Positions 1 through 64,000 of a stretch of 64,000 nt of DNA are shown here, one piece after another; the stretch's first letter is position 1, and every line of letters begins with the position of its first letter. The translations under genes and the position numbers were made by a program. This DNA is from an uncultured bacterium (GTDB lineage: Bacteria > Krumholzibacteriota > Krumholzibacteriia > JACNKJ01), in NCBI GenBank assembly GCA_963695095.1, contig CAVOFT010000001.1:2528001-2592000 (forward strand), in the 5' to 3' direction. The notes beneath the pieces are model-generated. The model searched no databases, was not told the origin of the DNA, and was given only the letters and a program-made list of their open reading frames with translations.

Positions 1-1049
1 GCCGCGCGGCCGTAGGCCTCGAGGGCGTCGGGGCTGTCCTCGGCGTGGCGCAGGCGGCTGCCGATGAAGACGAGGGTGTCGTCGGCATCGAGCAAGGCAT
101 CGCCGTCGCGGTCGAGGAAGTAGCGGGGCTCGGGAATCTGCGTGAACTCGGGCTCGCCGGCCGGACTCCAGGCGAAGCGCTGGCGCCAGATGGCGATCTC
201 GGCCAGCGGCGTGCCCAGGCCGATGTCCCAGGCCGCGAGCGCGGCGCCGCTCACGCCGTGAAGACCATCGGTGGTGGTGAGCAGCTTCAGGCTCGGCTGC
301 GCACTGCCTGCGCGCGGCCCGCGGGGCGATGCGGCGGGCAGGCGGCGCGCCCAGCCGCCGGCCGCCTCGGCATTGAGCAAGGCGCTCGCATAGACGGGCG
401 CGAAGAGCGGATCCGGCGTTCGCAGGGCCTCGCCGGCTGCGGCGCGTTCGGCCTCCCCGACACCCGGCCGAAAGCTGAGCGTGACGCGCAAGGCGCTGGC
501 CAGGCGCAAGCCGCGCGCGGGATCCCAGCCCACCGGCTCGACGATGAGCTCCTGCACCCAGAGATCGCGGAGCTGGCGCCGGGCGCCGAGGCGAACCCCC
601 AGCGGATAGCTCTCGCCAAAGGCGGCCGGATCGCGCAGGAGCTGCTCCAGGGGCGGCGCGCCGTCGGCGGGGCCCGCAGTCAGGGTCGGGAAGGGCAGCG
701 GCTCGCCGGCCAGGGCCTCGCTCCCCAGGAGCTGCCAGCTGAGCCGCGCCACGCTACCCGGCGGCAGGGCCACCTGACCGCGCCAGCGCGGGAGCAGGGG
801 CGCCCCCGAGGCGCTCGGTGTCTCGGCGATGGCGCTCTCGAGGCCGCAGCCGGGCAAGGCGAGCAGGAGCCCCTCATCGGTGGCCCGGATTTCATCCGCC
901 GTGAAGCGGAACTCCAGGCTGAGGCCGGCGGCATCGCTGGCCAGCAGCCGGCTCGCCGGCGGCAGGCCGCCTTGAGCGCCGGCGACAGCGGGCAGGACCA
1001 GCGCCAGGCCGGCCGCGGCGCAGGCAATGAGCAGTGTGCGAAGCTGCAC
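1..1049 (-). CDS. Secreted protein, probable peptidase C25 (gingipain/PorU-like) N-terminal region; runs off the left edge
   Basis: Not in the ORF track. Read manually: GGAGG RBS, GTG at 1049, signal peptide MQLRTLLIACAAAGLALVLPAVAGA|Q, then GAPLLPRWRGQVALPPG...LRDLWVQELIVEPVGWDP...LKLLTTTDGLHGVSGAAL...DDTLVFIG, which resembles a C25 propeptide followed by the PorU-type N-terminal segment. The + ORF 45..1076 is its in-register antisense shadow. The catalytic domain is not in the window. Confidence 0.6.
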   Translation of the reverse strand, partial: MQLRTLLIACAAAGLALVLPAVAGAQGGLPPASRLLASDAAGLSLEFRFTADEIRATDEGLLLALPGCGLESAIAETPSASGAPLLPRWRGQVALPPGSVARLSWQLLGSEALAGEPLPFPTLTAGPADGAPPLEQLLRDPAAFGESYPLGVRLGARRQLRDLWVQELIVEPVGWDPARGLRLASALRVTLSFRPGVGEAERAAAGEALRTPDPLFAPVYASALLNAEAAGGWARRLPAASPRGPRAGSAQPSLKLLTTTDGLHGVSGAALAAWDIGLGTPLAEIAIWRQRFAWSPAGEPEFTQIPEPRYFLDRDGDALLDADDTLVFIGSRLRHAEDSPDALEAYGRA

Positions 1050-1255
1050 GGATCCCTCCGGTCGGGGTGCGGCTGAAGGATCGCATCCAGCAGGGATGGC
1101 AGGCCGTGGGCGCCCAGGGATGCCGAAAGCTAGCATCGCGGCCGGGCGCTGTCCAGGCGCGGCGGTCGCCTGGAGAGAAGAAACGGCCCTCCCCGGCCCG
1201 CAGCAGCGGGGCAGGGAAGGCCATTGAGGTGATCCCGCAGTCGTCAGGAACGAAG

Positions 1256-1825
1256 CTAGTACAGGGCCTTGATCGAACCCCAGTTGCTCGCTTCGACACT
1301 CGTCTCGCAGGGACAATCGCCCGTGCAGTTGAAGGTGAAGTTCCAGCCATCGACGATATGCTCATCGAAAGTCGTCGCATCGACGATGATCACACCCAGG
1401 AGATTCGGCGGGTCGCCCTTGGCGATCGTCATCGTGTAGTCGCTACCTACCCAGGCGCCCAGAGGCAAGAACTCCACGTAGCCGAGCTGGAACACGCCGC
1501 TCGCCAGGTAGGGAGTCCAGGCGAGAGCCAGGTCGACCGTGATGTCGCCGATGGCCAGGGTGGTGGTCCAGTGCGGGGTGATGATGCCTCCTGCGGCCGG
1601 CCAGTTCGTCACCTTGAATTCCACGGCACTCACGCCGAGAATCTCCGCAGGATCCGCATAGCCCACGAAGTAGACGCTCACCGACACGTAGGGCGTGCTC
1701 ATGTCCGCGACGCAGTCGGTCATCGCCTGATCGTTGAACATGCCGATGTAGCTGGAAGCCTGGGCGGACGTGCCCGCGGCAACGAGCGCCAGAAGTGCAA
1801 GTAAGATGCGCATTTTCTTCATCAT
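1256..1825 (-). CDS. Secreted beta-rich protein with C-terminal WGSIKALY tail (paralog 3)
   Basis: GGAGGG RBS, signal peptide, homologous to the next two genes, Cys-rich linker then TSVEASNWGSIKALY*. Confidence 0.9.
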   Translation of the reverse strand: MMKKMRILLALLALVAAGTSAQASSYIGMFNDQAMTDCVADMSTPYVSVSVYFVGYADPAEILGVSAVEFKVTNWPAAGGIITPHWTTTLAIGDITVDLALAWTPYLASGVFQLGYVEFLPLGAWVGSDYTMTIAKGDPPNLLGVIIVDATTFDEHIVDGWNFTFNCTGDCPCETSVEASNWGSIKALY

Positions 1826-1889
1826 GACCCTCCTGCGGGTACCTCGGATAGATGGACAGTCATCACCGGAGTGCGGCCTTAGCGCGGGT

Positions 1890-1919
1890 AAACTAACACC
1901 CGGTTTTTCTGAGTGTCAA
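1890..1919 (-). promoter_or_regulatory. Putative sigma70 promoter for 1256..1825
   Basis: TTGACA-N18-TAGTTT on the minus strand. Confidence 0.45.
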
Positions 1920-1976
1920 CAGAAAGGGGAGCGCGGCCTCGCGGAAATCGGCGGCCGCGCAGCGGTAAGCCGCCGC

Positions 1977-2011
1977 AAATGAAGCGACCGCCGGCCGAAG
2001 CCGGCGGTCGC
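1977..2011 (-). terminator. Intrinsic terminator after paralog 2
   Basis: Perfect 12-bp stem GCGACCGCCGGC, TTCG loop (minus strand), followed by TTCATTT. Confidence 0.7.
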
Positions 2012-2038
2012 AATCGAAGACCCAGTTAACGATGCAGC

Positions 2039-2614
2039 CTAGTACAGAGCCTTGATCTGGCCCCAGGTGGCATCCTCGGTCGCGATGGTCGGCTGGCAAT
2101 TGCAGCCATACTCCAGGGCGCCCGTGCAGTTGAAGGTGAAGAAGTGGTCGGGCTCGCAGTCCCACTCGATGTAGTCCGTGTCGACCACGACCAGGCAGTT
2201 GCAATCGTTGCCGGGCATGATCGTCATGCGGAAGTCCGCACCCAGGTCGGCCAGCGCCAGGAACTGGAGCGTGCCCAGCAAGGCGACGGGGCCGGGGAGG
2301 GGCGGCGTGAAGGCCAGCGCCAGATCATGACCCATGGTACCGATCACGAGCGTCGTGTTCCACGTGGGGGTGATGATCGCGGCCGCGGGGCCGGGGAGGT
2401 TGTCGATGCGGAACTCGGCAGCCGTGATCGCAGGAATGTCGGTCTCCGGCAGGACCGCGAAGACATAGACATTCATCGGCACGAACGGCGTCAGGTCCGC
2501 CTCGCACAGCACGGCCGTGTCATCGGCGTACAGGCCGATGAAGGGCTGGCTCTGCGCGGCGGCAACACTGCTCATGGCGACCAGGAGCAGAAGAGCGGCC
2601 ATCAATTTCTTCAT
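2039..2614 (-). CDS. Secreted beta-rich protein with C-terminal WGQIKALY tail (paralog 2)
   Basis: AAGGAG RBS, signal peptide ending AAA|QSQ, tail IATEDATWGQIKALY*. Confidence 0.9.
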   Translation of the reverse strand: MKKLMAALLLLVAMSSVAAAQSQPFIGLYADDTAVLCEADLTPFVPMNVYVFAVLPETDIPAITAAEFRIDNLPGPAAAIITPTWNTTLVIGTMGHDLALAFTPPLPGPVALLGTLQFLALADLGADFRMTIMPGNDCNCLVVVDTDYIEWDCEPDHFFTFNCTGALEYGCNCQPTIATEDATWGQIKALY

Positions 2615-2828
2615 GTTGCAACTCCTTGAGATGTTTTAGAGAGTGGTGACAAGCCGAAGCTTGGTACCCATTGCCCAGTCTAGAGCCTGAGCCGCGCTCT
2701 CCGAACCCTGCTTGCCAGCCGGAGACGTCTCCAAGTACTCGGCCGGCATTCTGGGCGGGGTCGCCGGTAGGCCGACGACCCCTTTCAACCGCAAGTCGAA
2801 ACTAGTACAGAGCCTTGATCTGGCCCCA
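2039..2828. repeat. Identical 27-nt repeat encoding WGQIKALY-stop (2039-2065 and 2802-2828); variant copy at 1256-1282
   Basis: ctagtacagagccttgatctggcccca read at both positions. Confidence 0.85.
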
Positions 2829-3392
2829 AGCAGCCTCCTCGGCCGCGATGGTGGCCTCGCACTGGCAGGCACCATTGGGACCACCCACAACACAGTTGAT
2901 GATCATGCGCCAACCCTCGGCCGGAACCTCGGACGCGGTCTCGGCATCCACGACCACCAGGTTGCCGGCGCCCGAGGGCACGACTTCCATCACGAAGTCG
3001 GCGGCAGGAGGCACCTGACCACCGATGTAGGCGATGCTGCCCAGGTAGGCCAGGGGCGCCTCCAGGGGCGTCGTGAAGGCCAGCGCCACGCCGTCGGGCG
3101 TCATGATGTTGCCGATGACCAGGGTGGTGTTCCAGGCCGGGGTCGCGGCGAGAGCGCCGGTAGCCGCCTGGGTGACACCCGTGGCACCGAACTCGCAGGC
3201 GCTCATCGTGGGCACGCTGGGCTCGAGCAGGGCGACGAAGTACACGGTGACGGAGGCGTAGGGCGTGGTCCAGGCCTTCGAGCAGGTAAGCGCACCCTGC
3301 TCACCGAAGATCCCGATCACGTTGGCGGCACTCGCAGCACTGGCCATCAGGACCAGGCTCAGCGCCAAAGCAGCGATCACACTCTTCTTCAT
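2802..3392 (-). CDS. Secreted beta-rich protein with C-terminal WGQIKALY tail (paralog 1)
   Basis: GAGGAG RBS, signal peptide, tail IAAEEAAWGQIKALY*. Confidence 0.9.
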   Translation of the reverse strand: MKKSVIAALALSLVLMASAASAANVIGIFGEQGALTCSKAWTTPYASVTVYFVALLEPSVPTMSACEFGATGVTQAATGALAATPAWNTTLVIGNIMTPDGVALAFTTPLEAPLAYLGSIAYIGGQVPPAADFVMEVVPSGAGNLVVVDAETASEVPAEGWRMIINCVVGGPNGACQCEATIAAEEAAWGQIKALY

Positions 3393-3507
3393 TTGGCGAA
3401 CTCCTCTACGTTGTTGATGCCGACTGGTGAAAAAGCTGTAACGCCAATTGAATTCGTTCGCAGCTCACACTCTGTTGAGCCCGAGTCCAGCATTCGCTGG
3501 GCCCGGT

Positions 3508-3532
3508 GTGCCCCGCGGCATCCGCGGGGCAC
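3508..3532. other. Intergenic stem-loop after the dockerin-like gene (no U-tract)
   Basis: GTGCCCCGCGG-cat-CCGCGGGGCAC, perfect 11-bp stem. Confidence 0.55.
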
Positions 3533-3551
3533 GATCTGGACCAACGTGCGC

Positions 3552-4158
3552 CTAGGGGCAGCTGCTCACGTTGAAGAACCCAGCGAAGATACCGAAGTCC
3601 GCAACGGTCACGTTCGGCGAGCCGACGCTCTCGTTGTAGTTCGCGCAGTTGCCATCGCCCTGGAAGAAGCCGGCGAAGAGACCGAAGTCAGCGACGGTCA
3701 CGGTGCCGCTACCGTTCAGGTCGGGGCTGTTGACGCTCAGGGTCAGGTCGGCGATGACGTTGCCCACCGCAACCACGTTCATGCTGATGTTCGCGCACTG
3801 GGCGCCATTCACCACACCGCCGCGGGGCGTGCCCGTGAAGGTCGTGTGACCGGGGTCGGGCGCGAAGGTCGAGCTATCGGCGATGACGCCGCCCGCGCAC
3901 CAGACGACGAGGGGATCCTCGAGCCAGATGTCGGAGGCGATGATCTCGACGGGGTTGTTGCCCGAGTCGTTCACACTACACATCGATCGTGCGGTTGACA
4001 GGAACCACGAAGCTGTCCGCGCCGCCGGGCGCGATCGTCATGATACCGGGCGTGGCGATCGTCGCGGAGCTATTCGCGGGATCGACGATGCCGGCATTGG
4101 CGTTGGTGACCAGAAGGGCCAGCGCGGCCATCAGCACGAGAATCTTTCTGCTAGTCAT
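3552..4158 (-). CDS. Secreted protein with C-terminal dockerin/EF-hand-like duplicated motif; one-base insertion near 3979
   Basis: GGAGGTG RBS, ATG 4158, signal peptide. ORFs 3976..4170 and 3552..3983 join as IDVYVND if one base is removed. Repeats PDLNGSGTVTVADFGLF and NYNESVGSPNVTVADFGIF. Confidence 0.75.
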
Positions 4159-4366
4159 CGGCAGAAGCACCTCCTACAAAGGGTAGCATTGAGCGACAGT
4201 CCCGACTGGCAAGGACAAGAGCGATCGCTCGGTTGTATGTAAGCAAGGGCACTACTTGCAGGGGCTTTAAGGATACCACCTCCGTCCCCAGTTACACAAG
4301 CCACAGTTGCGTTGCCACTCAGGAGCGGCTCCACCTCTGTGGGGAATCTTCCTGCGGTGGCTTGTG

Positions 4367-4396
4367 AGTATATCAGAGCTGGAAAATCGCTGTCAA
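4367..4396 (-). promoter_or_regulatory. Strong sigma70-type promoter of the envelope cluster
   Basis: TTGACA-N18-TATACT with extended -10 (TGaTATACT). Confidence 0.65.
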
Positions 4397-4508
4397 TCGG
4401 CATCCGCGCCTGACGCGAAATACTAACGGCATCTTCCCGAACCACTTACATGCCCCTTGCGGAAGGATCCGCTCGCAGGGACCGCGGCTGGGAAGGTGGG
4501 GAGGGGGG

Positions 4509-4581
4509 TGGGCGAAACAGGGCTCGAACCTGTGACCCCCTGCGTGTAAGGCAGATGCTCTCCCAACTGAGCTATTCGCCC
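4509..4581 (-). tRNA. tRNA-Val(TAC), CCA not encoded
   Basis: GGGCGAATAGCTCAGTTGGGAGAGCATCTGCCTTACACGCAGGGGGTCACAGGTTCGAGCCCTGTTTCGCCCA folds as a cloverleaf with anticodon TAC; it is followed by CCC. Confidence 0.95.
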
Positions 4582-4781
4582 CGGGACGGTCGGCCCCCTC
4601 CTGACTCGGAGTGGCCGAGCCTGAAGAGCGCCGCCGGAATGAGCAGGCAGTAGCCGGCCACGAGGAGAAGGGGCGCCAGGGTCATGCTGCCCATGCCCAG
4701 GGCGACATAGCCCAGGGCGATGGCGATCACGCCCGCCGCGAAGAGCCCCTTGAAACCCGCTAGACGAAGGCTGGCAGCCAC
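4572..4781 (-). CDS. Small two-TM membrane protein, DUF3098-like
   Basis: GAGGGG RBS, GTG start, motif GVIAIALGY...TLAPLLLVAGY; stop codon lies inside the tRNA. Confidence 0.65.
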   Translation of the reverse strand: MAASLRLAGFKGLFAAGVIAIALGYVALGMGSMTLAPLLLVAGYCLLIPAALFRLGHSESGGGRPSRGE

Positions 4782-4830
4782 GGTCCCCTCCTGATTGCAG
4801 TCGCCACCGAGTCCCGCTCGGACGAGGAAG

Positions 4831-5688
4831 CTACGGATTCGAGTCCGGCTCTGTCAAGCTGCTGCGGCTGAGCCGGCTCAAGCTCCCCGAGTGGAAGGGC
4901 CGCAAGTCCAGGGACACCGAGCCGAAGCCCAGCGCCCGCAGCCCCTCGTCGACGGAGGCGGCCAGGCCGGGGGCCGCCAGGCGCCCCCACTCCTCGCCCC
5001 CCAGCTCGATGCGGGCGAGCAGGCCGTGATGGCGCACGCGATAGTCGCGGAAGCCGAGATCGCGCAGGAGCTTTTCGGCCTGGCCCAGCTGGTCGAGCTT
5101 CTCGGCCGTCACTTCGCTGAAATGGGGAATGCGGCTGGCCAGACAGGCCCGCGCCGGCCGGTCCCAGATCGACAGGCCGCGCTCCCGGGCGAGGCGACGG
5201 ATGTCGGCCTTCTCCAGGCCGGCCTCGGCCAGCGGCGCTCGCACCCGGTAGCGGCGGGCCGCGTCGGCCCCCGGTCGCTCCTCGCCGAGGTCGCTGCGAT
5301 TGCCCCCGTAGACGAGGGTCTGGAAAGCCTCGGCCGCGGCCAGGGCCTCCATCTGCTGGAAGAGCTCCTGCTTGCAGAAGAAGCAGCGATCGGGGGCGTT
5401 CGCGCGGTAGTCGGCGTTCTCGAGTTCGCGGGTGGCCAGCACGCGCACGGGCACGCCCCACTCGGCCGCGAAGACGAGGGCCTCGTCCCGCTCCCAGTCG
5501 GCCAGGGAGGCCGAATCGGCCAGCACGGCCGTCAAGTCCCCGCCCAGGACTTCGTGAGCGAGGACGGCCAGGTAGCCGGAGTCCACGCCACCCGAGTAGG
5601 CGAGCAGGGTGCGGCCGCCATCGGCCAGGATGCTCCGCAAGCGGGCTTCCTTGGCGCGCAGCGTGTCGTCGAGGGCAGGCAGTTCCAT
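4831..5688 (-). CDS. larE: LarE-family ATP-dependent sulfur transferase (PP-loop)
   Basis: AYSGGVDS PP-loop, DRCFFCK, ACLASRIP, RVRHHG. Confidence 0.85.
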   Translation of the reverse strand: MELPALDDTLRAKEARLRSILADGGRTLLAYSGGVDSGYLAVLAHEVLGGDLTAVLADSASLADWERDEALVFAAEWGVPVRVLATRELENADYRANAPDRCFFCKQELFQQMEALAAAEAFQTLVYGGNRSDLGEERPGADAARRYRVRAPLAEAGLEKADIRRLARERGLSIWDRPARACLASRIPHFSEVTAEKLDQLGQAEKLLRDLGFRDYRVRHHGLLARIELGGEEWGRLAAPGLAASVDEGLRALGFGSVSLDLRPFHSGSLSRLSRSSLTEPDSNP

Positions 5689-5731
5689 GCCCCTAGACTA
5701 GCAAGAAGCGCGCGCGCCCGCCAGCACCGGC

Positions 5732-6754
5732 CTAGGAGCCGCCGCGCAGACGGCGCAGCGTCGCCACATTGCGCTTGTGCTCGGCGAAGGTGGCCGCGAA
5801 ACGGTGGCCGCCGCTGCCGTCGGCGACGAAGAAGAGGCTGCGGTCCTCGGGATCGGCGGCCAGGGACGCCGCCAGGCTGGCCCGGCCGGGGCTGCAGATG
5901 GGCCCCGGCGGCAGGCCCTTGTAGCGATAGGTGTTGTAGGGCGAGTCCACGCGCAGGTCGCGGTAGTAGACGCGCAGGCGCCGCTCGCCGAGGGCATAGA
6001 GGACCGTGGGGTCGGCTTCCAGGCGCATGCCCCGAGCGAGGCGGTTCAGGTAGACCCGCGCGATGCGCGGCCGGTCCTCGTCGAGATAGGCCTCGGCTTC
6101 CACGATGGAGGCCAGGGTGGTCCACTGCAGGGCATCCAGGGACCAGCCGGGTGGGGCCGCCTTGCGCAGTTCATCCAGCGTGCCGGCGAAGGCGTCGAGC
6201 AGGGTGGCGATCACCTCGCCGGCGCTCGTCGGGTACTCGAAGGCATAGGTGTCCGGCATCAGGAAGCCCTCGAGGTCCGGCCGCCCGGCGAGGAAGTCGT
6301 GAGCGGGCCAGCGCTGGGGATCGCGCACGCGCTGCGCCAGCTCGAGGGAATCGAGCTCGAGCTGGCCGGCGATGGCCGCCACCGCCTCGTCCAGCCAGAG
6401 CCCTTCGCGCAGGGTGAGGCGCAGCTTCTCGGTGCGGCCCAGGCGCAGTTGCTCGGCCAGGGCCGCCGGGCTGCTCGGCCGGCGAAAGCGGTAGCGGCCG
6501 GCGCGCAGCTCGTCCGCCTCGCCACGCCGGCGCAAGCCCCAGAGAAAGGCGCGCGGCGACTTGAGAACCCCGGCCGCGGCGAGCTGGGTGGCGATGGCCC
6601 GAGAGCTCGTTCCCGGCGCGATGATCACGAGAGTGTCGGCCGCCGCCTGCGGCGGCTCGCGCCGCCAGGCCCGCTCCAGGCCGGCGCCGAGGCCCAGGAG
6701 CAGCGCGAGGCCCACGAAGACAAAGGTCGCAAGCCCGAAGCGAAGCCGAATCAT
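5732..6754 (-). CDS. mltG: Endolytic transglycosylase MltG
   Basis: N-terminal TM, LEGFLMPDTY, LASIVEAE, DSPYNTY, GLPPGPI. Confidence 0.95.
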   Translation of the reverse strand: MIRLRFGLATFVFVGLALLLGLGAGLERAWRREPPQAAADTLVIIAPGTSSRAIATQLAAAGVLKSPRAFLWGLRRRGEADELRAGRYRFRRPSSPAALAEQLRLGRTEKLRLTLREGLWLDEAVAAIAGQLELDSLELAQRVRDPQRWPAHDFLAGRPDLEGFLMPDTYAFEYPTSAGEVIATLLDAFAGTLDELRKAAPPGWSLDALQWTTLASIVEAEAYLDEDRPRIARVYLNRLARGMRLEADPTVLYALGERRLRVYYRDLRVDSPYNTYRYKGLPPGPICSPGRASLAASLAADPEDRSLFFVADGSGGHRFAATFAEHKRNVATLRRLRGGS

Positions 6755-7206
6755 GGTGCACTGTCCCCGCTGGCAGTCCCGGAGCCGCGCTGGGCGTCCA
6801 ACCAGGACTGCAGGATGAAGACCGCCGCGAGGCGATCCCAGTCGTGGCGCTCGCCGGCGGGAAAGGCCCGCCGGGCCGCCTTGGTCGTGAGCCGCTCGTC
6901 CCAGAGGGTGACGGGCAGGCCGAACTCCTCGCCGAGCCGCGCGGCGAGGCGGCGGGCGAGGGCGGCGGCCTCGCCTTCGCTGCCATCGAGATGGCGCGGC
7001 AGGCCCACGACGAGCTGCGCCACGGCGTAGTCCGCAATCAGTCGGCGCAGCAGGGCGAAGAAGCCGCCTCGCCCGCGCCGGAAGCTCTCCAGGCCCTGGG
7101 CCGTCAGGCCGAGCGCATCGCTGACGGCGAGCCCCACGCGCACAGTGCCCGGATCGATGCCCAAGACGCGCGGCCGCTCGGCGAGCGGCGCCGGTTCAGT
7201 GGGCAT
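6751..7206 (-). CDS. ruvX: YqgF/RuvX family nuclease
   Basis: LGIDPGTVRVGLAVSD, VVGLP, WDERLTT, DRLAAVFILQSWLD. Confidence 0.95.
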   Translation of the reverse strand: MPTEPAPLAERPRVLGIDPGTVRVGLAVSDALGLTAQGLESFRRGRGGFFALLRRLIADYAVAQLVVGLPRHLDGSEGEAAALARRLAARLGEEFGLPVTLWDERLTTKAARRAFPAGERHDWDRLAAVFILQSWLDAQRGSGTASGDSAP

Positions 7207-9439
7207 GGCCGCTCGCGCCCGCGGCGGGCAGGGGAGCGTCTTCCGCCGGACAGCCCTGCAGCACCAGCAGGGTGCAGTCGTCGTCGGGTTCGCCGGTGGC
7301 GCTGAAGCGGGCGAGATCCGCCAGCAGGTCCGCGATCACCGTCTCCGGCTCACCGTTCGAACGGCTGAGCGACTCGGCCAGACGGCTATCGGAATACTGC
7401 TCGCCGCGGCCGTTCTCGGTCTCGCTGACGCCATCGGTGAAGCAGACCAGGCGATCGCCGTCCCCGAAGGGGATGCTGTAGGTGGCAAAGGGCAAGCCGG
7501 GAAAGGCTCCCAGGACGAGGCCGCCCTCCTGCAGCGGCACGGTATGGCCGTTGGCGCGCGTGAGCAGGGGCGCCGGATGACCCGCGGAGGCGTAGTCCAG
7601 CACGCCCTCTGCGCAGTGCAGGCGACCCAGCCAGAGCGTGATGAAGCGATCGCGGGGGGTGTTCTCGTACATGATCTGATTGAGCTCCCGCAAGACCTCG
7701 CCCGGCGGCTGCGCGCGCCGGATGATGCTGCGGAAGGAAGCCTGCAGGGCCGCCATCAGCATGGCGGCGGGCATGCCCTTGCCCGAGACGTCGGCGATGA
7801 CGAAGTAGAGCTCGCGCTCGGTCTCGTGCCAGTCGTAGTAGTCGCCCCCCACCTGCCGGCTCGGGCGGCTGTGGCCGTGCAGGCGCAGGCCGGGCAGGCT
7901 CGGCTTCACCGTGGGCAGGAGCCCCAGCTGGATGCGATAGGCCAGCTGCATCTCCTCCTCGAGCAGGCGCTTGTCCAGGAGTTCGCTGAGCAGGGCCAGG
8001 TTGCGCAGGGTCGAGGTGAGCTGGCCGCCCAGCAGGATCAGGTGCTCGCGCTCCGCGCCGCGCAGGGCGCCGCCGGCCTCGCGGGGACCCAGGAGCAGGA
8101 GCCCCCGACAGCCGCCCTCGTCCACCAGCGCGAGCACCTGCTCCCAGGCCGGCGCTGCGGGCGGCTCCGGCAGGCTGTTGCGGTGGCACCAGGCGCGGAA
8201 CTCCCGCCATCTCAGCGGTTCGGTCAGCAGGCGCAGCAGCTCCTGCTGGCCGCCGAGGTCGAGAAACCACTCGGGGTCGGGCTCGGCGTCCTCGGCCCGC
8301 GGGCACTGCCAGACGAGCAGGCGGCTGCGGTCGACATGGAAGATGTCCCGCAGCACCGGCGCCAGGGCCGCCTCCACTTCCTCGCGCTCGCTGACGTCGC
8401 CCAGGCGGGCGCCCAGCCGGCGCAGGGCGTCGCGGCGGGGATCGCCGCTGTGGCCGAAGAAGAGGCGATCGAGCAGCTCTTCCACCCGGGTGAGCAGAGG
8501 TTGGAACAGGATGATCGCGAAGACGGTGAGGCCCGCTTCGAACAGCGCCCCCAGATTGCCCAGGTAGGCCGTGAAGAGGGCCTGGAAGCGGCCGAGCAGG
8601 AACAGGTACAGCAGCGCCAGCAGGAGCGAGACCGCCACGTCCATCACGCCGCGGCGGGCGAGCAGGCGGATGCGCAGGAAGCGGTGCCGAATGGCCGCAT
8701 AGGCCACCACGGCGCTGGAGAGGATCATCGAGGCGGCCAGCAGGTGAGGCTTCAGCGTGGCCGAGGGCGCGCCGCCCAGGAAGACCGGCAGCGCCTCGGC
8801 GATCAGATAGCCCGTCAGCGGCAGCGCGAAACCCAGGGTGAGAAAGAGCCGCTGCCGGCGGAGGTTGATGCCCCGGCGCAGTTCCTCGCTGCGGGCGAGC
8901 AGCACGAGCGCAGTGAGCCCCATGAGCAGGTTGACGCCGGGAAAGAGCAGCGCATGCACCGAGACACCGAGCGACCAGATGGTGTCCAGCGCCGACAGCC
9001 GCCCGCCCAGGCGCGTGGCGGTCTCCTGCACCGGCCCCAGGAAGGCCGAGGGCTCCACCCGCCGCACGGAGAGGATGAGCAGCAGGTGCACGACGTGAGG
9101 CAGGTAGAGCAGGGCAGGCAGCACGCGCAAGCGATCGAGGATGGCGCGGCGGCGAGGAAAGACGAGGCTGAAGAGCAGCAGGGTGGGGAAGAAGAATTCC
9201 CAGGTGTAGGAGAAGCGATCCAGGAAACCGCCGAGCAGGAGGATCTGCCCCTCGTCGCTCTTGGGCTGCACCAGGCCGACGCCGGCCAGGATCGGGGCGA
9301 TGCCCCCGAAGAAGAGCATGAAGGCGACGACGCGATGGAGCTGCTCGCTGCCGAAACGCCGCAGGAGCCCCAGGCCCCAGACGAGCATCAAGGACCCAGC
9401 TACAAAGTAGATGAGCGGCAGGAAGCTGTCAGGAGCCAT
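7196..9439 (-). CDS. Membrane-bound PP2C/SpoIIE phosphatase (RsbU-like) with N-terminal multi-TM and GAF-like regions
   Basis: VGGDYYD, IADVSGKG, FTDGVSE, DDCT. Confidence 0.9.
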   Translation of the reverse strand: MAPDSFLPLIYFVAGSLMLVWGLGLLRRFGSEQLHRVVAFMLFFGGIAPILAGVGLVQPKSDEGQILLLGGFLDRFSYTWEFFFPTLLLFSLVFPRRRAILDRLRVLPALLYLPHVVHLLLILSVRRVEPSAFLGPVQETATRLGGRLSALDTIWSLGVSVHALLFPGVNLLMGLTALVLLARSEELRRGINLRRQRLFLTLGFALPLTGYLIAEALPVFLGGAPSATLKPHLLAASMILSSAVVAYAAIRHRFLRIRLLARRGVMDVAVSLLLALLYLFLLGRFQALFTAYLGNLGALFEAGLTVFAIILFQPLLTRVEELLDRLFFGHSGDPRRDALRRLGARLGDVSEREEVEAALAPVLRDIFHVDRSRLLVWQCPRAEDAEPDPEWFLDLGGQQELLRLLTEPLRWREFRAWCHRNSLPEPPAAPAWEQVLALVDEGGCRGLLLLGPREAGGALRGAEREHLILLGGQLTSTLRNLALLSELLDKRLLEEEMQLAYRIQLGLLPTVKPSLPGLRLHGHSRPSRQVGGDYYDWHETERELYFVIADVSGKGMPAAMLMAALQASFRSIIRRAQPPGEVLRELNQIMYENTPRDRFITLWLGRLHCAEGVLDYASAGHPAPLLTRANGHTVPLQEGGLVLGAFPGLPFATYSIPFGDGDRLVCFTDGVSETENGRGEQYSDSRLAESLSRSNGEPETVIADLLADLARFSATGEPDDDCTLLVLQGCPAEDAPLPAAGASGHAH

Positions 9440-9462
9440 CCCTGTCTCCCCGGCCGGCTGCT

Positions 9463-9924
9463 CTAGTCAGAGGGCGCGCCTGGGCCCACCGACTTCTCCA
9501 ACTCGATGACAAACCGCCCGGCCTCATCCCGCCTGACGCGCACGTCGTCCATGATCTCCCGCATGATGAAGATGCCCCGCCCACGCGCACCCAGGAAGGA
9601 GGGATCGTCCGGCGCCGGCGCCGGCAGGCGCAGGCGCTCTTCCGTGAAGCCGGGGCCGCCGTCCGTCACCGCGATGCGGAAGCTAGAGTCGCTGAGGCCG
9701 AGTTCCACCGCCACGCGCAGGGCAGGGCTGAAGCGATTGCCGTGTTCGATGGCATTGCTGACGGCCTCGATGCTGGCGATGGAGATCTGATCGAGCTCCG
9801 CATCGCTCCACTCCAGCGCCTGGCCGATTTCCTGCAAGGCAGCGTTGATCACACCCAGCCAGCGGAAATCGCTGGGCAAGTCCCAGCGCAGGACGTCGAC
9901 GCTGCCGTTCGTGCTCGCGCTCAT
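9463..9924 (-). CDS. Anti-sigma factor Ser kinase (RsbW-like)
   Basis: EAVSNAIEHGN, DGGPGF, GRGIFIMREIMD. Confidence 0.9.
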   Translation of the reverse strand: MSASTNGSVDVLRWDLPSDFRWLGVINAALQEIGQALEWSDAELDQISIASIEAVSNAIEHGNRFSPALRVAVELGLSDSSFRIAVTDGGPGFTEERLRLPAPAPDDPSFLGARGRGIFIMREIMDDVRVRRDEAGRFVIELEKSVGPGAPSD

Positions 9925-9970
9925 GCGGTTGCTCCTGGCGCTCGGGTCCGCGCGCCGGCCACGGTCGTCC

Positions 9971-10312
9971 TCAGGAAACGAAGCTCGCCAGAGCCTCTTC
10001 CTCGCTCTCGTAGCTCTCGAAGATGCCGGCCAGCTTGGTGACCATCAGGATCGACTCGATGCGGCCGGAGATGTTGGCCAGCTTGAACTGCCCACCGGCG
10101 TCCTGCACCGAGGTGTAGCCGGCGATCAGGATGCCCAAGCCCGTGCTGTTGATCCAGCTCACCTTGCCCAGGTTGACGAGGATCTGCTTCTTCCCCTGAC
10201 CGATGTGGTTCTTCACCAGCTCATGGAAGGTGTCGGCGTCCGGGCCGCCCATCACCTGACCGCTGATGTCGAAGACCACCACCTGCCCCGCCTCGCGCGT
10301 CTTGACCTTCAT
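9971..10312 (-). CDS. STAS anti-anti-sigma factor (RsbV-like)
   Basis: Start MKVK overlaps the rluD stop (ATGA); WINSTGLG phospho-site motif. Confidence 0.9.
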   Translation of the reverse strand: MKVKTREAGQVVVFDISGQVMGGPDADTFHELVKNHIGQGKKQILVNLGKVSWINSTGLGILIAGYTSVQDAGGQFKLANISGRIESILMVTKLAGIFESYESEEEALASFVS

Positions 10313-11316
10313 CCAGCCACTCCTTGTTCGTCTGGCGTCGGGCGCGCGCACCCCAGGAGCTCCAGGGCGGCGCGCATGTCGGGCGGCAGCGCGGCCGTGA
10401 AGACCTGCGGCTCGCCACTGAACGGGTGAACGAAGCTGAGCCGCCAGGCGTGCAAGGCCTGGCGGGCGAGCAAAGCCAGCAGCCTGCGCAATCGCTCGCG
10501 CTCGTCGCGGCTCTCCCCCTCGGCGCGGCCGCGCCGGCCGCCGTAGAGGGGATCGCCCAGCACCGGATGGCCGCCATGCGCCAAGTGGACCCGGATCTGG
10601 TGCGTGCGCCCCGTCTCAAGCTCCAAGCGAATATACTCGAAGCCCGCAAGACTGTCTATGCGCCAGTAGCGCGTGCGGGCCGGCCGGCCCCCCGCCGGCA
10701 GCACGGCCATTCGCTTGCGGTTGCGCGGGTCGCGGCCGATGGCCCCGCCCAGTTCGCCCGCGGCGGCCGGCAGCTGTCCCCAGACCAGCGCGAGGTACTC
10801 GCGCTTCACTTCCCGCGCCGCGATCATCGCCGTCAGCCGCCGATGCGCGCCATCGGTCTTGGCGACGAGCAGCAGGCCGCTGGTGTCCTTGTCCAGCCGG
10901 TGCACGATGCCCGGCCGCAGGCGATCGCCGATGCCGGCCAGGCCCTCGAGATGGTAGAGGAGCGCATGCACCAGCGTGCCCTCGCGGTGGCCGGGCGCCG
11001 GGTGCACGACGAGCCCGGCCGGCTTGTCGATCACCGCGAGATGCTCGTCCTGGTAGAGAAGCTTGAGGGGAATCGGCTCCGGGGCGAGGTCCAGGGGCAG
11101 CGGAGCCGGCAGGCGCAGGCAGAGGCGCTCGCCGCCCTTCAGGATCTCGCCTGGACGGCCGAGCCGGTCGCCCAGGCTGACGGCCCCTTCGCGCACCAGG
11201 CGCGCCAGGGCGCTGCGGCTGCGCTCGGGCACCGCGGCCGCCAGGAAGCGATCCAGGCGCTGGCCCGCCGCCGCCGCCGGGACCGTGAAGCGCCGCTCCT
11301 CGCCGCCGGCGCCCAT
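10309..11316 (-). CDS. rluD: RluA/RluD family pseudouridine synthase
   Basis: S4 domain RLDRFL, KPAGLVVHP, HRLDKDTSG, TGRTHQIRVH. Confidence 0.92.
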   Translation of the reverse strand: MGAGGEERRFTVPAAAAGQRLDRFLAAAVPERSRSALARLVREGAVSLGDRLGRPGEILKGGERLCLRLPAPLPLDLAPEPIPLKLLYQDEHLAVIDKPAGLVVHPAPGHREGTLVHALLYHLEGLAGIGDRLRPGIVHRLDKDTSGLLLVAKTDGAHRRLTAMIAAREVKREYLALVWGQLPAAAGELGGAIGRDPRNRKRMAVLPAGGRPARTRYWRIDSLAGFEYIRLELETGRTHQIRVHLAHGGHPVLGDPLYGGRRGRAEGESRDERERLRRLLALLARQALHAWRLSFVHPFSGEPQVFTAALPPDMRAALELLGCARPTPDEQGVAG

Positions 11317-11323
11317 CGCGGCC

Positions 11324-11818
11324 CTAGCCGCCGTCGGCCGGCAGCGCCGCGACGGGCGGGTCGGTCCGCATCAGCGTGAAGACGATGAGCAGGGCGCCGA
11401 TGCTGATCGCCGCGTCCGCCACGTTGAAGACGTACCAGTGCCTGCCCGCCAGGCTGAGGTCGATGAAGTCGATGACCTGGCCGCTGCCGCGCAGGCGGTC
11501 GATGAGATTGCCCATCGCGCCGCCGAAGACGAGAGCCAGGGGCAGCACGAGCCGCGCGGGCTGGCCGCGGCCGAGCAGACCGAGAATGACGACGAGCGCC
11601 GCCAGCTTGATGGCGATGAAGGCTCCCCGCGCCCCCGCGAAGAGACCGAAGGCCGCCCCCGGGTTGTCCACCCGCGTGATGCGCAGCATGCCCCCCAGAT
11701 AGTGGGCCTGCCAGAGGCCGGCCGTCACCAGGTACTTGGTGAGCAGATCGGCGGCGAGCACCGCCAGGACGGCGGCCAGGAAGAGCCCCCAGTCGGTGCT
11801 AGGCCTTGTCGAGCTCAA
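11324..11818 (-). CDS. lspA: Lipoprotein signal peptidase
   Basis: NPGAAFG, GNLIDR, VIDFI, FNVAD. Confidence 0.95.
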   Translation of the reverse strand: MSSTRPSTDWGLFLAAVLAVLAADLLTKYLVTAGLWQAHYLGGMLRITRVDNPGAAFGLFAGARGAFIAIKLAALVVILGLLGRGQPARLVLPLALVFGGAMGNLIDRLRGSGQVIDFIDLSLAGRHWYVFNVADAAISIGALLIVFTLMRTDPPVAALPADGG

Positions 11819-14800
11819 CCGTCACCTCCTCGTCGCCGAGCTGGTAGCTCTCGCGGTGGCCGCCGCCGCTAAGGCCCTCGGCGACGGAAAGGGCCAGCAG
11901 GTCCTCGGCCAGGCGCTCGCCGTGCTCAGCGAGCGTGGCGCGCGTCAGCTCCCCGCCGGCCCAGCGCAGGTGGATGCGGTCGGAAACCACGAGCCCGGCG
12001 CTCTTGCGCAGGTTCTGCAGGCGGTTGATCAGCTCGCGCAGGTGGCCCTCCCGGGCCAGCGCGGGGTCGATCGTGAGGGCGAGCGCGCCGGCCAGGGGCC
12101 CCTCCATGCCGACGGCGAAGTCCCCCAGCGGCTCGACGAGAAAGTCCAGCTCCTCGCGGGCGAGCGTGAAGCCCTGGCCCTGGGCGCTGACCGTCAGGTT
12201 CCCCTCGCGGTAGCCGGCGAGCACCGCCGCGGGCGGCAGGGCCGCCAGCGCCGCGGCAACGGCCTTCATCGCCCCACCCAGGCGCGGCCCGAGCACCTTG
12301 AAGCGCGGCTTGACGACGAAGCGCATGCGCTCGCCCGGGTCGGCGAGCAGGGACACCGCCTTGACGTTCAGCTCGTCGAGAATCAAGTCCTCGAGCTGCG
12401 GATCGGCCAGCACGCGCTCGAGCCCGGCACCGCCGCCCGCGACGGCGAAGCTCGCCAGGGGCTGCCGCGTGCGCTGCCCCGAGAGGTTGCGCAGGGTGCG
12501 GCCCAGGCCCACCACGGCGAGCACGCTGGCCATCGCCTCCTCGAGCGCCGGGTCCCGCCGCTCGCTCTGCGCGCGCGGGAAGGCCGCCAGGTGCACGCTC
12601 GCCGGCTCATCGCCCCCCAGCTCCAGCCCGTGGAGGCCGCGGTAGATCGCCTCGCTGAGGAAGGGCACGAAGGGCGCAGCCAGGCGGCTGACGCCCTCGA
12701 GCACTCCCCAGAGCGTCTCGTAAGCGCCCGCCTTGTCGGCCGTCATCGCGCCCTTCCAGAAGCGGCGGCGGCTGCGGCGCACGTACCAGTTGCTCAGCTC
12801 CTCGTTGACGAACTCGCAGAGCGCCTTGGCGGCGCGCGTCAGATCGAGGGCGTCGAGGGCCGCCCGCATCTCGGCGACCAGGGCCTCGTAGCGCGAGCGC
12901 AGCCAGCGGTCGAGCAGGTTGAAGGCCGGCTCGCTGCTGCCCGGGGTCCAGCCGTCGAGCGTCGCGTAGCCCGTCAGGAAGGCGTAGGTGTTGCGCAGGG
13001 TGCCCAGCGTCTTCGCGTTCATCTCGCGCGGGCCGCCGGTGTCGAACTTGAGCGCCGTCCACAGGGGCCCGGCCGTGACCATGTACAGGCGGATGGCGTC
13101 CGCCCCCTCGCTGTCGAGCAGAGCGAAGGGATCGACGCGATTGCCGAGGGACTTGCTCATCTTCTTGCCCTGCAGGTCCACCACGTGGCCGCTGACCAGC
13201 ACGCGCTTGTAGGGCGCCTGGCCGCGCAGGAAGACGCCGAGGGCCAGCAGGCTGTAGAACCAGCCGCGCGACTGGTCGACGGCCTCGCAGATGAAGTCCG
13301 CCGGGAACTGGCCCTCGAAGCGCTCCTTGTTCTCGAAAGGATAGTGCCACTGGGCATAGGGCATGGCCCCCGAATCGAACCAGGCGTCGATGACGTCGGG
13401 CACGCGGCGCAGGCGGACGCCGGTCTCGGGGTGGATGAGCTCGATGTCGTCCACGAAGGGCTTGTGGGGATCGATGCGCTCCGGTAGTGGCTCCGCCGCC
13501 AGCGCGCGCAGCTCGGCGAAGCTGCCCACGCAGAGGCTCTGCCGGCCGTCCTCGCTCTGCCAGACGGGCAAGGGCGTGCCCCAGTAGCGGCTGCGCGAGA
13601 GCGCCCAGTCGATGTTGCCCTTGAGCCAGTCGCCGAAGCGCTTCTCGCCCATCTCGGGCGGCACCCAGTCGACGGCGGCGTTGGCGGCCAGGAAGCGATC
13701 GCGCAGCGCCGTGGTGCGGATGAACCAGGCCGGCTGCGCATAGTAGATGAGCGGCCCGTGGTCGCGCCAGCAGTGCGGGTAGCTGTGCCGCACCGTGGCG
13801 CGGGCGAAGACCAGGCCGCGCGCCGTCAGGTCCTTGATGATGGGCGGGTCGGCGGCCTTGAAGTCGAGGCCGGCGAAGGGCGTCGCGGCCGGGCGCACCT
13901 TGCCGTCGGGGCCGACGAGGTCGATCATCGCGAGCTTGTGCACGCGGGCGGCCTCGTAGTCGTCGGCGCCGTAGGCCGGGGCGATGTGCACGAGGCCCGT
14001 GCCGTCCTCGGCGCTGACGAACTCCGCGAGGATCACCTGGGCGATCACCGTGCCCGGCGCCGCGGGCGCATGGTCGTAGAGGCGCTGGTAGCGCCAGCCG
14101 GCCATCTCGGCGCCCTTCATGCGCCACAGCTCGTAGGCGGGACGATCGCCGATCACGGCGGCCACGCGGTCGGCGGCCAGGATCACCGACTCCGCCTCGG
14201 CCCTGTCGGTGCCGGCCAGGCGCAGCTTGACGTAGGTCAGCTCCGGGTGCACGGCGACGGCCACGTTGGACAGCAGGGTCCAGGGCGTCGTCGTCCAGAC
14301 GAGCAAGCTGCCGTCCTCGTGCTCGAGCGGGAAGCGCAGGGTGAGCGAGGGATCCTCGACCTCGGCGTAGCCCTGGGCCACCTCATGGCTCGAGTACACG
14401 GTGCCCAGGCGCGGATTGTAGGGCATCACCTTGTGCCCGCTATAGATGAGCCCCGCATCCCAGAGCTGCTTGAGCGCCCACCAGACGGACTCCACGTACT
14501 CGTCGCTGCAGGTGATGTAGGGCTCATCGAGATCCAGCCAGTAGCCGATGCGCCGGGTCAGCTCTCGCCACTCGCGCTCGTAGCGGAAGACGCTCTCGCG
14601 GCAGGCCGCATTGAAGGCCTCGATGCCGTAGGCCTCGATGTCGGCCTTGGTCGAGAGGCCGAGCGCCTTCTGCACCTCGAGCTCGACGGCGAGCCCGTGC
14701 GTGTCCCAGCCCGCCTTGCGCAGGACGAAGTGGCCGTCCATCGCCTTGTAGCGGCAGACGGCGTCCTTCGCCAGGCGCGTGATGATGTGGTGCACGCCCG

Positions 14801-14984
14801 GATGGCCGTTGGCCGTCGGCGGCCCCTCGTAGAAGATGAAGTGCGGCTTCGCCTGCTCTTCGGCCTGGCTCTGGGTGCGCGCGAAGAGCTGGGCCGCCTC
14901 CCAGTAGGCGCTCACCGCGCGCTCGAGGTCGGCGGGGGCCTTGGCCAGCACCGGATAGCGCGGACGGGTACCTTGCTCGCTCAT
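11799..14984 (-). CDS. ileS: Isoleucine--tRNA ligase, type 2
   Basis: FYEGPPTANG-PGVHH, WTTTPWT, SRSRYWGTPLP, KMSKS, RELINRLQNLRK type-2 C-terminus. Confidence 0.97.
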   Translation of the reverse strand: MSEQGTRPRYPVLAKAPADLERAVSAYWEAAQLFARTQSQAEEQAKPHFIFYEGPPTANGHPGVHHIITRLAKDAVCRYKAMDGHFVLRKAGWDTHGLAVELEVQKALGLSTKADIEAYGIEAFNAACRESVFRYEREWRELTRRIGYWLDLDEPYITCSDEYVESVWWALKQLWDAGLIYSGHKVMPYNPRLGTVYSSHEVAQGYAEVEDPSLTLRFPLEHEDGSLLVWTTTPWTLLSNVAVAVHPELTYVKLRLAGTDRAEAESVILAADRVAAVIGDRPAYELWRMKGAEMAGWRYQRLYDHAPAAPGTVIAQVILAEFVSAEDGTGLVHIAPAYGADDYEAARVHKLAMIDLVGPDGKVRPAATPFAGLDFKAADPPIIKDLTARGLVFARATVRHSYPHCWRDHGPLIYYAQPAWFIRTTALRDRFLAANAAVDWVPPEMGEKRFGDWLKGNIDWALSRSRYWGTPLPVWQSEDGRQSLCVGSFAELRALAAEPLPERIDPHKPFVDDIELIHPETGVRLRRVPDVIDAWFDSGAMPYAQWHYPFENKERFEGQFPADFICEAVDQSRGWFYSLLALGVFLRGQAPYKRVLVSGHVVDLQGKKMSKSLGNRVDPFALLDSEGADAIRLYMVTAGPLWTALKFDTGGPREMNAKTLGTLRNTYAFLTGYATLDGWTPGSSEPAFNLLDRWLRSRYEALVAEMRAALDALDLTRAAKALCEFVNEELSNWYVRRSRRRFWKGAMTADKAGAYETLWGVLEGVSRLAAPFVPFLSEAIYRGLHGLELGGDEPASVHLAAFPRAQSERRDPALEEAMASVLAVVGLGRTLRNLSGQRTRQPLASFAVAGGGAGLERVLADPQLEDLILDELNVKAVSLLADPGERMRFVVKPRFKVLGPRLGGAMKAVAAALAALPPAAVLAGYREGNLTVSAQGQGFTLAREELDFLVEPLGDFAVGMEGPLAGALALTIDPALAREGHLRELINRLQNLRKSAGLVVSDRIHLRWAGGELTRATLAEHGERLAEDLLALSVAEGLSGGGHRESYQLGDEEVTVELDKA

Positions 14985-15826
14985 GGGTCCATTCCTTGGG
15001 ATCGGGGCAAGCGCTCGAGAAAGGCCATGATGAGCGCCTCGAGCTGGGGCCGCGCGGCGCCCGCAGCGGCGAGGATGGCCGGCACGTCCACCGGCTCCAG
15101 CGCCTCGGGGTCGCAGAGGTCCGTCACCACGGCCAGGCCCAGCACGCGCATGCCCATGTGCACGGCGGCCAGGGTCTCGGGCACCATGCTCATGCCGACG
15201 AGATCGGCGCCGATCCGCCGCAGGAAGCGGTACTCGGCCGCCGTCTCCAGGTTGGGCCCCGCCACCGCGGCCAGCACGCCTTCGCTCAGGGGGATGCCGA
15301 GGCCGGTCGCCGCCTCGGCGGCGAGCCGCCGCCAGGCCGGCGTGTAGGGCGCCGAGAAATCGGGAAAGCGCGGGCCGAGGCGCTCGTCGTTGGGGCCGAT
15401 GAGGGGGTTGTCCCCCATCAGGTTGATGTGGTCGCTGACGGCCACGATCGCCGAGCGCGCCAGATCCGGCGCCAGGCCCCCCACCGCGCTGGTGACGACG
15501 AGCCCCCGAGCGCCCAGCAGGCGCAGGGTGCGCAAGGGGTGCACCACCTGGCCCATGCTGTGGCCCTCATAGTAGTGCAAGCGTCCGGCGAGGACGGCCA
15601 GGCGCAGACCGGCGAGGCGCCCGAAAGTCAGGGTGCCGGCATGGAAATCCACGGTGGAGGCCGCGAAGCCCGGGACCTCGGCGAAGGGGATGCTGAAGCC
15701 GCCTTCCAGGCGCTCCGTTAGGCCGTCGAGCCCCGAGCCCAGGATGACGACCAGCTCGGGATCGGGCGCGCCGGCCCGCCGCAGGAAGTCGGCGGAGGCC
15801 TGGAGGGAGACGTACAGATCGCTCAT
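14981..15826 (-). CDS. Purine nucleoside phosphorylase (trimeric family)
   Basis: ILGSGL, GRLHYYEG, GPNLETAAE, VGMS; start set at MSDLY. Confidence 0.92.
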   Translation of the reverse strand: MSDLYVSLQASADFLRRAGAPDPELVVILGSGLDGLTERLEGGFSIPFAEVPGFAASTVDFHAGTLTFGRLAGLRLAVLAGRLHYYEGHSMGQVVHPLRTLRLLGARGLVVTSAVGGLAPDLARSAIVAVSDHINLMGDNPLIGPNDERLGPRFPDFSAPYTPAWRRLAAEAATGLGIPLSEGVLAAVAGPNLETAAEYRFLRRIGADLVGMSMVPETLAAVHMGMRVLGLAVVTDLCDPEALEPVDVPAILAAAGAARPQLEALIMAFLERLPRSQGMDP

Positions 15827-15939
15827 GTCGCGCTCGTGTTCGGGGCGTGGGGTTGGGTCCGCTGCCGGGAGGCGCTCGGGAGCGCGGCCGCCGCGGTGGC
15901 CGACTAAGGCCCGGAATCTAGACCACTTGGCGGGTGGAT

Positions 15940-16659
15940 TCAAGCATCCATCGGGCCGAAGAGGGCCCGGCCGATGCGCAGCAGCGTGGCCCCCTCTTCG
16001 ATGGCGATCTCGAAGTCCCCGCTCATGCCCATCGACAGCTCCCCCAGCGGCAGCCGGGGCAGGTCGCGCGCCACGAGGCGCGCCCGCAGCGCTGCGAGCA
16101 TGCGAAAGCTCTCGCGGGCGCCGGCCTCGCCGCCGGCCAGGGGCGCCATCGTCATCAGCCCGCGCACGAGCAGGCCGTCCAGGCTCCCCAGGGAGAGGAC
16201 GAAGTCCTCGGCCGGCGCCAGGGCCAGGCCCGACTTGCTGGCCTCGCCCGAGCAGTTCACCTGTACCAGCACCTGGCAGACCAGCTCGCGCGCGCGCGCC
16301 TTCTCGGCCAGGCGCTGGGCGAGCTCCCAGCTGTCGACGGAGTGGATCAGGTCGAAGCGGCCGAGCACCTTGTTCACCTTGTTGCTCTGCAGGTGGCCGA
16401 CGAGGTGCCAGACGACGTCGGCGGGCAAGGCCTCCAGCTTGGGCAGGGCGTCCTGCACGCGGTTCTCGCCGAACTCGCGCAGGCCGGCCGCGTAGGCGGC
16501 CTCGAGCTGCGCCGGCGTGGCGCTCTTCGTGACGGCGACGAGACGCAGGCCGGCCGGATCCCGCCCCGCGCGGGCGGCGGCCGCCGCGATGCGCGCGCGC
16601 AGGCGGGCCAGGCGCGCGGCCAGCTCCTCGCCGGGAGACGCCTCGCGGGCCTCGCTCAC
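15940..16659 (-). CDS. yggS: PLP homeostasis protein YggS
   Basis: VAVTK, FGENRVQD, GHLQSNK, LSMGMSGDF. Confidence 0.95.
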   Translation of the reverse strand: MSEAREASPGEELAARLARLRARIAAAAARAGRDPAGLRLVAVTKSATPAQLEAAYAAGLREFGENRVQDALPKLEALPADVVWHLVGHLQSNKVNKVLGRFDLIHSVDSWELAQRLAEKARARELVCQVLVQVNCSGEASKSGLALAPAEDFVLSLGSLDGLLVRGLMTMAPLAGGEAGARESFRMLAALRARLVARDLPRLPLGELSMGMSGDFEIAIEEGATLLRIGRALFGPMDA

Positions 16660-17249
16660 GGCTCGACCGGGACCGGCGCCGGTTGCTCGAAGCAGTCGCG
16701 GCAGCGCGGCTCGTAGGCCTCCCCGGCCCCGACCAGCACCCGGCCGGCGCCGGCCGCGATGCGCTGGCTGTGCGAGGCGGGCGCGCCGCAGACCAGGCAG
16801 ACGGCGTGCGTCTTGGTGACCTCCTCCGCCACGGCCATCAGCTGGGGGATGGGCTCGAAGGGTTCGCCGCGATAGTCCATGTCCAGGCCGGCGATGATCA
16901 CGCGCTTGCCCCGGCGCGCCAGCTCGACGGCGAGGGGCACCAGCTCGAGGCCGAGGAACTGGGCCTCGTCGATGCCGATCACCTGGGTTTCCGGCGCGAG
17001 GGCGCGGCGCAGGGCGGCCACGTCGGCCACGGGCGTCGAGGCGACGCGGCGCTCATCGTGGGAGACGATGGCGTCGGCGTCGTAGCGATCGTCGAGGCTG
17101 GGCTTGAAGGCCTGCACCGCCTGGCGGGCGATGGCCGCCCGCCGCAGGCGGCGGATCAGCTCCTCGGACTTGCCGCTGAACATGCCGCCGGCGATGACCT
17201 CGATCCAGCCGGCGTGAAGCGAGCGCAAGCGGGGATGGGCAGGATTCAT
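16656..17249 (-). CDS. tdk: Thymidine kinase
   Basis: GGMFSGKSEEL, IDEAQF, C-terminal Zn cysteines; GGAGGTG RBS before MNPAH. Confidence 0.95.
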   Translation of the reverse strand: MNPAHPRLRSLHAGWIEVIAGGMFSGKSEELIRRLRRAAIARQAVQAFKPSLDDRYDADAIVSHDERRVASTPVADVAALRRALAPETQVIGIDEAQFLGLELVPLAVELARRGKRVIIAGLDMDYRGEPFEPIPQLMAVAEEVTKTHAVCLVCGAPASHSQRIAAGAGRVLVGAGEAYEPRCRDCFEQPAPVPVEP

Positions 17250-17437
17250 CGGCACCTCCGTCACCAGCACTAGCACCGGCGCGGCGGGGATGCAAGGGGC
17301 GGCGGGGGGCCGCAGCCCAGCCTGTTCGCGCCCCCCCGGCATTGCGCTCGCGCCCGCGAGGCCCCATTCTGGAGGAGTCGCCGCCGGCCGCCCTCGGCCC
17401 GCGGGCGCAGCCCGTCCCTTCCACGCTGGAGATGCTC

Positions 17438-19096
17438 ATGTTGCCTCGCTTCGCCGCCGCCTGCCTCGTCCTCGCCTCCCTCGCCGCCGCTCGGCCCGCC
17501 GCCGCGGATGACCCGCCCGAGGAGTACTACGACCTCTACCAGGGGGGCCGCGGTTTCGGCACGGAGCAGTTCCGCACGGAGACGCGCGGGGACACCCTCG
17601 AGCTGCTCGGCACCCTGATCCTGAAGAGTCCGGCCCCGCGCCGCTTCGAGTCGCGCACCCGCCTCGTCGGCGCCGATGAGCGGGTCCTCGACTACCTGCT
17701 CGCCTCCACCGAGGGCGACAGCATCGGCCTCCGCGCCGAGGCCGACTCCCTGCGCCTCTTCGTGGTGAGCGGCGGCTCTCGCCGCGAGAACGCCTTCGCC
17801 CACGATGGGCGCCGGCTGCAGGTGCTGGACAACGTCGTGCCCTCGCACCTGTGGCTGCTGGCGCGCCAGCTCGCGCGCGACCCGGAGGCGGCCGCGCCGC
17901 TCACCGTTGCGGTGCCGCAGCAGCTCTGGACGGGCGAGCTCGAGCGCGAGGCCCCCACGCCGACGACCGGCGAGCTCGACGGCGAGCCGATCGCGGTCCA
18001 GCGGCACCGCGTCACCCTTGCCGGCGTGCTCATGTTCATGGACATCGACGCCCAGGGGCGGCTGCTCGGCCTCAGCGTGCCCATCCAGAAGTTCGGCTTG
18101 CGCCGGCCGGGCTTCGTCGGCGCTCCCCTGAGCGCTCCGGCCGACTCGACGCGCCCGGTCTTCCCGACCGAGGCCCTGAGCATCGAGGGCGGCGGCCCGC
18201 CCCTGCCGGCGCAGCTCACCCTGCCCGCCGCCGCGGGCGGCCCCTGGCCGGCCTGCGTCTTCCTGCACGGCTCCGGCCCGGTGGACATGGACATGACCAT
18301 CGGGCCCAATCGCATCTTCGCCCAGCTGGCCGCCGGCCTGGCCGAACGCGGCATCGCCAGCCTGCGCTACGACAAGCGCACCTACGTCATCAGCCAGGGC
18401 CGGCCGGAGTACCGGCACTTCGGCGCGGAGATCGTCACCGTGCAGGAGGAGGTGCTCGACGATGCACTCGCCGCCTGGCAGCTCCTGGCCGGCGACGCCC
18501 GTCTCGATCCCCGGCGGCTCTTCATCCTCGGTCACAGCCTGGGCGCAGGCGCAGCTCCGATCCTGGCCGAGCAGATCGACGAGGCGAGCGCCCCGCGGCC
18601 GGCCGGCCTGCTCCTGCTCGCCCCGCCGGGGCGGGACCTGCTGAGCATCATCCTCGACCAGCACCGCTACCTGAACGCCCAGGGCGCGCTGGGCGCCGTG
18701 CAGCTGGCGGAGGCCGAGAAGCAGGCCCAGCGCCTGCGCGAAGGCAGCGTGGGCGAGGACGAGACCGTGTTCTTCGCCACGCCCAGGTACTGGGCCTCGG
18801 TGAACGACTGGCAGTCCTGGCGGGTCTATGCCGAGCAGACGGCGCCGGCCCTCGTCCTGTTCGGCGAGCGCGACTACCAGATCACGGCTCCGGATCGGGC
18901 CACCTGGCAGGCTAGCCTGGACGCGACGCCGCGGGAGGGCGCAGCGCTCGCGCTGCTGCCGGGGCTCAACCACCTCTTCCTGCGCGGGGAGGGCCCGCCC
19001 GGCCCGGCCGAGTTCGGCCTGCCCGGCGAGCTGGAGCCGGCCTTCCTGGACCGGCTCGCCGACTGGATCCGGCAGACGGCGCCGGCCGCCGACTAG
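17438..19096 (+). CDS. Secreted alpha/beta hydrolase with N-terminal beta-rich domain
   Basis: Signal peptide, HGSGP, RYDKR, GHSLG nucleophile elbow, DYQ, LNHLF. Confidence 0.85.
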   Translation: MLPRFAAACLVLASLAAARPAAADDPPEEYYDLYQGGRGFGTEQFRTETRGDTLELLGTLILKSPAPRRFESRTRLVGADERVLDYLLASTEGDSIGLRAEADSLRLFVVSGGSRRENAFAHDGRRLQVLDNVVPSHLWLLARQLARDPEAAAPLTVAVPQQLWTGELEREAPTPTTGELDGEPIAVQRHRVTLAGVLMFMDIDAQGRLLGLSVPIQKFGLRRPGFVGAPLSAPADSTRPVFPTEALSIEGGGPPLPAQLTLPAAAGGPWPACVFLHGSGPVDMDMTIGPNRIFAQLAAGLAERGIASLRYDKRTYVISQGRPEYRHFGAEIVTVQEEVLDDALAAWQLLAGDARLDPRRLFILGHSLGAGAAPILAEQIDEASAPRPAGLLLLAPPGRDLLSIILDQHRYLNAQGALGAVQLAEAEKQAQRLREGSVGEDETVFFATPRYWASVNDWQSWRVYAEQTAPALVLFGERDYQITAPDRATWQASLDATPREGAALALLPGLNHLFLRGEGPPGPAEFGLPGELEPAFLDRLADWIRQTAPAAD

Positions 19097-19113
19097 AAAA
19101 GCGGCCGCGGCCC

Positions 19114-19142
19114 TGGACAAGCTGGACGCAAGCGCCTATTCT
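19114..19142 (+). promoter_or_regulatory. Putative promoter for rplC
   Basis: TGGACA-N17-TATTCT. Confidence 0.45.
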
Positions 19143-19145
19143 GTA

Positions 19146-19172
19146 GCGGCTTCCGATCGGGAGCCGCTTTTC
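19146..19172 (+). terminator. Terminator-like hairpin between the hydrolase and rplC
   Basis: AGCGGCTTCC-gatc-GGGAGCCGCT followed by TTTC. Confidence 0.55.
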
Positions 19173-19261
19173 ACTGTCAGCTCGCCGCCGCCCCTGGGGC
19201 CGGACGCGGGCGCAACCCGCTGCGGTCGTCTCAGCCGCATGGTTGTCACGAGGAGGTACCG

Positions 19262-19909
19262 ATGGCCATGAGACTCCTGGGCAAGAAGCTCGGCATGACG
19301 CAGATCTTCGAGGAGGGTGGGCAGCTCACCCCCGTCACCGTCATCGAGCTGGGCCCCAACTACGTCGTGCAGAAGAAGGAAGAGCCCACCGACGGCTACT
19401 GCGCCCTGCAGCTCGGCTTCGATCCCGTGCGCGCCAAGCGCCTGACGAAGCCGCGTCTGGGCCACCTCGCCAAGGCGGGGCTCGAGGGCCTGCGCTTCCT
19501 GCGCGAGAGCCGCGTGCCCCGCGCCGAGGCCGAACCCTACAAGCCGGGCGACGCGATCACGGTGGAGTACTTCGCCGTCGGCGACAGCGTGGACGTCACC
19601 GGCCGCAGCAAGGGCCGCGGCATGGCGGGCGTCGTCAAGCGCCACGGCATGCACGGGCCCCTCAGCCTGACCCACGGCGCCCACGAAGCCATGCGCCATG
19701 GCGGCTCGATCGGCTCCAGCGCCACGCCGGCGCGCGTCTTCAAGGGCAAGCACATGCCGGGCCGCATGGGCAACGACCAGCGCACCCTGCAGAACCTGCG
19801 CGTGGTGGCGATCCGGCCGGAGGAGAACCTGCTGTTGGTCAAGGGCGCCGTCCCGGGGGCCAACGGCCGGCTGGTCACCGTCGCCAAGAGCGTCAAGCGC
19901 AAGGGCTAG
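19262..19909 (+). CDS. rplC: 50S ribosomal protein L3 (outside the S10 operon)
   Basis: GAGGAGG RBS; LGKKLGMTQIF, PVTVI, VDVTGRSKGRG, RVFKGKHMPGRMG, VKGAVPG. Confidence 0.95.
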   Translation: MAMRLLGKKLGMTQIFEEGGQLTPVTVIELGPNYVVQKKEEPTDGYCALQLGFDPVRAKRLTKPRLGHLAKAGLEGLRFLRESRVPRAEAEPYKPGDAITVEYFAVGDSVDVTGRSKGRGMAGVVKRHGMHGPLSLTHGAHEAMRHGGSIGSSATPARVFKGKHMPGRMGNDQRTLQNLRVVAIRPEENLLLVKGAVPGANGRLVTVAKSVKRKG

Positions 19910-19988
19910 TGGCGCGCAGGCAAGGATCACCACGGGACTCGACAGCACCGGCGGCCGCCTCCCACGGGGGCGGCCGCGGCGCATTCGC

Positions 19989-21269
19989 TCAGGGCTCGCC
20001 GCGCAGGGGCCTGAAGCCGATGGCGAAGCTGCCCGCCGCGGGCGATGCGCTGCGCCGGGTTCCCGACTGGCAGTGCTGGGCGCTATCGAAGAAGACGCCG
20101 CCCCTGCGCAGGCGGTCCAGCCCCGTGGCGGGGCCGGGCGGATCCTGGGCCGGGCTGGTCTCGTAGTAGTCGCTCGCGTACCAGTCCCCGCACCACTCGG
20201 CCAGATTGCCGTGCATGTCGGCGAGCCCCCAGGCGTTCGCCTGCTTCTGCGCCACCGGGTGGCTGTTCCCGCCGGCATTGGCGCAGTACCAGCCCATCGC
20301 CGCCAGCACGGGGTCGGGCGGGGAGCAGGTCGGCTGGGTGATCATCCCGCCGGCGAAGGAAGTCTGCGTGCCCGCGCGGCAGGCGTACTCCCACTCGGCC
20401 TCCGTGGGCAGGCGGTAGCCGGCGGCGGCGTAGGGCTCGCCGTCCCCGCAGCTCCAATCGGCGTGGTCGTAGGCCCGCGGCAGGTGCTCCCGCAGGCTCA
20501 GCCAGTCGCAGTAGGCGGCCGCGCCGTACCAGCTCACGGCGCGCACGGGGTAGCTGGGCTTGGCGGTCGCCAGCTCGAGGCCGTTGTCCGCGATCTCGCA
20601 GTAGGGGGAGTCCATGTCCAGCAGCTCGACGGTGGAGCCGTCGAGGGCATCGCGCAGGGCGCTCGCGCCGAGGGTGGCATGGCCATGGGCGATGGCCCAC
20701 TGCATCATCTCCAGGTACTGGGCGTTGGTGACCTCGGTGCTCTGGATGCGGAAGCCGCGGCTCAGCGTGACCTCGTGGCGGGGATACTCGGCGCTGATCG
20801 TGCCCGGCGCGCCGTCGAGGGAGCCCATCATGAAGCTGCCCGCCGGCACCGCGATGAAGGTGCCGGGCGGAGGAACGTGGGCCGCCACGGAGAGCTCCAG
20901 GGTATCCCGATCCTCGCCGGCGAGGCTGTCCACGACCCGCAGCACCACCCGGTGCTGGCCGGCGGCGAAGCGATGCTCGACGAGCGGCTCGCCGAGCAGG
21001 CTCGAATCGGCCGCGCCATCGCCCTGCCAGTCCCACTCGAAGCGCAACTCGGCCAGCTCGTCCTCGGCGTCCGCGCTGCAGGCGGCGTCGAGGACGAAGA
21101 GGGTCTCGCTGTCGCCCTGCGCCGGATCGACCGCGAAGCAGGCCTGGGGCGCGTCGTTCGCCGGCTCGGCAGGATCATCCGCGCAGGCGGCCAGCAGAGT
21201 GCCGAGCAGCAGGGCGACGGCGCGCCGCGCCGGCATCCGCCCGAATCCGCCACCCGCCGAGCGGTGCAT
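19989..21269 (-). CDS. Lipoprotein with PKD-like domain and FGE-sulfatase/SUMF1 domain
   Basis: Lipobox LAAC, WDWQGDG, TEVTNAQY, YRLPTEAEWEYA, DMHGNLAEW; start may be about 21236. Confidence 0.85.
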   Translation of the reverse strand: MHRSAGGGFGRMPARRAVALLLGTLLAACADDPAEPANDAPQACFAVDPAQGDSETLFVLDAACSADAEDELAELRFEWDWQGDGAADSSLLGEPLVEHRFAAGQHRVVLRVVDSLAGEDRDTLELSVAAHVPPPGTFIAVPAGSFMMGSLDGAPGTISAEYPRHEVTLSRGFRIQSTEVTNAQYLEMMQWAIAHGHATLGASALRDALDGSTVELLDMDSPYCEIADNGLELATAKPSYPVRAVSWYGAAAYCDWLSLREHLPRAYDHADWSCGDGEPYAAAGYRLPTEAEWEYACRAGTQTSFAGGMITQPTCSPPDPVLAAMGWYCANAGGNSHPVAQKQANAWGLADMHGNLAEWCGDWYASDYYETSPAQDPPGPATGLDRLRRGGVFFDSAQHCQSGTRRSASPAAGSFAIGFRPLRGEP

Positions 21270-21270
21270 G

Positions 21271-22428
21271 CTAGCCGCGGTCCTTCAGCGGCACGTAGGC
21301 CGAACCCAGCGACCGGCCCGTCCAGATCAGGCGCGGCCGGTAGATGCGGTTGTTTTCCACTTGCTCGAAGTGGTGCCCCACCCAGCCGACGACGCGGGCG
21401 ATGGCGAAGACCGCGGTGAACATGTCCTTGGGCAGACCGAGGGACTTGTAGACGACGCCCGAGAAGAAGTCGACGTTGGGCCAGATCTGCGTCTTGCCCA
21501 GCTCGTCGAGCTTGGTCCGCGTCACCTCCATGAAGCGGACGGCCTTGATCAGGTCGTGATCGTCGTGCCGGTCGCGGGCGAGATCCTCGGCCATCTTGCG
21601 CAGGATGGTCGCCCGCGGGTCCAGCGTCTTGTAGACGCGGTGGCCGAAACCCATGATCTTCTTGCCCTGGGTGATCATGTCCGTCACGTAGGGCTCGATG
21701 TCCTCCAGATTCTCGATGCTCTCGAGCATCTCGATGACGCGTTCGTTGGCGCCGCCGTGCAGAGGGCCCGAGAGCGAGCCGATGGCTGCGACCACCGCGG
21801 TGTAGATGTCCGCCTCGGTGGAGCTGACGACCCGGCAGGTGAAGGTGGAGTTGTTGCAGCCGTGATCCATGTGAAGGAGGAGGGCGACGTCGAAGATGCG
21901 CTCCTCTTCGGGCGTCGGCACCTTGCCGGTCAGCATGTAGAGCATGTTGGCGGCGTGGGAGAGGTCGTCGCGGCGCACCACCGTGCGCTCGCGTCCGCGC
22001 AAGTTGTCGAAGTAGGTGACGACCAGGGGCATCTTGGCGATGATGCGCATCGCCTTGCGGCGCTTGGCCTCGATCGACTTGTCCGCCAGCTCGGGGTCGT
22101 GCATGGCCAGCTGGGCGACCAGGGCCTGCAGGACGGCCATCGGGTGCCCGTGGCGGGGCGTCAACACGATGATGGCCTTCAGGTGCGGGTCGAGATAGCG
22201 CTCGCGGATCAGGTCATCCTTGAACTTCGCGAGCTGCTTGCGCGTGGGCAACTCGTTATGGAGCAGCAGATAGGCCACGTGCTCGAAGTTGCAGTGGGCT
22301 GCCAGATCCTCGATCGTGTAGCCGCGGTAATAGAGCTTTCCGCCCACGCCATCGACCGAGCTCATGCCGCTCTCGTTGATGTAGACACCCTCGAGTCCGG
22401 GGAAGTAGTTCTGCATCGCTTCGGCCAT
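21271..22428 (-). CDS. gltA: Citrate synthase family
   Basis: GPLHGGANE, GFGHRVYK, PNVDFFSG. Confidence 0.9.
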   Translation of the reverse strand: MAEAMQNYFPGLEGVYINESGMSSVDGVGGKLYYRGYTIEDLAAHCNFEHVAYLLLHNELPTRKQLAKFKDDLIRERYLDPHLKAIIVLTPRHGHPMAVLQALVAQLAMHDPELADKSIEAKRRKAMRIIAKMPLVVTYFDNLRGRERTVVRRDDLSHAANMLYMLTGKVPTPEEERIFDVALLLHMDHGCNNSTFTCRVVSSTEADIYTAVVAAIGSLSGPLHGGANERVIEMLESIENLEDIEPYVTDMITQGKKIMGFGHRVYKTLDPRATILRKMAEDLARDRHDDHDLIKAVRFMEVTRTKLDELGKTQIWPNVDFFSGVVYKSLGLPKDMFTAVFAIARVVGWVGHHFEQVENNRIYRPRLIWTGRSLGSAYVPLKDRG

Positions 22429-22601
22429 GCTCGGCTCCTTGGCGCCTGGGTAAACGGTGCTCGAGCACCATAGCAGGCCCGCGGCTCCGGTTCAACTCAG
22501 TGAACAGCGCTAACTGACTATCGGCCCGGCGCCACTTGGTGCCGGGCGCTCCATGCGCTAGACTTTGAGCCTGCTACCCTCAGTCCCAGGAGGACCCGAC
22601 C

Positions 22602-24293
22602 ATGCTCCGCCCCCTGTCCCGACTCGCCGCGGCGGCGCTCCTCGCCGCCCTCGCCCTGCCGGCGGCCGCCGAACTGGCCACTGCCGCCCGCTGCCTGACA
22701 CCCACCCTGCCCAGGCCAGGAGCGCCCGCAGAGCTGACGCGCGCCCGCCTCGAGGCCGAGGGCCGCTGGGTCGCCAGCGGGGACCCCGACCGCAGCCCCC
22801 CCGCCGACCCCCAGGTGGGCGACACCTGGCTCTGGTACATCTGGGACCTGGGCGGCTTTCCCACGGCCACGCTCAAGCCCTGCACGGTGCGCGGCATGGG
22901 CGACAACTGCTATGTCGTGGTCGATGACGACGAGTGGGGAGTCGGCATGGACCAGGCCGACGTGGACCGCATCGTCGAGAATTTCGAGAACAGCAGCCCG
23001 GGCAACTGGCCCGATCAGGGCATCTGGGATCTGAACACCGGGCACTTCGGCAGCCCGCCCAACCCCTTGGACGGCCTGGACCGCGTGTTCCTGCTCTACT
23101 ATCGCTTCGACATCTCGGCGGACGGCTACTTCTGGGTCTTCGACCAGTACCCCGACGGCACCCAGTCCTTCGCCAGCAACGAGGCCGACGTGGTCTACCT
23201 GGCCGTGGACAACGGCGACCCCGGCGGCGACTACATGCTGGCCGTGGCCGCCCACGAGTTCGAGCACCTCATCCACTATGCCCGCGACACGAACGAGGAG
23301 TCCTGGCTGGACGAGGGCTTCGGCGAGCTGGCGATGTGGCTCTTCGGCCATCCCGACACGATCTCGAGCTTCAACGCGAATCCGGACAACAACCTCATCG
23401 ATTTCGCCGGCAACTGGGCCGACTACATCCAGACCTACCTGTGGAGCCTCTACGTCTACGAGCAGTTCGGCGGCCAGCCCTTCATCTGGGACGTCGCGCA
23501 CAGCGCGCTCAACGGCATGGCCTCCTACAACGCGGTGCTGGCCGCCCACGGCGCCGGCATCGCCACCGACACCGTGTTCCGCAACTGGGCCGTGGCCAAC
23601 TTCCTGGACGATCCCGCCGTGCCGAACGGCGAGTTCGGCTATCTCGGCGAGACCCTGCCCGCCTTCATCCCCTGGCGGACGATTGCCGGCTACCCGGCGG
23701 GAGGCACTGGCGGCCTCCAGGCCTGGGCCGCCGAGTACATGCGCTGCACGGGGGTGGACGGCGTCCTGCACCTGGACTTCAACGGCCAGGATGTCCGCAA
23801 CTTCCGCGTGGCCCTGCTCGGGCTGGACGCCACCCTGCCCACCCTGGTCGAGTTCCTCACCTTGGACGCCCTCCAGGACGGCAGTGTCGACTTCACCGAC
23901 GCCCAGGGCTATGACGAGGTGATCGTCGCCGTGGCCAACGTCGCGAGCGCGAGCGCCAGCTACACCTACAACTTGAGCGTTCTGGCCACGCCCGCCGGCG
24001 AGAGTGCGCCGGCGGCGACCGCCCTGGCCGGCGCCCAGCCCAATCCCTTCAATCCGGCCACGCGCATCCACTTCACGAGCGCGGGCGAGGAGCGGCTGCG
24101 CCTGGAGGTCTTCGCCGCCAGCGGCCGCAGCCTGCGCCTGCTCGCCGACGAGGTCTTCCCGGCCGGGGCCCATGTTCGCGACTGGGACGGCCGTGACGAG
24201 GCCGGTCGCGCCCTGCCGGCCGGCATCTACCTCGCACGCCTGTCCGGCGATACCGGGCAGCTGGGTGCCGCCAAGCTGGTCCTGCTGAAATGA
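22602..24293 (+). CDS. Secreted zinc metallopeptidase (M30/M6-like) with FlgD-Ig/T9SS-like CTD
   Basis: Signal peptide, AHEFEHLIH...WLDEG, CTD PNPFNP...WDGRDEAG...GIY...KLVLLK. Confidence 0.85.
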   Translation: MLRPLSRLAAAALLAALALPAAAELATAARCLTPTLPRPGAPAELTRARLEAEGRWVASGDPDRSPPADPQVGDTWLWYIWDLGGFPTATLKPCTVRGMGDNCYVVVDDDEWGVGMDQADVDRIVENFENSSPGNWPDQGIWDLNTGHFGSPPNPLDGLDRVFLLYYRFDISADGYFWVFDQYPDGTQSFASNEADVVYLAVDNGDPGGDYMLAVAAHEFEHLIHYARDTNEESWLDEGFGELAMWLFGHPDTISSFNANPDNNLIDFAGNWADYIQTYLWSLYVYEQFGGQPFIWDVAHSALNGMASYNAVLAAHGAGIATDTVFRNWAVANFLDDPAVPNGEFGYLGETLPAFIPWRTIAGYPAGGTGGLQAWAAEYMRCTGVDGVLHLDFNGQDVRNFRVALLGLDATLPTLVEFLTLDALQDGSVDFTDAQGYDEVIVAVANVASASASYTYNLSVLATPAGESAPAATALAGAQPNPFNPATRIHFTSAGEERLRLEVFAASGRSLRLLADEVFPAGAHVRDWDGRDEAGRALPAGIYLARLSGDTGQLGAAKLVLLK

Positions 24294-24372
24294 GCGGCGG
24301 CGCTCGCGTCCCTCCCTCTCGTGCCCCTTGTTTCGGGCGCGAAGGGAGGGGCGCAGGTGCCGACTGCCTGCC

Positions 24373-27300
24373 TCAGGGTTCGATGGGAAAGCCGGCCGCA
24401 TCCAGCAACTCGGCGAGCGTCCTGGGGTCTTCTGGGTCGGGGCCCTCGCCGGGCGCGCTGCCATCCGGGTCCTCGAAGGCGACGACCTCGTCCAGAGCAA
24501 TGACGCCCCACTCGTCGGCCGACAGGTCGGCGGCGACCAGGTAGACCCAGGTCCCGCGCAAGCTCTCCGCGTCCCAGACCCGGGGTGAGAGGACATGGCT
24601 GTCCTCGCCGGTCGCCCGGAAGAGCACGAGCTCGTTGTCTGCCCGGACGAGGGCGACGAACTCGCTGTCCAGCGCGTCACCGCCCCCCACCTTGAGCCGC
24701 AGCCGGTTGTGACGCAGGCGGAAGGGCGCGCTGCGGATCCAGCCGACGCGGCTGCAGTCCTCGTAGTGCGTGCCGGGCTCGCCCGTGTCGGGCCGGGGGT
24801 GGCGCTCGTAGGTCGCCAGGTAGCTGTTGCCGGTCATGCCGCTGGAGTAGCCGCGCTCGAGGTCGAACAGCGGATTGTCGCCCCAGGTCGGCTGGTGCTC
24901 GAAGGCGTGGCCGAGGGGCGCGCCCATCAGCTCCCAGACGAGCGCCGGGGCGAGGCGGTCCGCGTCGGTGCCCTGAATGCCGGCGACGCCGCCCGCCGGG
25001 ATCAGGCAGGGCCGGCCGTCCCCCGTTGCCTCGAAGTCGAGGCCGGCGAAGCGCAGCAGGTAGCGGTTCTCCGAGGCATCCTGGAAATGCTGGCTGAAGA
25101 CCCAGCGGCCCTCGAGCGGGTTCAGCTCGGCGGCGGTGTAGCCGAGGGAGCCCAGGTAGTCGCCGGCGTTCGCAGCGCCGGACCAGCCCTGCGGCCCCCC
25201 CCAGGGATCCGCCGCCATCTGGTGCCAGGTGCCGTTCGCCTGCGAGTAGAAGAGGTGCCAGCGGCGCTGGCCGTCGGCATGCAGGACCGGCACCAGCTGT
25301 GGCGACTCGGGCTGCTCGAGCGTCTCGCGCAGCAGTAGCGGCGCCTCGGCGTCGAGGCCCAGGAAGGCGAAGCTGTCTGGCGCCGCCTCGGCCAGGAGGA
25401 TCAGTCCGCTGCGGTCCGGCGCCTTGCCCGTGGCCAGGAGCCGCCAGATGCCCCCTTCCTGGAAGACGAAGGGATCGCGGCAGGGCGCGGCCCAGTCCGG
25501 CGCGCCCTCGTCGTCCGTCCAGGAGGCCCAGGCGGCCGTGGGATGGTAGAAGGGATTGAGCTGCTCGTGGGCGGCGTCGGCGCGCCACCAGGAATGGAGA
25601 TCATCGCTGAAGGCGAGACCGATCTGCTGCGGCCTGCCTTCGCCCTGGACGCCGGTGTAGAGCATGAGCCAGGCCGGGCCGGGGAGCGGGTTCGCGATCA
25701 CCTGCGGCGCCCAGATGCTCCAGGCCTCCCAGGGCTCGCCCTCGGCGACGGGAAGGATGTCCGGCTCGCGAGTCCAGCGGCGCAGATCGGGGCTGCTGAT
25801 GTGCCCGAGCTGCGCGGCCTCGCCGCCCGCACGCTTGTAAGTGTGGAAGCAGTGGTAGCGGCCCTCGGCGAAGACGAGACAGTGGTCGGCGAGCTGCTCG
25901 CCCGGCTCGCTGGCGAAGTAGGGCTGATCGAAGTCGAAGCGCAGGCCCTCGCCCATGGGCGGCGACCAGACCTCGAAGGTCCACAGGGGGCCCCACTGCT
26001 CCAGGCCGCCCACGTCGCGTGCGAGCACCTGCCAGCTCAGCACGCTGTCGGGAACGAGTCCTTCGAGCAGGTAGCTGGGCTGGGCGAGATCGGCCGCGAC
26101 GAGCGCGCCGCCCACGTAGAGATCGTAGCTGAGCGCGCCGCCGTCCGGGTCGCTGGCCGTCCAGGCCAGCTGGGCCTCCGTGGCGATCAGGATGGCCCCC
26201 GCTGCCGGCGAGGGCGCGCTCGGCGGGCGGGGAAAGGAGTTCGCGGCGCTGCGCGCCACGCGCAGCCCCGTCGTCGGCGAGGCTTGGCTCGGCAGCAGGG
26301 ACCCGCGGGCGGTGGCCTTGAGCGCGGCGACGCCGCTCACGAAGTCGCCGCCCCGCACGATCCGCGTGAAGCCCGTGGTCGGCCCCTTGGGATTCGTGAA
26401 CTGCCCGCCGCCCAGCGAACCCCACCAGTCGTTGCAGAACTCGCCGACATTGCCGGCGAGGTCCGCAAGCCCGAGCAGGCTCGCTCCGGCGGCCAGGGCG
26501 CCGCCGGGCGTGCTCCAGCCCAGGCAGGCCGTGGCGCCCGGCTGGCCGTTGCAGCGCTCGCAGTCCGGCGGGGCATTGCCCCAGGGATAGAGGCGGCCAT
26601 CGGCGAGACGGGCCGCGTATTCCCACTCGGCTTCGGTGGGCAGCCGATAGCCCGCGGCGGTATAGGGATCGCCGCCGCCGCAGATCCAGCTGCTGGTGGA
26701 GTAGGCGAGGGGGAGCCCCGCGCGCTGGCTCAACCAGTTGCAGATGATGGCCGCGGCTCGCCAGCTCAGGTTCTTGACCGGATGCGGCCCAGGATCGTAG
26801 CCCGCGGGGTAGGCGGCGGCCGCGGCGGGCGCCTGGCGAAGGCTGTAGTTGCCCGTCGGCGCGCTGTAGCTGAGCTCGGAGATCGCCGAGCCGAGATCGA
26901 GGATGAGGATGCCGCTGGGCTCGGCGACGACCAGGTTGCCGTGCATCGACAGCAGGCCCGCGCCCTTCGCCCACGCGAGCAGATCCAGCATCTCGGCGTT
27001 GCTGAACTCCTCGCGATCCAGCCAGAAATCGCGCGTGAGCGTCACCAGGCGCGTGCCGGTCTCGCCCATCAGGAAGCTGCCGCCAGGCAGGCGCTGCGCG
27101 TCGCGCGCAGCGGCCTCGTCGCTGGCCAGCACGCGCAGCCTGAGGGCGGCGAGTTCGACGCCCGGCAGATCGAGGCCCGCGTTCCATACTGCGTGGCGCC
27201 CCGCCAGGGCCGGGACGCCCGCACCCACGTCGCCGCTGAGGCGGTAGCAGGGCGCGAGCCAGCTCAGGCCGCCGTCCGCGCTGGCCTCCACGCTCACGAA

Positions 27301-27510
27301 GAGCGTGCCGCCGTCGGCGTCGTCGAGATCGAAGTGGATGTCCACGAGGCCGCTGCCGTCCGCGCGCTGGCTGAAGCCGAGACCGCCGACGCTGGGCTCG
27401 GCGGCGCGCAAGAGCGCCGGCAGCAGGGCTGCGGCCAGCGCCAGCCCCAGCGCCTGCGAGACCGGCGCCCAGAGCCGGCGGCCGGTGGCGCGCTGCGGTG
27501 AGCGGCTCAT
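24373..27510 (-). CDS. Secreted multidomain protein: FGE/SUMF1 + FN3-like + GH32/GH43-like beta-propeller
   Basis: YRLPTEAEWEYA; WTASDPDGGALSYDLY; DHCL..YHCFH, WAPQV, CRDPFV, ESPQL. Confidence 0.75.
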   Translation of the reverse strand: MSRSPQRATGRRLWAPVSQALGLALAAALLPALLRAAEPSVGGLGFSQRADGSGLVDIHFDLDDADGGTLFVSVEASADGGLSWLAPCYRLSGDVGAGVPALAGRHAVWNAGLDLPGVELAALRLRVLASDEAAARDAQRLPGGSFLMGETGTRLVTLTRDFWLDREEFSNAEMLDLLAWAKGAGLLSMHGNLVVAEPSGILILDLGSAISELSYSAPTGNYSLRQAPAAAAAYPAGYDPGPHPVKNLSWRAAAIICNWLSQRAGLPLAYSTSSWICGGGDPYTAAGYRLPTEAEWEYAARLADGRLYPWGNAPPDCERCNGQPGATACLGWSTPGGALAAGASLLGLADLAGNVGEFCNDWWGSLGGGQFTNPKGPTTGFTRIVRGGDFVSGVAALKATARGSLLPSQASPTTGLRVARSAANSFPRPPSAPSPAAGAILIATEAQLAWTASDPDGGALSYDLYVGGALVAADLAQPSYLLEGLVPDSVLSWQVLARDVGGLEQWGPLWTFEVWSPPMGEGLRFDFDQPYFASEPGEQLADHCLVFAEGRYHCFHTYKRAGGEAAQLGHISSPDLRRWTREPDILPVAEGEPWEAWSIWAPQVIANPLPGPAWLMLYTGVQGEGRPQQIGLAFSDDLHSWWRADAAHEQLNPFYHPTAAWASWTDDEGAPDWAAPCRDPFVFQEGGIWRLLATGKAPDRSGLILLAEAAPDSFAFLGLDAEAPLLLRETLEQPESPQLVPVLHADGQRRWHLFYSQANGTWHQMAADPWGGPQGWSGAANAGDYLGSLGYTAAELNPLEGRWVFSQHFQDASENRYLLRFAGLDFEATGDGRPCLIPAGGVAGIQGTDADRLAPALVWELMGAPLGHAFEHQPTWGDNPLFDLERGYSSGMTGNSYLATYERHPRPDTGEPGTHYEDCSRVGWIRSAPFRLRHNRLRLKVGGGDALDSEFVALVRADNELVLFRATGEDSHVLSPRVWDAESLRGTWVYLVAADLSADEWGVIALDEVVAFEDPDGSAPGEGPDPEDPRTLAELLDAAGFPIEP

Positions 27511-28253
27511 TTGAGGAGCACCAGCTTGCGTGCGAGCTGCGTCCCGCCGGCGCTCAGCCGCGCGAAGTAGATGCCGCTGGCCAGGCCCCGCGGCTGCCAG
27601 TCGAGTTCCAGCCAGCCGGGCTCCCGGTGGCCGTCCCAGAGTCGCGCCACCTCGCGCCCGCGCACGTCGTGGATGCTCAGGCGCACCCGGCCCGCTTGCG
27701 GCAGGCCGAAACGCAGGCGCGTCGAGGGATTGAAGGGATTGGGCCAGTTGGGCGCGAGGGTGAGCAGCGCGGGCGGCAGCGCATCTGCCGGGCTATCCGG
27801 AGTGGCGATGCGATGGGCTTCGCTGGCGATCTGACCCAGGTTGCCGTAGGCGTCGGCCAGGGCGAGCGTCCAGCGGCAGTCGAAGCTGGGCGTTTCGGGC
27901 ACCAACCAGGCGTAGGCGAAGCTCGGCGGCTCGCCGAGGCCGGCGGCGAGGGAGAGCGAATCCTCGTGCACGGCGAGGCCGTCCACGCGGATCGTGAGCG
28001 CCAGCGGCCGCGCCGTGTCGGGCAGGGCCGGCAGGTTGGCCTCCGTCACGGACCAGCCGATCTCGACGAGCTCGCCGCCCAGCAGGATCGCCCCCGGCTC
28101 TGGCGCCAGCAGCGTGAAACGCGGAGCCAGGGTGTCCAGGGTGCCGGCGGCGCTCAGCCCCAAGGCCGTCCCCGCGCGCGCGCCGAGGGCCGGCAGCGCG
28201 AGCAGGGCGAGGGTCGGCAGCAGCGCCGAGCGCAGCGAAGGGCAGAGGGGCAT
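27507..28253 (-). CDS. Secreted Ig-like protein with T9SS-like CTD
   Basis: Signal peptide, NWPNPFNPST...LASGIYFARL...KLVLLK; stop overlaps the next start. Confidence 0.8.
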   Translation of the reverse strand: MPLCPSLRSALLPTLALLALPALGARAGTALGLSAAGTLDTLAPRFTLLAPEPGAILLGGELVEIGWSVTEANLPALPDTARPLALTIRVDGLAVHEDSLSLAAGLGEPPSFAYAWLVPETPSFDCRWTLALADAYGNLGQIASEAHRIATPDSPADALPPALLTLAPNWPNPFNPSTRLRFGLPQAGRVRLSIHDVRGREVARLWDGHREPGWLELDWQPRGLASGIYFARLSAGGTQLARKLVLLK

Positions 28254-28337
28254 GGTGGCTCCGGGCAGGGCCGGCGCGGGCCGGCCGTCAATCCATCGAG
28301 TATACGGCATTGGGGCCGCCCAGAGAAGCGGGGCCGC

Positions 28338-29240
28338 TCAGCGCGGGCGGCCCCAGCGGTCCAGCCAGAGGCCATGGCGCAGCGCTCGGGCGCTGAGCTG
28401 AAGGCGTTCGGCGCCGCGGCGGCGCATCAGGGCGAGGACGATGGCCGCCCCGGCGAGGATGACCGGCGCCCGCTCGGGCATCAGGCCGGGCAGGGCGGCC
28501 CGCTCGGCCACCCTCAAGCGCCGGTAGCGTTCGACCTGGCATTCGATGTCGGCGAGCGTCAGGGCCAGGCCCTCGACGCGCTGCGGGCGCCAGTCGGCCT
28601 CGCCCAGGGCGACGGTGCCCAGGCTGGTCGCCGTGCCGCCGATGCCCACCAGCGCTCCGCTTCCCGGCGCGAGCGGCGCGAGACGCTCGGCGCAGGCGGC
28701 CAGCATGGCGCTGAGGGCGGCCGGCGGCACGGGGTCCTCGCGCTGGAATTCCTCGCTGAGGCGCAGGCAGCCCAGCTCGAGACTGAAGCGCTCCCCCATC
28801 CGGTCGCCCTCGCCGGCGATGCACTCGGTGCTGCCGCCCCCGATGTCGACGACGAGGCAGGAACCCGGCGGCGCTCCGGCGCCCGAGCGGGCGGCGAGGA
28901 AGGACAGGCGGGCTTCCTCTTCGCCGGGAATCACCGCAATGGCGAGCCCGCAGCGCTCGCGCGCGCGGGCCAGGAAGTCCTCGGCGTTCGCCGCGGCGCG
29001 GAGAGCCGCCGTGCCCACGGCCGCGAACTCCGTGGCGCCTTGCGCCCGCGCGGCGCCGACCAGCGCCGCCAGCGCGTCAAGCGTGCGCGCCATCGCCGCC
29101 TCGCCGAGACGCCCCGAGCGGCCGAGTCCCTCGCCGAGGCCGGTCACGGCCAGGGTGTCCAGGATGGGCGCGGCCAGCTCCTCGGCGAGCACCAGCTTCA
29201 CCGAGTTGCTGCCGACATCGAGGGCGGCGGCGCGCGGCAC
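28338..29240 (-). CDS. Ppx/GppA exopolyphosphatase family
   Basis: Real gene is the 3' part of ORF 28338..31403: DVGSNSVK, GTAALRAAAN, GEEEA, DIGGGSTE; GTG start overlaps the upstream TAG. Confidence 0.9.
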   Translation of the reverse strand: MPRAAALDVGSNSVKLVLAEELAAPILDTLAVTGLGEGLGRSGRLGEAAMARTLDALAALVGAARAQGATEFAAVGTAALRAAANAEDFLARARERCGLAIAVIPGEEEARLSFLAARSGAGAPPGSCLVVDIGGGSTECIAGEGDRMGERFSLELGCLRLSEEFQREDPVPPAALSAMLAACAERLAPLAPGSGALVGIGGTATSLGTVALGEADWRPQRVEGLALTLADIECQVERYRRLRVAERAALPGLMPERAPVILAGAAIVLALMRRRGAERLQLSARALRHGLWLDRWGRPR

Positions 29241-31342
29241 TACCCGGAGCCCTCGGCGGGCGGCGCCGCGGGCGACCGCTCCTCGCGGTAGCGGGTGAGC
29301 ATGGCGCGGGCGATGTCGGTCGAATGGCTGTTGAGCTTGCGCAGGGCGTCCATGACGGCAATGTGGATCTGGCTGCTCGCGACGGCGTCCGTGACCTCGT
29401 GGGTCACGCGCTCGAAATGGGCGCGGCGATAGCTCTCCTCGAGGGCGACGTACTTGGCCTGCTTGCGCGTCATGTGCTCGGCCTGGGTCAGGCTGCCCTC
29501 GCGGAAGGCCTCCAGGCCGCGCGCGAGCTGCTTGACCACCTTGAGATGGTAGGCGCGGACCTGCGCCTCGCCGGCGGCCGAGAAGGCGAGGCCGGTCTCG
29601 AGCTTGTGCCGCGCCAGCGGCCGCAGCTCGCGGTAGATGACGTCCGAGCTCAGCTCGAGGAGCTTCGTGACGTGCAGCATCAGGTAGACCTCTTCGGTCT
29701 GCTCGGGGCTGAGATTGCGGCGGCCGATCTCGAGCAGATAGGCCGTGATCTGCTCGTCGAGGGCGTCGACGCGGTGCTCCTCCTCGTCGAGGGCTTCGAG
29801 CAAGTCCAGGCGGCGCCCGCAGAGGGGATCGATCACCGCCTCGGTCATGTGCTTGACCAGGCCGCCCAGGCTGAGGATCTCCACCTTGGCCAGACTGAGG
29901 GCGAGGGCCGGCGTGCTCAGCACGCTGGCTTCCAGGTGCCGGGCGCGCAGGCGCTCGGGCAATTGCTCGACCCGATCCGGAAGGATGCGCGTGAGGGCGC
30001 GGGCGGCCAGCCCGGTGAAGGGCAGGAAGAGCAGCGCGAGGCCGACGTTGAACACGCTGTGCGCGTTGGCGATCTGGCGGGGGATGTCCGGCGGCATGCC
30101 CGCGGCGAGATCGGCGCTGCTGAGCTGCGGCGAGAGCGCGCGCACGAGATCGGCGAAGGCCGGAATCCAGCCGACGAAGATCGCCACGCCGAGCACCTTG
30201 AAGGCCGTGTGGGCGAAGGCCACCCGCTTGGCCGCCCGGCCGGTCTTGAGGCTGGCCAGGTAGGCCGTCACGCAGGTGCCGATGTTGGCGCCGAACATGA
30301 GCGGGATGCCGGCCTCGAGGCCGATCAGGCCCTGCTGGGCGAGCACGATGATGAGACCGAGGAAGGCGGCGCTGCTCTGGATGAGCGCCGTGAGCAGCGT
30401 GCCGACGAGGATGCCGGCCACCGGGTCCTCCAGGGTGCGCAGCACGGCGAGAAAGGCCTGGTGATCGCGCAGGGGCCCCATCGATTCGGCCATCACGTGC
30501 ATGCCGAAGAAGAGCAGGCCGGCGCCCAGCAGCACCTCGCCCGTGTGCCGCCAGGCGGCGCGGCGGCCCAGCGTGCGCAGGCCGAAGCCGATGGCGATCA
30601 TCAGGAGCGCGTAGTGCGTGAGCCGGAAGGCGATGAGCTGCGCCGTCAGCGTGGTGCCGATGTCGGCGCCGAGGATGACGCCCAGCGATTGCGCGAAGCT
30701 GATCAGGCCGGCCTGGACGAAGCTGACGAGCAGGACCGTCGTCGCGCTGGAGCTCTGCACGAGCACGGTGACGAAGGCGCCCGCGGCCAGGCCCAGCACG
30801 CGGTTCCGGGTGAGCGCGCCGAGCACGGCCCGCAGGCGACGGCCCGCCGAGCGCTGGAGGGAGGCGCTCATCAGATCCATGCCGAAGAGGAAGAGGCCGA
30901 GCCCGCCGGCCAGGCCGAAGAGCAGGATCCACAGCCAGCCGCGCTCGCGGACGCTGATCTGGTAGACGAGGCGCGCGCCGCTGCCGGCCGCCCCCGGAAT
31001 CTGGGCGACGACGACGTGGCGACCGGGCGGCGCGCCGGGCCGATAGCCGAGGGCGGCCCGACCCGTGGAGTCCGTCAGCGCTTCGCCCAGCTCGCTGTAG
31101 ACCGGCGCCACGAGCGTGAAGACGATGCGCTGGCCCGGCAGCGGCGCTCCGGAGTCGTCGAGAGCGCGAGCCACCAGGCGCGTGGAGCCGCCCGCCAGCA
31201 GACTGAGTGGCGCGGGCTCTCGCTGCTGGCCATCGGCGGTGAGGGGCGGGAGGAGCCGCGGCCCGGCCGCCGCGGCAGCGCCGGGGCCGAGCAGGAGGGC
31301 GAGAGCGAGCAGGCGCAGGGCAAGGCGCGGCATCGAGTCCAC
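29240..31342 (-). CDS. Na+/Pi cotransporter (NptA/YjbB family) with N-terminal Ig-like and C-terminal PhoU-like domains
   Basis: QSSSATT and GADIGTT/GANIGT repeats; signal peptide followed by TDSTGRA Big-like segment. Confidence 0.9.
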   Translation of the reverse strand: MDSMPRLALRLLALALLLGPGAAAAAGPRLLPPLTADGQQREPAPLSLLAGGSTRLVARALDDSGAPLPGQRIVFTLVAPVYSELGEALTDSTGRAALGYRPGAPPGRHVVVAQIPGAAGSGARLVYQISVRERGWLWILLFGLAGGLGLFLFGMDLMSASLQRSAGRRLRAVLGALTRNRVLGLAAGAFVTVLVQSSSATTVLLVSFVQAGLISFAQSLGVILGADIGTTLTAQLIAFRLTHYALLMIAIGFGLRTLGRRAAWRHTGEVLLGAGLLFFGMHVMAESMGPLRDHQAFLAVLRTLEDPVAGILVGTLLTALIQSSAAFLGLIIVLAQQGLIGLEAGIPLMFGANIGTCVTAYLASLKTGRAAKRVAFAHTAFKVLGVAIFVGWIPAFADLVRALSPQLSSADLAAGMPPDIPRQIANAHSVFNVGLALLFLPFTGLAARALTRILPDRVEQLPERLRARHLEASVLSTPALALSLAKVEILSLGGLVKHMTEAVIDPLCGRRLDLLEALDEEEHRVDALDEQITAYLLEIGRRNLSPEQTEEVYLMLHVTKLLELSSDVIYRELRPLARHKLETGLAFSAAGEAQVRAYHLKVVKQLARGLEAFREGSLTQAEHMTRKQAKYVALEESYRRAHFERVTHEVTDAVASSQIHIAVMDALRKLNSHSTDIARAMLTRYREERSPAAPPAEGSG

Positions 31343-31484
31343 CTCGGCATGCGGATGAGGGCCCGCCTAGCCTTAGCCCATCGATTTCGGCTTGGCAAGA
31401 CAATGCGCCCGGCCGGCGATCGCGGGCGCAGCGCGGGCGGGCGGTCTGCTATACTGGCTGCGTCCCCGGTCAGGAGTGTTCCCC

Positions 31485-34000
31485 ATGCGTCGCCTCCGCC
31501 CCGCCTCGCTCTTCGCCCTGGCCGTCCCTGCCGGCCTCGCCCTCGCCCTGAGCTGGCAGCTGGCGCTCATCGCGGCGCCGGCGCCCTCGCCGGCGCTGCG
31601 CCTGCCGCCCAGGCCCACCGAGCATCGGCTCGACGAGGACGCCGAACGGCTGAATCGCAAGGGCCGCCGCGCCTGGATGGAGGAGATGCACCGGGCGGCG
31701 CCGGGCACGGATTGGCGTGCCCTGGAGCGCGCCAACGGGCTGGCCCGCGAGGCCCTGCACGCCGCCGCCGGCACGCGCGCGACGGCCTGGACGGAGATCG
31801 GCAGTCGCAACCTGGCGGGCCGCATGCACTGCGCGGCCGTCTCGGTGGCCGGCGACAGTCTCTATGCCGGCTCGGACCTGGGCGGCCTCTGGAAGGGCGA
31901 CCTGGCCGGAGGCGGCTGGCATCCCCTCTCGGACAACCTCTACGGCGGCGTGCGCGGCGGCGTGGCCGTGGCGGGCGTGGATCCCGAGCTGATCACCGTG
32001 CTCGCGACCAGCGCGGCTGTCCGCTACAGCGAGGATCAGGGCGCCACCTGGCAGGTCCCCGCCGGCCTGCCCGCCTCGCTGCTGAGCGCGCTGCGCGTGC
32101 AGCGCGATCCGGCCGACCCGGACCGCGTCTACCTGCTCATCAACTCGCAGGGCCTCTTCGTCGAGCTGTACCGCTCCGACGACGCCGGGCGCAGCTACAC
32201 GCTCGTCAACCACACCGGGGGCAGCGTGGCCGACTTCTGGGTGGATCGCACGGGCGGCGGCGATCTCTACCTGATGATTCGCGACAGGCTCTACCGCAGC
32301 ACGAACCTGGGCGCCACCTGGACGCCCCTGGGCAGCCTGCCGAGCGTGCCGAGCAAGGTCATCCTGGCCGGCTCGGAGGCGGGAGCGCCCACCTTCTACC
32401 TCGCCGCGCGCCTGGCGGGCAACTGGGAGCTCTGGCGGAGCCCGGACGGCGGGGCGAGCTGGGCCTACCGCGCCGAGCTCGACGACTGGTGGGAGACGCT
32501 GAACTGCTCGATCACGGACCCGAACCTCGTGGTCTACGCCGGCGTCGAGGCCTGGCGCAGCACGAACGGCGGCGGCAGCTTCACGCGGGTCAACGGCTGG
32601 GGCGAGTACTACAGCGATCCCCTGCACAAGCTGCACGCGGACAACCCGGGCCTGGAAGTGATCTGGGTGCCGGGCGCGGGCGAGCGCTGGTTCCCCTGCA
32701 CGGACGGCGGCATCTACCGCAGCGACGACGGGATGCTCACGGTCAGCAATCTCTCGCTGACGGGACTCGGCGTCAGCCAGTACTACGACGTCCTCACCAG
32801 CGCGAACAATCCCTACCGCATCGCCGCCGGCAGCCAGGATCAGGGCTACCAGCGCGCGGACGGCCGGCGCGATCCGCTGGTGGGCTTCGAGCAGCTCATC
32901 AGCGGCGACTACGGCCACCTCACCTCGGGCAACGGCGAGCACGACATCGTCTTCTCCGTCTACCCGGGCTTCACGCTGGTCCAGCAGGGCGAGCTGGTGC
33001 ACATCCTGCACTACCTGGATTTCCCCGCCGGCGCCGAATCACCTCTGGCTGCCGCCCATCGTCGCCGATCCGGAAAACCTGCAGGCCTATTACTTCTGCG
33101 GCCAGTACCTCTATCGCGGCCTGTGGTCGGGCGGCGACAACGTCAGCTATACGCAGCACGCCCAGGACTTCACGGCCTACGGCGGCAACTACCTGAGCGC
33201 CTTCGCCATCTCGCCGCTCGATCTCGATCGCCGACTCGCCGTCACGAACACGGGCGAGATCTGGTACAGCCACGACCATGGCGCGAGCTGGCAGCACTCG
33301 GCGGCCCAGGGCCCGGGCGGCCACTACTTCCACGGCACGGCCCTGGCCTGCTCGCCGCTGGCGGCCGGGCGGGCCTGGCTGGGCGGCAGCGGCTACAGCG
33401 GACCGGCCGTCTACCGCACGGAGGACGGCGGCCTGAGCTGGACGCCGCTGGCCGACGGCCTGCCCGCCACGCTCGTCTACATGCTCGCCGTCGAGAGCCC
33501 GGCCAGCGAGACGCTCTACGCCGCCACCGAGGCCGGACCCTACCTGCTGCCCGCCGGCAGCAGCACCTGGCAGTACATCGGCGGCGGCGCCCCGCTCACT
33601 CTCTTCTGGAGCGTGGAGGCGGTGCCGGCCATCGGCGTCATGCGCTTCGGCACCTACGGCCGCGGCATCTGGGACTTCGATACGAGCACGGTGACCGCCG
33701 TGGCCGAGGCTGCGCCCGCGGCGGGCTTCGAGCTGACGAGCTACCCCAATCCCTTCAATCCGCAGACCAGCCTGCGCTTCAGCCTGGCCGCGCCGGGCCG
33801 CGCGCGCCTGGTGATCGTCGGCGCCGCGGGCCGCGTGCTGCGCCACCTGCTGGACGCGGAGCTGTCCCGCCGGCGTGCAGGAATTGCGCTGGGACGGCAG
33901 GAGCGACAGCGGGCGCGCGCTGCCCAGCGGCGTCTACTTCGCCCGCCTTGAGAGCAGCGATGGCCGGGTCGAGAGCCGGCGGCTGACCTTGCTCCGCTAG
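31485..34000 (+). CDS. Secreted BNR/VPS10-type beta-propeller protein with FlgD-Ig CTD; single-base insertions near 33036 and 33867
   Basis: Repeated SxDxGxTW motifs, GSQDQG, TYGRGIW, YPNPFNP; reading continues across frames to RRLTLLR*. Confidence 0.8.
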
Positions 34001-34013
34001 TCGGGCCCGGGGC

Positions 34014-35421
34014 TCAGTCCAGCCGGAAGCGCTCGCCGAAGGCGGGCACCTGCACGTCGGGCGCGCCCTTCTCGCGCAGGGCGACGGCCAGGGCCTCCGA
34101 CTGCCTCTCCTCGCCGTGGACGAGGAAGATGCGCCCCGGCTTCTCGCGCATGCCCTCGTAGAAGCGCAGCAGGTCGAGGCGGTCCGCGTGGGCGCTGTAG
34201 GCGTGCAGGGCGCGCGACCTCGGCCGCCACCTCGTACTCCTCGCCCAGGATGCGCACCCGCTTGGCGCCCTCCTCGAGCCGGCGACCCAGCGTGTGCCCC
34301 GCCTGGAAGCCGACGATGAGCACGGTGTTGCGCGCATCGCCGACGCTGTTGGCGAGGTGGTGGAGCACGCGGCCCGCTTCGCACATGCCCGAGGCGGAGA
34401 TGATCACGCAGGGCCCGCGGTGGAAGTTCAGGCGCTTGGATTCCTCGACGCTCTCGACGTAGCGCATGCGCGAGAAGCCGAAGGGATCCCCGCCCGCCGC
34501 GAGCATGGCCCAGGTCTCGGCGTCGAAGCACTCCTCGTGGGCGGCGAAGACGTGGCTGGCCCTGGCGGTCAGCGGGCTGTCGATGTAGACGGGCAGATCG
34601 GGGATCTCCCCCGCCGTGATCAGGCGGTGCAGCTCGTAGATGATCTCCTGGCTGCGGCCCACGCTGAAGGCGGGGATGATCACCTTGCCGCCGCGCGCGG
34701 CCGTGCGGCCGACGATCTCGCCCAGCTTCTCCTCGGCGCCGCGGATGTCGGCGTGGAAGCGGTCGCCGTAGGTGCTCTCCATGATCAGCACGTCGGCGGC
34801 TTCCGGCTGCTCCGGATCCTTGAGAATGGGCAGGTAGCGCCGGCCCAGATCGCCCGAGAAGGTGAGGCGCAGGCGCTGGCCGCCGCCGCGGTCGATCACC
34901 ACCTCGATGAAGGCGCTGCCCAGGATGTGCCCCGCGTCGCGGAAGGTGGCCGTCACCCCGGGGCGCACGGCGAAGGACTGCCGGTAGCGCTGGGGCTCGA
35001 GCAGCTTGAGCGTGCGCTCGACGTCGGCGAGATTGTAGAGCGGCTCGACGGGCTCCTCCCCCCGCTTGCGCCGCCGGTTCAGCCACTCGGCGTCGCGCTC
35101 CTGGATGTGGGCGCTGTCCTTGAGCATCACGGCGAGCAGATCGGCCGTGGCCCGCGTGCAGTGGATCTTGCCCCTGAAGCCGTGCTTGACGAGGCTGGGC
35201 AGGTTGCCGCCGTGGTCCATGTGGGCATGGCTGAGCAGGACGGCATTGACCGCCGAGGCCTTGAAGGGCAGCTCCCGATTCTGCCGATTCGCCTCGGCGC
35301 GCTTGCCCTGCACGAGGCCGCAGTCCATGAGGATCTGCTCGGCCCCCAGGCCGAGCAGATGCCGGCTGCCGGTCACGTCCCGCGCCGCGCCCCAGAAGCT
35401 GATGTCGATTTCGCCGATCAT
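34014..35421 (-). CDS. MBL-fold beta-CASP ribonuclease; insertion near 34210
   Basis: GAARDVTGS, SHAHMDH, AGHILGS, SGDLG, ESTYG, ASGMCEAGR, then YSAHAD and LVHGE in the shifted frame. Confidence 0.9.
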
Positions 35422-35507
35422 GCCGCCTCCCCGATCTTGGTCCACGAAAGCGTGAACTCTAGCACAGGCGGCCGGCAGCGCCCAGGCAGGAGTGCCGGCA
35501 ATGGGAA

Positions 35508-35535
35508 GGGGCCGGCAGTCCTGGCTGCCGGCCCC
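35508..35535 (-). terminator. Hairpin downstream of the DUF4397 gene
   Basis: GGGGCCGGCAG...CTGCCGGCCCC stem with weak T-tail. Confidence 0.5.
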
Positions 35536-35574
35536 CCATCACCACAAACGCCCAGTACTGGCGAACGCGTCTGC

Positions 35575-36981
35575 CTAGTCCGGCAAGACGGAGACCGCCG
35601 ACCAGGCTGCGGGCGCGGTATCGACCAGTACCAGGCGGAAGCTCTCGCCCTGGTTCATCAGCGAGCCCAGGGCCACGGCGAGCAGGCGCTGACCCGAGGT
35701 CGGCGCCACGCTGAAGGAGGCGACAGGATTCGTGTCGCCCGCCGCGGCGACGCCCAGCACGATGGCTCCCGCCGGCAGGGCCAGCCCCTCGGCGGCGGAA
35801 CGCTCACCGAAGCTCAGGCCCTCGAGGCCGGGCACCGGCGTGAAGGTGCCGCCGCTCACGGTGCCGAGATCCACCGCCGGCGCATCGGGCGATGCATGCA
35901 GCGCGGCCAGGAGCACGGCGCCCCCACCCGAGAAGGCCTCCGCCAGGGGTAGCAGGGTGAAGGCCTCCTGTCCGCTGCCGGGGGCGAGGAAGCCCGAGGC
36001 GACGACCAGGTAGCGCTCACCGGCGGCGAGCGACGGGGTCGCCTGGCTGGTGACGATGTTCGCATCGCCGGCCGCGCTGAAGTCGAGCGTGTAGCTGGCC
36101 GGCGGCAGCTGCAGCGGCCCGGCCAGTTCGGCGAACTCGAGATCCTCGATCAGGCGCGCGCCACCGGACCAGATGTCCACCGGCGGCGCATCGGGAGAGC
36201 CGTGCAGCGCATAGACCAGCGGGTTCTGGCGGATGAAGCCGATGCTCCCGGTCGGACCGACGGCGAGTAGGCCGAAGCCGTCCTCGCTGCGGGCCAGCTC
36301 GCTCAGCAGACCGGTGGCGATGATGAAGACCTCGGTGCCGCTGGCCAGCGCCGGCGTGGTGAAGGCCGTCACGCGGGCCAGCGGATTGCCGGCCCAGATG
36401 CCGACCTGCAGCGCGGTGCCGGAGGGCAGGGCGACGCCGGCCGCGCCGGTGTCGTCGCCGAAGCCGAAGTCCATCACCTCGGGGCTGCCGTCGTTGGCGA
36501 TGTCCAGGGCGACGGCCGGTGCGTCGGCGCCGCCGTGCACGATGCGCACCCGGGCCTCGCCGGCCGCGGCGGCCGCGAAGCCCTCGACCAGGGGCAGGAT
36601 GCGGAAGGCCTCGTCGCTGCCGTTAGGCGTGAGCAGGCCGAGCGCCACGGCGGTGATCACCGCGCCGTCGTCCACGCTCAGGTCGCCGGTCTCATGGGCG
36701 ATCGGGCTGCTGGGCGCGCTGCCTGCGGCGCGCAGCTGGATGTTGTAGGTGCCGGCGCTCAGGTCCAGGTAGGCGCTGGTCTCGCCGTAGCCGAGGTCCT
36801 CGATGAGGGGAGCGGCGACGCCTTCGGCATAGATGTCCACCGCGGGCGCATCCGGCGAGGCGTGCACGACGCGGAGCATGGCGCCTTCGCCCATGTCCAC
36901 GCTGCTGGGGCTGTCGTCCTCGCTGCAGCCCGCCAGGGCCACGAGCAGGAGAGGGATCAGGAAGAGGGTACGACGCTTCAT
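35575..36981 (-). CDS. DUF4397 repeat lipoprotein
   Basis: Lipobox LAGC; four repeats of [14 protein letters not shown] motif. Confidence 0.88.
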
Positions 36982-37009
36982 TGGATTTCCTCCGTCTGTT
37001 TTCTTGGCG

Positions 37010-37550
37010 TTAGGGCAGCAGGACGCTGTCGATGACGTGGATGACGCCGTTGCTGGCGGCGATGTCGGTCTGGATCACCTTGGCATCGCCCACCGTGACG
37101 CCCTGCTTGCTGGCGTCGGATGGCGAGGGTGCTGCCGTCGACGGTCTTGGCGCTCTTGAGGGTGATGACCTCGGCAGCCATCACGGAGCCCGCCACGACG
37201 TGGTTCAGCAGGATCGCGCGCAGGGCCTCGGGATCCTCGAGCAGGGCCTCGACGGTGCCTGCGGGCAGCTTGGCGAAGGCCTCATCCGTGGGCGCGAAAA
37301 CGGTGAAGGGACCCTTCCCGCTCAGGGTCGCGCTGAGACCGGCGGCCTCGACGGCCGCACCCAGGGTGCTGAAGCCGCCCGCCTGGGCGACCTCGAGCAG
37401 GTTCGGCAGCTCGGCGGCCTTGGCGTCGGCAACATGGGCGCCGCTGCTCGCCCCGCCGGCGCCGCAGCTGCCGCAGTGCGCCTTCGCGTCGGGAGCGCCC
37501 ATCAGCGCGAGAGCGAGGCTGCCCAGCCCGATGAGAATGTGCTTGGTCAT
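37010..37550 (-). CDS. Secreted fasciclin (FAS1) protein; insertion near 37118
   Basis: [20 protein letters not shown], and after the shift [19 protein letters not shown]-terminal HCGSC motif. Confidence 0.88.
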
Positions 37551-37629
37551 TGCTGTCCTCCGTCCTTTGTGGTCGCGGATCCGGCCGGCGGTCGCCAGGC
37601 CCTGCTTGTTTCCGCTTCGTACAGGACAG

Positions 37630-37658
37630 AATGTAGACAAATGTCCAAGCTATGTCAA
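37630..37658 (-). promoter_or_regulatory. sigma70 promoter overlapped by CarH-type TnnACA direct repeats
   Basis: TTGACA-N17-TACATT; repeats TTGACA/TGGACA/TCTACA spaced 11 and 10 nt. Confidence 0.7.
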
Positions 37659-37737
37659 GATTAATTCTGTACAAACATCATACAATGATCCGGCGGGCCC
37701 TCCAGGCGGGCCCAACCGTTGCCAAGGGTCTGGAAAA

Positions 37738-38703
37738 TCAGGACTTGAGGCGAAGGGAGCGGCTGAACTCGGCCAGGCTGGGCACCAGGATGGCCCCGAT
37801 GGAGGCCAGGAACTCGCCCTGATCGGCCGCGGCGGCACCGCCCGCGAAGAGCTGGACGCCCTCGCCGAGCAGTTCACGCAGCCATCGCAACTCCTTCTGC
37901 ATGAAGGCAATGTCGTCGATGACCGTGAGCCCGATCGCCACTGCCTGGGCCTGCCGCTGGCGAGCGGCGGCGGCGATCTCCTCCGCGGGCAGACTGGGCC
38001 CGAGGTAGGCTACCTCCCAACCCGCATCGGCCGCCGTCGCGCAGGCCAGCAGTGTGCCCAGCTCGTGGCGGTGGCCGCTGAGCGTCGCCGCCACGAGGCG
38101 CGGCGCCGTCTCGGACAGGGGCGGACGCTGCTGCAGGGCATGGACGAAGGACTGCACGACGGCCGTTGCCAGGTGCTCGTGGACCACGCGCAGGCTCCCC
38201 TCGTGCCAGCGCTGGCCGATGAGCACCATGAGGGGGGCGAGGAAGTCCTCGCGCAGCAGGGCCGGATTGAGCTCGACCGCCGCCTCGCCGAGCACCGTGC
38301 GCAGGGCCCGGGGGTCCAGATCCGCCACGGCCGCGAGGGCGCGGGCGAGCAGGGCGGCATGCTGCTCGCGCTGGGCCTGGGTGCGAACTCCCGCCGTCGC
38401 GGGCGCCGGCGCGCGCTCCCCGACCAGGCGGCCCGCGATGTCCTCCTGACCGAGGCGCTGGAGGGCCTGCAGCGGCAGGCCCGCCACCTCGCTGATGCGC
38501 CGCCCGCCCTCCGTGAGCTGCTTGAGCAGGCGCAAGCGCTCGATGTCCAGGTCCGAGTAGAGGCGCCGCCCGGTGGGACTGCGGTCGGGGGTCACCGCCC
38601 CGTAGCGCCGCTCCCAGGCCCGCAGCAGTTCGGCGCTCAGGCGCGTGCGCTGCCTGACCACGGCGATCGGATGTCGGGCCTCGCTCGGATCCATCGACCT
38701 CAC
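37738..38703 (-). CDS. CarH/LitR-type MerR regulator with B12-binding domain
   Basis: LRAWERRYG...RRLYS MerR HTH; W-x9-EH (WHEGSLRVVHEH) and HELG...YLGPSLP cobalamin motif. Confidence 0.9.
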   Translation of the reverse strand: MRSMDPSEARHPIAVVRQRTRLSAELLRAWERRYGAVTPDRSPTGRRLYSDLDIERLRLLKQLTEGGRRISEVAGLPLQALQRLGQEDIAGRLVGERAPAPATAGVRTQAQREQHAALLARALAAVADLDPRALRTVLGEAAVELNPALLREDFLAPLMVLIGQRWHEGSLRVVHEHLATAVVQSFVHALQQRPPLSETAPRLVAATLSGHRHELGTLLACATAADAGWEVAYLGPSLPAEEIAAAARQRQAQAVAIGLTVIDDIAFMQKELRWLRELLGEGVQLFAGGAAAADQGEFLASIGAILVPSLAEFSRSLRLKS

Positions 38704-38740
38704 CGCCTGCTCGCCGCTCTCCCTCCGACGGAGGAGCGGC

Positions 38741-38780
38741 TTTGTCCTGCCACAGTACAGGACAAACTTCCCCGGGTCAA
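38741..38780 (-). promoter_or_regulatory. Promoter of the CarH-like gene with inverted repeat
   Basis: TTGACC-N17-TACTGT; TTTGTCCTG-N8-CAGGACAAA flanks the -10 box. Confidence 0.55.
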
Positions 38781-38799
38781 GACGGGAGCGGCGGACGAC

Positions 38800-40833
38800 T
38801 CAGCTGCGCAGGCCCAGGCGCAGGCCGAGTTGCAGGCTGCGGCCGGGCTCGACGAGCCCCGTCTGCGACTCGACCACGCTGTCGAGGGCATTGTCCAGAC
38901 GCAGCCGCAGCTCGAGGGCTTCCAGGGCGCCTCTGCCCAGGTAGCGCCGCCAGGCGGCGAGCAGGGCCAGGCGCGCCTGGGCGGGCAGGCTGCGGAGGCC
39001 GTCGGCCGCATCGCTGGCGTCGGCGCTCTGGCGCGGGCCCAGCAGCGCGGCCTCGGCGGCGAAGCGCAGGTCGCGCGGCGCCGACCAGGCCAGGGAGAGC
39101 CCGCCGATGCAGTCGGGCCGGTCTTCGAGCGGGCCCGTCCACTCACCGGCGATCCGCCGGCGCGCGGCCAGCTGCAGCCAATGCGCGGAGAGGGCGAGGC
39201 CCGCCCCGACGTCGAGCGTCAGCTCGCCCTCGGCGCCGAGGCTGCGCAGAGCGTCCAGATTGACGCGCTGGAAGGTCCCCGCCTCGCCGTCGACGACGAT
39301 GCGCTCGATGGCGCCGTCCAGGCGCGCGGCGAAGAGCGACAGATCGAAGGTGAGGCGGTCGCCCCTGCGGCGGTAGGCGAGTTCCGCCAGCGTCTGCGCC
39401 TCGGCGGCCAGGCCCGGGTTGGGCACGAACTGCCCGAGGGCGCCCGAATAGAGCTCGCGCAGGGCGGGAAAGCGGCTGCGCCGGGAAAGGGCCAGCTCCA
39501 GCGACTGATCCGCGCCGAGCGCGCGCTGGAGGGCGAGCAGCCAGTCCCAGGCGCTGTCGGGCCCACGGGCGGGCTTGTCGCCGCTCGCCGGCGTCGCGGC
39601 GTGCAGCCAGGCCGCGCCCGCGCGCAGGGTCCAGGCGGGCAGGGGCGAGATCTCGAGCTCGAGGGTCTCGGCGAGGCGGCGCTGGCTGAAGCGTTGCCAG
39701 GGACCGCCGACGAGGAGCTGCTCATCGTGGCGCGCATCGCGCAGTTCGCTGACCAGGCTGAGGCGCCCGGCGGCGAGCCGGCGCTGGATCAGCAGACGCA
39801 GGTGCAGGCTGCGGTCCTCGTTCAGCTCGCGGTCCACGCCCGGCGCCAGTGCCGGCCCGCTGTAGGACGCATCGTCGTAGGTCCGGATCTCGGTGTCCGC
39901 CTGATCGAGGCCGGCCCCCAGCCCCAGGCGCCAGCGGCCCGCCGCGCCCAGCGGCTGGTCCAGGCCCAGCCCGGCCTGCAGGCGGCGGCTGTCCGGGTAA
40001 CGCCAGAAGCGCGCCTGGCTGCGGTAGGTCTCCGGCGGCACTCCCTTCTCGGTGTGACTCGCGCCGAGCTGGAGGGAGAGCCGGCCCTCGCGCGGCAGTC
40101 CACGCCCGAGCGTGAAGAAGGCGCTCTCCCGCGCGAGGTCGCTATTCAGGCGCCGGCGGCCGCTGCCCGCGTTGAAGTCGCCGGGAGCGGCCGCGGGGCG
40201 CAGCCAGCCGTCGTGGCCGACGCGAGCGAGGCTCGCGAGCAGACCCCAGTCGCCCAGTCGGCGGCCGTGCAGCAGGGCCGCGCGGCGGTAGCCCGCCTCG
40301 CCGGCGCCGAGATCCAGCTGGCTCTCGCCACCGCTTGCGGGCGCGGCCCGCGAGTGCAGCTCGAGGCTGCCCGCCAGCGCTCCCGGGCCCTGCAGGAGAC
40401 TGCGCACGCCGCGGCGGAGGCGCAGGGCGCCCAGGGCCTCGGCCGGCTGCAGCGAAAGGTCGCTGCGCTCGTCCCAGGCGAGATTGAGGGGCATGCCGTC
40501 CAGGCTCACGAGCAGGTGCCGCTCGGAGGCGCCGCGCAGCATGAACTGCGATTCGCCGCGCGAGTTCAGGCCCAGGCGCAGGGCGGGCAGGCGCGGCGCG
40601 AGGGCCGCCAGGTCCGGCGAGCTCGACTCGCGCAGGGGCAAGCCGCTGAGCCGGGTCTCCGCCGGCCCCGGCCGCGGCGCCGGTGCAGCGGCCGTCACCA
40701 CGACCGGGGGCAGCTGGAAGCGCGGCAGGCTGTCGGCGGATTCCTGGCCCTGGGCCGCGTGCGGGGGCAGGAGGCCGCAGAGCGTTACGAGGAGGGCGGT
40801 GAAAGCCAGGGCGCGCCCTCGGCAGCGGAACAT
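38800..40833 (-). CDS. TonB-dependent receptor
   Basis: Signal peptide, VVVTA TonB box, plug LRG...DG..GALAG, NPGLAAE, LDNALD...PGRSLQLG. Confidence 0.88.
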   Translation of the reverse strand: MFRCRGRALAFTALLVTLCGLLPPHAAQGQESADSLPRFQLPPVVVTAAAPAPRPGPAETRLSGLPLRESSSPDLAALAPRLPALRLGLNSRGESQFMLRGASERHLLVSLDGMPLNLAWDERSDLSLQPAEALGALRLRRGVRSLLQGPGALAGSLELHSRAAPASGGESQLDLGAGEAGYRRAALLHGRRLGDWGLLASLARVGHDGWLRPAAAPGDFNAGSGRRRLNSDLARESAFFTLGRGLPREGRLSLQLGASHTEKGVPPETYRSQARFWRYPDSRRLQAGLGLDQPLGAAGRWRLGLGAGLDQADTEIRTYDDASYSGPALAPGVDRELNEDRSLHLRLLIQRRLAAGRLSLVSELRDARHDEQLLVGGPWQRFSQRRLAETLELEISPLPAWTLRAGAAWLHAATPASGDKPARGPDSAWDWLLALQRALGADQSLELALSRRSRFPALRELYSGALGQFVPNPGLAAEAQTLAELAYRRRGDRLTFDLSLFAARLDGAIERIVVDGEAGTFQRVNLDALRSLGAEGELTLDVGAGLALSAHWLQLAARRRIAGEWTGPLEDRPDCIGGLSLAWSAPRDLRFAAEAALLGPRQSADASDAADGLRSLPAQARLALLAAWRRYLGRGALEALELRLRLDNALDSVVESQTGLVEPGRSLQLGLRLGLRS

Positions 40834-40904
40834 GGGGATCCTCCAGTGCGGCGAGCGGAGCGAGGCTAGCACCCGCGCTCCATCGCCACCACTGGAAACC
40901 GGGC

Positions 40905-41096
40905 TCAGGCGCGGCGGCAGACCGTGCGGCGCAGGATCGTGTCCATCAAGCACCACTTCGTGAAGGCGCTCTGGATCAGATTCGCGCCCACGAAGGTGGT
41001 GAACAGGAGCCACCAGGGACTGACCCAGTAGGCCAGGGCCAGGCTGATCAGGATGAAGCTGCCGGCGATGGCGCGGATCATCGATTCGAGACTCAC
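40905..41096 (-). CDS. DUF2892 (YgaP-like) small membrane protein
   Basis: GGAGGT RBS, GTG start; IRAIAGSFIL...FVGANLIQSAFTKWC. Confidence 0.85.
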   Translation of the reverse strand: MSLESMIRAIAGSFILISLALAYWVSPWWLLFTTFVGANLIQSAFTKWCLMDTILRRTVCRRA

Positions 41097-41107
41097 GGCG
41101 GTACCTC

Positions 41108-42385
41108 CTAGAAGCTGTAGCGCAGGCGCAGGTAGACGTTGCTGTTGCCGGCGAACTGGCCGAACTGGGTCCAGGGATCCTCGCCGTCCAGCAGGCTGGC
41201 CCCCACCGTTACCTTGACGGCCTCGGTGACCGCATAGGCCAGGCTGGGCCGCAGGTGAAGATCGGCGTCGGTCCAGCTGACGTAGCCGAAGACGGAGAAC
41301 ACGAGCTTCTGATCGAGCGCGAGCTTGGTGAGCCGCGCCGTCAGGTACTGGCGCAGCGCATCGACGCTCGGCGCATCCGCCGGCAGGCCTGCGCGGTAGC
41401 GCGCATGCTCCTCCATCGCGATGCCGTACCACTGCCCGCCCAGGGTCCAGTCGCCGCCCAGCGCCTTCTCGATGCCGCCGATCAGGCGCCACTCCGAGTT
41501 GGGCAGGAAGGGGTCGCTTCCCGCGCGGTCGTCGAGCGAGCCGTAGTAGGCGCCCTCGACGTTGACGAGCAGCGATCCCAGGGGGCCGCGCAGGCTGGCC
41601 CCGCCGGAAACCAGGCGCGGGTAGATGAGCGTCGGCGGGTCGAGAAGGGCTTCGCCGAAGTCGATGCCCTGGGGCGTCGGCCAGAAGCCCTTGTAGCCGT
41701 AGAGCCCCCACTCGTAGCCGCCCCGGGCGCCGAAGAGGCGGGCGAAGGCCTCGCCGGCGGCTGGGGAGCCCCCGGGCGCCCGCACCGGCAGCAGGCCGTC
41801 GCCGGCCGCCCTCGACCCCGTGAACGGATTGTAGCCCGCGAGCCGCTCGCCGTCGGGCAGGGTATCCGGGGTGAAGCGCGGCGAGAGCGCCAGCTCGGCG
41901 GTGACGCTGCCGAGGTAGGCGGTCAAGCGCAGGAGATCCTGAGGCGGCTTGAGGTAGGCGTTGTCGAGCCCGGTGAAGAAGGCCTGCCAGTCCTTCGCGA
42001 AGAGATCGTTGGCGAAGACCAGGTCGCCCGTGCCCCAGGTGGCCACCTGGCGGCCGGCCTTGAGGTCCAGCCAGTCGCTCAGGCGCAGCTTGAGGTAGGC
42101 CTCGCGCAGGTCGACCTGGCTGCGCTCTGCGGCGACGGCATCGCTGAGCAGGTCCACGCGCAGGAAGACGTCGGCGGCGCCCAGGCCGTCCTGCAGGGTG
42201 AGCTGACCGCGCAGCTCGCTCCGGGGATAGGCCCGCTCGGCCAGGCCCAGGCCGCCGTCGAGCGCGGCGTTCTCCTCGATGCGGACCGCCCAGGCCCCCT
42301 CGACGAAGCCTCCGAGCAGGGGCTGGGCGGCGGCGGCGCCGGCCAGCCCCGCGAGGAGGGCGAGGATGAGACTCAGTGTGCGCAT
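41108..42385 (-). CDS. Outer-membrane beta-barrel protein
   Basis: Signal peptide, LREAY, GRQVATWGTGD, terminal LRYSF. Confidence 0.8.
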   Translation of the reverse strand: MRTLSLILALLAGLAGAAAAQPLLGGFVEGAWAVRIEENAALDGGLGLAERAYPRSELRGQLTLQDGLGAADVFLRVDLLSDAVAAERSQVDLREAYLKLRLSDWLDLKAGRQVATWGTGDLVFANDLFAKDWQAFFTGLDNAYLKPPQDLLRLTAYLGSVTAELALSPRFTPDTLPDGERLAGYNPFTGSRAAGDGLLPVRAPGGSPAAGEAFARLFGARGGYEWGLYGYKGFWPTPQGIDFGEALLDPPTLIYPRLVSGGASLRGPLGSLLVNVEGAYYGSLDDRAGSDPFLPNSEWRLIGGIEKALGGDWTLGGQWYGIAMEEHARYRAGLPADAPSVDALRQYLTARLTKLALDQKLVFSVFGYVSWTDADLHLRPSLAYAVTEAVKVTVGASLLDGEDPWTQFGQFAGNSNVYLRLRYSF

Positions 42386-42388
42386 GAT

Positions 42389-43186
42389 TTACCTCGTGTA
42401 GTCCCGGGGCGGATTCTTCAGCAGGCGCTCCGTGAAGTCGGCCGGCGGCAGGCTGGCGGTGTAGCTGATCTCGGTGAAGCGAATCGTCGTCTGCTTGCCG
42501 CGCTTGACGTCCTGCATCGTGCGCAGGGTGGCGGTGGGAAAGCCGTCGATCGTCTCGATCTCGCTCGCCGTGAAGACGCGCAGCAGGGCGCCCTTGGCGT
42601 AGTACTCCTCCTTGAGGGGCAGCCGGCTCGTCGTGCAGATCCAGGTGAGCTTCTCGTCCCAGTCGGCGCTGCCGGCGGCCCTGGGCGTGCTCTTGATCTT
42701 CCAGGTCGGGCGCTCGGCCAGCAGCTCTTCGCCTTGCAGCGTGTGGCTGTCCAGCACCGGCAGGCGGCCCGAGACGTCCTCGTAGGTGAAGTCCGAGCCC
42801 ATGAAGCTGCTCGTGCGGTCGTCGGCCGCGATGCGCTTGACGAGGTCCAGCGCGGGCATGTAGAGCCAGCGGTCGTCGTTGCCGTCGGCGTGCTTGTGGA
42901 CGAGGAAGCCGGTCCTGCTCACGTCGGCGGGCTTGACGAAGTAGGTGTAGTAGTTCTGGTCGCCCATGTCGGCGACGTCCGCCCGCAGCATCCAGAACTC
43001 GCGCTCGCGCGTGCGCCCCTGCTTGTCGGTGAGCGTCATCAGCACCTTGGCGTGCCCGCCGTCGCCCGCGTAGTAGTAGGCGGCATGGGCGGCATTCATC
43101 AGCGTGGCGGCGTCCTCCGCCGCTGCAGCGCCCACAGCTGGCGCGAGCAGGGCGAGGGCCGCCAGCAGGATCCTGTGTACTTTCAT
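42389..43186 (-). CDS. LolA-like outer-membrane lipoprotein-sorting protein
   Basis: Start MKVHR (TGATG overlap); PADV..TGFL, WLYMPALDLVKRI, SFMGSDFTYED. Confidence 0.85.
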   Translation of the reverse strand: MKVHRILLAALALLAPAVGAAAAEDAATLMNAAHAAYYYAGDGGHAKVLMTLTDKQGRTREREFWMLRADVADMGDQNYYTYFVKPADVSRTGFLVHKHADGNDDRWLYMPALDLVKRIAADDRTSSFMGSDFTYEDVSGRLPVLDSHTLQGEELLAERPTWKIKSTPRAAGSADWDEKLTWICTTSRLPLKEEYYAKGALLRVFTASEIETIDGFPTATLRTMQDVKRGKQTTIRFTEISYTASLPPADFTERLLKNPPRDYTR

Positions 43187-45555
43187 CAGTTCGCCTCCTT
43201 GGCAAGTTCGGTGGCTGGGGAAGACGCCCAGGTGGCCGCGCGGGCCCCCCAGGGCTTGAACGCGTGTTCGCCGCGCAGGCGCAGGAGCGCGGGCAGCAGC
43301 AGGAAGGTCGCGCTGCCCGACAGCGCCATGATGGCGAGGAAGAACAGGCCCACGGTGACGTAGGGCACCAGGGCGGCGAAGAGCAGGGGCACGAAGCCGA
43401 AGGCGATCACCACGACGTTGCGGCCGATGGCCCGGGCCGGCTCCTGGAAGAGCTCGGCGAGCGTGGCGGCCAGGCTCCCCTGGCGGCGATAGAGCTCCTG
43501 CCCGCGCTTGAGGAAGTGAATCGCGAAGTCCACCGAGAGACCCAGCGTCAGCGAGCTGAGCACGGCGATGGGCATGTCGTAGGCCTTGCCGCTCCAGCCG
43601 ACGACGCCGTAGACCATGGCGATCGTCACCGTGAGCGGCAGCATGGAGATGAGGCCCAGGTAGACCGAGCGCAGCAGGACGATCATCATCACGAGGACGA
43701 CGGCGAAGGAGCCGAGCAGCGCCTTCAGCATGCCGCCGACCATCTTCTCCTGCCAGATGACGTTGATGTAGGTGAGCCCCGCCCAGTCGAAGGCCAGGCC
43801 CGCCGGCGCCGGGTTGGCGGCCATGAAGGCCGCGGCCTCGTCCAGCATGGCGATCACGGCGCGGTTGTCGCCGTCCTTGAGCTGGATCCAGAGCACGGCC
43901 TTGTCCCCCGCCGGCGTGATGAACTTGTAGAGATCGTCCGGATCGCCGCCGGCGACTTCGTAGAGGAAGAGCTCCTGGCCGATCTCGTCGGCGCTCGCGG
44001 GCAGGGCGTGCCGCGTCGAGTCGCCGTCGCTGAGCTCGAAGCGCACCTTCTTGACGATGTCGGTGATCCCCGTCGTCGCTCCCACCTGCGGCAGGGTCGC
44101 GAGGCGAAGCTGCAGGCCCTCCATGTAGCGGAGGATCTCGGGTGTCTTCACGCTGCCGGTCTCGGCCTCCGTCGCGTCGAACTCGAGGTAGGCCATGTAG
44201 GTGCCGGCGAGCTTCGCGCCCAGCTCCCGCTCGGCGACGCGGATCGGATGCGAGGGCTTGAACCACTTGGTCGGGTTGTCGTTGACGACGATGCGGCTGA
44301 CGCCGAGGGCGCTGATCGCCAGCAGCAGCACCGTGACGCCCAGCACGGGCCCGCGCCTGCCGACCGCCCAGCGCCCGAGCGCAGGCAGCGCGCGGCCCAG
44401 AGGCCCGTGGCTTTCGTCCTGGCGCCCGAAGGTGGCGAGCGTGCGCTGCGAAAGCAGCACCGCATAGGCCGGATTGAAGGTGACCGAGAGCAGCCAGGCG
44501 ACGGCGACGCCGGTGGCCACGAAGGCGCCGAAGACCTGCACCGGCGGGATCGCCGCGCTCATCAGGGAGCCGAAGCCCACCACGGTCGTCGCGCTGGTGA
44601 AGATCATCGGCTTGTAGAGCTCGTCCATCGTCTCCGCGATCGCCTGGCGCTGCGAGCCCGATTCCTGGTAGCGCTCGTGGAACTCGGAGAGGATGTGAAT
44701 GGAGTTGAGCACGGCGATCGGCAGCAGGAAGATGGGGATCATCGAGCTCATGATGTGCACCGGGAAGCCGAAGGCGATCAGCGCGCCCATCGTGATCGTC
44801 ACGGTCATCAGGGCGATGATCATGGGCGCCGCTACGACGCGGGCCTTGCGGAAGAAGACCAGCATGAGCAGGAAGATGAGCAGGCCGGCCAGCGGCGCCG
44901 AGACGCCCATCTGCTTGAACATCTCCTTGCCGAAGGTGTCCTGCGCCACCGGCAGCCCGGTGATGTGCCAGTCGCCGAAGCCGCCGATGCGCGCCAGCTC
45001 CGCCCGGATCGCGGCGCCCACCGCGTGGGCCTGCTGCTTCTCGACGAGGGGCACGTAGATCGCCACCACGCTGCCGTCGGCGGCGGCCAGCTTGCCGCGG
45101 AGCATCGGATTGGCGCCGATCTTGGCCGCGACGCTCGGCTGCTCGGCCCAGCCCAGGCGGTCGTCGGTGAGCCCGCCGACGACGAGGGACCCGTCCGGCG
45201 TGCGATAGATGTCGTCCACCGTCGAGGGGGCCAGGACATCGTCGGCGACGACGCCCGGCATCGCCTCGATGCTGGCCACCAGCTCGGCCAGCCGCGCCGT
45301 GAAGGCCGGTTCAAGCAGATCCGCTCGCCCGGTGAAGCCGAGCACGAGGTAGTCGGAGAGGCCGAACTCCGCCTTGATGCGCGAATGGATGACGCGCACG
45401 GGCTCGTCGGCCGTGAGCATGTTCTCGGGATCGGTGTCGATGATGGCGCGCGGAATGAACGCCGCCATCACCACCGTGATCAGGATCGCCAGGCCGATCA
45501 CCCAGCGGGGGTGCTCGATGGCGAAGTTGACCAGTGCGTGCTTGGATCTGGGCAT
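43186..45555 (-). CDS. MMPL/RND family transporter
   Basis: Two TM blocks; TTVVGFGSL, GLSVDFAIH. Confidence 0.9.
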   Translation of the reverse strand: MPRSKHALVNFAIEHPRWVIGLAILITVVMAAFIPRAIIDTDPENMLTADEPVRVIHSRIKAEFGLSDYLVLGFTGRADLLEPAFTARLAELVASIEAMPGVVADDVLAPSTVDDIYRTPDGSLVVGGLTDDRLGWAEQPSVAAKIGANPMLRGKLAAADGSVVAIYVPLVEKQQAHAVGAAIRAELARIGGFGDWHITGLPVAQDTFGKEMFKQMGVSAPLAGLLIFLLMLVFFRKARVVAAPMIIALMTVTITMGALIAFGFPVHIMSSMIPIFLLPIAVLNSIHILSEFHERYQESGSQRQAIAETMDELYKPMIFTSATTVVGFGSLMSAAIPPVQVFGAFVATGVAVAWLLSVTFNPAYAVLLSQRTLATFGRQDESHGPLGRALPALGRWAVGRRGPVLGVTVLLLAISALGVSRIVVNDNPTKWFKPSHPIRVAERELGAKLAGTYMAYLEFDATEAETGSVKTPEILRYMEGLQLRLATLPQVGATTGITDIVKKVRFELSDGDSTRHALPASADEIGQELFLYEVAGGDPDDLYKFITPAGDKAVLWIQLKDGDNRAVIAMLDEAAAFMAANPAPAGLAFDWAGLTYINVIWQEKMVGGMLKALLGSFAVVLVMMIVLLRSVYLGLISMLPLTVTIAMVYGVVGWSGKAYDMPIAVLSSLTLGLSVDFAIHFLKRGQELYRRQGSLAATLAELFQEPARAIGRNVVVIAFGFVPLLFAALVPYVTVGLFFLAIMALSGSATFLLLPALLRLRGEHAFKPWGARAATWASSPATELAKEAN

Positions 45556-45600
45556 GCCTTCCTCTCGTGTCGTTGGGGCAGCTGGGGGTGACGGGAGTCG

Positions 45601-46293
45601 CTAGTGAACGGGCGGCGGCGCCGCTTCCAGGGCGAAGCCCCGGGCCTGCCATTCGCGGGGGCCCTCCGTCAGGCGGCGCGCCGCCAGGCCCCGCTCCGCC
45701 AGGGCGCGCACGGCCTCGTCCGCCATGATGCAGAAGGGACCGCGACAGTAGGCGACCAGCTCGCGGTCCCGCGGCAGCTCCGCGAGGCGGTCGACGAGCT
45801 CGGCCAGCGGCATGGAGAGGGCGCCCGGCAGGTGCCCGCCGCGGTACTCCGCGGCGGAGCGGACGTCGATGAGGCACACGCTGCCGCTGGCGAGCCGGCG
45901 CGCCAGGTCGTCGGCGGCGATCGCCTCCGGCCCTTGCCCGGGATCGTGCTGGGCGCGCAGCAGCTCGCGCACCTCGGCCAGGCGTCCGATCGCCAGCTCG
46001 CGGAAGCCGTACCAGAAGGTCGCCACGGCGGGATCGGCGAGGTGGTAGCGCGCATGCAGGCCGTCCCGGGTGAACTCGACGAGACGGCATTCCTTGAGCA
46101 CCCGCAGATGCTGCGAGACGTTCGAGGGGCTCAGCCCCGTCTCCTGGGCCAGTTCATCCACGCTGCGCTCGGCCTGGCAGAGCAGGTCCAGGAGCTCCAG
46201 CCGCCGCGGGCTGGCCAGGGCCCGGCCGAGGAGGCCGAGCTGCTCGAAGAGCCTGTCCTTGTAGCTGGTCAGGGCCTGGAAATCGGGGTGCAT
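45601..46293 (-). CDS. ArsR/SmtB regulator fused to a rhodanese domain
   Basis: ALASPRRLELL, SQHLRVL, IDVR, GHLPGA, YCRGPFC. Confidence 0.92.
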   Translation of the reverse strand: MHPDFQALTSYKDRLFEQLGLLGRALASPRRLELLDLLCQAERSVDELAQETGLSPSNVSQHLRVLKECRLVEFTRDGLHARYHLADPAVATFWYGFRELAIGRLAEVRELLRAQHDPGQGPEAIAADDLARRLASGSVCLIDVRSAAEYRGGHLPGALSMPLAELVDRLAELPRDRELVAYCRGPFCIMADEAVRALAERGLAARRLTEGPREWQARGFALEAAPPPVH

Positions 46294-46450
46294 GCGGGCT
46301 CCTGTCTTAGTATTTTAGCAACTACGCATATAGTAACAAAATCAGGCACCTCGGCAAGGAAAAACTAGCGGAAATGCTAGAAAACCTTAAGTGCCTGCAA
46401 TATAGATGTTTAGCTGCAAGGGAAGATCCGCGCTGCCCTCGCCGGGGCCC

Positions 46451-49400
46451 TCAGCCCCGGCGAAGCGGACTCAGGAGCGTCCCGAAGCCGCGCCGGAGGC
46501 GGGCCTTCGCGGGATCGATGGTCGAGTAGATCACGGGCACGACGACGAGCGTGAGGAAGGTGGCGACCGTCAGGCCCCAGATCACGGCCACGCCCATCGG
46601 CCCCCACCACTGGCTGGACTCGCCGCCCAGCACCACGGCGTGGCGGAAGTCGCCCTGCACCATGCCCTCGAAGTCGACGGAGAAGCCCGTGGTCAGCGGG
46701 ATGAGCCCGAGCACCGTGGTCACCGCCGTGAGCACCACGGGCCGGAAGCGCGTCATGCCCGCTTCGACGATGGCCTCGATGCGCTCCTTGCCCTCGGCGC
46801 GCAGCTTGAGCGTGTAGTCGAGCAGGACGATGGCGTTGTTGACGACGACGCCCGCCAGGGAAATCACGCCCACCCCGGTCATGATGATGCCGAAGGGCAT
46901 GCGGTGGATCAGCAACCCGGAGAAGACGCCGATCAGCGAGAGCACCACGCTGGACATGATCACGAAGGGCACCGTGATCGAGGTGAACTGGGCGATCAGC
47001 ACGAGCATGATCAGCATGAGCACGATCGGAAAGCTCTGCTTGAAGAGGAAGGTGTTGGACTCCTCCTGGTCCTCGCTCTCCCCGGTGAAGTCGATGTGAT
47101 AGCCGGGCGGCAGCGGGAAGCCTGTCAGCCGCGCCTGCACCTGCGCCAGCAGGGCATTGCCGTTGGCGCCTTCGGCGACGTCGGCGGAGACGGTCACCAC
47201 GCGGCGCGAGTCGATGCGCGTGATCGCGCCGAACCCCGTCGCGTAGCGCAGCGTGGCGAAGCTGCCGAGCGGCACGTGCCGCCCCTCGTAGAAGAGCGTC
47301 AAGCTCTCGAGATCCTCGACGTTCTCCCGCGCCGGCTCGGCGAGCCGCACGACGATGTCGTACTCGTCCTCGCCCACGCGGTACTCGCCCACTTCCTCGC
47401 CGTGGATGGCCGTGCGCAGATGGCTGGCCAGATCGATGGTGCGCAGGCCCAGCCGCGCGGCCTGCTCGGGATCCGGCGTCACGCGCAGCTCGGGCCGGCC
47501 GCGGTCGTAGTCGCTCTCCAGATCGACGAGCCCGGGCAGATCGCGGATGCGCTCGGCCACCAGGCTGGCCAGCTCGCCGAGGGCGGCGAAGTCGTCGCCG
47601 GAGATCTCGATGTTCACCGGTTTGCCGGTGGGCGGCCCCTCCTCCATCTTGTCGATGGTGAGCTCGGCGCCGGTGAAGCCGGCGAGGCGATCGCGCAGGG
47701 CAGCCACGCTCTCGCGAGAGGAGTGCTCGCGCTCCTCCTTCTCGACGAACTCCATGCTGACCGTGGCGAGGTTGCCGCCGCTGCCGCCGCTGCCGAAGCC
47801 CTCCCCGCCCGTCGTGCCGACATCCGTCCAGTGGGCGACGAGGTCGGGCAGCTCGCTCACGGGACCCTCCAGCTGCCGCGCGTAGGCATCGCTCTGCTCG
47901 ATGCGAGTGCCGCTGGGCGATTCGATGCGGACATAGGCGAAGGTGGGATCGGTGTCGGGGAAGAGCTCCACGCCGGCGTTGAAGCGACCGAACACCATCA
48001 GCACCAGGACGAGCAGCACCCCCATGCCGATGCCGGTGCGCCAGGGCCTGGCCAGCGCCCAGCGCAGGGTGGGCTCGTAGCTGCGCAGGCCGAAGGCCAT
48101 CAGCCGGTCGCCCAGGCGATCGTGGCCCGGGCGGCGGGCCGCGGGCACCTTCATCAAGGTGGAGCAGAGCACGGGGTTGATGACCAGGGCGACGAAGAGC
48201 GAGGACAGCAGGGCGACGATCACCGTGATCGGCAGGTACTTCATGAACTCGCCCATGATGCCCGGCCAGAAGATGAGCGGCCCGAAGGCGCAAACGGTGG
48301 TCAGCGTCGAGGCGATCACCGGCGCCGCCACCTGCTGCGTGGCCGCCAGCGCCGCCTCCTGGCGGCCCATGCCCATCGCCCGGTGCCGGTAGATGTTCTC
48401 CACGACGACGATGGCGTTGTCCACCAGCATGCCGAGCGCCAGGATGAGCGAGAAGAGCACCACCATGTTCAGCGTGATGCCCAGCGCGTGCAGGACCATG
48501 AAGGTGATCAGCATGGAGAAGGGAATCGCCGAACCGACGAAGAAGGCGTTCGTCCAGCCCAGGAACAGGAAGAGCACGGCCACGACGAGGATGAGGCCGC
48601 TGAGGATGTTGTTCTCCAGCTCCTTCACCATGTCGCGGATGTAGACGGACTGGTCGCCCGTCACGGTCAGCTGGGTGCCCGCGGGCAGCGTGTGGCGCGC
48701 GGACTCGACGAGGGCGTGGATCTCGTCGGCGATGCGGATGATGTTCTCGCCGCTGCGCTTCGTGATCGAGAGGCTCACGGACTCGACGCCGTTCAGGCGT
48801 GAGTAGGTCTTGCGCTCGGCGATGGCCAGTTCGACCGTGGCCACCTGGCCCAGACTCACCGGCGCGTCCACGCCGGCGTTGACGAGGACGCGCGGGATCT
48901 CCTCCACGCTGGCGAACTCGCCCGGCACGCGCACCTGGTAGTCGTAGGTGCCCAGGCCCAGCTCACCGCCGGGGATGTTCACGTTCTCGAAGCGCAGGGC
49001 GTCCATCACGTCCGCCAGCGCCAGGCCGTAGTAGCGCAGGCGCTCCGGATCGACGTCCACGCGCACTTCCTGCTGGACGGCGCCGTTGAGCGTCACGCCG
49101 AGCACGCCGTCGACGCGCTCGATCTCCTCCTGCAGGTCCTCCGCCACGTTCTTGAGCCGCACCGGATCGTAGCTCGCCGACAGCAGGATCTGCATGATCG
49201 GCCAGTCGCTGGAGCTGATCTCCTGGATCACGAGATCGTCGCGCACGTCCTCGGGCAGCTCGGGCTTGGCCATCTCCACGGCGTCGCGCACCTTCTGGAG
49301 CGCGTCGCTCATCTCGACATCCGTGGAGAACTCGAGCGAGATCTGGGCCGCGCCCTCCAGCGAGCTGCTGATCATCTCCACCATGTCGGGAATGCCCTTG

Positions 49401-49612
49401 AGCTGCTGCTCCAGCTTGCGCGTGACGAGCTGCTCGACGTCGGCGGGGCTCGCGCCCAGGTAGGGCGCGGCCACCAGGACGAAGGGGATCTTGACGTCGG
49501 GAGAGGCTTCCCGCGGCATGCCGATGTAGGAAGCGGCGCCGATGACGACGATGATCACCATCAGCGTGAACACGGTCAGCGCGTTGCGGACCGACAGCTC
49601 GGTGATCGTCAT
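46451..49612 (-). CDS. RND efflux permease (AcrB-like)
   Basis: Real start MTITEL; GMLVDNAIVVVEN, GVVVNNAIVL, RFRPVVLTA. Confidence 0.92.
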   Translation of the reverse strand: MTITELSVRNALTVFTLMVIIVVIGAASYIGMPREASPDVKIPFVLVAAPYLGASPADVEQLVTRKLEQQLKGIPDMVEMISSSLEGAAQISLEFSTDVEMSDALQKVRDAVEMAKPELPEDVRDDLVIQEISSSDWPIMQILLSASYDPVRLKNVAEDLQEEIERVDGVLGVTLNGAVQQEVRVDVDPERLRYYGLALADVMDALRFENVNIPGGELGLGTYDYQVRVPGEFASVEEIPRVLVNAGVDAPVSLGQVATVELAIAERKTYSRLNGVESVSLSITKRSGENIIRIADEIHALVESARHTLPAGTQLTVTGDQSVYIRDMVKELENNILSGLILVVAVLFLFLGWTNAFFVGSAIPFSMLITFMVLHALGITLNMVVLFSLILALGMLVDNAIVVVENIYRHRAMGMGRQEAALAATQQVAAPVIASTLTTVCAFGPLIFWPGIMGEFMKYLPITVIVALLSSLFVALVINPVLCSTLMKVPAARRPGHDRLGDRLMAFGLRSYEPTLRWALARPWRTGIGMGVLLVLVLMVFGRFNAGVELFPDTDPTFAYVRIESPSGTRIEQSDAYARQLEGPVSELPDLVAHWTDVGTTGGEGFGSGGSGGNLATVSMEFVEKEEREHSSRESVAALRDRLAGFTGAELTIDKMEEGPPTGKPVNIEISGDDFAALGELASLVAERIRDLPGLVDLESDYDRGRPELRVTPDPEQAARLGLRTIDLASHLRTAIHGEEVGEYRVGEDEYDIVVRLAEPARENVEDLESLTLFYEGRHVPLGSFATLRYATGFGAITRIDSRRVVTVSADVAEGANGNALLAQVQARLTGFPLPPGYHIDFTGESEDQEESNTFLFKQSFPIVLMLIMLVLIAQFTSITVPFVIMSSVVLSLIGVFSGLLIHRMPFGIIMTGVGVISLAGVVVNNAIVLLDYTLKLRAEGKERIEAIVEAGMTRFRPVVLTAVTTVLGLIPLTTGFSVDFEGMVQGDFRHAVVLGGESSQWWGPMGVAVIWGLTVATFLTLVVVPVIYSTIDPAKARLRRGFGTLLSPLRRG

Positions 49613-50754
49613 CGGGCGCCGCCCTCCGCCGCCTGGGCGCCGAAGGCCTTGGGATCGCCGGGCAGGCTGCCGTCGGGCGCCGTCGCCGTCTCGGTGACGG
49701 CCACCGGGCCGCCGGCCACCAGATCGCGCTGCCCGCGCACGACCAGCTGCTCGCCCGCGGCGAGACCGGCCGTGACCGCCACCATCAGGCCCTGGTCGGC
49801 GCCGAGCGCAATCGCCCGCTCCATGGCCCGACCGCCCTCCACCACGAAGACCGCCGGGCCCCCGCCGCGCTCGAGCACCGCGTCGCGCGGGATGGAGATC
49901 ACGTTCTCGTGCTGCGCCGTGAGCAGGCGCGCCCGTCCGAGCACGCCCGGCCGCAGCGCCAGCTCCGGATTGTCGACGTGGATCTCCACCGGGAATTCGC
50001 CCGTGAGCGGATCGGCCTCGACGCCCACCCAGTGCACGCGGCCCTCGCTGCGGGGCCCCTCGACGCCGAAGTCCACCGTTGCGGGGGCGCCCACCTTCAC
50101 CAGGTGCACGTCGCGCTGGCCGGCGGCGCACTCGAGCTTGAGCACGCGCGGATCGATCAGCCGCGCCACCGGCATGCCCGGGGTGATCAGCTGGCCCGGC
50201 TCGACGAAGCGATCGCTGACGACGCCCGCGAAGGGCGCGCTGATCAGGGCGCGCTCGTGGCGCAGCGCGGCCGCGGCGAGCGCGGCCTCGGCCTGGCGGA
50301 GCTGGGTGCGGGTCGCCTCGACCTCGATCTCGCTGATCGACGCGCTGGCGAGCAGGGACTCCTGGCGAGCCGCGTCGAAGGCCGCCAGGTCGCGGGCCGC
50401 CCGGGCCGACTCCAGCTCGGCGGCGAGCAGGCGGCGGTCCAGGGCGATGATCGTCTCGCCGGCCGCGATGCGGCTGCCCTTGTCGCGGCGGATGGCCTCG
50501 ACCCGCCCGCCCTCTTCGGCGCTGATCACCGTGCCGCGCAGCGGCGCTGCCCGCCCGTTCAGCTCGAGGTACTCGGCGAGCACGGTGGGCTCGAGCTCGA
50601 GCACGCGGACATTGCGCGGCTTCTCGGCCGCCTGGCCCTCCGCGTCGGCGCCGGCGCCGCCGCAGCCCGCGGCCAGGGCCAGCATGAGGGCAGGCGCAAG
50701 GAAGGCGAGGATCGGCCGGAACACCGGCCGCAACAGCGGATGCATGCGGATCAC
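49609..50754 (-). CDS. RND periplasmic adaptor (MFP)
   Basis: Lipobox AAGC, ISAPFAGVV, LRPG, GLAAGEQLVVRG. Confidence 0.9.
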   Translation of the reverse strand: MIRMHPLLRPVFRPILAFLAPALMLALAAGCGGAGADAEGQAAEKPRNVRVLELEPTVLAEYLELNGRAAPLRGTVISAEEGGRVEAIRRDKGSRIAAGETIIALDRRLLAAELESARAARDLAAFDAARQESLLASASISEIEVEATRTQLRQAEAALAAAALRHERALISAPFAGVVSDRFVEPGQLITPGMPVARLIDPRVLKLECAAGQRDVHLVKVGAPATVDFGVEGPRSEGRVHWVGVEADPLTGEFPVEIHVDNPELALRPGVLGRARLLTAQHENVISIPRDAVLERGGGPAVFVVEGGRAMERAIALGADQGLMVAVTAGLAAGEQLVVRGQRDLVAGGPVAVTETATAPDGSLPGDPKAFGAQAAEGGAR

Positions 50755-52221
50755 CTCCGGGGAGCCGCGCCAGCGGCGAGGACATCGGCGAGCGGGGTCC
50801 GGGGATCGTGGCCGAGCTGCCGCTTGAGCGAGGCGGTCAAGGTGAGCACGTCGACGCGCGCCTGGATGCCGTTCTGGCGGGCCAGGCGGCGCTGGGTCTG
50901 GGCGTCGAGCAGGCTCAGGTAGTCGGCCTTGCCCAGCGCGTAGCGCTGCTGGGTCTGGGCCAGGACCTCGGCGGCGGCGTCCTCGTTGAGCGCCGCCGCC
51001 GCCAGGTTGCTGCGCGCCGCCTGCAGGGCGCCCAGGCTCGCGGCCAGCTCCTGCTCGGCCTGCCGCAGCGCTTCACGGTACTCGTAGCTCGTGCGGCGGA
51101 TGGCGGCCTCCGTCTCCTTCACCTTCCCGCGGGTGAGCAGGCCGTCGAAGAGCGGCAGCGTCAGGGTCAGCCCCGCGCTCCAGGTGTCGTGCCCCTCGTC
51201 GCCGAGCTCGCCCAGCTCACGGGCCACGTAGCCATAGGAGGCGTTGGCGGAGAGGTAGGGCCGGTGCTCGGACTTCTGCGCGCCCCGGTTCTTGCGCAGG
51301 ATGGTCTCGAGGAGGGCCAGCTGGCGCAGGTCGCCGCGCGCGGCGAGCCCGGCGGCAGGCAGAGCCGCCGGCAAGGGCGCGAGCTCCGGTTCGCCGACCG
51401 GCAACACCGCGAGTGGCGCCAGGGGCTCGCGGCCCATGGCGACGTTGAGGGCGGAGCCGGCGTTGCGCAGACCCTGCTCCGCCGAGAGGCGGGCCGGGCG
51501 CAAGTTGGCCAGGGCGACGGCCGCCCGCAGGGTGTCCAGCGGCGTCGCCATGCCGAGGCTGAGCCGGCGCCGGCTGATGGCGAGGAACTCCTCCTTGGCC
51601 GCGAGGTCCGCGTCCAGGGCGGCCAGCTGCTCGGACTGGGCGACCACGGAAAAGTAGGCGGCCAGACACGCCCTCGACGGTGCGCAGCTCGAGGTCGCGC
51701 AGGGCCGCCTCCTGGCGCTCGATGCCCAGGCCGGCGGCACCGATCGCGTTGAACACGCGGCCCGGGTTCAGCTCCCAGCGCCCGTTGAGGCCCGCGCGCC
51801 ACCAGGTCTGGGCGGCGATGTCCTCGGGCGCCGGAATGAAGCTGAGGCCGCCGAAGAGGCTGTCCAGCGCAGCATTCTCGCCACCGCCGAAGGTCTGGTC
51901 GAGCGCGAAGCTCGGATCGCGGCCCCGCGTCCAGGTGCCGGTGATGTCGAGGCTGGGCAGGCCGGTGGCCCGCGCCTGGGCCATCAGCCCGTCCAGCTCG
52001 CGGCGCCGCTCGCGCTCGGCCTGCAGGGCGCCACTGCCCGCCAGGGCTTCGTCGATGCAGCGCGCGAGGCTCCAGCTCTCGCCGGCGCCCGGCAGGACGG
52101 GGATGGCCTCCCCGGCCGCGGCGGCAACGAGACCAACCAGCAGCAGCGCGCCGAGCGGAGCGGCCAGGAGAAGATTGCGCAGGACGCGGCGCGGGCCTTG
52201 GCCTAGACTGCGACTGTTCAT
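50751..52221 (-). CDS. TolC-family outer-membrane factor; insertion near 51666
   Basis: ORF 51217..52221 N-half joins ORF 50751..51740 at VEGV/LAAYF; LTLPLFDG. Confidence 0.85.
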
Positions 52222-52340
52222 CGTACTCCGGATCGGCGGGCGAGGTGGTCACGGGGCGGTGCCGGAGTGTACGGCATCTGGGTCGAGGGTTTCAAATAAA
52301 GGCGCCCGCCCGCCGGCGCCAGTCCCCGCGAGGAGATTTC

Positions 52341-54413
52341 GTGCCCGAGCGCCGCCCGGTCCAGGCCGCGATCAGCGCCTGCCCCCGCAACTGCTACAGC
52401 ACTTGCGGCCTCACCCTGCGCATCGACAGCGGAACGGGCCGGCTGCGGGCGGTCGAGTCCCTGGCCGCCAACCGCGCCACGGCCGAGGGACCCTGCCTCA
52501 AGGGCCTGGCCTACGTCGAGCGCATCCACTCGCCGGACCGCCTGCTCAGCCCCCTGCGCCGCCTGGCCGGCGGGGGATTCGCGCCCATCACCTGGCCGGA
52601 GGCGCTGGACGAACTCAGCGCGCGCCTGGCCGCCGCCCGCGATCGACTGGGCCCGCAGAGCATCCTCTACTATGCGGCCAGCGGCACGAAGGGCCTCCTG
52701 AACGGCGCCGGCCTCGCCTTCTGGCGGCTCTTCGGCGGCGCCACCACCACCTATGGCGACCTCTGCTGGATGCCGGGGCTGGAGGCCGGCCGGCTCACCC
52801 TGGGCGCCAACACCCACAACGCGCCCTGGGATCTGGTCAATGCCCGGCTCATCGTGCTCTGGGGCAAGAACGCCGCCGAGACGAACGTCCACCAGATGGG
52901 CTTCATCGCCACGGCCCGCGAGCGGGGGGCCGAGCTGGTGGTCATCGACCCGCGGCGCACGGAGACCGCCGAGCGGGCGGACCTCTTCCTCCGGCCGCGG
53001 CCGGGCACGGACGGCGCCCTCGCGCTCGCCCTCGCGCATCGCCTCATCGAGCGCGACGCCGTGGACCGGGACTTCATCGCCGCTCACGTGCTCGGCTTCG
53101 AGGCCTTCGCCGCCCGCGCCGCCCTCTGGCCCGTGGAGCGCGCGGCCGCGGTCTGCGCGCTGCCCGCCGCCCAGATCGAGGCCCTGGCCGAGCGCTTCGC
53201 CGCGCGGCGCCCGGCCACCCTGATCGCGGGCTTCGGCCTGCAGCGCTATGCCCACAGCGGCCAGGCGATGCGGGCCCTCATCGCCCTGCCGGCGATCACG
53301 GGCAATCTCGGCCTGCCGGGCGGCGGCTGGCAGTTCGCGAACCTGCAGAGCAGCGTCTTCGGCGTCAAGGATCCGGAGGCCTCCTACCCGCCGCCCGGCG
53401 GCGAGGACGGCCCCCTGCGCGTCAGCGTGGCCACCGCCCGGCTGGGCGCCGACATGCTCGCCCAGCGGGACCCGCCGCTCGCCGTGGCCTGGGTGGAGCG
53501 GGGCAATCCGCTGAACCAGAACCCGGACACGAACGCGGTGCGGGCCGCCTTCCGCGCCCTGGACTTCCGCGTCGTCGTGGACGAGGTGCTCACCGACACG
53601 GCGCGCGAGGCCGATCTCGTGCTGCCGGCCAAGAGCTTCCTCGAGCAGGCGGACCTGATCGGCGCCTACTGGCACCCCTACATCCAGTACCGGCCCCGGC
53701 TGCTCGAGCCGCCGGGCGAGGTGAAGCCCGAGACCTGGATCTACCGGGCCCTGGCCGAACGGCTCGGCCTGCCGCAGGCCGAGGTCGACGCCGCCATCCC
53801 CGCCGAGGCCGACATCGACGCCTGGCTGGAGCGCCGGCTCGCGCCCTTCCCCGGCCTCACGCTGGCGGCGCTCAAGGCCGGGCCCCAGCTCTCGCCCGAC
53901 TTCGCGGAGGTGGCCTTCGCCGACCGCCGCTTCCCCACGCCCTCCGGCCGGGTCGAGCTCTACTCCGAGGAGGCCGCGCGGCGCTGGGGGGTGGATCCCC
54001 TGCCCGACCATGTCGAGGGCCCCGAATGCGCCGCCCAGGCGCCCGCGGCCGCGCGCTATCCGCTCCTGCTGATGACGCCCAACAGCAAGAACCGCATCCA
54101 CTCGCAGTTCGGCAATCTCGCCTTGATCCGCGCCCTCGATCCGGCGCCGCGCCTGCATCTGCATCCCGCCGACGCGGCGGCGCGGGGCATCGCCGAGGGC
54201 GACCGCGCGCGCGTCTTCAACGCGCGGGGCGAGCTGGCGCTGCCGGCCCATCTCGATCCGCGCCTGCTCGCCGGCACCGTGCTCTCGCACAACGGCTGGT
54301 GGCAGTCCGAGGGCGGCGGCGTGAACCTGCTCTCCGCCGGCCGCGAGACGGACCTCGGCCACGGCGCCGCCTTCCACGAGAATCGCGTCGAGGTCGAGAA
54401 GGTGCGGACGTGA
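52341..54413 (+). CDS. Molybdopterin oxidoreductase catalytic subunit with [4Fe-4S], no Tat signal
   Basis: AGGAG RBS, GTG start; CPRNCYSTC...CLKG, WGKN, IDPRRT, ADLVLPA, HSQF. Confidence 0.9.
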   Translation: MPERRPVQAAISACPRNCYSTCGLTLRIDSGTGRLRAVESLAANRATAEGPCLKGLAYVERIHSPDRLLSPLRRLAGGGFAPITWPEALDELSARLAAARDRLGPQSILYYAASGTKGLLNGAGLAFWRLFGGATTTYGDLCWMPGLEAGRLTLGANTHNAPWDLVNARLIVLWGKNAAETNVHQMGFIATARERGAELVVIDPRRTETAERADLFLRPRPGTDGALALALAHRLIERDAVDRDFIAAHVLGFEAFAARAALWPVERAAAVCALPAAQIEALAERFAARRPATLIAGFGLQRYAHSGQAMRALIALPAITGNLGLPGGGWQFANLQSSVFGVKDPEASYPPPGGEDGPLRVSVATARLGADMLAQRDPPLAVAWVERGNPLNQNPDTNAVRAAFRALDFRVVVDEVLTDTAREADLVLPAKSFLEQADLIGAYWHPYIQYRPRLLEPPGEVKPETWIYRALAERLGLPQAEVDAAIPAEADIDAWLERRLAPFPGLTLAALKAGPQLSPDFAEVAFADRRFPTPSGRVELYSEEAARRWGVDPLPDHVEGPECAAQAPAAARYPLLLMTPNSKNRIHSQFGNLALIRALDPAPRLHLHPADAAARGIAEGDRARVFNARGELALPAHLDPRLLAGTVLSHNGWWQSEGGGVNLLSAGRETDLGHGAAFHENRVEVEKVRT

Positions 54414-55793
54414 ACGCGAGCGCGCGGCCACCGGCTGCCGCCGATACCGGCTTTCGCCTCGACCTCAATCGCTGCACGGGCTGCCAGGCCTGCGTGCTCG
54501 CCTGCATCATCGAGAACGAGCTGCCGGTGGACGGCGCCTGGCGCCGGGTCGAGGACTTCAACCCGGCCGGCCTCCCCCACGCGCCGAGCTTCCACCTCTC
54601 GCTGGCCTGCAGCCACTGCGAGGAGTCGCCCTGCGCCACGGCCTGCCCGACGAACGCCTATCGCCGCGACGCGGCCACCGGCGCGCTGCTGATCAATGCC
54701 GAGGCCTGCATCGGCTGCCGCTACTGCAGCTGGGCCTGCCCCTTCGATGCGCCGCGCTTCGACGCGCGCTCGCGCACGATGGGCAAGTGCACGCTCTGCG
54801 CCCCGCGCCTGGCCGAGGGCCGGCGCCCGGCCTGCGTGGAGTGCTGCCCGACCGGGGCGCTGGGCGCCGGGTCCCGGGTCGAGATCGCGGCCGGAGGCGC
54901 CGTGGCCGCGCTCGCCGGCTTCCCGCCCTCGGCGGCGGAGCCCCGCCTGCGCCTCGTCCCCCTCTTGCCAGGCGCGATGGGCCCGGCCGGCGATCTCGAA
55001 GCGCCCCCCGGCGGTCCCTTCGCGGCGCCGCCAGGCCCGCCCGAGGACGGCGGCCGCCGCCTGCGCCTGCGCGACGAGTGGCCGTTGCTCCTCTTCACCT
55101 GGGCGGCGCCCTTCCTGGTGGCCCTGAAGCTGGACACCCTGCCTTCCTGCCGGCTGGACCGCCCCTGGCCCATCCTCCTCGGCGGCCTCCTGGCGATGGG
55201 CCTGAGCGCGGCCCATCTGGGCCGGCCCCTGCGCGCCTGGCGGGCGCTGGCCGGCATCCGGCACTCCTGGCTCAGCCGCGAGATCGCCGCCTTCGCGCTC
55301 TTCGTCGCGCTGGCCGGCGCCCTGCCGCTGGCCTTCCTCCCCGAGGCGCCTTTCGCCTTCGGCCTGGCGGCGGGCCTGGCGGGCCTGGCCGCGCTCTACG
55401 CGATGGATCGCCTCTACGAGGTGGCGCTGCCGCGCCGCGGCCTGGCTCGGGCTGCACGGAGCGGAGGCCCTGCTCACGACGCTCCTGTACGCCGTCGCGC
55501 TCCGCGAATGGCGCTGGGCCCTGCTCGGGATGCTCGGGTTCAAGCTGCTGCTCTGGCTGGCGCGCCGGCCCGGGGAGGCGCGGCCCTTCGCGCCGCTCGC
55601 GCTCCTGCGGCCGCTCGCCGGCATCGCCGCGCCCGCGGCGATCCTGCTCGCGGGCGCGTCGCCGCGGGCGGCCGCCGTGCTGGCGCTCGTGGCCGCCGGC
55701 GAGTTGCTCGATCGGGCCGACTTCTACCGCAGCCTGCGCCTGCCCTCGCCGCGGCGCGAACTCGATCGCGCGCTGGCGGCGATCCAGCGCTAG
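54410..55793 (+). CDS. DmsB-like 4Fe-4S protein fused to a DmsC-like membrane anchor; insertion near 55450
   Basis: CTGCQACVLAC, CSHCEESPC, CIGCRYC, KCTLC; then HLGRPLRAWRA...SWLSRE; continues into ORF 55530..55793. Confidence 0.82.
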
Positions 55794-55824
55794 GGCGAGC
55801 GCCAGGCGGAGCGGACGCGGCGCC

Positions 55825-57276
55825 CTACTCGCCGCGCAGGGCCTCGACGGCATCCACGCGGGCGGCGCGCGCGGCCGGCAGCAGGCCGGCGAGCAGGCTG
55901 ACGAGGAGGCCGAAGGCCAGCGCGCCGCCGACCAGCCAGAGCGGCGTGGCGAAGAGCTCCATCGCGGGCAGCCCTTGCCTGACCATCACGAGCTTGGCCA
56001 CGGCGGAGGCCGCGCGCGCCACCAGCCAGCCGAGCAGCACGCCGCCGAGGCCGCCGGCCAGTCCCATCAGCGCCGACTCGGCGAGGAAGAGCCCGCGGAT
56101 CTCGCGCTCGTCGGCGCCCAGGGCCTTGAGCACGCCGATCTCGCGCCGCCTTTCGCTGATGGCCATCAGCAGCGTGTTGACGATGCCCAGGGCCGCCGTG
56201 GCGAGGGCCACGAGCCCGATGGCCGCCAGGCCGAGATCGAAGAGCACGAAGGCGCGGCGGATCTCGTCGAGCTGCTCGGCGAAGCTGAAGACGCGATAGC
56301 CCAGGGCGCGCAGGCTGTCGCGCAGCGCCGGGTAGGAGGCCGTGGGTTCGAGGTCGATCGTGACCTGGGGGTAGCTGCTTGCGCTCGTCGGCCCCTCGGC
56401 GAAGAGGCTGCCGTCCTGCAGCGCGCCGAGGAGGGCCACCGGATCGGCCGGCGGCCCGGCGGCGCTGAGTCGCTGGGCGTCCGCGGGGCTGAGGATCAGC
56501 GGCTTCACGTGGAGGCGGCCGGCGCGCGGCTCCTCGATTACACCTCGAACGATGAGGGTGTCCCGCAGAACGCGGCCCTCCATGTAGCCGCCGAGGAAGC
56601 GGCCGGCGGCCTCCCCCAGCTCGCGGCGCAGCAAGCGCCGGCGGGCGCCGGCATCGCGCAGGCTGTCCGGGGGCATGCGCGCAGCGAGATCGGCCAGGCC
56701 CGCTGCCGCCGGCAAGAGCGCGCGGGCGAGGCCGCTGTCCAGGCTGGCGACGGCGAGGCTCACGAAGAGGCTGTCGCCCACGAGGCCGGCCGCCTCGTTC
56801 AGGGGAATGCCCAGCGCCGCGAGCGCCGCATCCGTGACGAGGACTTCGCCGGGAGCGCCGCGGAGGCGCTCGCCCGCGCGCAGCTGGGAGAAGAGCCTGG
56901 TTTCGAGCGCGGCGGCGGTGAGGGCCTGGGCCTCGAGCGTGAAGCGCTTGCCGCCCCGCTCGAGTTCGAGGCTCAGCGCGTCGAGGGGATAGGCGAGCCT
57001 CACGCCGGGCAGGGCCGCCAGGCGAGCGACGGCCGCCGCGTCCAGGGGCGGCGCCTGCAGGCTGTCGCCGGCGGCACTGGGCGTCACCTGCACCGTGTTG
57101 AGAAGGCCCAGGCGCTCGGCCTGGCCGGCGATCAGGCGGTGGTTGCCGGCGCCGAAGGAGACCATCGCCACCATGGCGCCCACGGCGATGACGACGCCGG
57201 CCACGGTGAGCCCGGCGCGCAGCTTGAGGCGGTGCAGGTTGCCCGCGGCCATGCCCAGCGCATCGCGGAGGGTCAT
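55825..57276 (-). CDS. MacB/FtsX-like ABC permease
   Basis: [29 protein letters not shown]. Confidence 0.9.
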
Positions 57277-57982
57277 GGCGCCGCACCCGGCGCCGGCGTC
57301 CAGCTCTCGGCCACGCGGCCGTAGTCCAGGCGCAGGATGCGCTCGCGCCAGGCGCTCGGCCAGTGCCGCGATCGTGCGTGACGAGCACCAGCGCCTGCCC
57401 GCCCGCCGCCAGTTCGCCGAGCAAGCGGGCGAGCTGCTCGCTGTTGTCGCGGTCCAGGTTGCCCGTGGGCTCGTCCGCGAAGAGGATCTCCGGCCGCTTG
57501 ACGAGGGCCCGCGCCACGGCCACGCGCTGCTGTTCGCCGCCCGAGAGGTCGGCCGGCCGGTGATCGAGCCGGTCGCCCAGGCCCAGGCGCTCGAGCATGG
57601 CCCCCGCCGCCGCTCGCCGCGCCCGCGGCGTCTCGCGGCGCCAGAGCAGGGCGAGCGCCACGTTCTCGAGGGCCGTGTACTGGGGCAGCAGGTTGAAGGA
57701 CTGGAAGATCATCCCCACGCGCTCGGCGCGGTAGGCGGCCAGCTCGCCGCGCGAGAGCCCGTCCAGGCGGCGACCCTCGAGGAGGATCTCGCCGCCGCTG
57801 GGCGTGTCGAGCCCCGCGAGCAGGTTGAGCAGGGTGGACTTGCCCGAGCCCGAGGCGCCGAGCACGGCGAGGAACTCGCCGCGGCCGAGAGCCAGGCTGA
57901 CGCCGTCCAGGGCGCGCACGGTCTGCGGACCGCGCCGGTAGTGGCGGGCGAGATCGCGGGTGGCGAGCAGGGCGGCGCTCAT
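57273..57982 (-). CDS. ABC ATP-binding protein; two insertions near 57345-57368
   Basis: [31 protein letters not shown]. Confidence 0.88.
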
Positions 57983-58164
57983 CGGCTCGGCGTCTCCCCT
58001 TCGGGGGGCGGCGCGGGCTTGTCGCCGCGGCGCTCGGCCACCGCCCGCTGCAGGAGGAACTCGATCTGGGCATTGACGCTGCGCAGCTCGTCGCCGGCCC
58101 AGCGCTGGAGCTCCTCCCACAGCGGCTCGGGGATGCGCAAGAGGAAGTTCTTGCGGGTGGCCAC
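57979..58164 (-). CDS. Arc-like ribbon-helix-helix protein
   Basis: RKNFLLRI...RSVNAQIEFLL. Confidence 0.85.
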   Translation of the reverse strand: MATRKNFLLRIPEPLWEELQRWAGDELRSVNAQIEFLLQRAVAERRGDKPAPPPEGETPSR

Positions 58165-58171
58165 GGCGCTC

Positions 58172-59050
58172 CTAGCGGTACAGGGTGCCGGCGTTGATCA
58201 CGGGCGAAGCCGCGCTCTCGCTGCAGAGCACCACCAGCAGGTTGCTCACCATGGTGGCCTTGCGCTCCTCGTCCAGCTCGACGATGTGCCGCGCGCTGAG
58301 CCGCTCCAGGGCCATCTGGACCATGCTCACGGCGCCCTCGACGATCTGGCTGCGCGCCGCCACGATGGCCGTCGCCTGCTGGCGGCGCAGCATGGCCTCG
58401 GCGATCTCCGGCGCATAGGCGAGGTGGCTGATGCGCGCCTCGATCACCTTGATTCCCGCGCGGCTGAAGCGCTCGCTGAGCTCGCGCTCCAGCACCTCGG
58501 AGACCTCGTCCTTGCCGCCGCGCAGGGTGAGCCCCTGGTCGTCGTCCTCGTTGAAGGTGTCGTAGGGATAGGCGCCCGCCATGTGCCGCACTGCGGCCTC
58601 GCTCTGCACGACCACGTAGTGATCGTAGTCGTCCACCTCGAAGCAGGCCTTGAAGGTGTCGGCCACCTGCCAGACCACGACGGCGGCGATCTCGATGGGA
58701 TTGCCGCCGGCGTCGTTCACCTTGATGCGCTCGCCGTTGAGGTTGCGGGCGCGCAGGGTGATCTTGCGCTTGCTGAAGAAGGGGTTGGCCCAGAAGAAGC
58801 CGTTCCTCTTGACCGTGCCCTTGTAGGTGCCGAAGAGCACGAGCACGCGGGCGTCGTTGGGGTTGACGACGAAGAAGCCGACCATGGTCAGCAGGGCCAG
58901 GATCAGGAGCGGAAAGAAGAAGACGAGCGGCAGCGGGTGATGCGCGCTGATGGCGTTCACCAGGCTCCAGGCCGCCGCGCCGAGGAGCGCGAACAGGACG
59001 ATCAGCATGGGATACCCGGAAAGGGCGCCCCGGGAACGTTCGACGGTCAT
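58172..59050 (-). CDS. SPFH (band 7) membrane protein
   Basis: GGAGG RBS before [36 protein letters not shown]. Confidence 0.92.
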
Positions 59051-59103
59051 CGATGCCTCCTGGCTGGGGTGGCTCGGCGCGCTTGATCGACCGAGACGAT
59101 AGC

Positions 59104-59132
59104 AGTATGATATCACTTCGATATGATGTCAA
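59104..59132 (-). promoter_or_regulatory. Promoter with two palindromic boxes (probable RHH operator)
   Basis: TTGACA-N17-CATACT; TGATATCA at 59108-59115 and TGATGTCA at 59124-59131. Confidence 0.6.
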
Positions 59133-59164
59133 GCCCCCAGAAGCGGCGGCAGGCGCTGGGCGAT

Positions 59165-59981
59165 CTAGCGGGGATCGGCCGGCGGCTCGAACTCGACGGC
59201 GTAGAGGGTGGGCCAGAGCTTGCCCGTGAGGAAGAAGCGCTCGCCGGCCGCGTCGTAGGCGATGCCGTTGAGCACGGCGCCCGGCGCGATTCCGGGCGGC
59301 CGCAGGGCGCGGCAGTCGATCCAGGCCTCCACCCGCCCGGTTGCCGGGTCGATGCGGGCGATGCGACTGGTCGGCAGCACGTTGGCGTAGAGCATCCCGC
59401 CGGCGAACTCCAGCTCGTTCAGCATGCCGACGGGCGCGGCGCCGTCGCGCACCTCCAGCCGGCCGCGCTCGGCGAAGGTCTCGGGGTCGAGCCAGCGCAG
59501 GGTGGCGCTGCCGTCGCTCATGGCCAGGCGGTCCCCGGCCGCATCGTAGGCCAGCCCCCAGCCCTCGCCGGGGTAGCCGAAGCTGTCCACCTGCTCCAGG
59601 CTGGCGCGCTCGTAGACGAAGCCGATGTTCGAGGTCCAGGTGAGCTGCGACGAGGCGGTCGCCCCCGCCCTCGTCCGCGGGAAGGAGGGCCAGGCCCTCG
59701 CCGAAATAGGCCTCGTCCAGGGCCAGCCCGTCCAGGACGGCGCCCGTGGCCAGCTCCACCCGGCGGAGCGAGGAGCGGCCATTGAGCCCCGTGCTTTCGT
59801 AGAGCTCGCCCTCGGCATACACGAGGCCCTGCGTAAAGGCCGCCGGGTCATGGGGATAGCTGGCCAGCACCCGGGGCGTCCAGACCGCGGCCCCCGCACC
59901 CTCCAGCGCTTCCTCGGAGCAGGAAATGCCGGGCAGGGCGAGGAGGAGGGCGAGCAGGCGCAGCTGGCGGCTGAGGTCCAT
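59165..59981 (-). CDS. Glutaminyl-peptide cyclotransferase (plant/bacterial type), lipoprotein; insertion near 59649
   Basis: PHDPAAFTQGL, ESTG, FGEG, QLTW, EGWGL, LNELE, LNGIAY, TGKLWP. Confidence 0.9.
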
Positions 59982-60149
59982 CGGCGCTGAGTTCCTCCGG
60001 TTCCGCCGGCCGCCCGGGGGCTCGCCTGGCGATTGCCCGATTACTATAGAGCCTTCGCCCGTCCAGGGCCAGCCCCACCGGCTCCCGGCCGGGGCGGCGC
60101 GGGGGCGGAGGATCCATCCAGATTTCCCTAGATTGCAGGCAGAAGTGGA

Positions 60150-60158
60150 TGATATACT
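60150..60158 (+). promoter_or_regulatory. Extended -10 promoter
   Basis: TGaTATACT about 200 nt upstream of the ATG at 60359. Confidence 0.5.
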
Positions 60159-60358
60159 CTGTTTCAAGGCTCATCATCGAGGATTGAATCACCTTGACGA
60201 GCCGCTGCGGTCGCGCGATGCGGCGGTGGCATTCCCGGGGATCAGGAGTGACCGGGAGGGCAGGGCGGGACGAGAGCGATGGCGCCGGATGTCCCCTTGC
60301 TCGGATGGGCGCTCCCCCTCTAGCTGACTCACAACGGCATCACATCCAGGAGGATTCC

Positions 60359-60916
60359 ATGAGACTCGCTACTTTGATCATCGTCGGTTTGCTGCTCATC
60401 GCCACGAGCGCGCTGGCTGAGAAGGCTCCCTACGATTACGGCACCGACAACGGCCTCGTCGAGCGCCAGGGCGGCGACACCGTCGCCACCGCCACGGCGA
60501 TCACGGTGCTGCCCTTCTCGGGCGCCGGCACCACCGTTGGCTACACCAACAACTACGACGCCGTTTGCCCCTACACCGGCTCCACGTCGCCCGACGTCGT
60601 GTACTCGCTGGTGCCCTGCATGGACGGCGCCCTGGACATCACCCTCTGCGCGGGCTCGCTGTATGACACCAAGCTGTACGTCCTGGACGCGGCCCTGACC
60701 GTCATCGCCTGCAACGACGACCTCTGCCCGGGCTATGTCTCCGAGCTGACGGCCGCCAACGGCGAAGCGGTTCCCGTGACCGCCGGCGCGACCTACTACA
60801 TCGTGGTCGATGGCTACTTCGGTGCCAGCGGCAGCTACACGATCGACGTCACCGGCATGGACTGCACGACGGCTGTCGAGCAGAACAGCTTCAGCACCGT
60901 CAAGAGCCTGTTCTAG
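60359..60916 (+). CDS. Secreted PPC-like domain protein with degenerate sorting tail (TAVEQNSFSTVKSLF)
   Basis: AGGAGG RBS, signal peptide, DVVY, YDTKLYV, CNDD, TYYIVVDG. Confidence 0.85.
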   Translation: MRLATLIIVGLLLIATSALAEKAPYDYGTDNGLVERQGGDTVATATAITVLPFSGAGTTVGYTNNYDAVCPYTGSTSPDVVYSLVPCMDGALDITLCAGSLYDTKLYVLDAALTVIACNDDLCPGYVSELTAANGEAVPVTAGATYYIVVDGYFGASGSYTIDVTGMDCTTAVEQNSFSTVKSLF

Positions 60917-60944
60917 GCCCAGCGACGCTGCAAGGTCTCCGGTT

Positions 60945-60976
60945 ACCCCGCCTCCTCGGAGGCGGGGTTTTCCTTT
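60945..60976 (+). terminator. Intrinsic terminator
   Basis: ACCCCGCCTCC-tc-GGAGGCGGGGT followed by TTTCCTTT. Confidence 0.8.
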
Positions 60977-60995
60977 GTCCCGGATCGCCCCGCGG

Positions 60996-62161
60996 CTAGC
61001 TGCGCAGGGCCTCGGCGATCACGCGGCGGGCGGCGCTGCGGGCGGGAAACCAGCCGCCGACGAGGCCCAGCAGCGAGCGCGGCCAGCATTCCCGTCATCA
61101 GGATGCCGGGCGTGATCCGGAAGCGGAAGGCCACCTCGCTGAAGCTCGACCAGTTGGTGGTGCCGGTCGAGACGCCGTGGATGGGCAGGGCGAGCAGGCA
61201 GCCCAGCAGGCCGCCGACGAGCGCGATCAGCACCGACTCGAAGACGAAGCTGGCCATGACCTGCCGCGGCTGGAAGCCCAGCGCGAGCAGGGTGCCGATC
61301 TCGCGCGCGCGGGCGCCGACGGCGGCGTACATGGTGTTCAGGGCGCCGAAGATGGCGCCGGAGGCCATCACGACGACGAGGAAGTAGCCGAGCCCGCGCA
61401 GGAGCTGTGCGAGTTGCTGGGATTGGGCGGCGTAGAACTCGGACTCCCGCCGCAGATCCACGCGCAGCCGGGGGTCGGCCTCCAGGCGCTGCTTGACGGC
61501 GGCGAAGCGGCTGGGGTCGGCCATGCGCAAGGTGACCGAGGAGTAGCCGTCGCGGTCGAAGACCGGCATCAGCAGCTCCGCGTCACCCCAGATCTCGGAC
61601 TCGAAGGCGCTGCCCGCTGCCGCGAAGACGCCCACCACCCGCCAGTCGCGCGAGCCCAGGCGCAGGCTCTCCCCCAGCCCCGCGCCGCGGAAGCGCGCCG
61701 CGGCCCCGATGCCGACCACCACCTCGTCCAGTCCCGGCGCGAAGAAGCGCCCGGCCACCAGGCGCAGCTCCGGCCTGCAGCGCCAGCACGCGCGGCTCGA
61801 CGCCGCGCACGGTGACGTTGGTGGTCGTCGCGCCGCCGCGCCGGGCGAGGGTCGTGAGCACCACGGTCTCGGCGCTGGCCAGCGGCCGGCCGTCGCCGAG
61901 CCGCGCCACCGCTTCATCGGCAAGCAGAATGCGCGCCGCGTCGCGCTCGATGCCCGACTCGATCTCGCTGGTCGCCCCCGTGCGCAGGACATGCAAGTTG
62001 TCCGGACGGCCGGTGCCGACCAGGGTCTGCTGGAAACCGTTGGCGAGGGCGAGGGTCAGCACGAGCACGGCGACGACGAGGGCGATGCCGCCGGCCGTCA
62101 TCAGCGTGGCGGCCTTGCGCACGCGCAGGTTGCGCAGGTTATAGGCCAGAGGGATCGCCAT
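60996..62161 (-). CDS. ABC permease; insertions near 61777 and 61071
   Basis: MAIPLAYNLRNL, FESEIWGD, LNTMYAAV..RAREIGTLLALGF, GGWFPA...EALRS*. Confidence 0.85.
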
Positions 62162-62177
62162 GCCCGCTCCTTTCGCC

Positions 62178-63326
62178 TCAGCCCGCATGCCGCAGGGCGT
62201 CGGTGATGCGCAGGCGCGCCGCGTTGAGGGCGGGGATGGCGCCGCTGATGAGGCCGAGGAAGGCGGCGATCCCCAGCGCTCGCGCCATCGTGCCTCCAGT
62301 GACGACGAAGCGCGGGAAGAAGCCGCCGGCCGTGAAGTCGCTGGCCGCGAAGACGAGGCGCGCGAGCCCGGCCCCCAGCACGCCGCCCGTGAGGCCCAGC
62401 AGCATCGACTCGGCGAGCACGAGGCCGAGCACCGTGCGATCCGTGAAGCCGATCGCCTTGAGGATGGCGATCTCCCGCGTCCGCTCGCGCGCGGCCATCA
62501 TCATCGTGTTCATCGAGACGAGCAGGATGGCGATGACGATGGCAGTGCCGATCGCGTAGATCACCATGCGGATGTTGCCGAGCATGGTGATGAAGCCGAG
62601 CTGGAAGGCCTTCTCGGTCTCGGTCTTGGTCTCCGCCGGGCTGTTGGCGAAGCTGAGGTCGATGGCTTGCCCCACCTCGCCGGCCCGCTCCGGATCGTCG
62701 ATGAGCACCGTATAGACTCCGACCAGTCCGGGATTGCCCATGCGCTCGTTCAGGTAGTCCCAGGAAAACAGCATCCAGTTTGTGTCCAGGTCCGGCGAGG
62801 TGCTGCGCGCGATGCCGCGCACGGTGAAGTCCCAGCGCCCGGGGAAGATGGTGCCGCGCAGCGTGATCTGCTGGCCGACGGCGAAACCGAAGCGCTCGGC
62901 CAGCTTGGCGCCGACGATGCAGGCCGTGCGCTCGCGCTCGAGCACGTCCCGCGCCTCGGGCGGCGACACGGCGTACTCGGGGTACATCGGCATGTAGCTG
63001 CGGGGATCGACGGCGAACTGGGCGAAGAAGTTGCGCTCGTCGACATAGACGCCGCCGAACCAGTTCGACCAGGTCACGGCGCGGACGCCCGGCACCTGCG
63101 TCAAGCGATCGCGGTAGGCGAGCGGCAGCGGAAAGATCAGCGAGGTGCTCCGCCGCACGATGAGGCGCGTGGCGCCGGCGCTCTGCAGCGAGGCGTCGAA
63201 GGAGGTGAGCACCGTGCGCAGGGTGGCGAAGAGGAAGAGCGAGACCACGATCGACAGCACGGTGAGCACCGTGCGCCGCTTGCTGCGCAGGAGGCTGCGC
63301 AGCACGAAGGGCAGGAAGCGCATCAT
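62178..63326 (-). CDS. ABC permease
   Basis: [27 protein letters not shown]. Confidence 0.9.
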
Positions 63327-63339
63327 GGCGAATCGCCCA

Positions 63340-64000
63340 TCAGCCGCGCGGCTCCGCGCGACGAACGGACTCGACCAGCACGCCCTTGTCCAGGTGCAGG
63401 ATGCGATCGGCGCGCTCGGCGGCGCGCGGGTCGTGGGTGACCATGACGATGGTCATCCCCGATTCCAGGTGCAGGCGCTGGAGCAGCGAGAGCACGGCCT
63501 CGGCGCTCACGGCGTCGAGGTCGCCGGTGGGCTCGTCGGCGACGAGCAGGGTGGGGTCGGTGATGATCGCCCGCGCGATCGCCACGCGCTGCTCCTGGCC
63601 GCCCGAGAGCTGGCGCGGGTAGTGGTCGACGCGGTCGGAAAGGCCCACCACCGCCAGCGCGGCCAGCACGTGCTCGCGGCGGCGCCGGCGATCGAGCCCC
63701 GTGAGCAGGAGCGGCAGCTCCACGTTCTGGAAGGCGGTGAGCACCGGGATCAGGTTGTAGGACTGGAAGATGAAGCCCACGTGGCGCGCGCGGTAGGCGG
63801 CCAGCTCCGCGCCCGTGAGCGCGCCCAGCTCGATGCCGGTCACCTCGACGCTGCCCGCCGTCGGCACATCGATGCCGCTGATCAGATTGAGGATCGTCGA
63901 CTTGCCCGAGCCCGAGGGGCCCATCAGGGCGAGGAACTCGCCGCGCGCAATGTCCAGATCGAGAGCGGCCAGTACCGGCACCTCGAACTCGTCGCGCCGG
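63340..64000 (-). CDS. ABC ATP-binding protein (start beyond the right edge)
   Basis: [31 protein letters not shown]; frame stays open to the edge. Confidence 0.92.

Follow-up and report, generated by a model that had tools for sequence, protein, structure and literature searches.

A short C-terminal tail on exported proteins of a Krumholzibacteriota genome as a candidate minimal sorting signal linked to a T9SS-like system

The window, a stretch of 64,000 nucleotides from an uncultured bacterium of the Krumholzibacteriota (CAVOFT010000001.1, positions 2,528,001 to 2,592,000), carries at its left end a minus-strand cluster in which a dockerin-like gene is followed by three tail-bearing paralogs and a PorU-like gene. 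Its features, with one more tail-bearing gene far to the right, are as follows.

1..1049, minus strand: 5′ part of a PorU paralog, here called PorU2 (profile match, structure model, alignment)
1256..1825, minus strand: cohesin-family protein 3, signal peptide and tail, 189 aa (sequence, paralog comparison)
1984..2011, minus strand: terminator-like hairpin of 12 pairs between proteins 2 and 3 (consensus match only)
2039..2614, minus strand: cohesin-family protein 2, signal peptide and tail, 191 aa (sequence, structure model)
2039..2086, minus strand: tail of protein 2, comprising linker half, helix half and stop (tail profile)
2802..3392, minus strand: cohesin-family protein 1, signal peptide and tail, 196 aa (sequence, paralog comparison)
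3552..4158, minus strand: dockerin-like gene (frames; dockerin_GC 14 bits, under the 29-bit cut-off)
4367..4396, minus strand: sigma-70-type promoter-like site upstream of the cluster (consensus match only)
60188..60916, plus strand: fourth tail-bearing protein of the window, unrelated to the others, F variant (open frame, tail profile)

As an earlier note on this DNA had described, the three paralogs are co-oriented on the minus strand, begin with signal-peptide-like sequences and carry WG(Q/S)IKALY immediately before the stop codon. The E(A/D) pair which it placed four residues before the W is present in two of them, but the third has E-E instead. What that note overlooked was the cohesin fold of the three proteins and the dockerin-like gene ahead of them. 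Both outer paralogs are 41-42% identical to the middle one (protein 2), whose structure model (mean pLDDT 90.4) consists of a beta-sandwich and a free C-terminal helix (residues 184-190) of low confidence. Comparison of this model with cohesin 2vo8 gave a Z of 12.8 and an rmsd of 2.7 over 123 aligned residues, and the best 17 VIA-align rows (Z 8.2-12.8) were all cohesins or cohesin-containing entries. Foldseek returned 12 matches at E ≤0.001, with 11 of them among the matches listed, all cohesin entries. When the three paralogs were scanned against Pfam and NCBIfam nothing matched, neither Pfam PF00963 nor any other family at E up to 1; in the nearest named Atlas cluster (score 0.88), PF00963 is found in 16% of members. 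By the model, then, the three tagged proteins are cohesin-fold paralogs. They differ from known cohesins in having one cohesin per protein, 5-15% identity to solved cohesins and no Pfam cohesin match.

The dockerin-like gene encodes a signal peptide, an Ig-like body and a duplicated EF-hand-like C-terminal module, and has neither the tail nor a T9SS C-terminal domain (CTD). Its frame is broken near 3976 in this assembly, where the RNA contig of a relative shows a single-base difference, and it is intact as an orthologue at 14 of 20 loci; the orthologues carry two D-x-N-x-x-G-type repeats and have family scores under the cut-off. The cluster thus resembles cohesin–dockerin systems (cellulosome scaffoldins; 2vo8, 2xdh) in its cohesin fold and in the upstream EF-hand-like module, but it differs from cellulosome-type systems in the small number of dockerin genes in the genome and in its diderm host with a T9SS-like system. 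Gene adjacency suggests that the cohesins and the dockerin-like protein may form a putative pair. The promoter-like site has 11 of 12 consensus matches, an 18-nt spacer and an extended -10, with one such site found vs. 0.6 expected in shuffles. Three metatranscriptome runs contain contigs of relatives over the dockerin-like and cohesin genes; the little RNA cover of the C25 gene and of the upstream genes is uninformative, and depth cannot rank genes.

The order of dockerin-like gene, tagged cohesins and PorU paralog recurs in two phyla. Adjacency of the tail genes to a C25 gene, which had been noticed at this locus, is kept at 22 of 24 evaluable loci. Tandem arrays beside the transpeptidase-type gene comprise two to five single-domain subunits; the housekeeping neighbours of the cluster are likewise syntenic. 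Within this genome the adjacency signal is weak (a tail gene lies at most 5 kb upstream of 2/13 C25 domains).

PorU2 starts at 1049 and leaves the window. The whole gene (G000:C1:2524937-2529049) encodes 1,370 aa, with a C25 domain (PF01364) at 632-1030 (E 1.6e-43) and a FlgD_ig domain at 1288-1350, and the C-terminus is formed by a FlgD-type CTD that lacks a preceding T-A-V-E-like linker. The C25 assignment is therefore borne out: the domain is complete and His890/Cys928 align with the catalytic pair of PorU (6ZA2). The pair is invariant in 44 aligned rows, and the active site has a signature of its own, Q-x-H and C-H. For the model of residues 245-1370 (pLDDT 89.6), the best Foldseek match was PorU 6ZA2 (E 4.7e-41, 1,283 columns), with a TM of 0.41 and an rmsd of 18.8, indicating that the domain arrangement differs. 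PorU2 thus shares the fold, the His/Cys pair and a terminal CTD without linker with PorU, whose own CTD stays uncut (PMC10202324). Unlike canonical PorU, it scores under the curated thresholds of the equivalog NF033707 (86 bits, cut-off 420) and of NF052324, itself named 'PorU2' (39 bits, cut-off 450), is followed directly downstream by murQ and not by porV, and falls outside the canonical PorU clade (98% SH-aLRT, quick tree only). The canonical porU-porV pair sits elsewhere in the genome, at C1:2.16 Mb. PorU2 was present in 101/101 sampled genomes of the window's phylum. Complex predictions of its residues 245-1034 with a cohesin-tail protein scored 0.00 twice and carry no weight either way.

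A profile of the tail, called at a score of at least 11 bits at a frame end, with a gap beneath down to 5.8 bits, marked the ends of 63 of the 3,138 gene-like frames of this genome. The tail proteins belong to 37 unrelated families, so the tail is not restricted to one paralog family. Only three matches lay further inside a gene-like frame, and among 49,868 stop-to-stop segments elsewhere eight passed the profile, five of which resemble true tails on gene fragments. The description of the tail as nearly invariant holds for the three paralogs of the window but not genome-wide, where the W position is occupied by W in 31 tails, F in 15, L in 8, I in 5, M in 3 and V in 1. A Sec signal peptide was called in 52/63 tail proteins vs. 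885/2,475 other genes by a crude heuristic, in agreement with the expected link to exported proteins; among the 11 missed, visual inspection shows a signal peptide in several, and others are fragments. Lipoproteins account for a few of the tail proteins. The tail was also correctly set apart from known signals: it is not an LPxTG or PEP-CTERM sequence, it contains no transmembrane helix, and none of the 63 tail proteins has a CTD match. When 95 tails were compared with NCBIfam, no relevant model matched, apart from one chance match.

The tail consists of two halves, a linker T-[APG]-[TV]-[EA] and an 8-residue helix with a near-fixed Lys. The Cys-rich linker that the earlier note listed beside the tail belongs to the cohesin-like domain and not to the signal, since the same stretch precedes other endings too. 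The first half of the tail is the linker found ahead of T9SS CTDs in this genome: the pre-CTD linker matched the first-half profile (at least 3 bits) in 73/145 CTD proteins vs. 9 and 10 at the two positions used as controls. [GSA][VLIT] occupies the predicted cut site in 40/63 tails against a background of 6.9%; this motif match ahead of the tail signal is of the PorU type, published PorU cut sites being X/(GSA)(VLI) (PMC4560394; PMC10202324). This proteome uses Arg four times as often as Lys, yet 62/63 tails have the Lys, a preference that points to a specific reader. A loss of the cut site in lipoprotein cargo was dropped as an idea, with only two real cases among five pattern matches in 302 tails.

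On shared domain families the tail and the CTD substitute for one another, and no protein was found with both. Beta-helix paralogs in this genome have the same linker followed by either the tail or a CTD, and among the best 150 representatives of the cohesin family 103 have the tail, 32 a CTD, none both, and 15 are unclassified. The two signals differ in build, the tail being about 15 residues with a helix and the CTD a folded seven-stranded beta-sandwich of 70-90 aa. A search with the tail profile against this genome's CTDs was blank, the 22-column profile being a weak query.

Tail genomes encode SprA, PorV and PorU-family enzymes. The co-occurrence with SprA that had been anticipated was seen in all 49 outside tail genomes tested (48 over the cut-off) vs. 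0/14 controls, where the 49 were chosen for having the tail and several come from the window's own phylum, so that the counts are among kin. In this genome we found 11 PorV-family matches. Of the PorK/L/M/N motor-ring complex, GldM (TIGR03517) gave no match and GldK (TIGR03525) none over the cut-off, in a genome 93.5% complete and with a GldM control that matched nowhere; the system thus appears to fall short of a complete canonical T9SS.

A full-length PorU2 orthologue was detected in 26/28 multi-tail genomes vs. 0/21 single-tail genomes. It was found neither in the tail-bearing genomes G111 and G113 nor in the 20 of 51 genomes of G111's phylum that carry tails. Tails without a detected PorU2 thus occur in Latescibacterota-labelled genomes and in Ignavibacteria, which have one tagged gene per genome; among these are the cultured species Melioribacter roseus and Rosettibacter primus, each with exactly one tagged protein, which is FN3-like, and a nearly invariant tail; the Ignavibacteria tail protein has 602 homologues. 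PorU2 is therefore not an obligatory reader of the tail, and the proposal of the neighbouring C25 protein as its processor does not hold as a requirement. In G111's phylum, all 20 tail-positive genomes have a PorU-sized C25 frame (1,230-1,490 aa), no tail was detected in 12 of the 32 genomes with a PorU-sized gene, and the 19 genomes with nothing but a longer C25 type among the frames listed lack the tail and gave 6-21 CTD matches. PorV was ruled out as a tracking partner of the tail, 49 of these 51 genomes having it regardless of the tail. Among Bacteroidota sampled, only 19/121 genomes have the tail, which indicates that a PorU-type T9SS does not need it.

Taken together, we consider it probable, with modest confidence, that the tail is a minimal C-terminal signal of a T9SS-like system, cut by a PorU-family sortase. 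Like type A CTD proteins handled by PorU (C25; 6ZA2; NF033707) and PorV, tail proteins combine a Sec signal peptide with a C-terminal signal, share the linker motif at the predicted cut site and swap signals on the same domain families. They would first be exported via Sec; the helix would then be bound by a conserved protein of the T9SS-like machinery, a PorU-family cysteine transpeptidase would cleave T-[APGS]-[VT]-E behind its Thr, and the product would either be joined to an amine acceptor on the surface or be set free. As the enzyme in the window's phylum and in Eisenbacteria-labelled genomes we tentatively name PorU2, the leading candidate yet a doubtful one, at least for the adjoining tagged cohesins; where PorU2 is missing, canonical PorU would have to cut the tail. 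The cluster would thereby furnish the cell surface with single cohesin modules to which dockerin-bearing proteins could dock.

Several points count against this reading. Known T9SS export requires a folded CTD (PMC11285876), and a 15-residue tag crossing SprA without one would need an adaptor or shuttle. As PorU cleavage is moreover described as sequence-independent (PMC4804311), the linker match may be a mere scar of domain shuffling. Tail lipoproteins would carry an odd second anchor. The tail-free genomes with a PorU-sized gene in G111's phylum, the low share of tail genomes among the Bacteroidota sampled and the synteny of the housekeeping neighbours weigh on the same side. G111, with 14 real tails, has a single C25 gene, in which Ser occupies the catalytic Cys position, and by sequence this too speaks against cutting.

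The same Ser would fit a second explanation, in which the helix stays uncut and, as an amphipathic anchor, keeps folded proteins at a periplasmic membrane face, T-A-V-E being only a spacer inherited from CTD cargo. Helix 184-190 is predicted without confident packing on the body, position 0 takes any large hydrophobic residue, and an unrelated membrane protein (L051) has a matching terminal helix. The pattern presumably resembles MinD/FtsA-type membrane-targeting helices, which would favour an anchor. The mean hydrophobic moment of 0.47 exceeds that of shuffles (0.32) but lies under their 95th percentile (0.585), and the helix has only eight residues. An anchor also leaves the Lys, not swapped for Arg, the linker held at constant distance from the W, and the single-copy Ignavibacteria-type tail, nearly invariant while the protein body diverges, without a reason. 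We regard it as unlikely.

Less probable again is that the tail is a non-covalent docking peptide for a scaffold or carrier (cohesins or a CTD-bearing adaptor), on which tail proteins would assemble or ride out in trans. This could be consistent with the 13 cohesin-domain matches of the genome, some in CTD-bearing multi-cohesin proteins, beside only two dockerin-like genes, and with the small size of tail proteins (median 204 aa vs. 566 aa for CTD proteins, by our own start calls). A size limit on tail cargo was, however, ruled out, since the tail is also found on proteins as long as 1,230 aa; none of the 21 single-tail genomes yielded the operon's dockerin family, the 22-column tail profile showed no similarity to that family (a weak test), and the cut-site-like linker would be left unexplained.

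Polymerisation in the manner of pilus sortases, with PorU2 cutting the tail and coupling the remaining body to an amine on the subunit that follows (conserved Lys or mature N-terminus), is very improbable: the tandem subunits beside a transpeptidase-type gene, the near-fixed Lys, the separate active-site signature and the use of peptide amines by PorU without its lipid acceptor (PMC4560394) suit it, but the Lys sits in the part that would be removed, the same tail is found on so many unrelated families, and PorU2 loci exist without upstream tagged cohesins (L187, L196, L233, L236, L237, L247). Quite unlikely too is the wider picture of a phylum-wide diderm system in which a dedicated PorU paralog reads the 15-residue tag, which has neither membrane span nor CTD, and links single-cohesin subunits covalently, by anchoring or polymerisation, into a scaffold displaying dockerin- and tag-bearing proteins; if true, a scaffold or pilus built by a sortase would exist outside Gram-positives, made from T9SS parts and running without the canonical motor.

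A sorting signal cut by a PorU-family enzyme would have relatives among known systems. Type B/C CTDs with cognate PorP/SprF-like shuttles (PMC12618676) are likewise alternative T9SS signals with dedicated handling, but are folded domains adjoining their own shuttle gene, whereas this cluster contains no barrel gene and no such gene was found linked to the tail. The tail resembles the small tripartite signals (LPXTG/sortase, PEP-CTERM/exosortase, GlyGly-CTERM and MYXO-CTERM) in being a short C-terminal tag shared by a wide range of unrelated exported proteins and in having a candidate transpeptidase gene adjoining tagged genes; it differs in having neither a transmembrane helix nor a basic cluster, and in its candidate enzyme, a C25 protein of caspase fold that is secreted. 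Among the papers listed by a literature search for the tail motif or the gene cluster none described either, and the main text of PMC4454575 contains no cohesin or sorting terms.

With PorU2 and the tagged cohesins, the cluster offers a candidate pair of enzyme and substrate, and the tail could serve as a compact display tag. T9SS export is taught as needing a folded CTD; if the tail is indeed such a signal, a 15-residue substitute on up to ~80 proteins per genome would change that rule and would allow thousands of proteins now called hypothetical in Krumholzibacteriota, Eisenbacteria and Latescibacterota to be annotated.

The earlier note had placed three co-oriented tagged genes ahead of a C25 gene on the same strand, and this layout was confirmed at the coordinates listed here, each of the three frames closing with the tail, a C-terminal tag of about 15 residues of the WGxIKALY type.

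Features of the cluster (window coordinates)
4507-4581, minus strand: tRNA-Val(TAC), with a small membrane-protein gene on one side and the promoter-like site of the cluster on the other
4396-4367, ahead of the cluster: strong promoter-like site, by resemblance to the consensus
Upstream of the tagged genes: dockerin-like gene (signal peptide, Ig-like body, duplicated EF-hand-like module)
2802-3392, minus strand: tagged gene 1, open frame ending in the tail
2039-2614, minus strand: tagged gene 2 (middle), open frame ending in the tail
1256-1825, minus strand: tagged gene 3, open frame ending in the tail
From 1049 to beyond the window edge, minus strand: 5′ part of the PorU paralog

The dockerin-like frame is interrupted in this assembly by a frameshift near 3976. 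An RNA contig of a relative that covers 4343-2520 shows a one-base difference at 3976, and two further RNA contigs crossing this site have a single gap each somewhere along their length; either a mis-assembly or a lesion in the strain could explain the break. Outside the cluster lies another dockerin-like paralog, which is intact (G000:C1:1551241-1551930, minus strand). Because the assembly of the host genome (G000; 3.64 Mb, 70% GC) contains many frameshifts, gene counts in it are approximate. Named homologues of the middle tagged gene carry the labels Krumholzibacteriia, Krumholzibacteriota or Latescibacteria, and Krumholzibacteriota predominate in the closest Atlas clusters.

For the middle protein, modelling (70 alignment rows, pLDDT 90.4) gives a beta-sandwich whose C-terminal helix is loose, and cohesin entries take the first 17 places among its structural matches (best Z 12.8, rmsd 2.7, 123 residues); on this modelling, the three tagged proteins are predicted to have a cohesin fold. 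In other genes the cohesin domain runs on into a linker, an FN3-like domain and the C-terminal domain (CTD) of type IX secretion system (T9SS) cargo. The tail was carried by 103 of the 150 top-ranking cohesin-family representatives; 32 had a CTD and none both, and 12 of the 15 unclassified ones show a tail variant when read by eye. At another locus (L010; G000:C1:3378-3387 kb, minus strand) one or more long, frameshift-broken scaffoldin-like genes encode at least seven cohesin-family domains interleaved with Ig-like repeats, with FN3 and a CTD at the end.

Using a position profile, we found that 63 of 3,138 gene-like frames in G000 end in the tail, with scores of 11.6-52 bits against 5.8 bits for the next-best frame and only three internal matches. 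Eight of 49,868 other segments passed the profile, and five of these look like true tails on fragments. The consensus of the 63 tails is T-[APG]-[TV]-[EA]-x-x-[ST]-[WFLIM]-[SG]-x-[IV]-K-[SA]-L-Y-stop, with the K in 62. Two concerns of the earlier note are addressed here: the tail is not limited to one paralog family, since its carriers have bodies of 37 unrelated groups, and it goes with signal peptides (52/63 tail proteins vs. 885/2,475 other genes, by a crude rule). Pfam named beta-helix, lamin-tail, PPC or MAM-like domains for a few of 25 tail proteins and left most without a name; when 95 tails were compared with NCBIfam, none of its models covered them. A gingipain-like C25 cargo gene at another locus of this genome (L005:7433-10970; G000:C1:2.926-2.930 Mb) is preceded upstream by a tandem of three tail genes, two of which are lipoprotein-like, with Arg in the linker.

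From its sequence the tail appears to consist of two halves, the first being the CTD linker. G000 has 148 FlgD-type CTD matches and 162 terminal CTDs by a custom profile, together with SprA, PorV and 11 PorV-family matches. In 73 of 145 CTD proteins the five-residue profile of the tail opening reaches at least 3 bits immediately ahead of the CTD, compared with 9 and 10 at control positions. At the linker site [GSA][VLIT] occurs in 40 of 63 tails vs. a background of 6.9%; PorU cut sites, e.g., in HBP35 and RgpB, are given as X/(GSA)(VLI) in the passages cited (PMC4560394; PMC10202324). Homologous beta-helix proteins end in linker plus tail or linker plus CTD; a CTD-bearing homologue exists in G000 for 22 of the 63 tail proteins, and none carries both. 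Two further genes with a CTD are present in the window (22569-24293, plus strand; 27507-28337, minus strand). PorV-family genes lie at 295.9, 743.7, 1351.9, 1515.2, 1822.8, 2083.4, 2395.5 and 3033.5 kb of C1, several directly 3′ of variant-CTD genes, and these pairs resemble type B cargo/shuttle pairs; another, a split gene at 1893.6 kb, lacks a variant-CTD neighbour.

The neighbouring gene encodes a 1,370-aa PorU paralog that contains a C25 domain and ends in a CTD. The His-Cys dyad that the earlier note had wanted checked is there: His890 and Cys928 align with the PorU pair and are invariant in 44 aligned orthologues, within a signature of Q-x-H (46/46 rows shown) and C-H (44/46). The paralog reaches the cut-off of neither curated PorU model, and like canonical PorU it has no linker ahead of its own CTD. 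Residues 245-1370 were modelled (pLDDT 89.6), with PorU 6ZA2 as the best match (E 4.7e-41) at a low TM-score of 0.41. In a quick tree the paralog falls outside the canonical PorU clade (98% support); 22 paralog rows group together (87%), leaving one unplaced. G000 has its canonical porU-porV pair at another position. All 101 sampled genomes of the phylum have the paralog, mostly as a single copy, and all 101 have tails, with at least 5-77 matches each. A second copy (G000:C1:1280339-1284401, plus strand), about 50% identical and frameshift-fragmented, has no tail genes upstream; two copies are also found in two close relatives.

A tail gene directly upstream of the paralog, as first noted in the window, was present at 22 of 24 evaluable loci (two as variants read by eye), five of 29 orthologous loci being without upstream sequence. 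At 20 longer loci we found tagged cohesins upstream in 18, the dockerin-like gene in 14 and murQ after the paralog in 13. As rluA, STAS/RsbW/PP2C genes, ruvX, mltG and larE are likewise syntenic, the order is partly just old. In a further set including Eisenbacteria-labelled genomes, 11 of 15 evaluable loci had tail genes upstream, several of them with two PPIase genes in between; such a pair, of the PPIC type, is inserted between tail genes and paralog in Eisenbacteria-type loci (L228-L235). At L187 and L237 the cohesins are absent with the dockerin-like gene still beside the paralog.

An exact-pattern scan of genome contigs gave at least 124 tail stretches at 80 or more loci, with Eisenbacteria, Krumholzibacteriia, Latescibacterota, Zixibacteria, Ignavibacteria, Kapaibacterium, Bacteroidia and Fibrobacteraceae labels among the matches listed. 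Fifty of these loci represent 49 genomes, some of which belong to the phylum of the window; 3-84 tails are present in 28 genomes and exactly one in the other 21. The expected co-occurrence with SprA held in 49/49, and the full-length paralog was found in 26 of the 28 multi-tail and none of the 21 single-tail genomes. Comparison genome G111 has 14 real tails with linker, at least 87 CTD matches and a single C25 gene, adjoining porV (L242/L294), in which Ser occupies the place of the catalytic Cys; judged by sequence, it may be a dead enzyme or a serine variant. In 51 genomes of that phylum, 49 with PorV, tails occur in 20 and none reaches the paralog score range (best 390 bits). Tails are found in 20 of 32 genomes with a PorU-sized gene and 0 of 19 without; these genomes are kin, probably with few independent events behind the pattern. 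The five of the 19 that were checked with PF01364 have one long C25 only. A further long C25 type (about 1,800-2,000 aa) occurs at L305-L309, L296 and L297; its His/Cys pair is intact at L305-L309, where no other C25 is present in the genome.

In Bacteroidota a tail match was seen in 19 of 121 sampled genomes, 18 of which have one, and all 19 full-frame loci belong to one family (602 homologues) with a signal peptide, an FN3-like domain and a nearly invariant tail, far more conserved than the body. In Ignavibacteria-type genomes (L067, L069, L272-L290) this gene is single-copy and often directly precedes maf. Zixibacteria-labelled genomes have a different single tail gene, located at L025, L031, L070 and L101 between rex and a STAS/RsbW operon and followed in two loci by PP2C-like genes; a similar operon lies at 7196-10351 of the window, a few genes upstream of the cluster (names by eye). 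L051:1000-1533, flanked by a tsaE-like and an alanine dehydrogenase-like gene, encodes a Bacteroidia membrane protein whose C-terminal helix matches the tail; the protein lacks both the usual linker and a signal peptide, and this match is probably unrelated.

Signal peptides, tail structure, CTD exchange, SprA, PorV and PorU-family genes and an intact paralog in a conserved cluster are the sequence-level basis on which we lean, by a small measure, towards a T9SS-linked signal cut by a PorU-type enzyme. The tail helix would be recognised by a protein, the tagged protein would cross via SprA, the cut would fall after the linker Thr and attachment would follow cleavage. That the neighbouring paralog is a working enzyme in the window's phylum is a tentative, rather doubtful proposal. 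The chief difficulty for this reading is that, in the passages cited, known T9SS export requires a folded CTD (PMC11285876) and PorU cleavage is described as sequence-independent (PMC4804311); therefore, the linker could be a relic. We regard an uncut membrane helix as unlikely, a docking peptide as somewhat less likely still, and pilus-like polymerisation as highly improbable.

No description of the motif or cluster was found in the literature searched, which took in few subscription journals and no supplements; T9SS cargo tables outside Bacteroidota could bear on the novelty of the tail, and T9SS genes in other FCB phyla have already been suggested in print (PMC11285876). Undescribed in that literature, the tail appears to be a real sorting-type signal, best placed as a variant of T9SS/PorU sorting.
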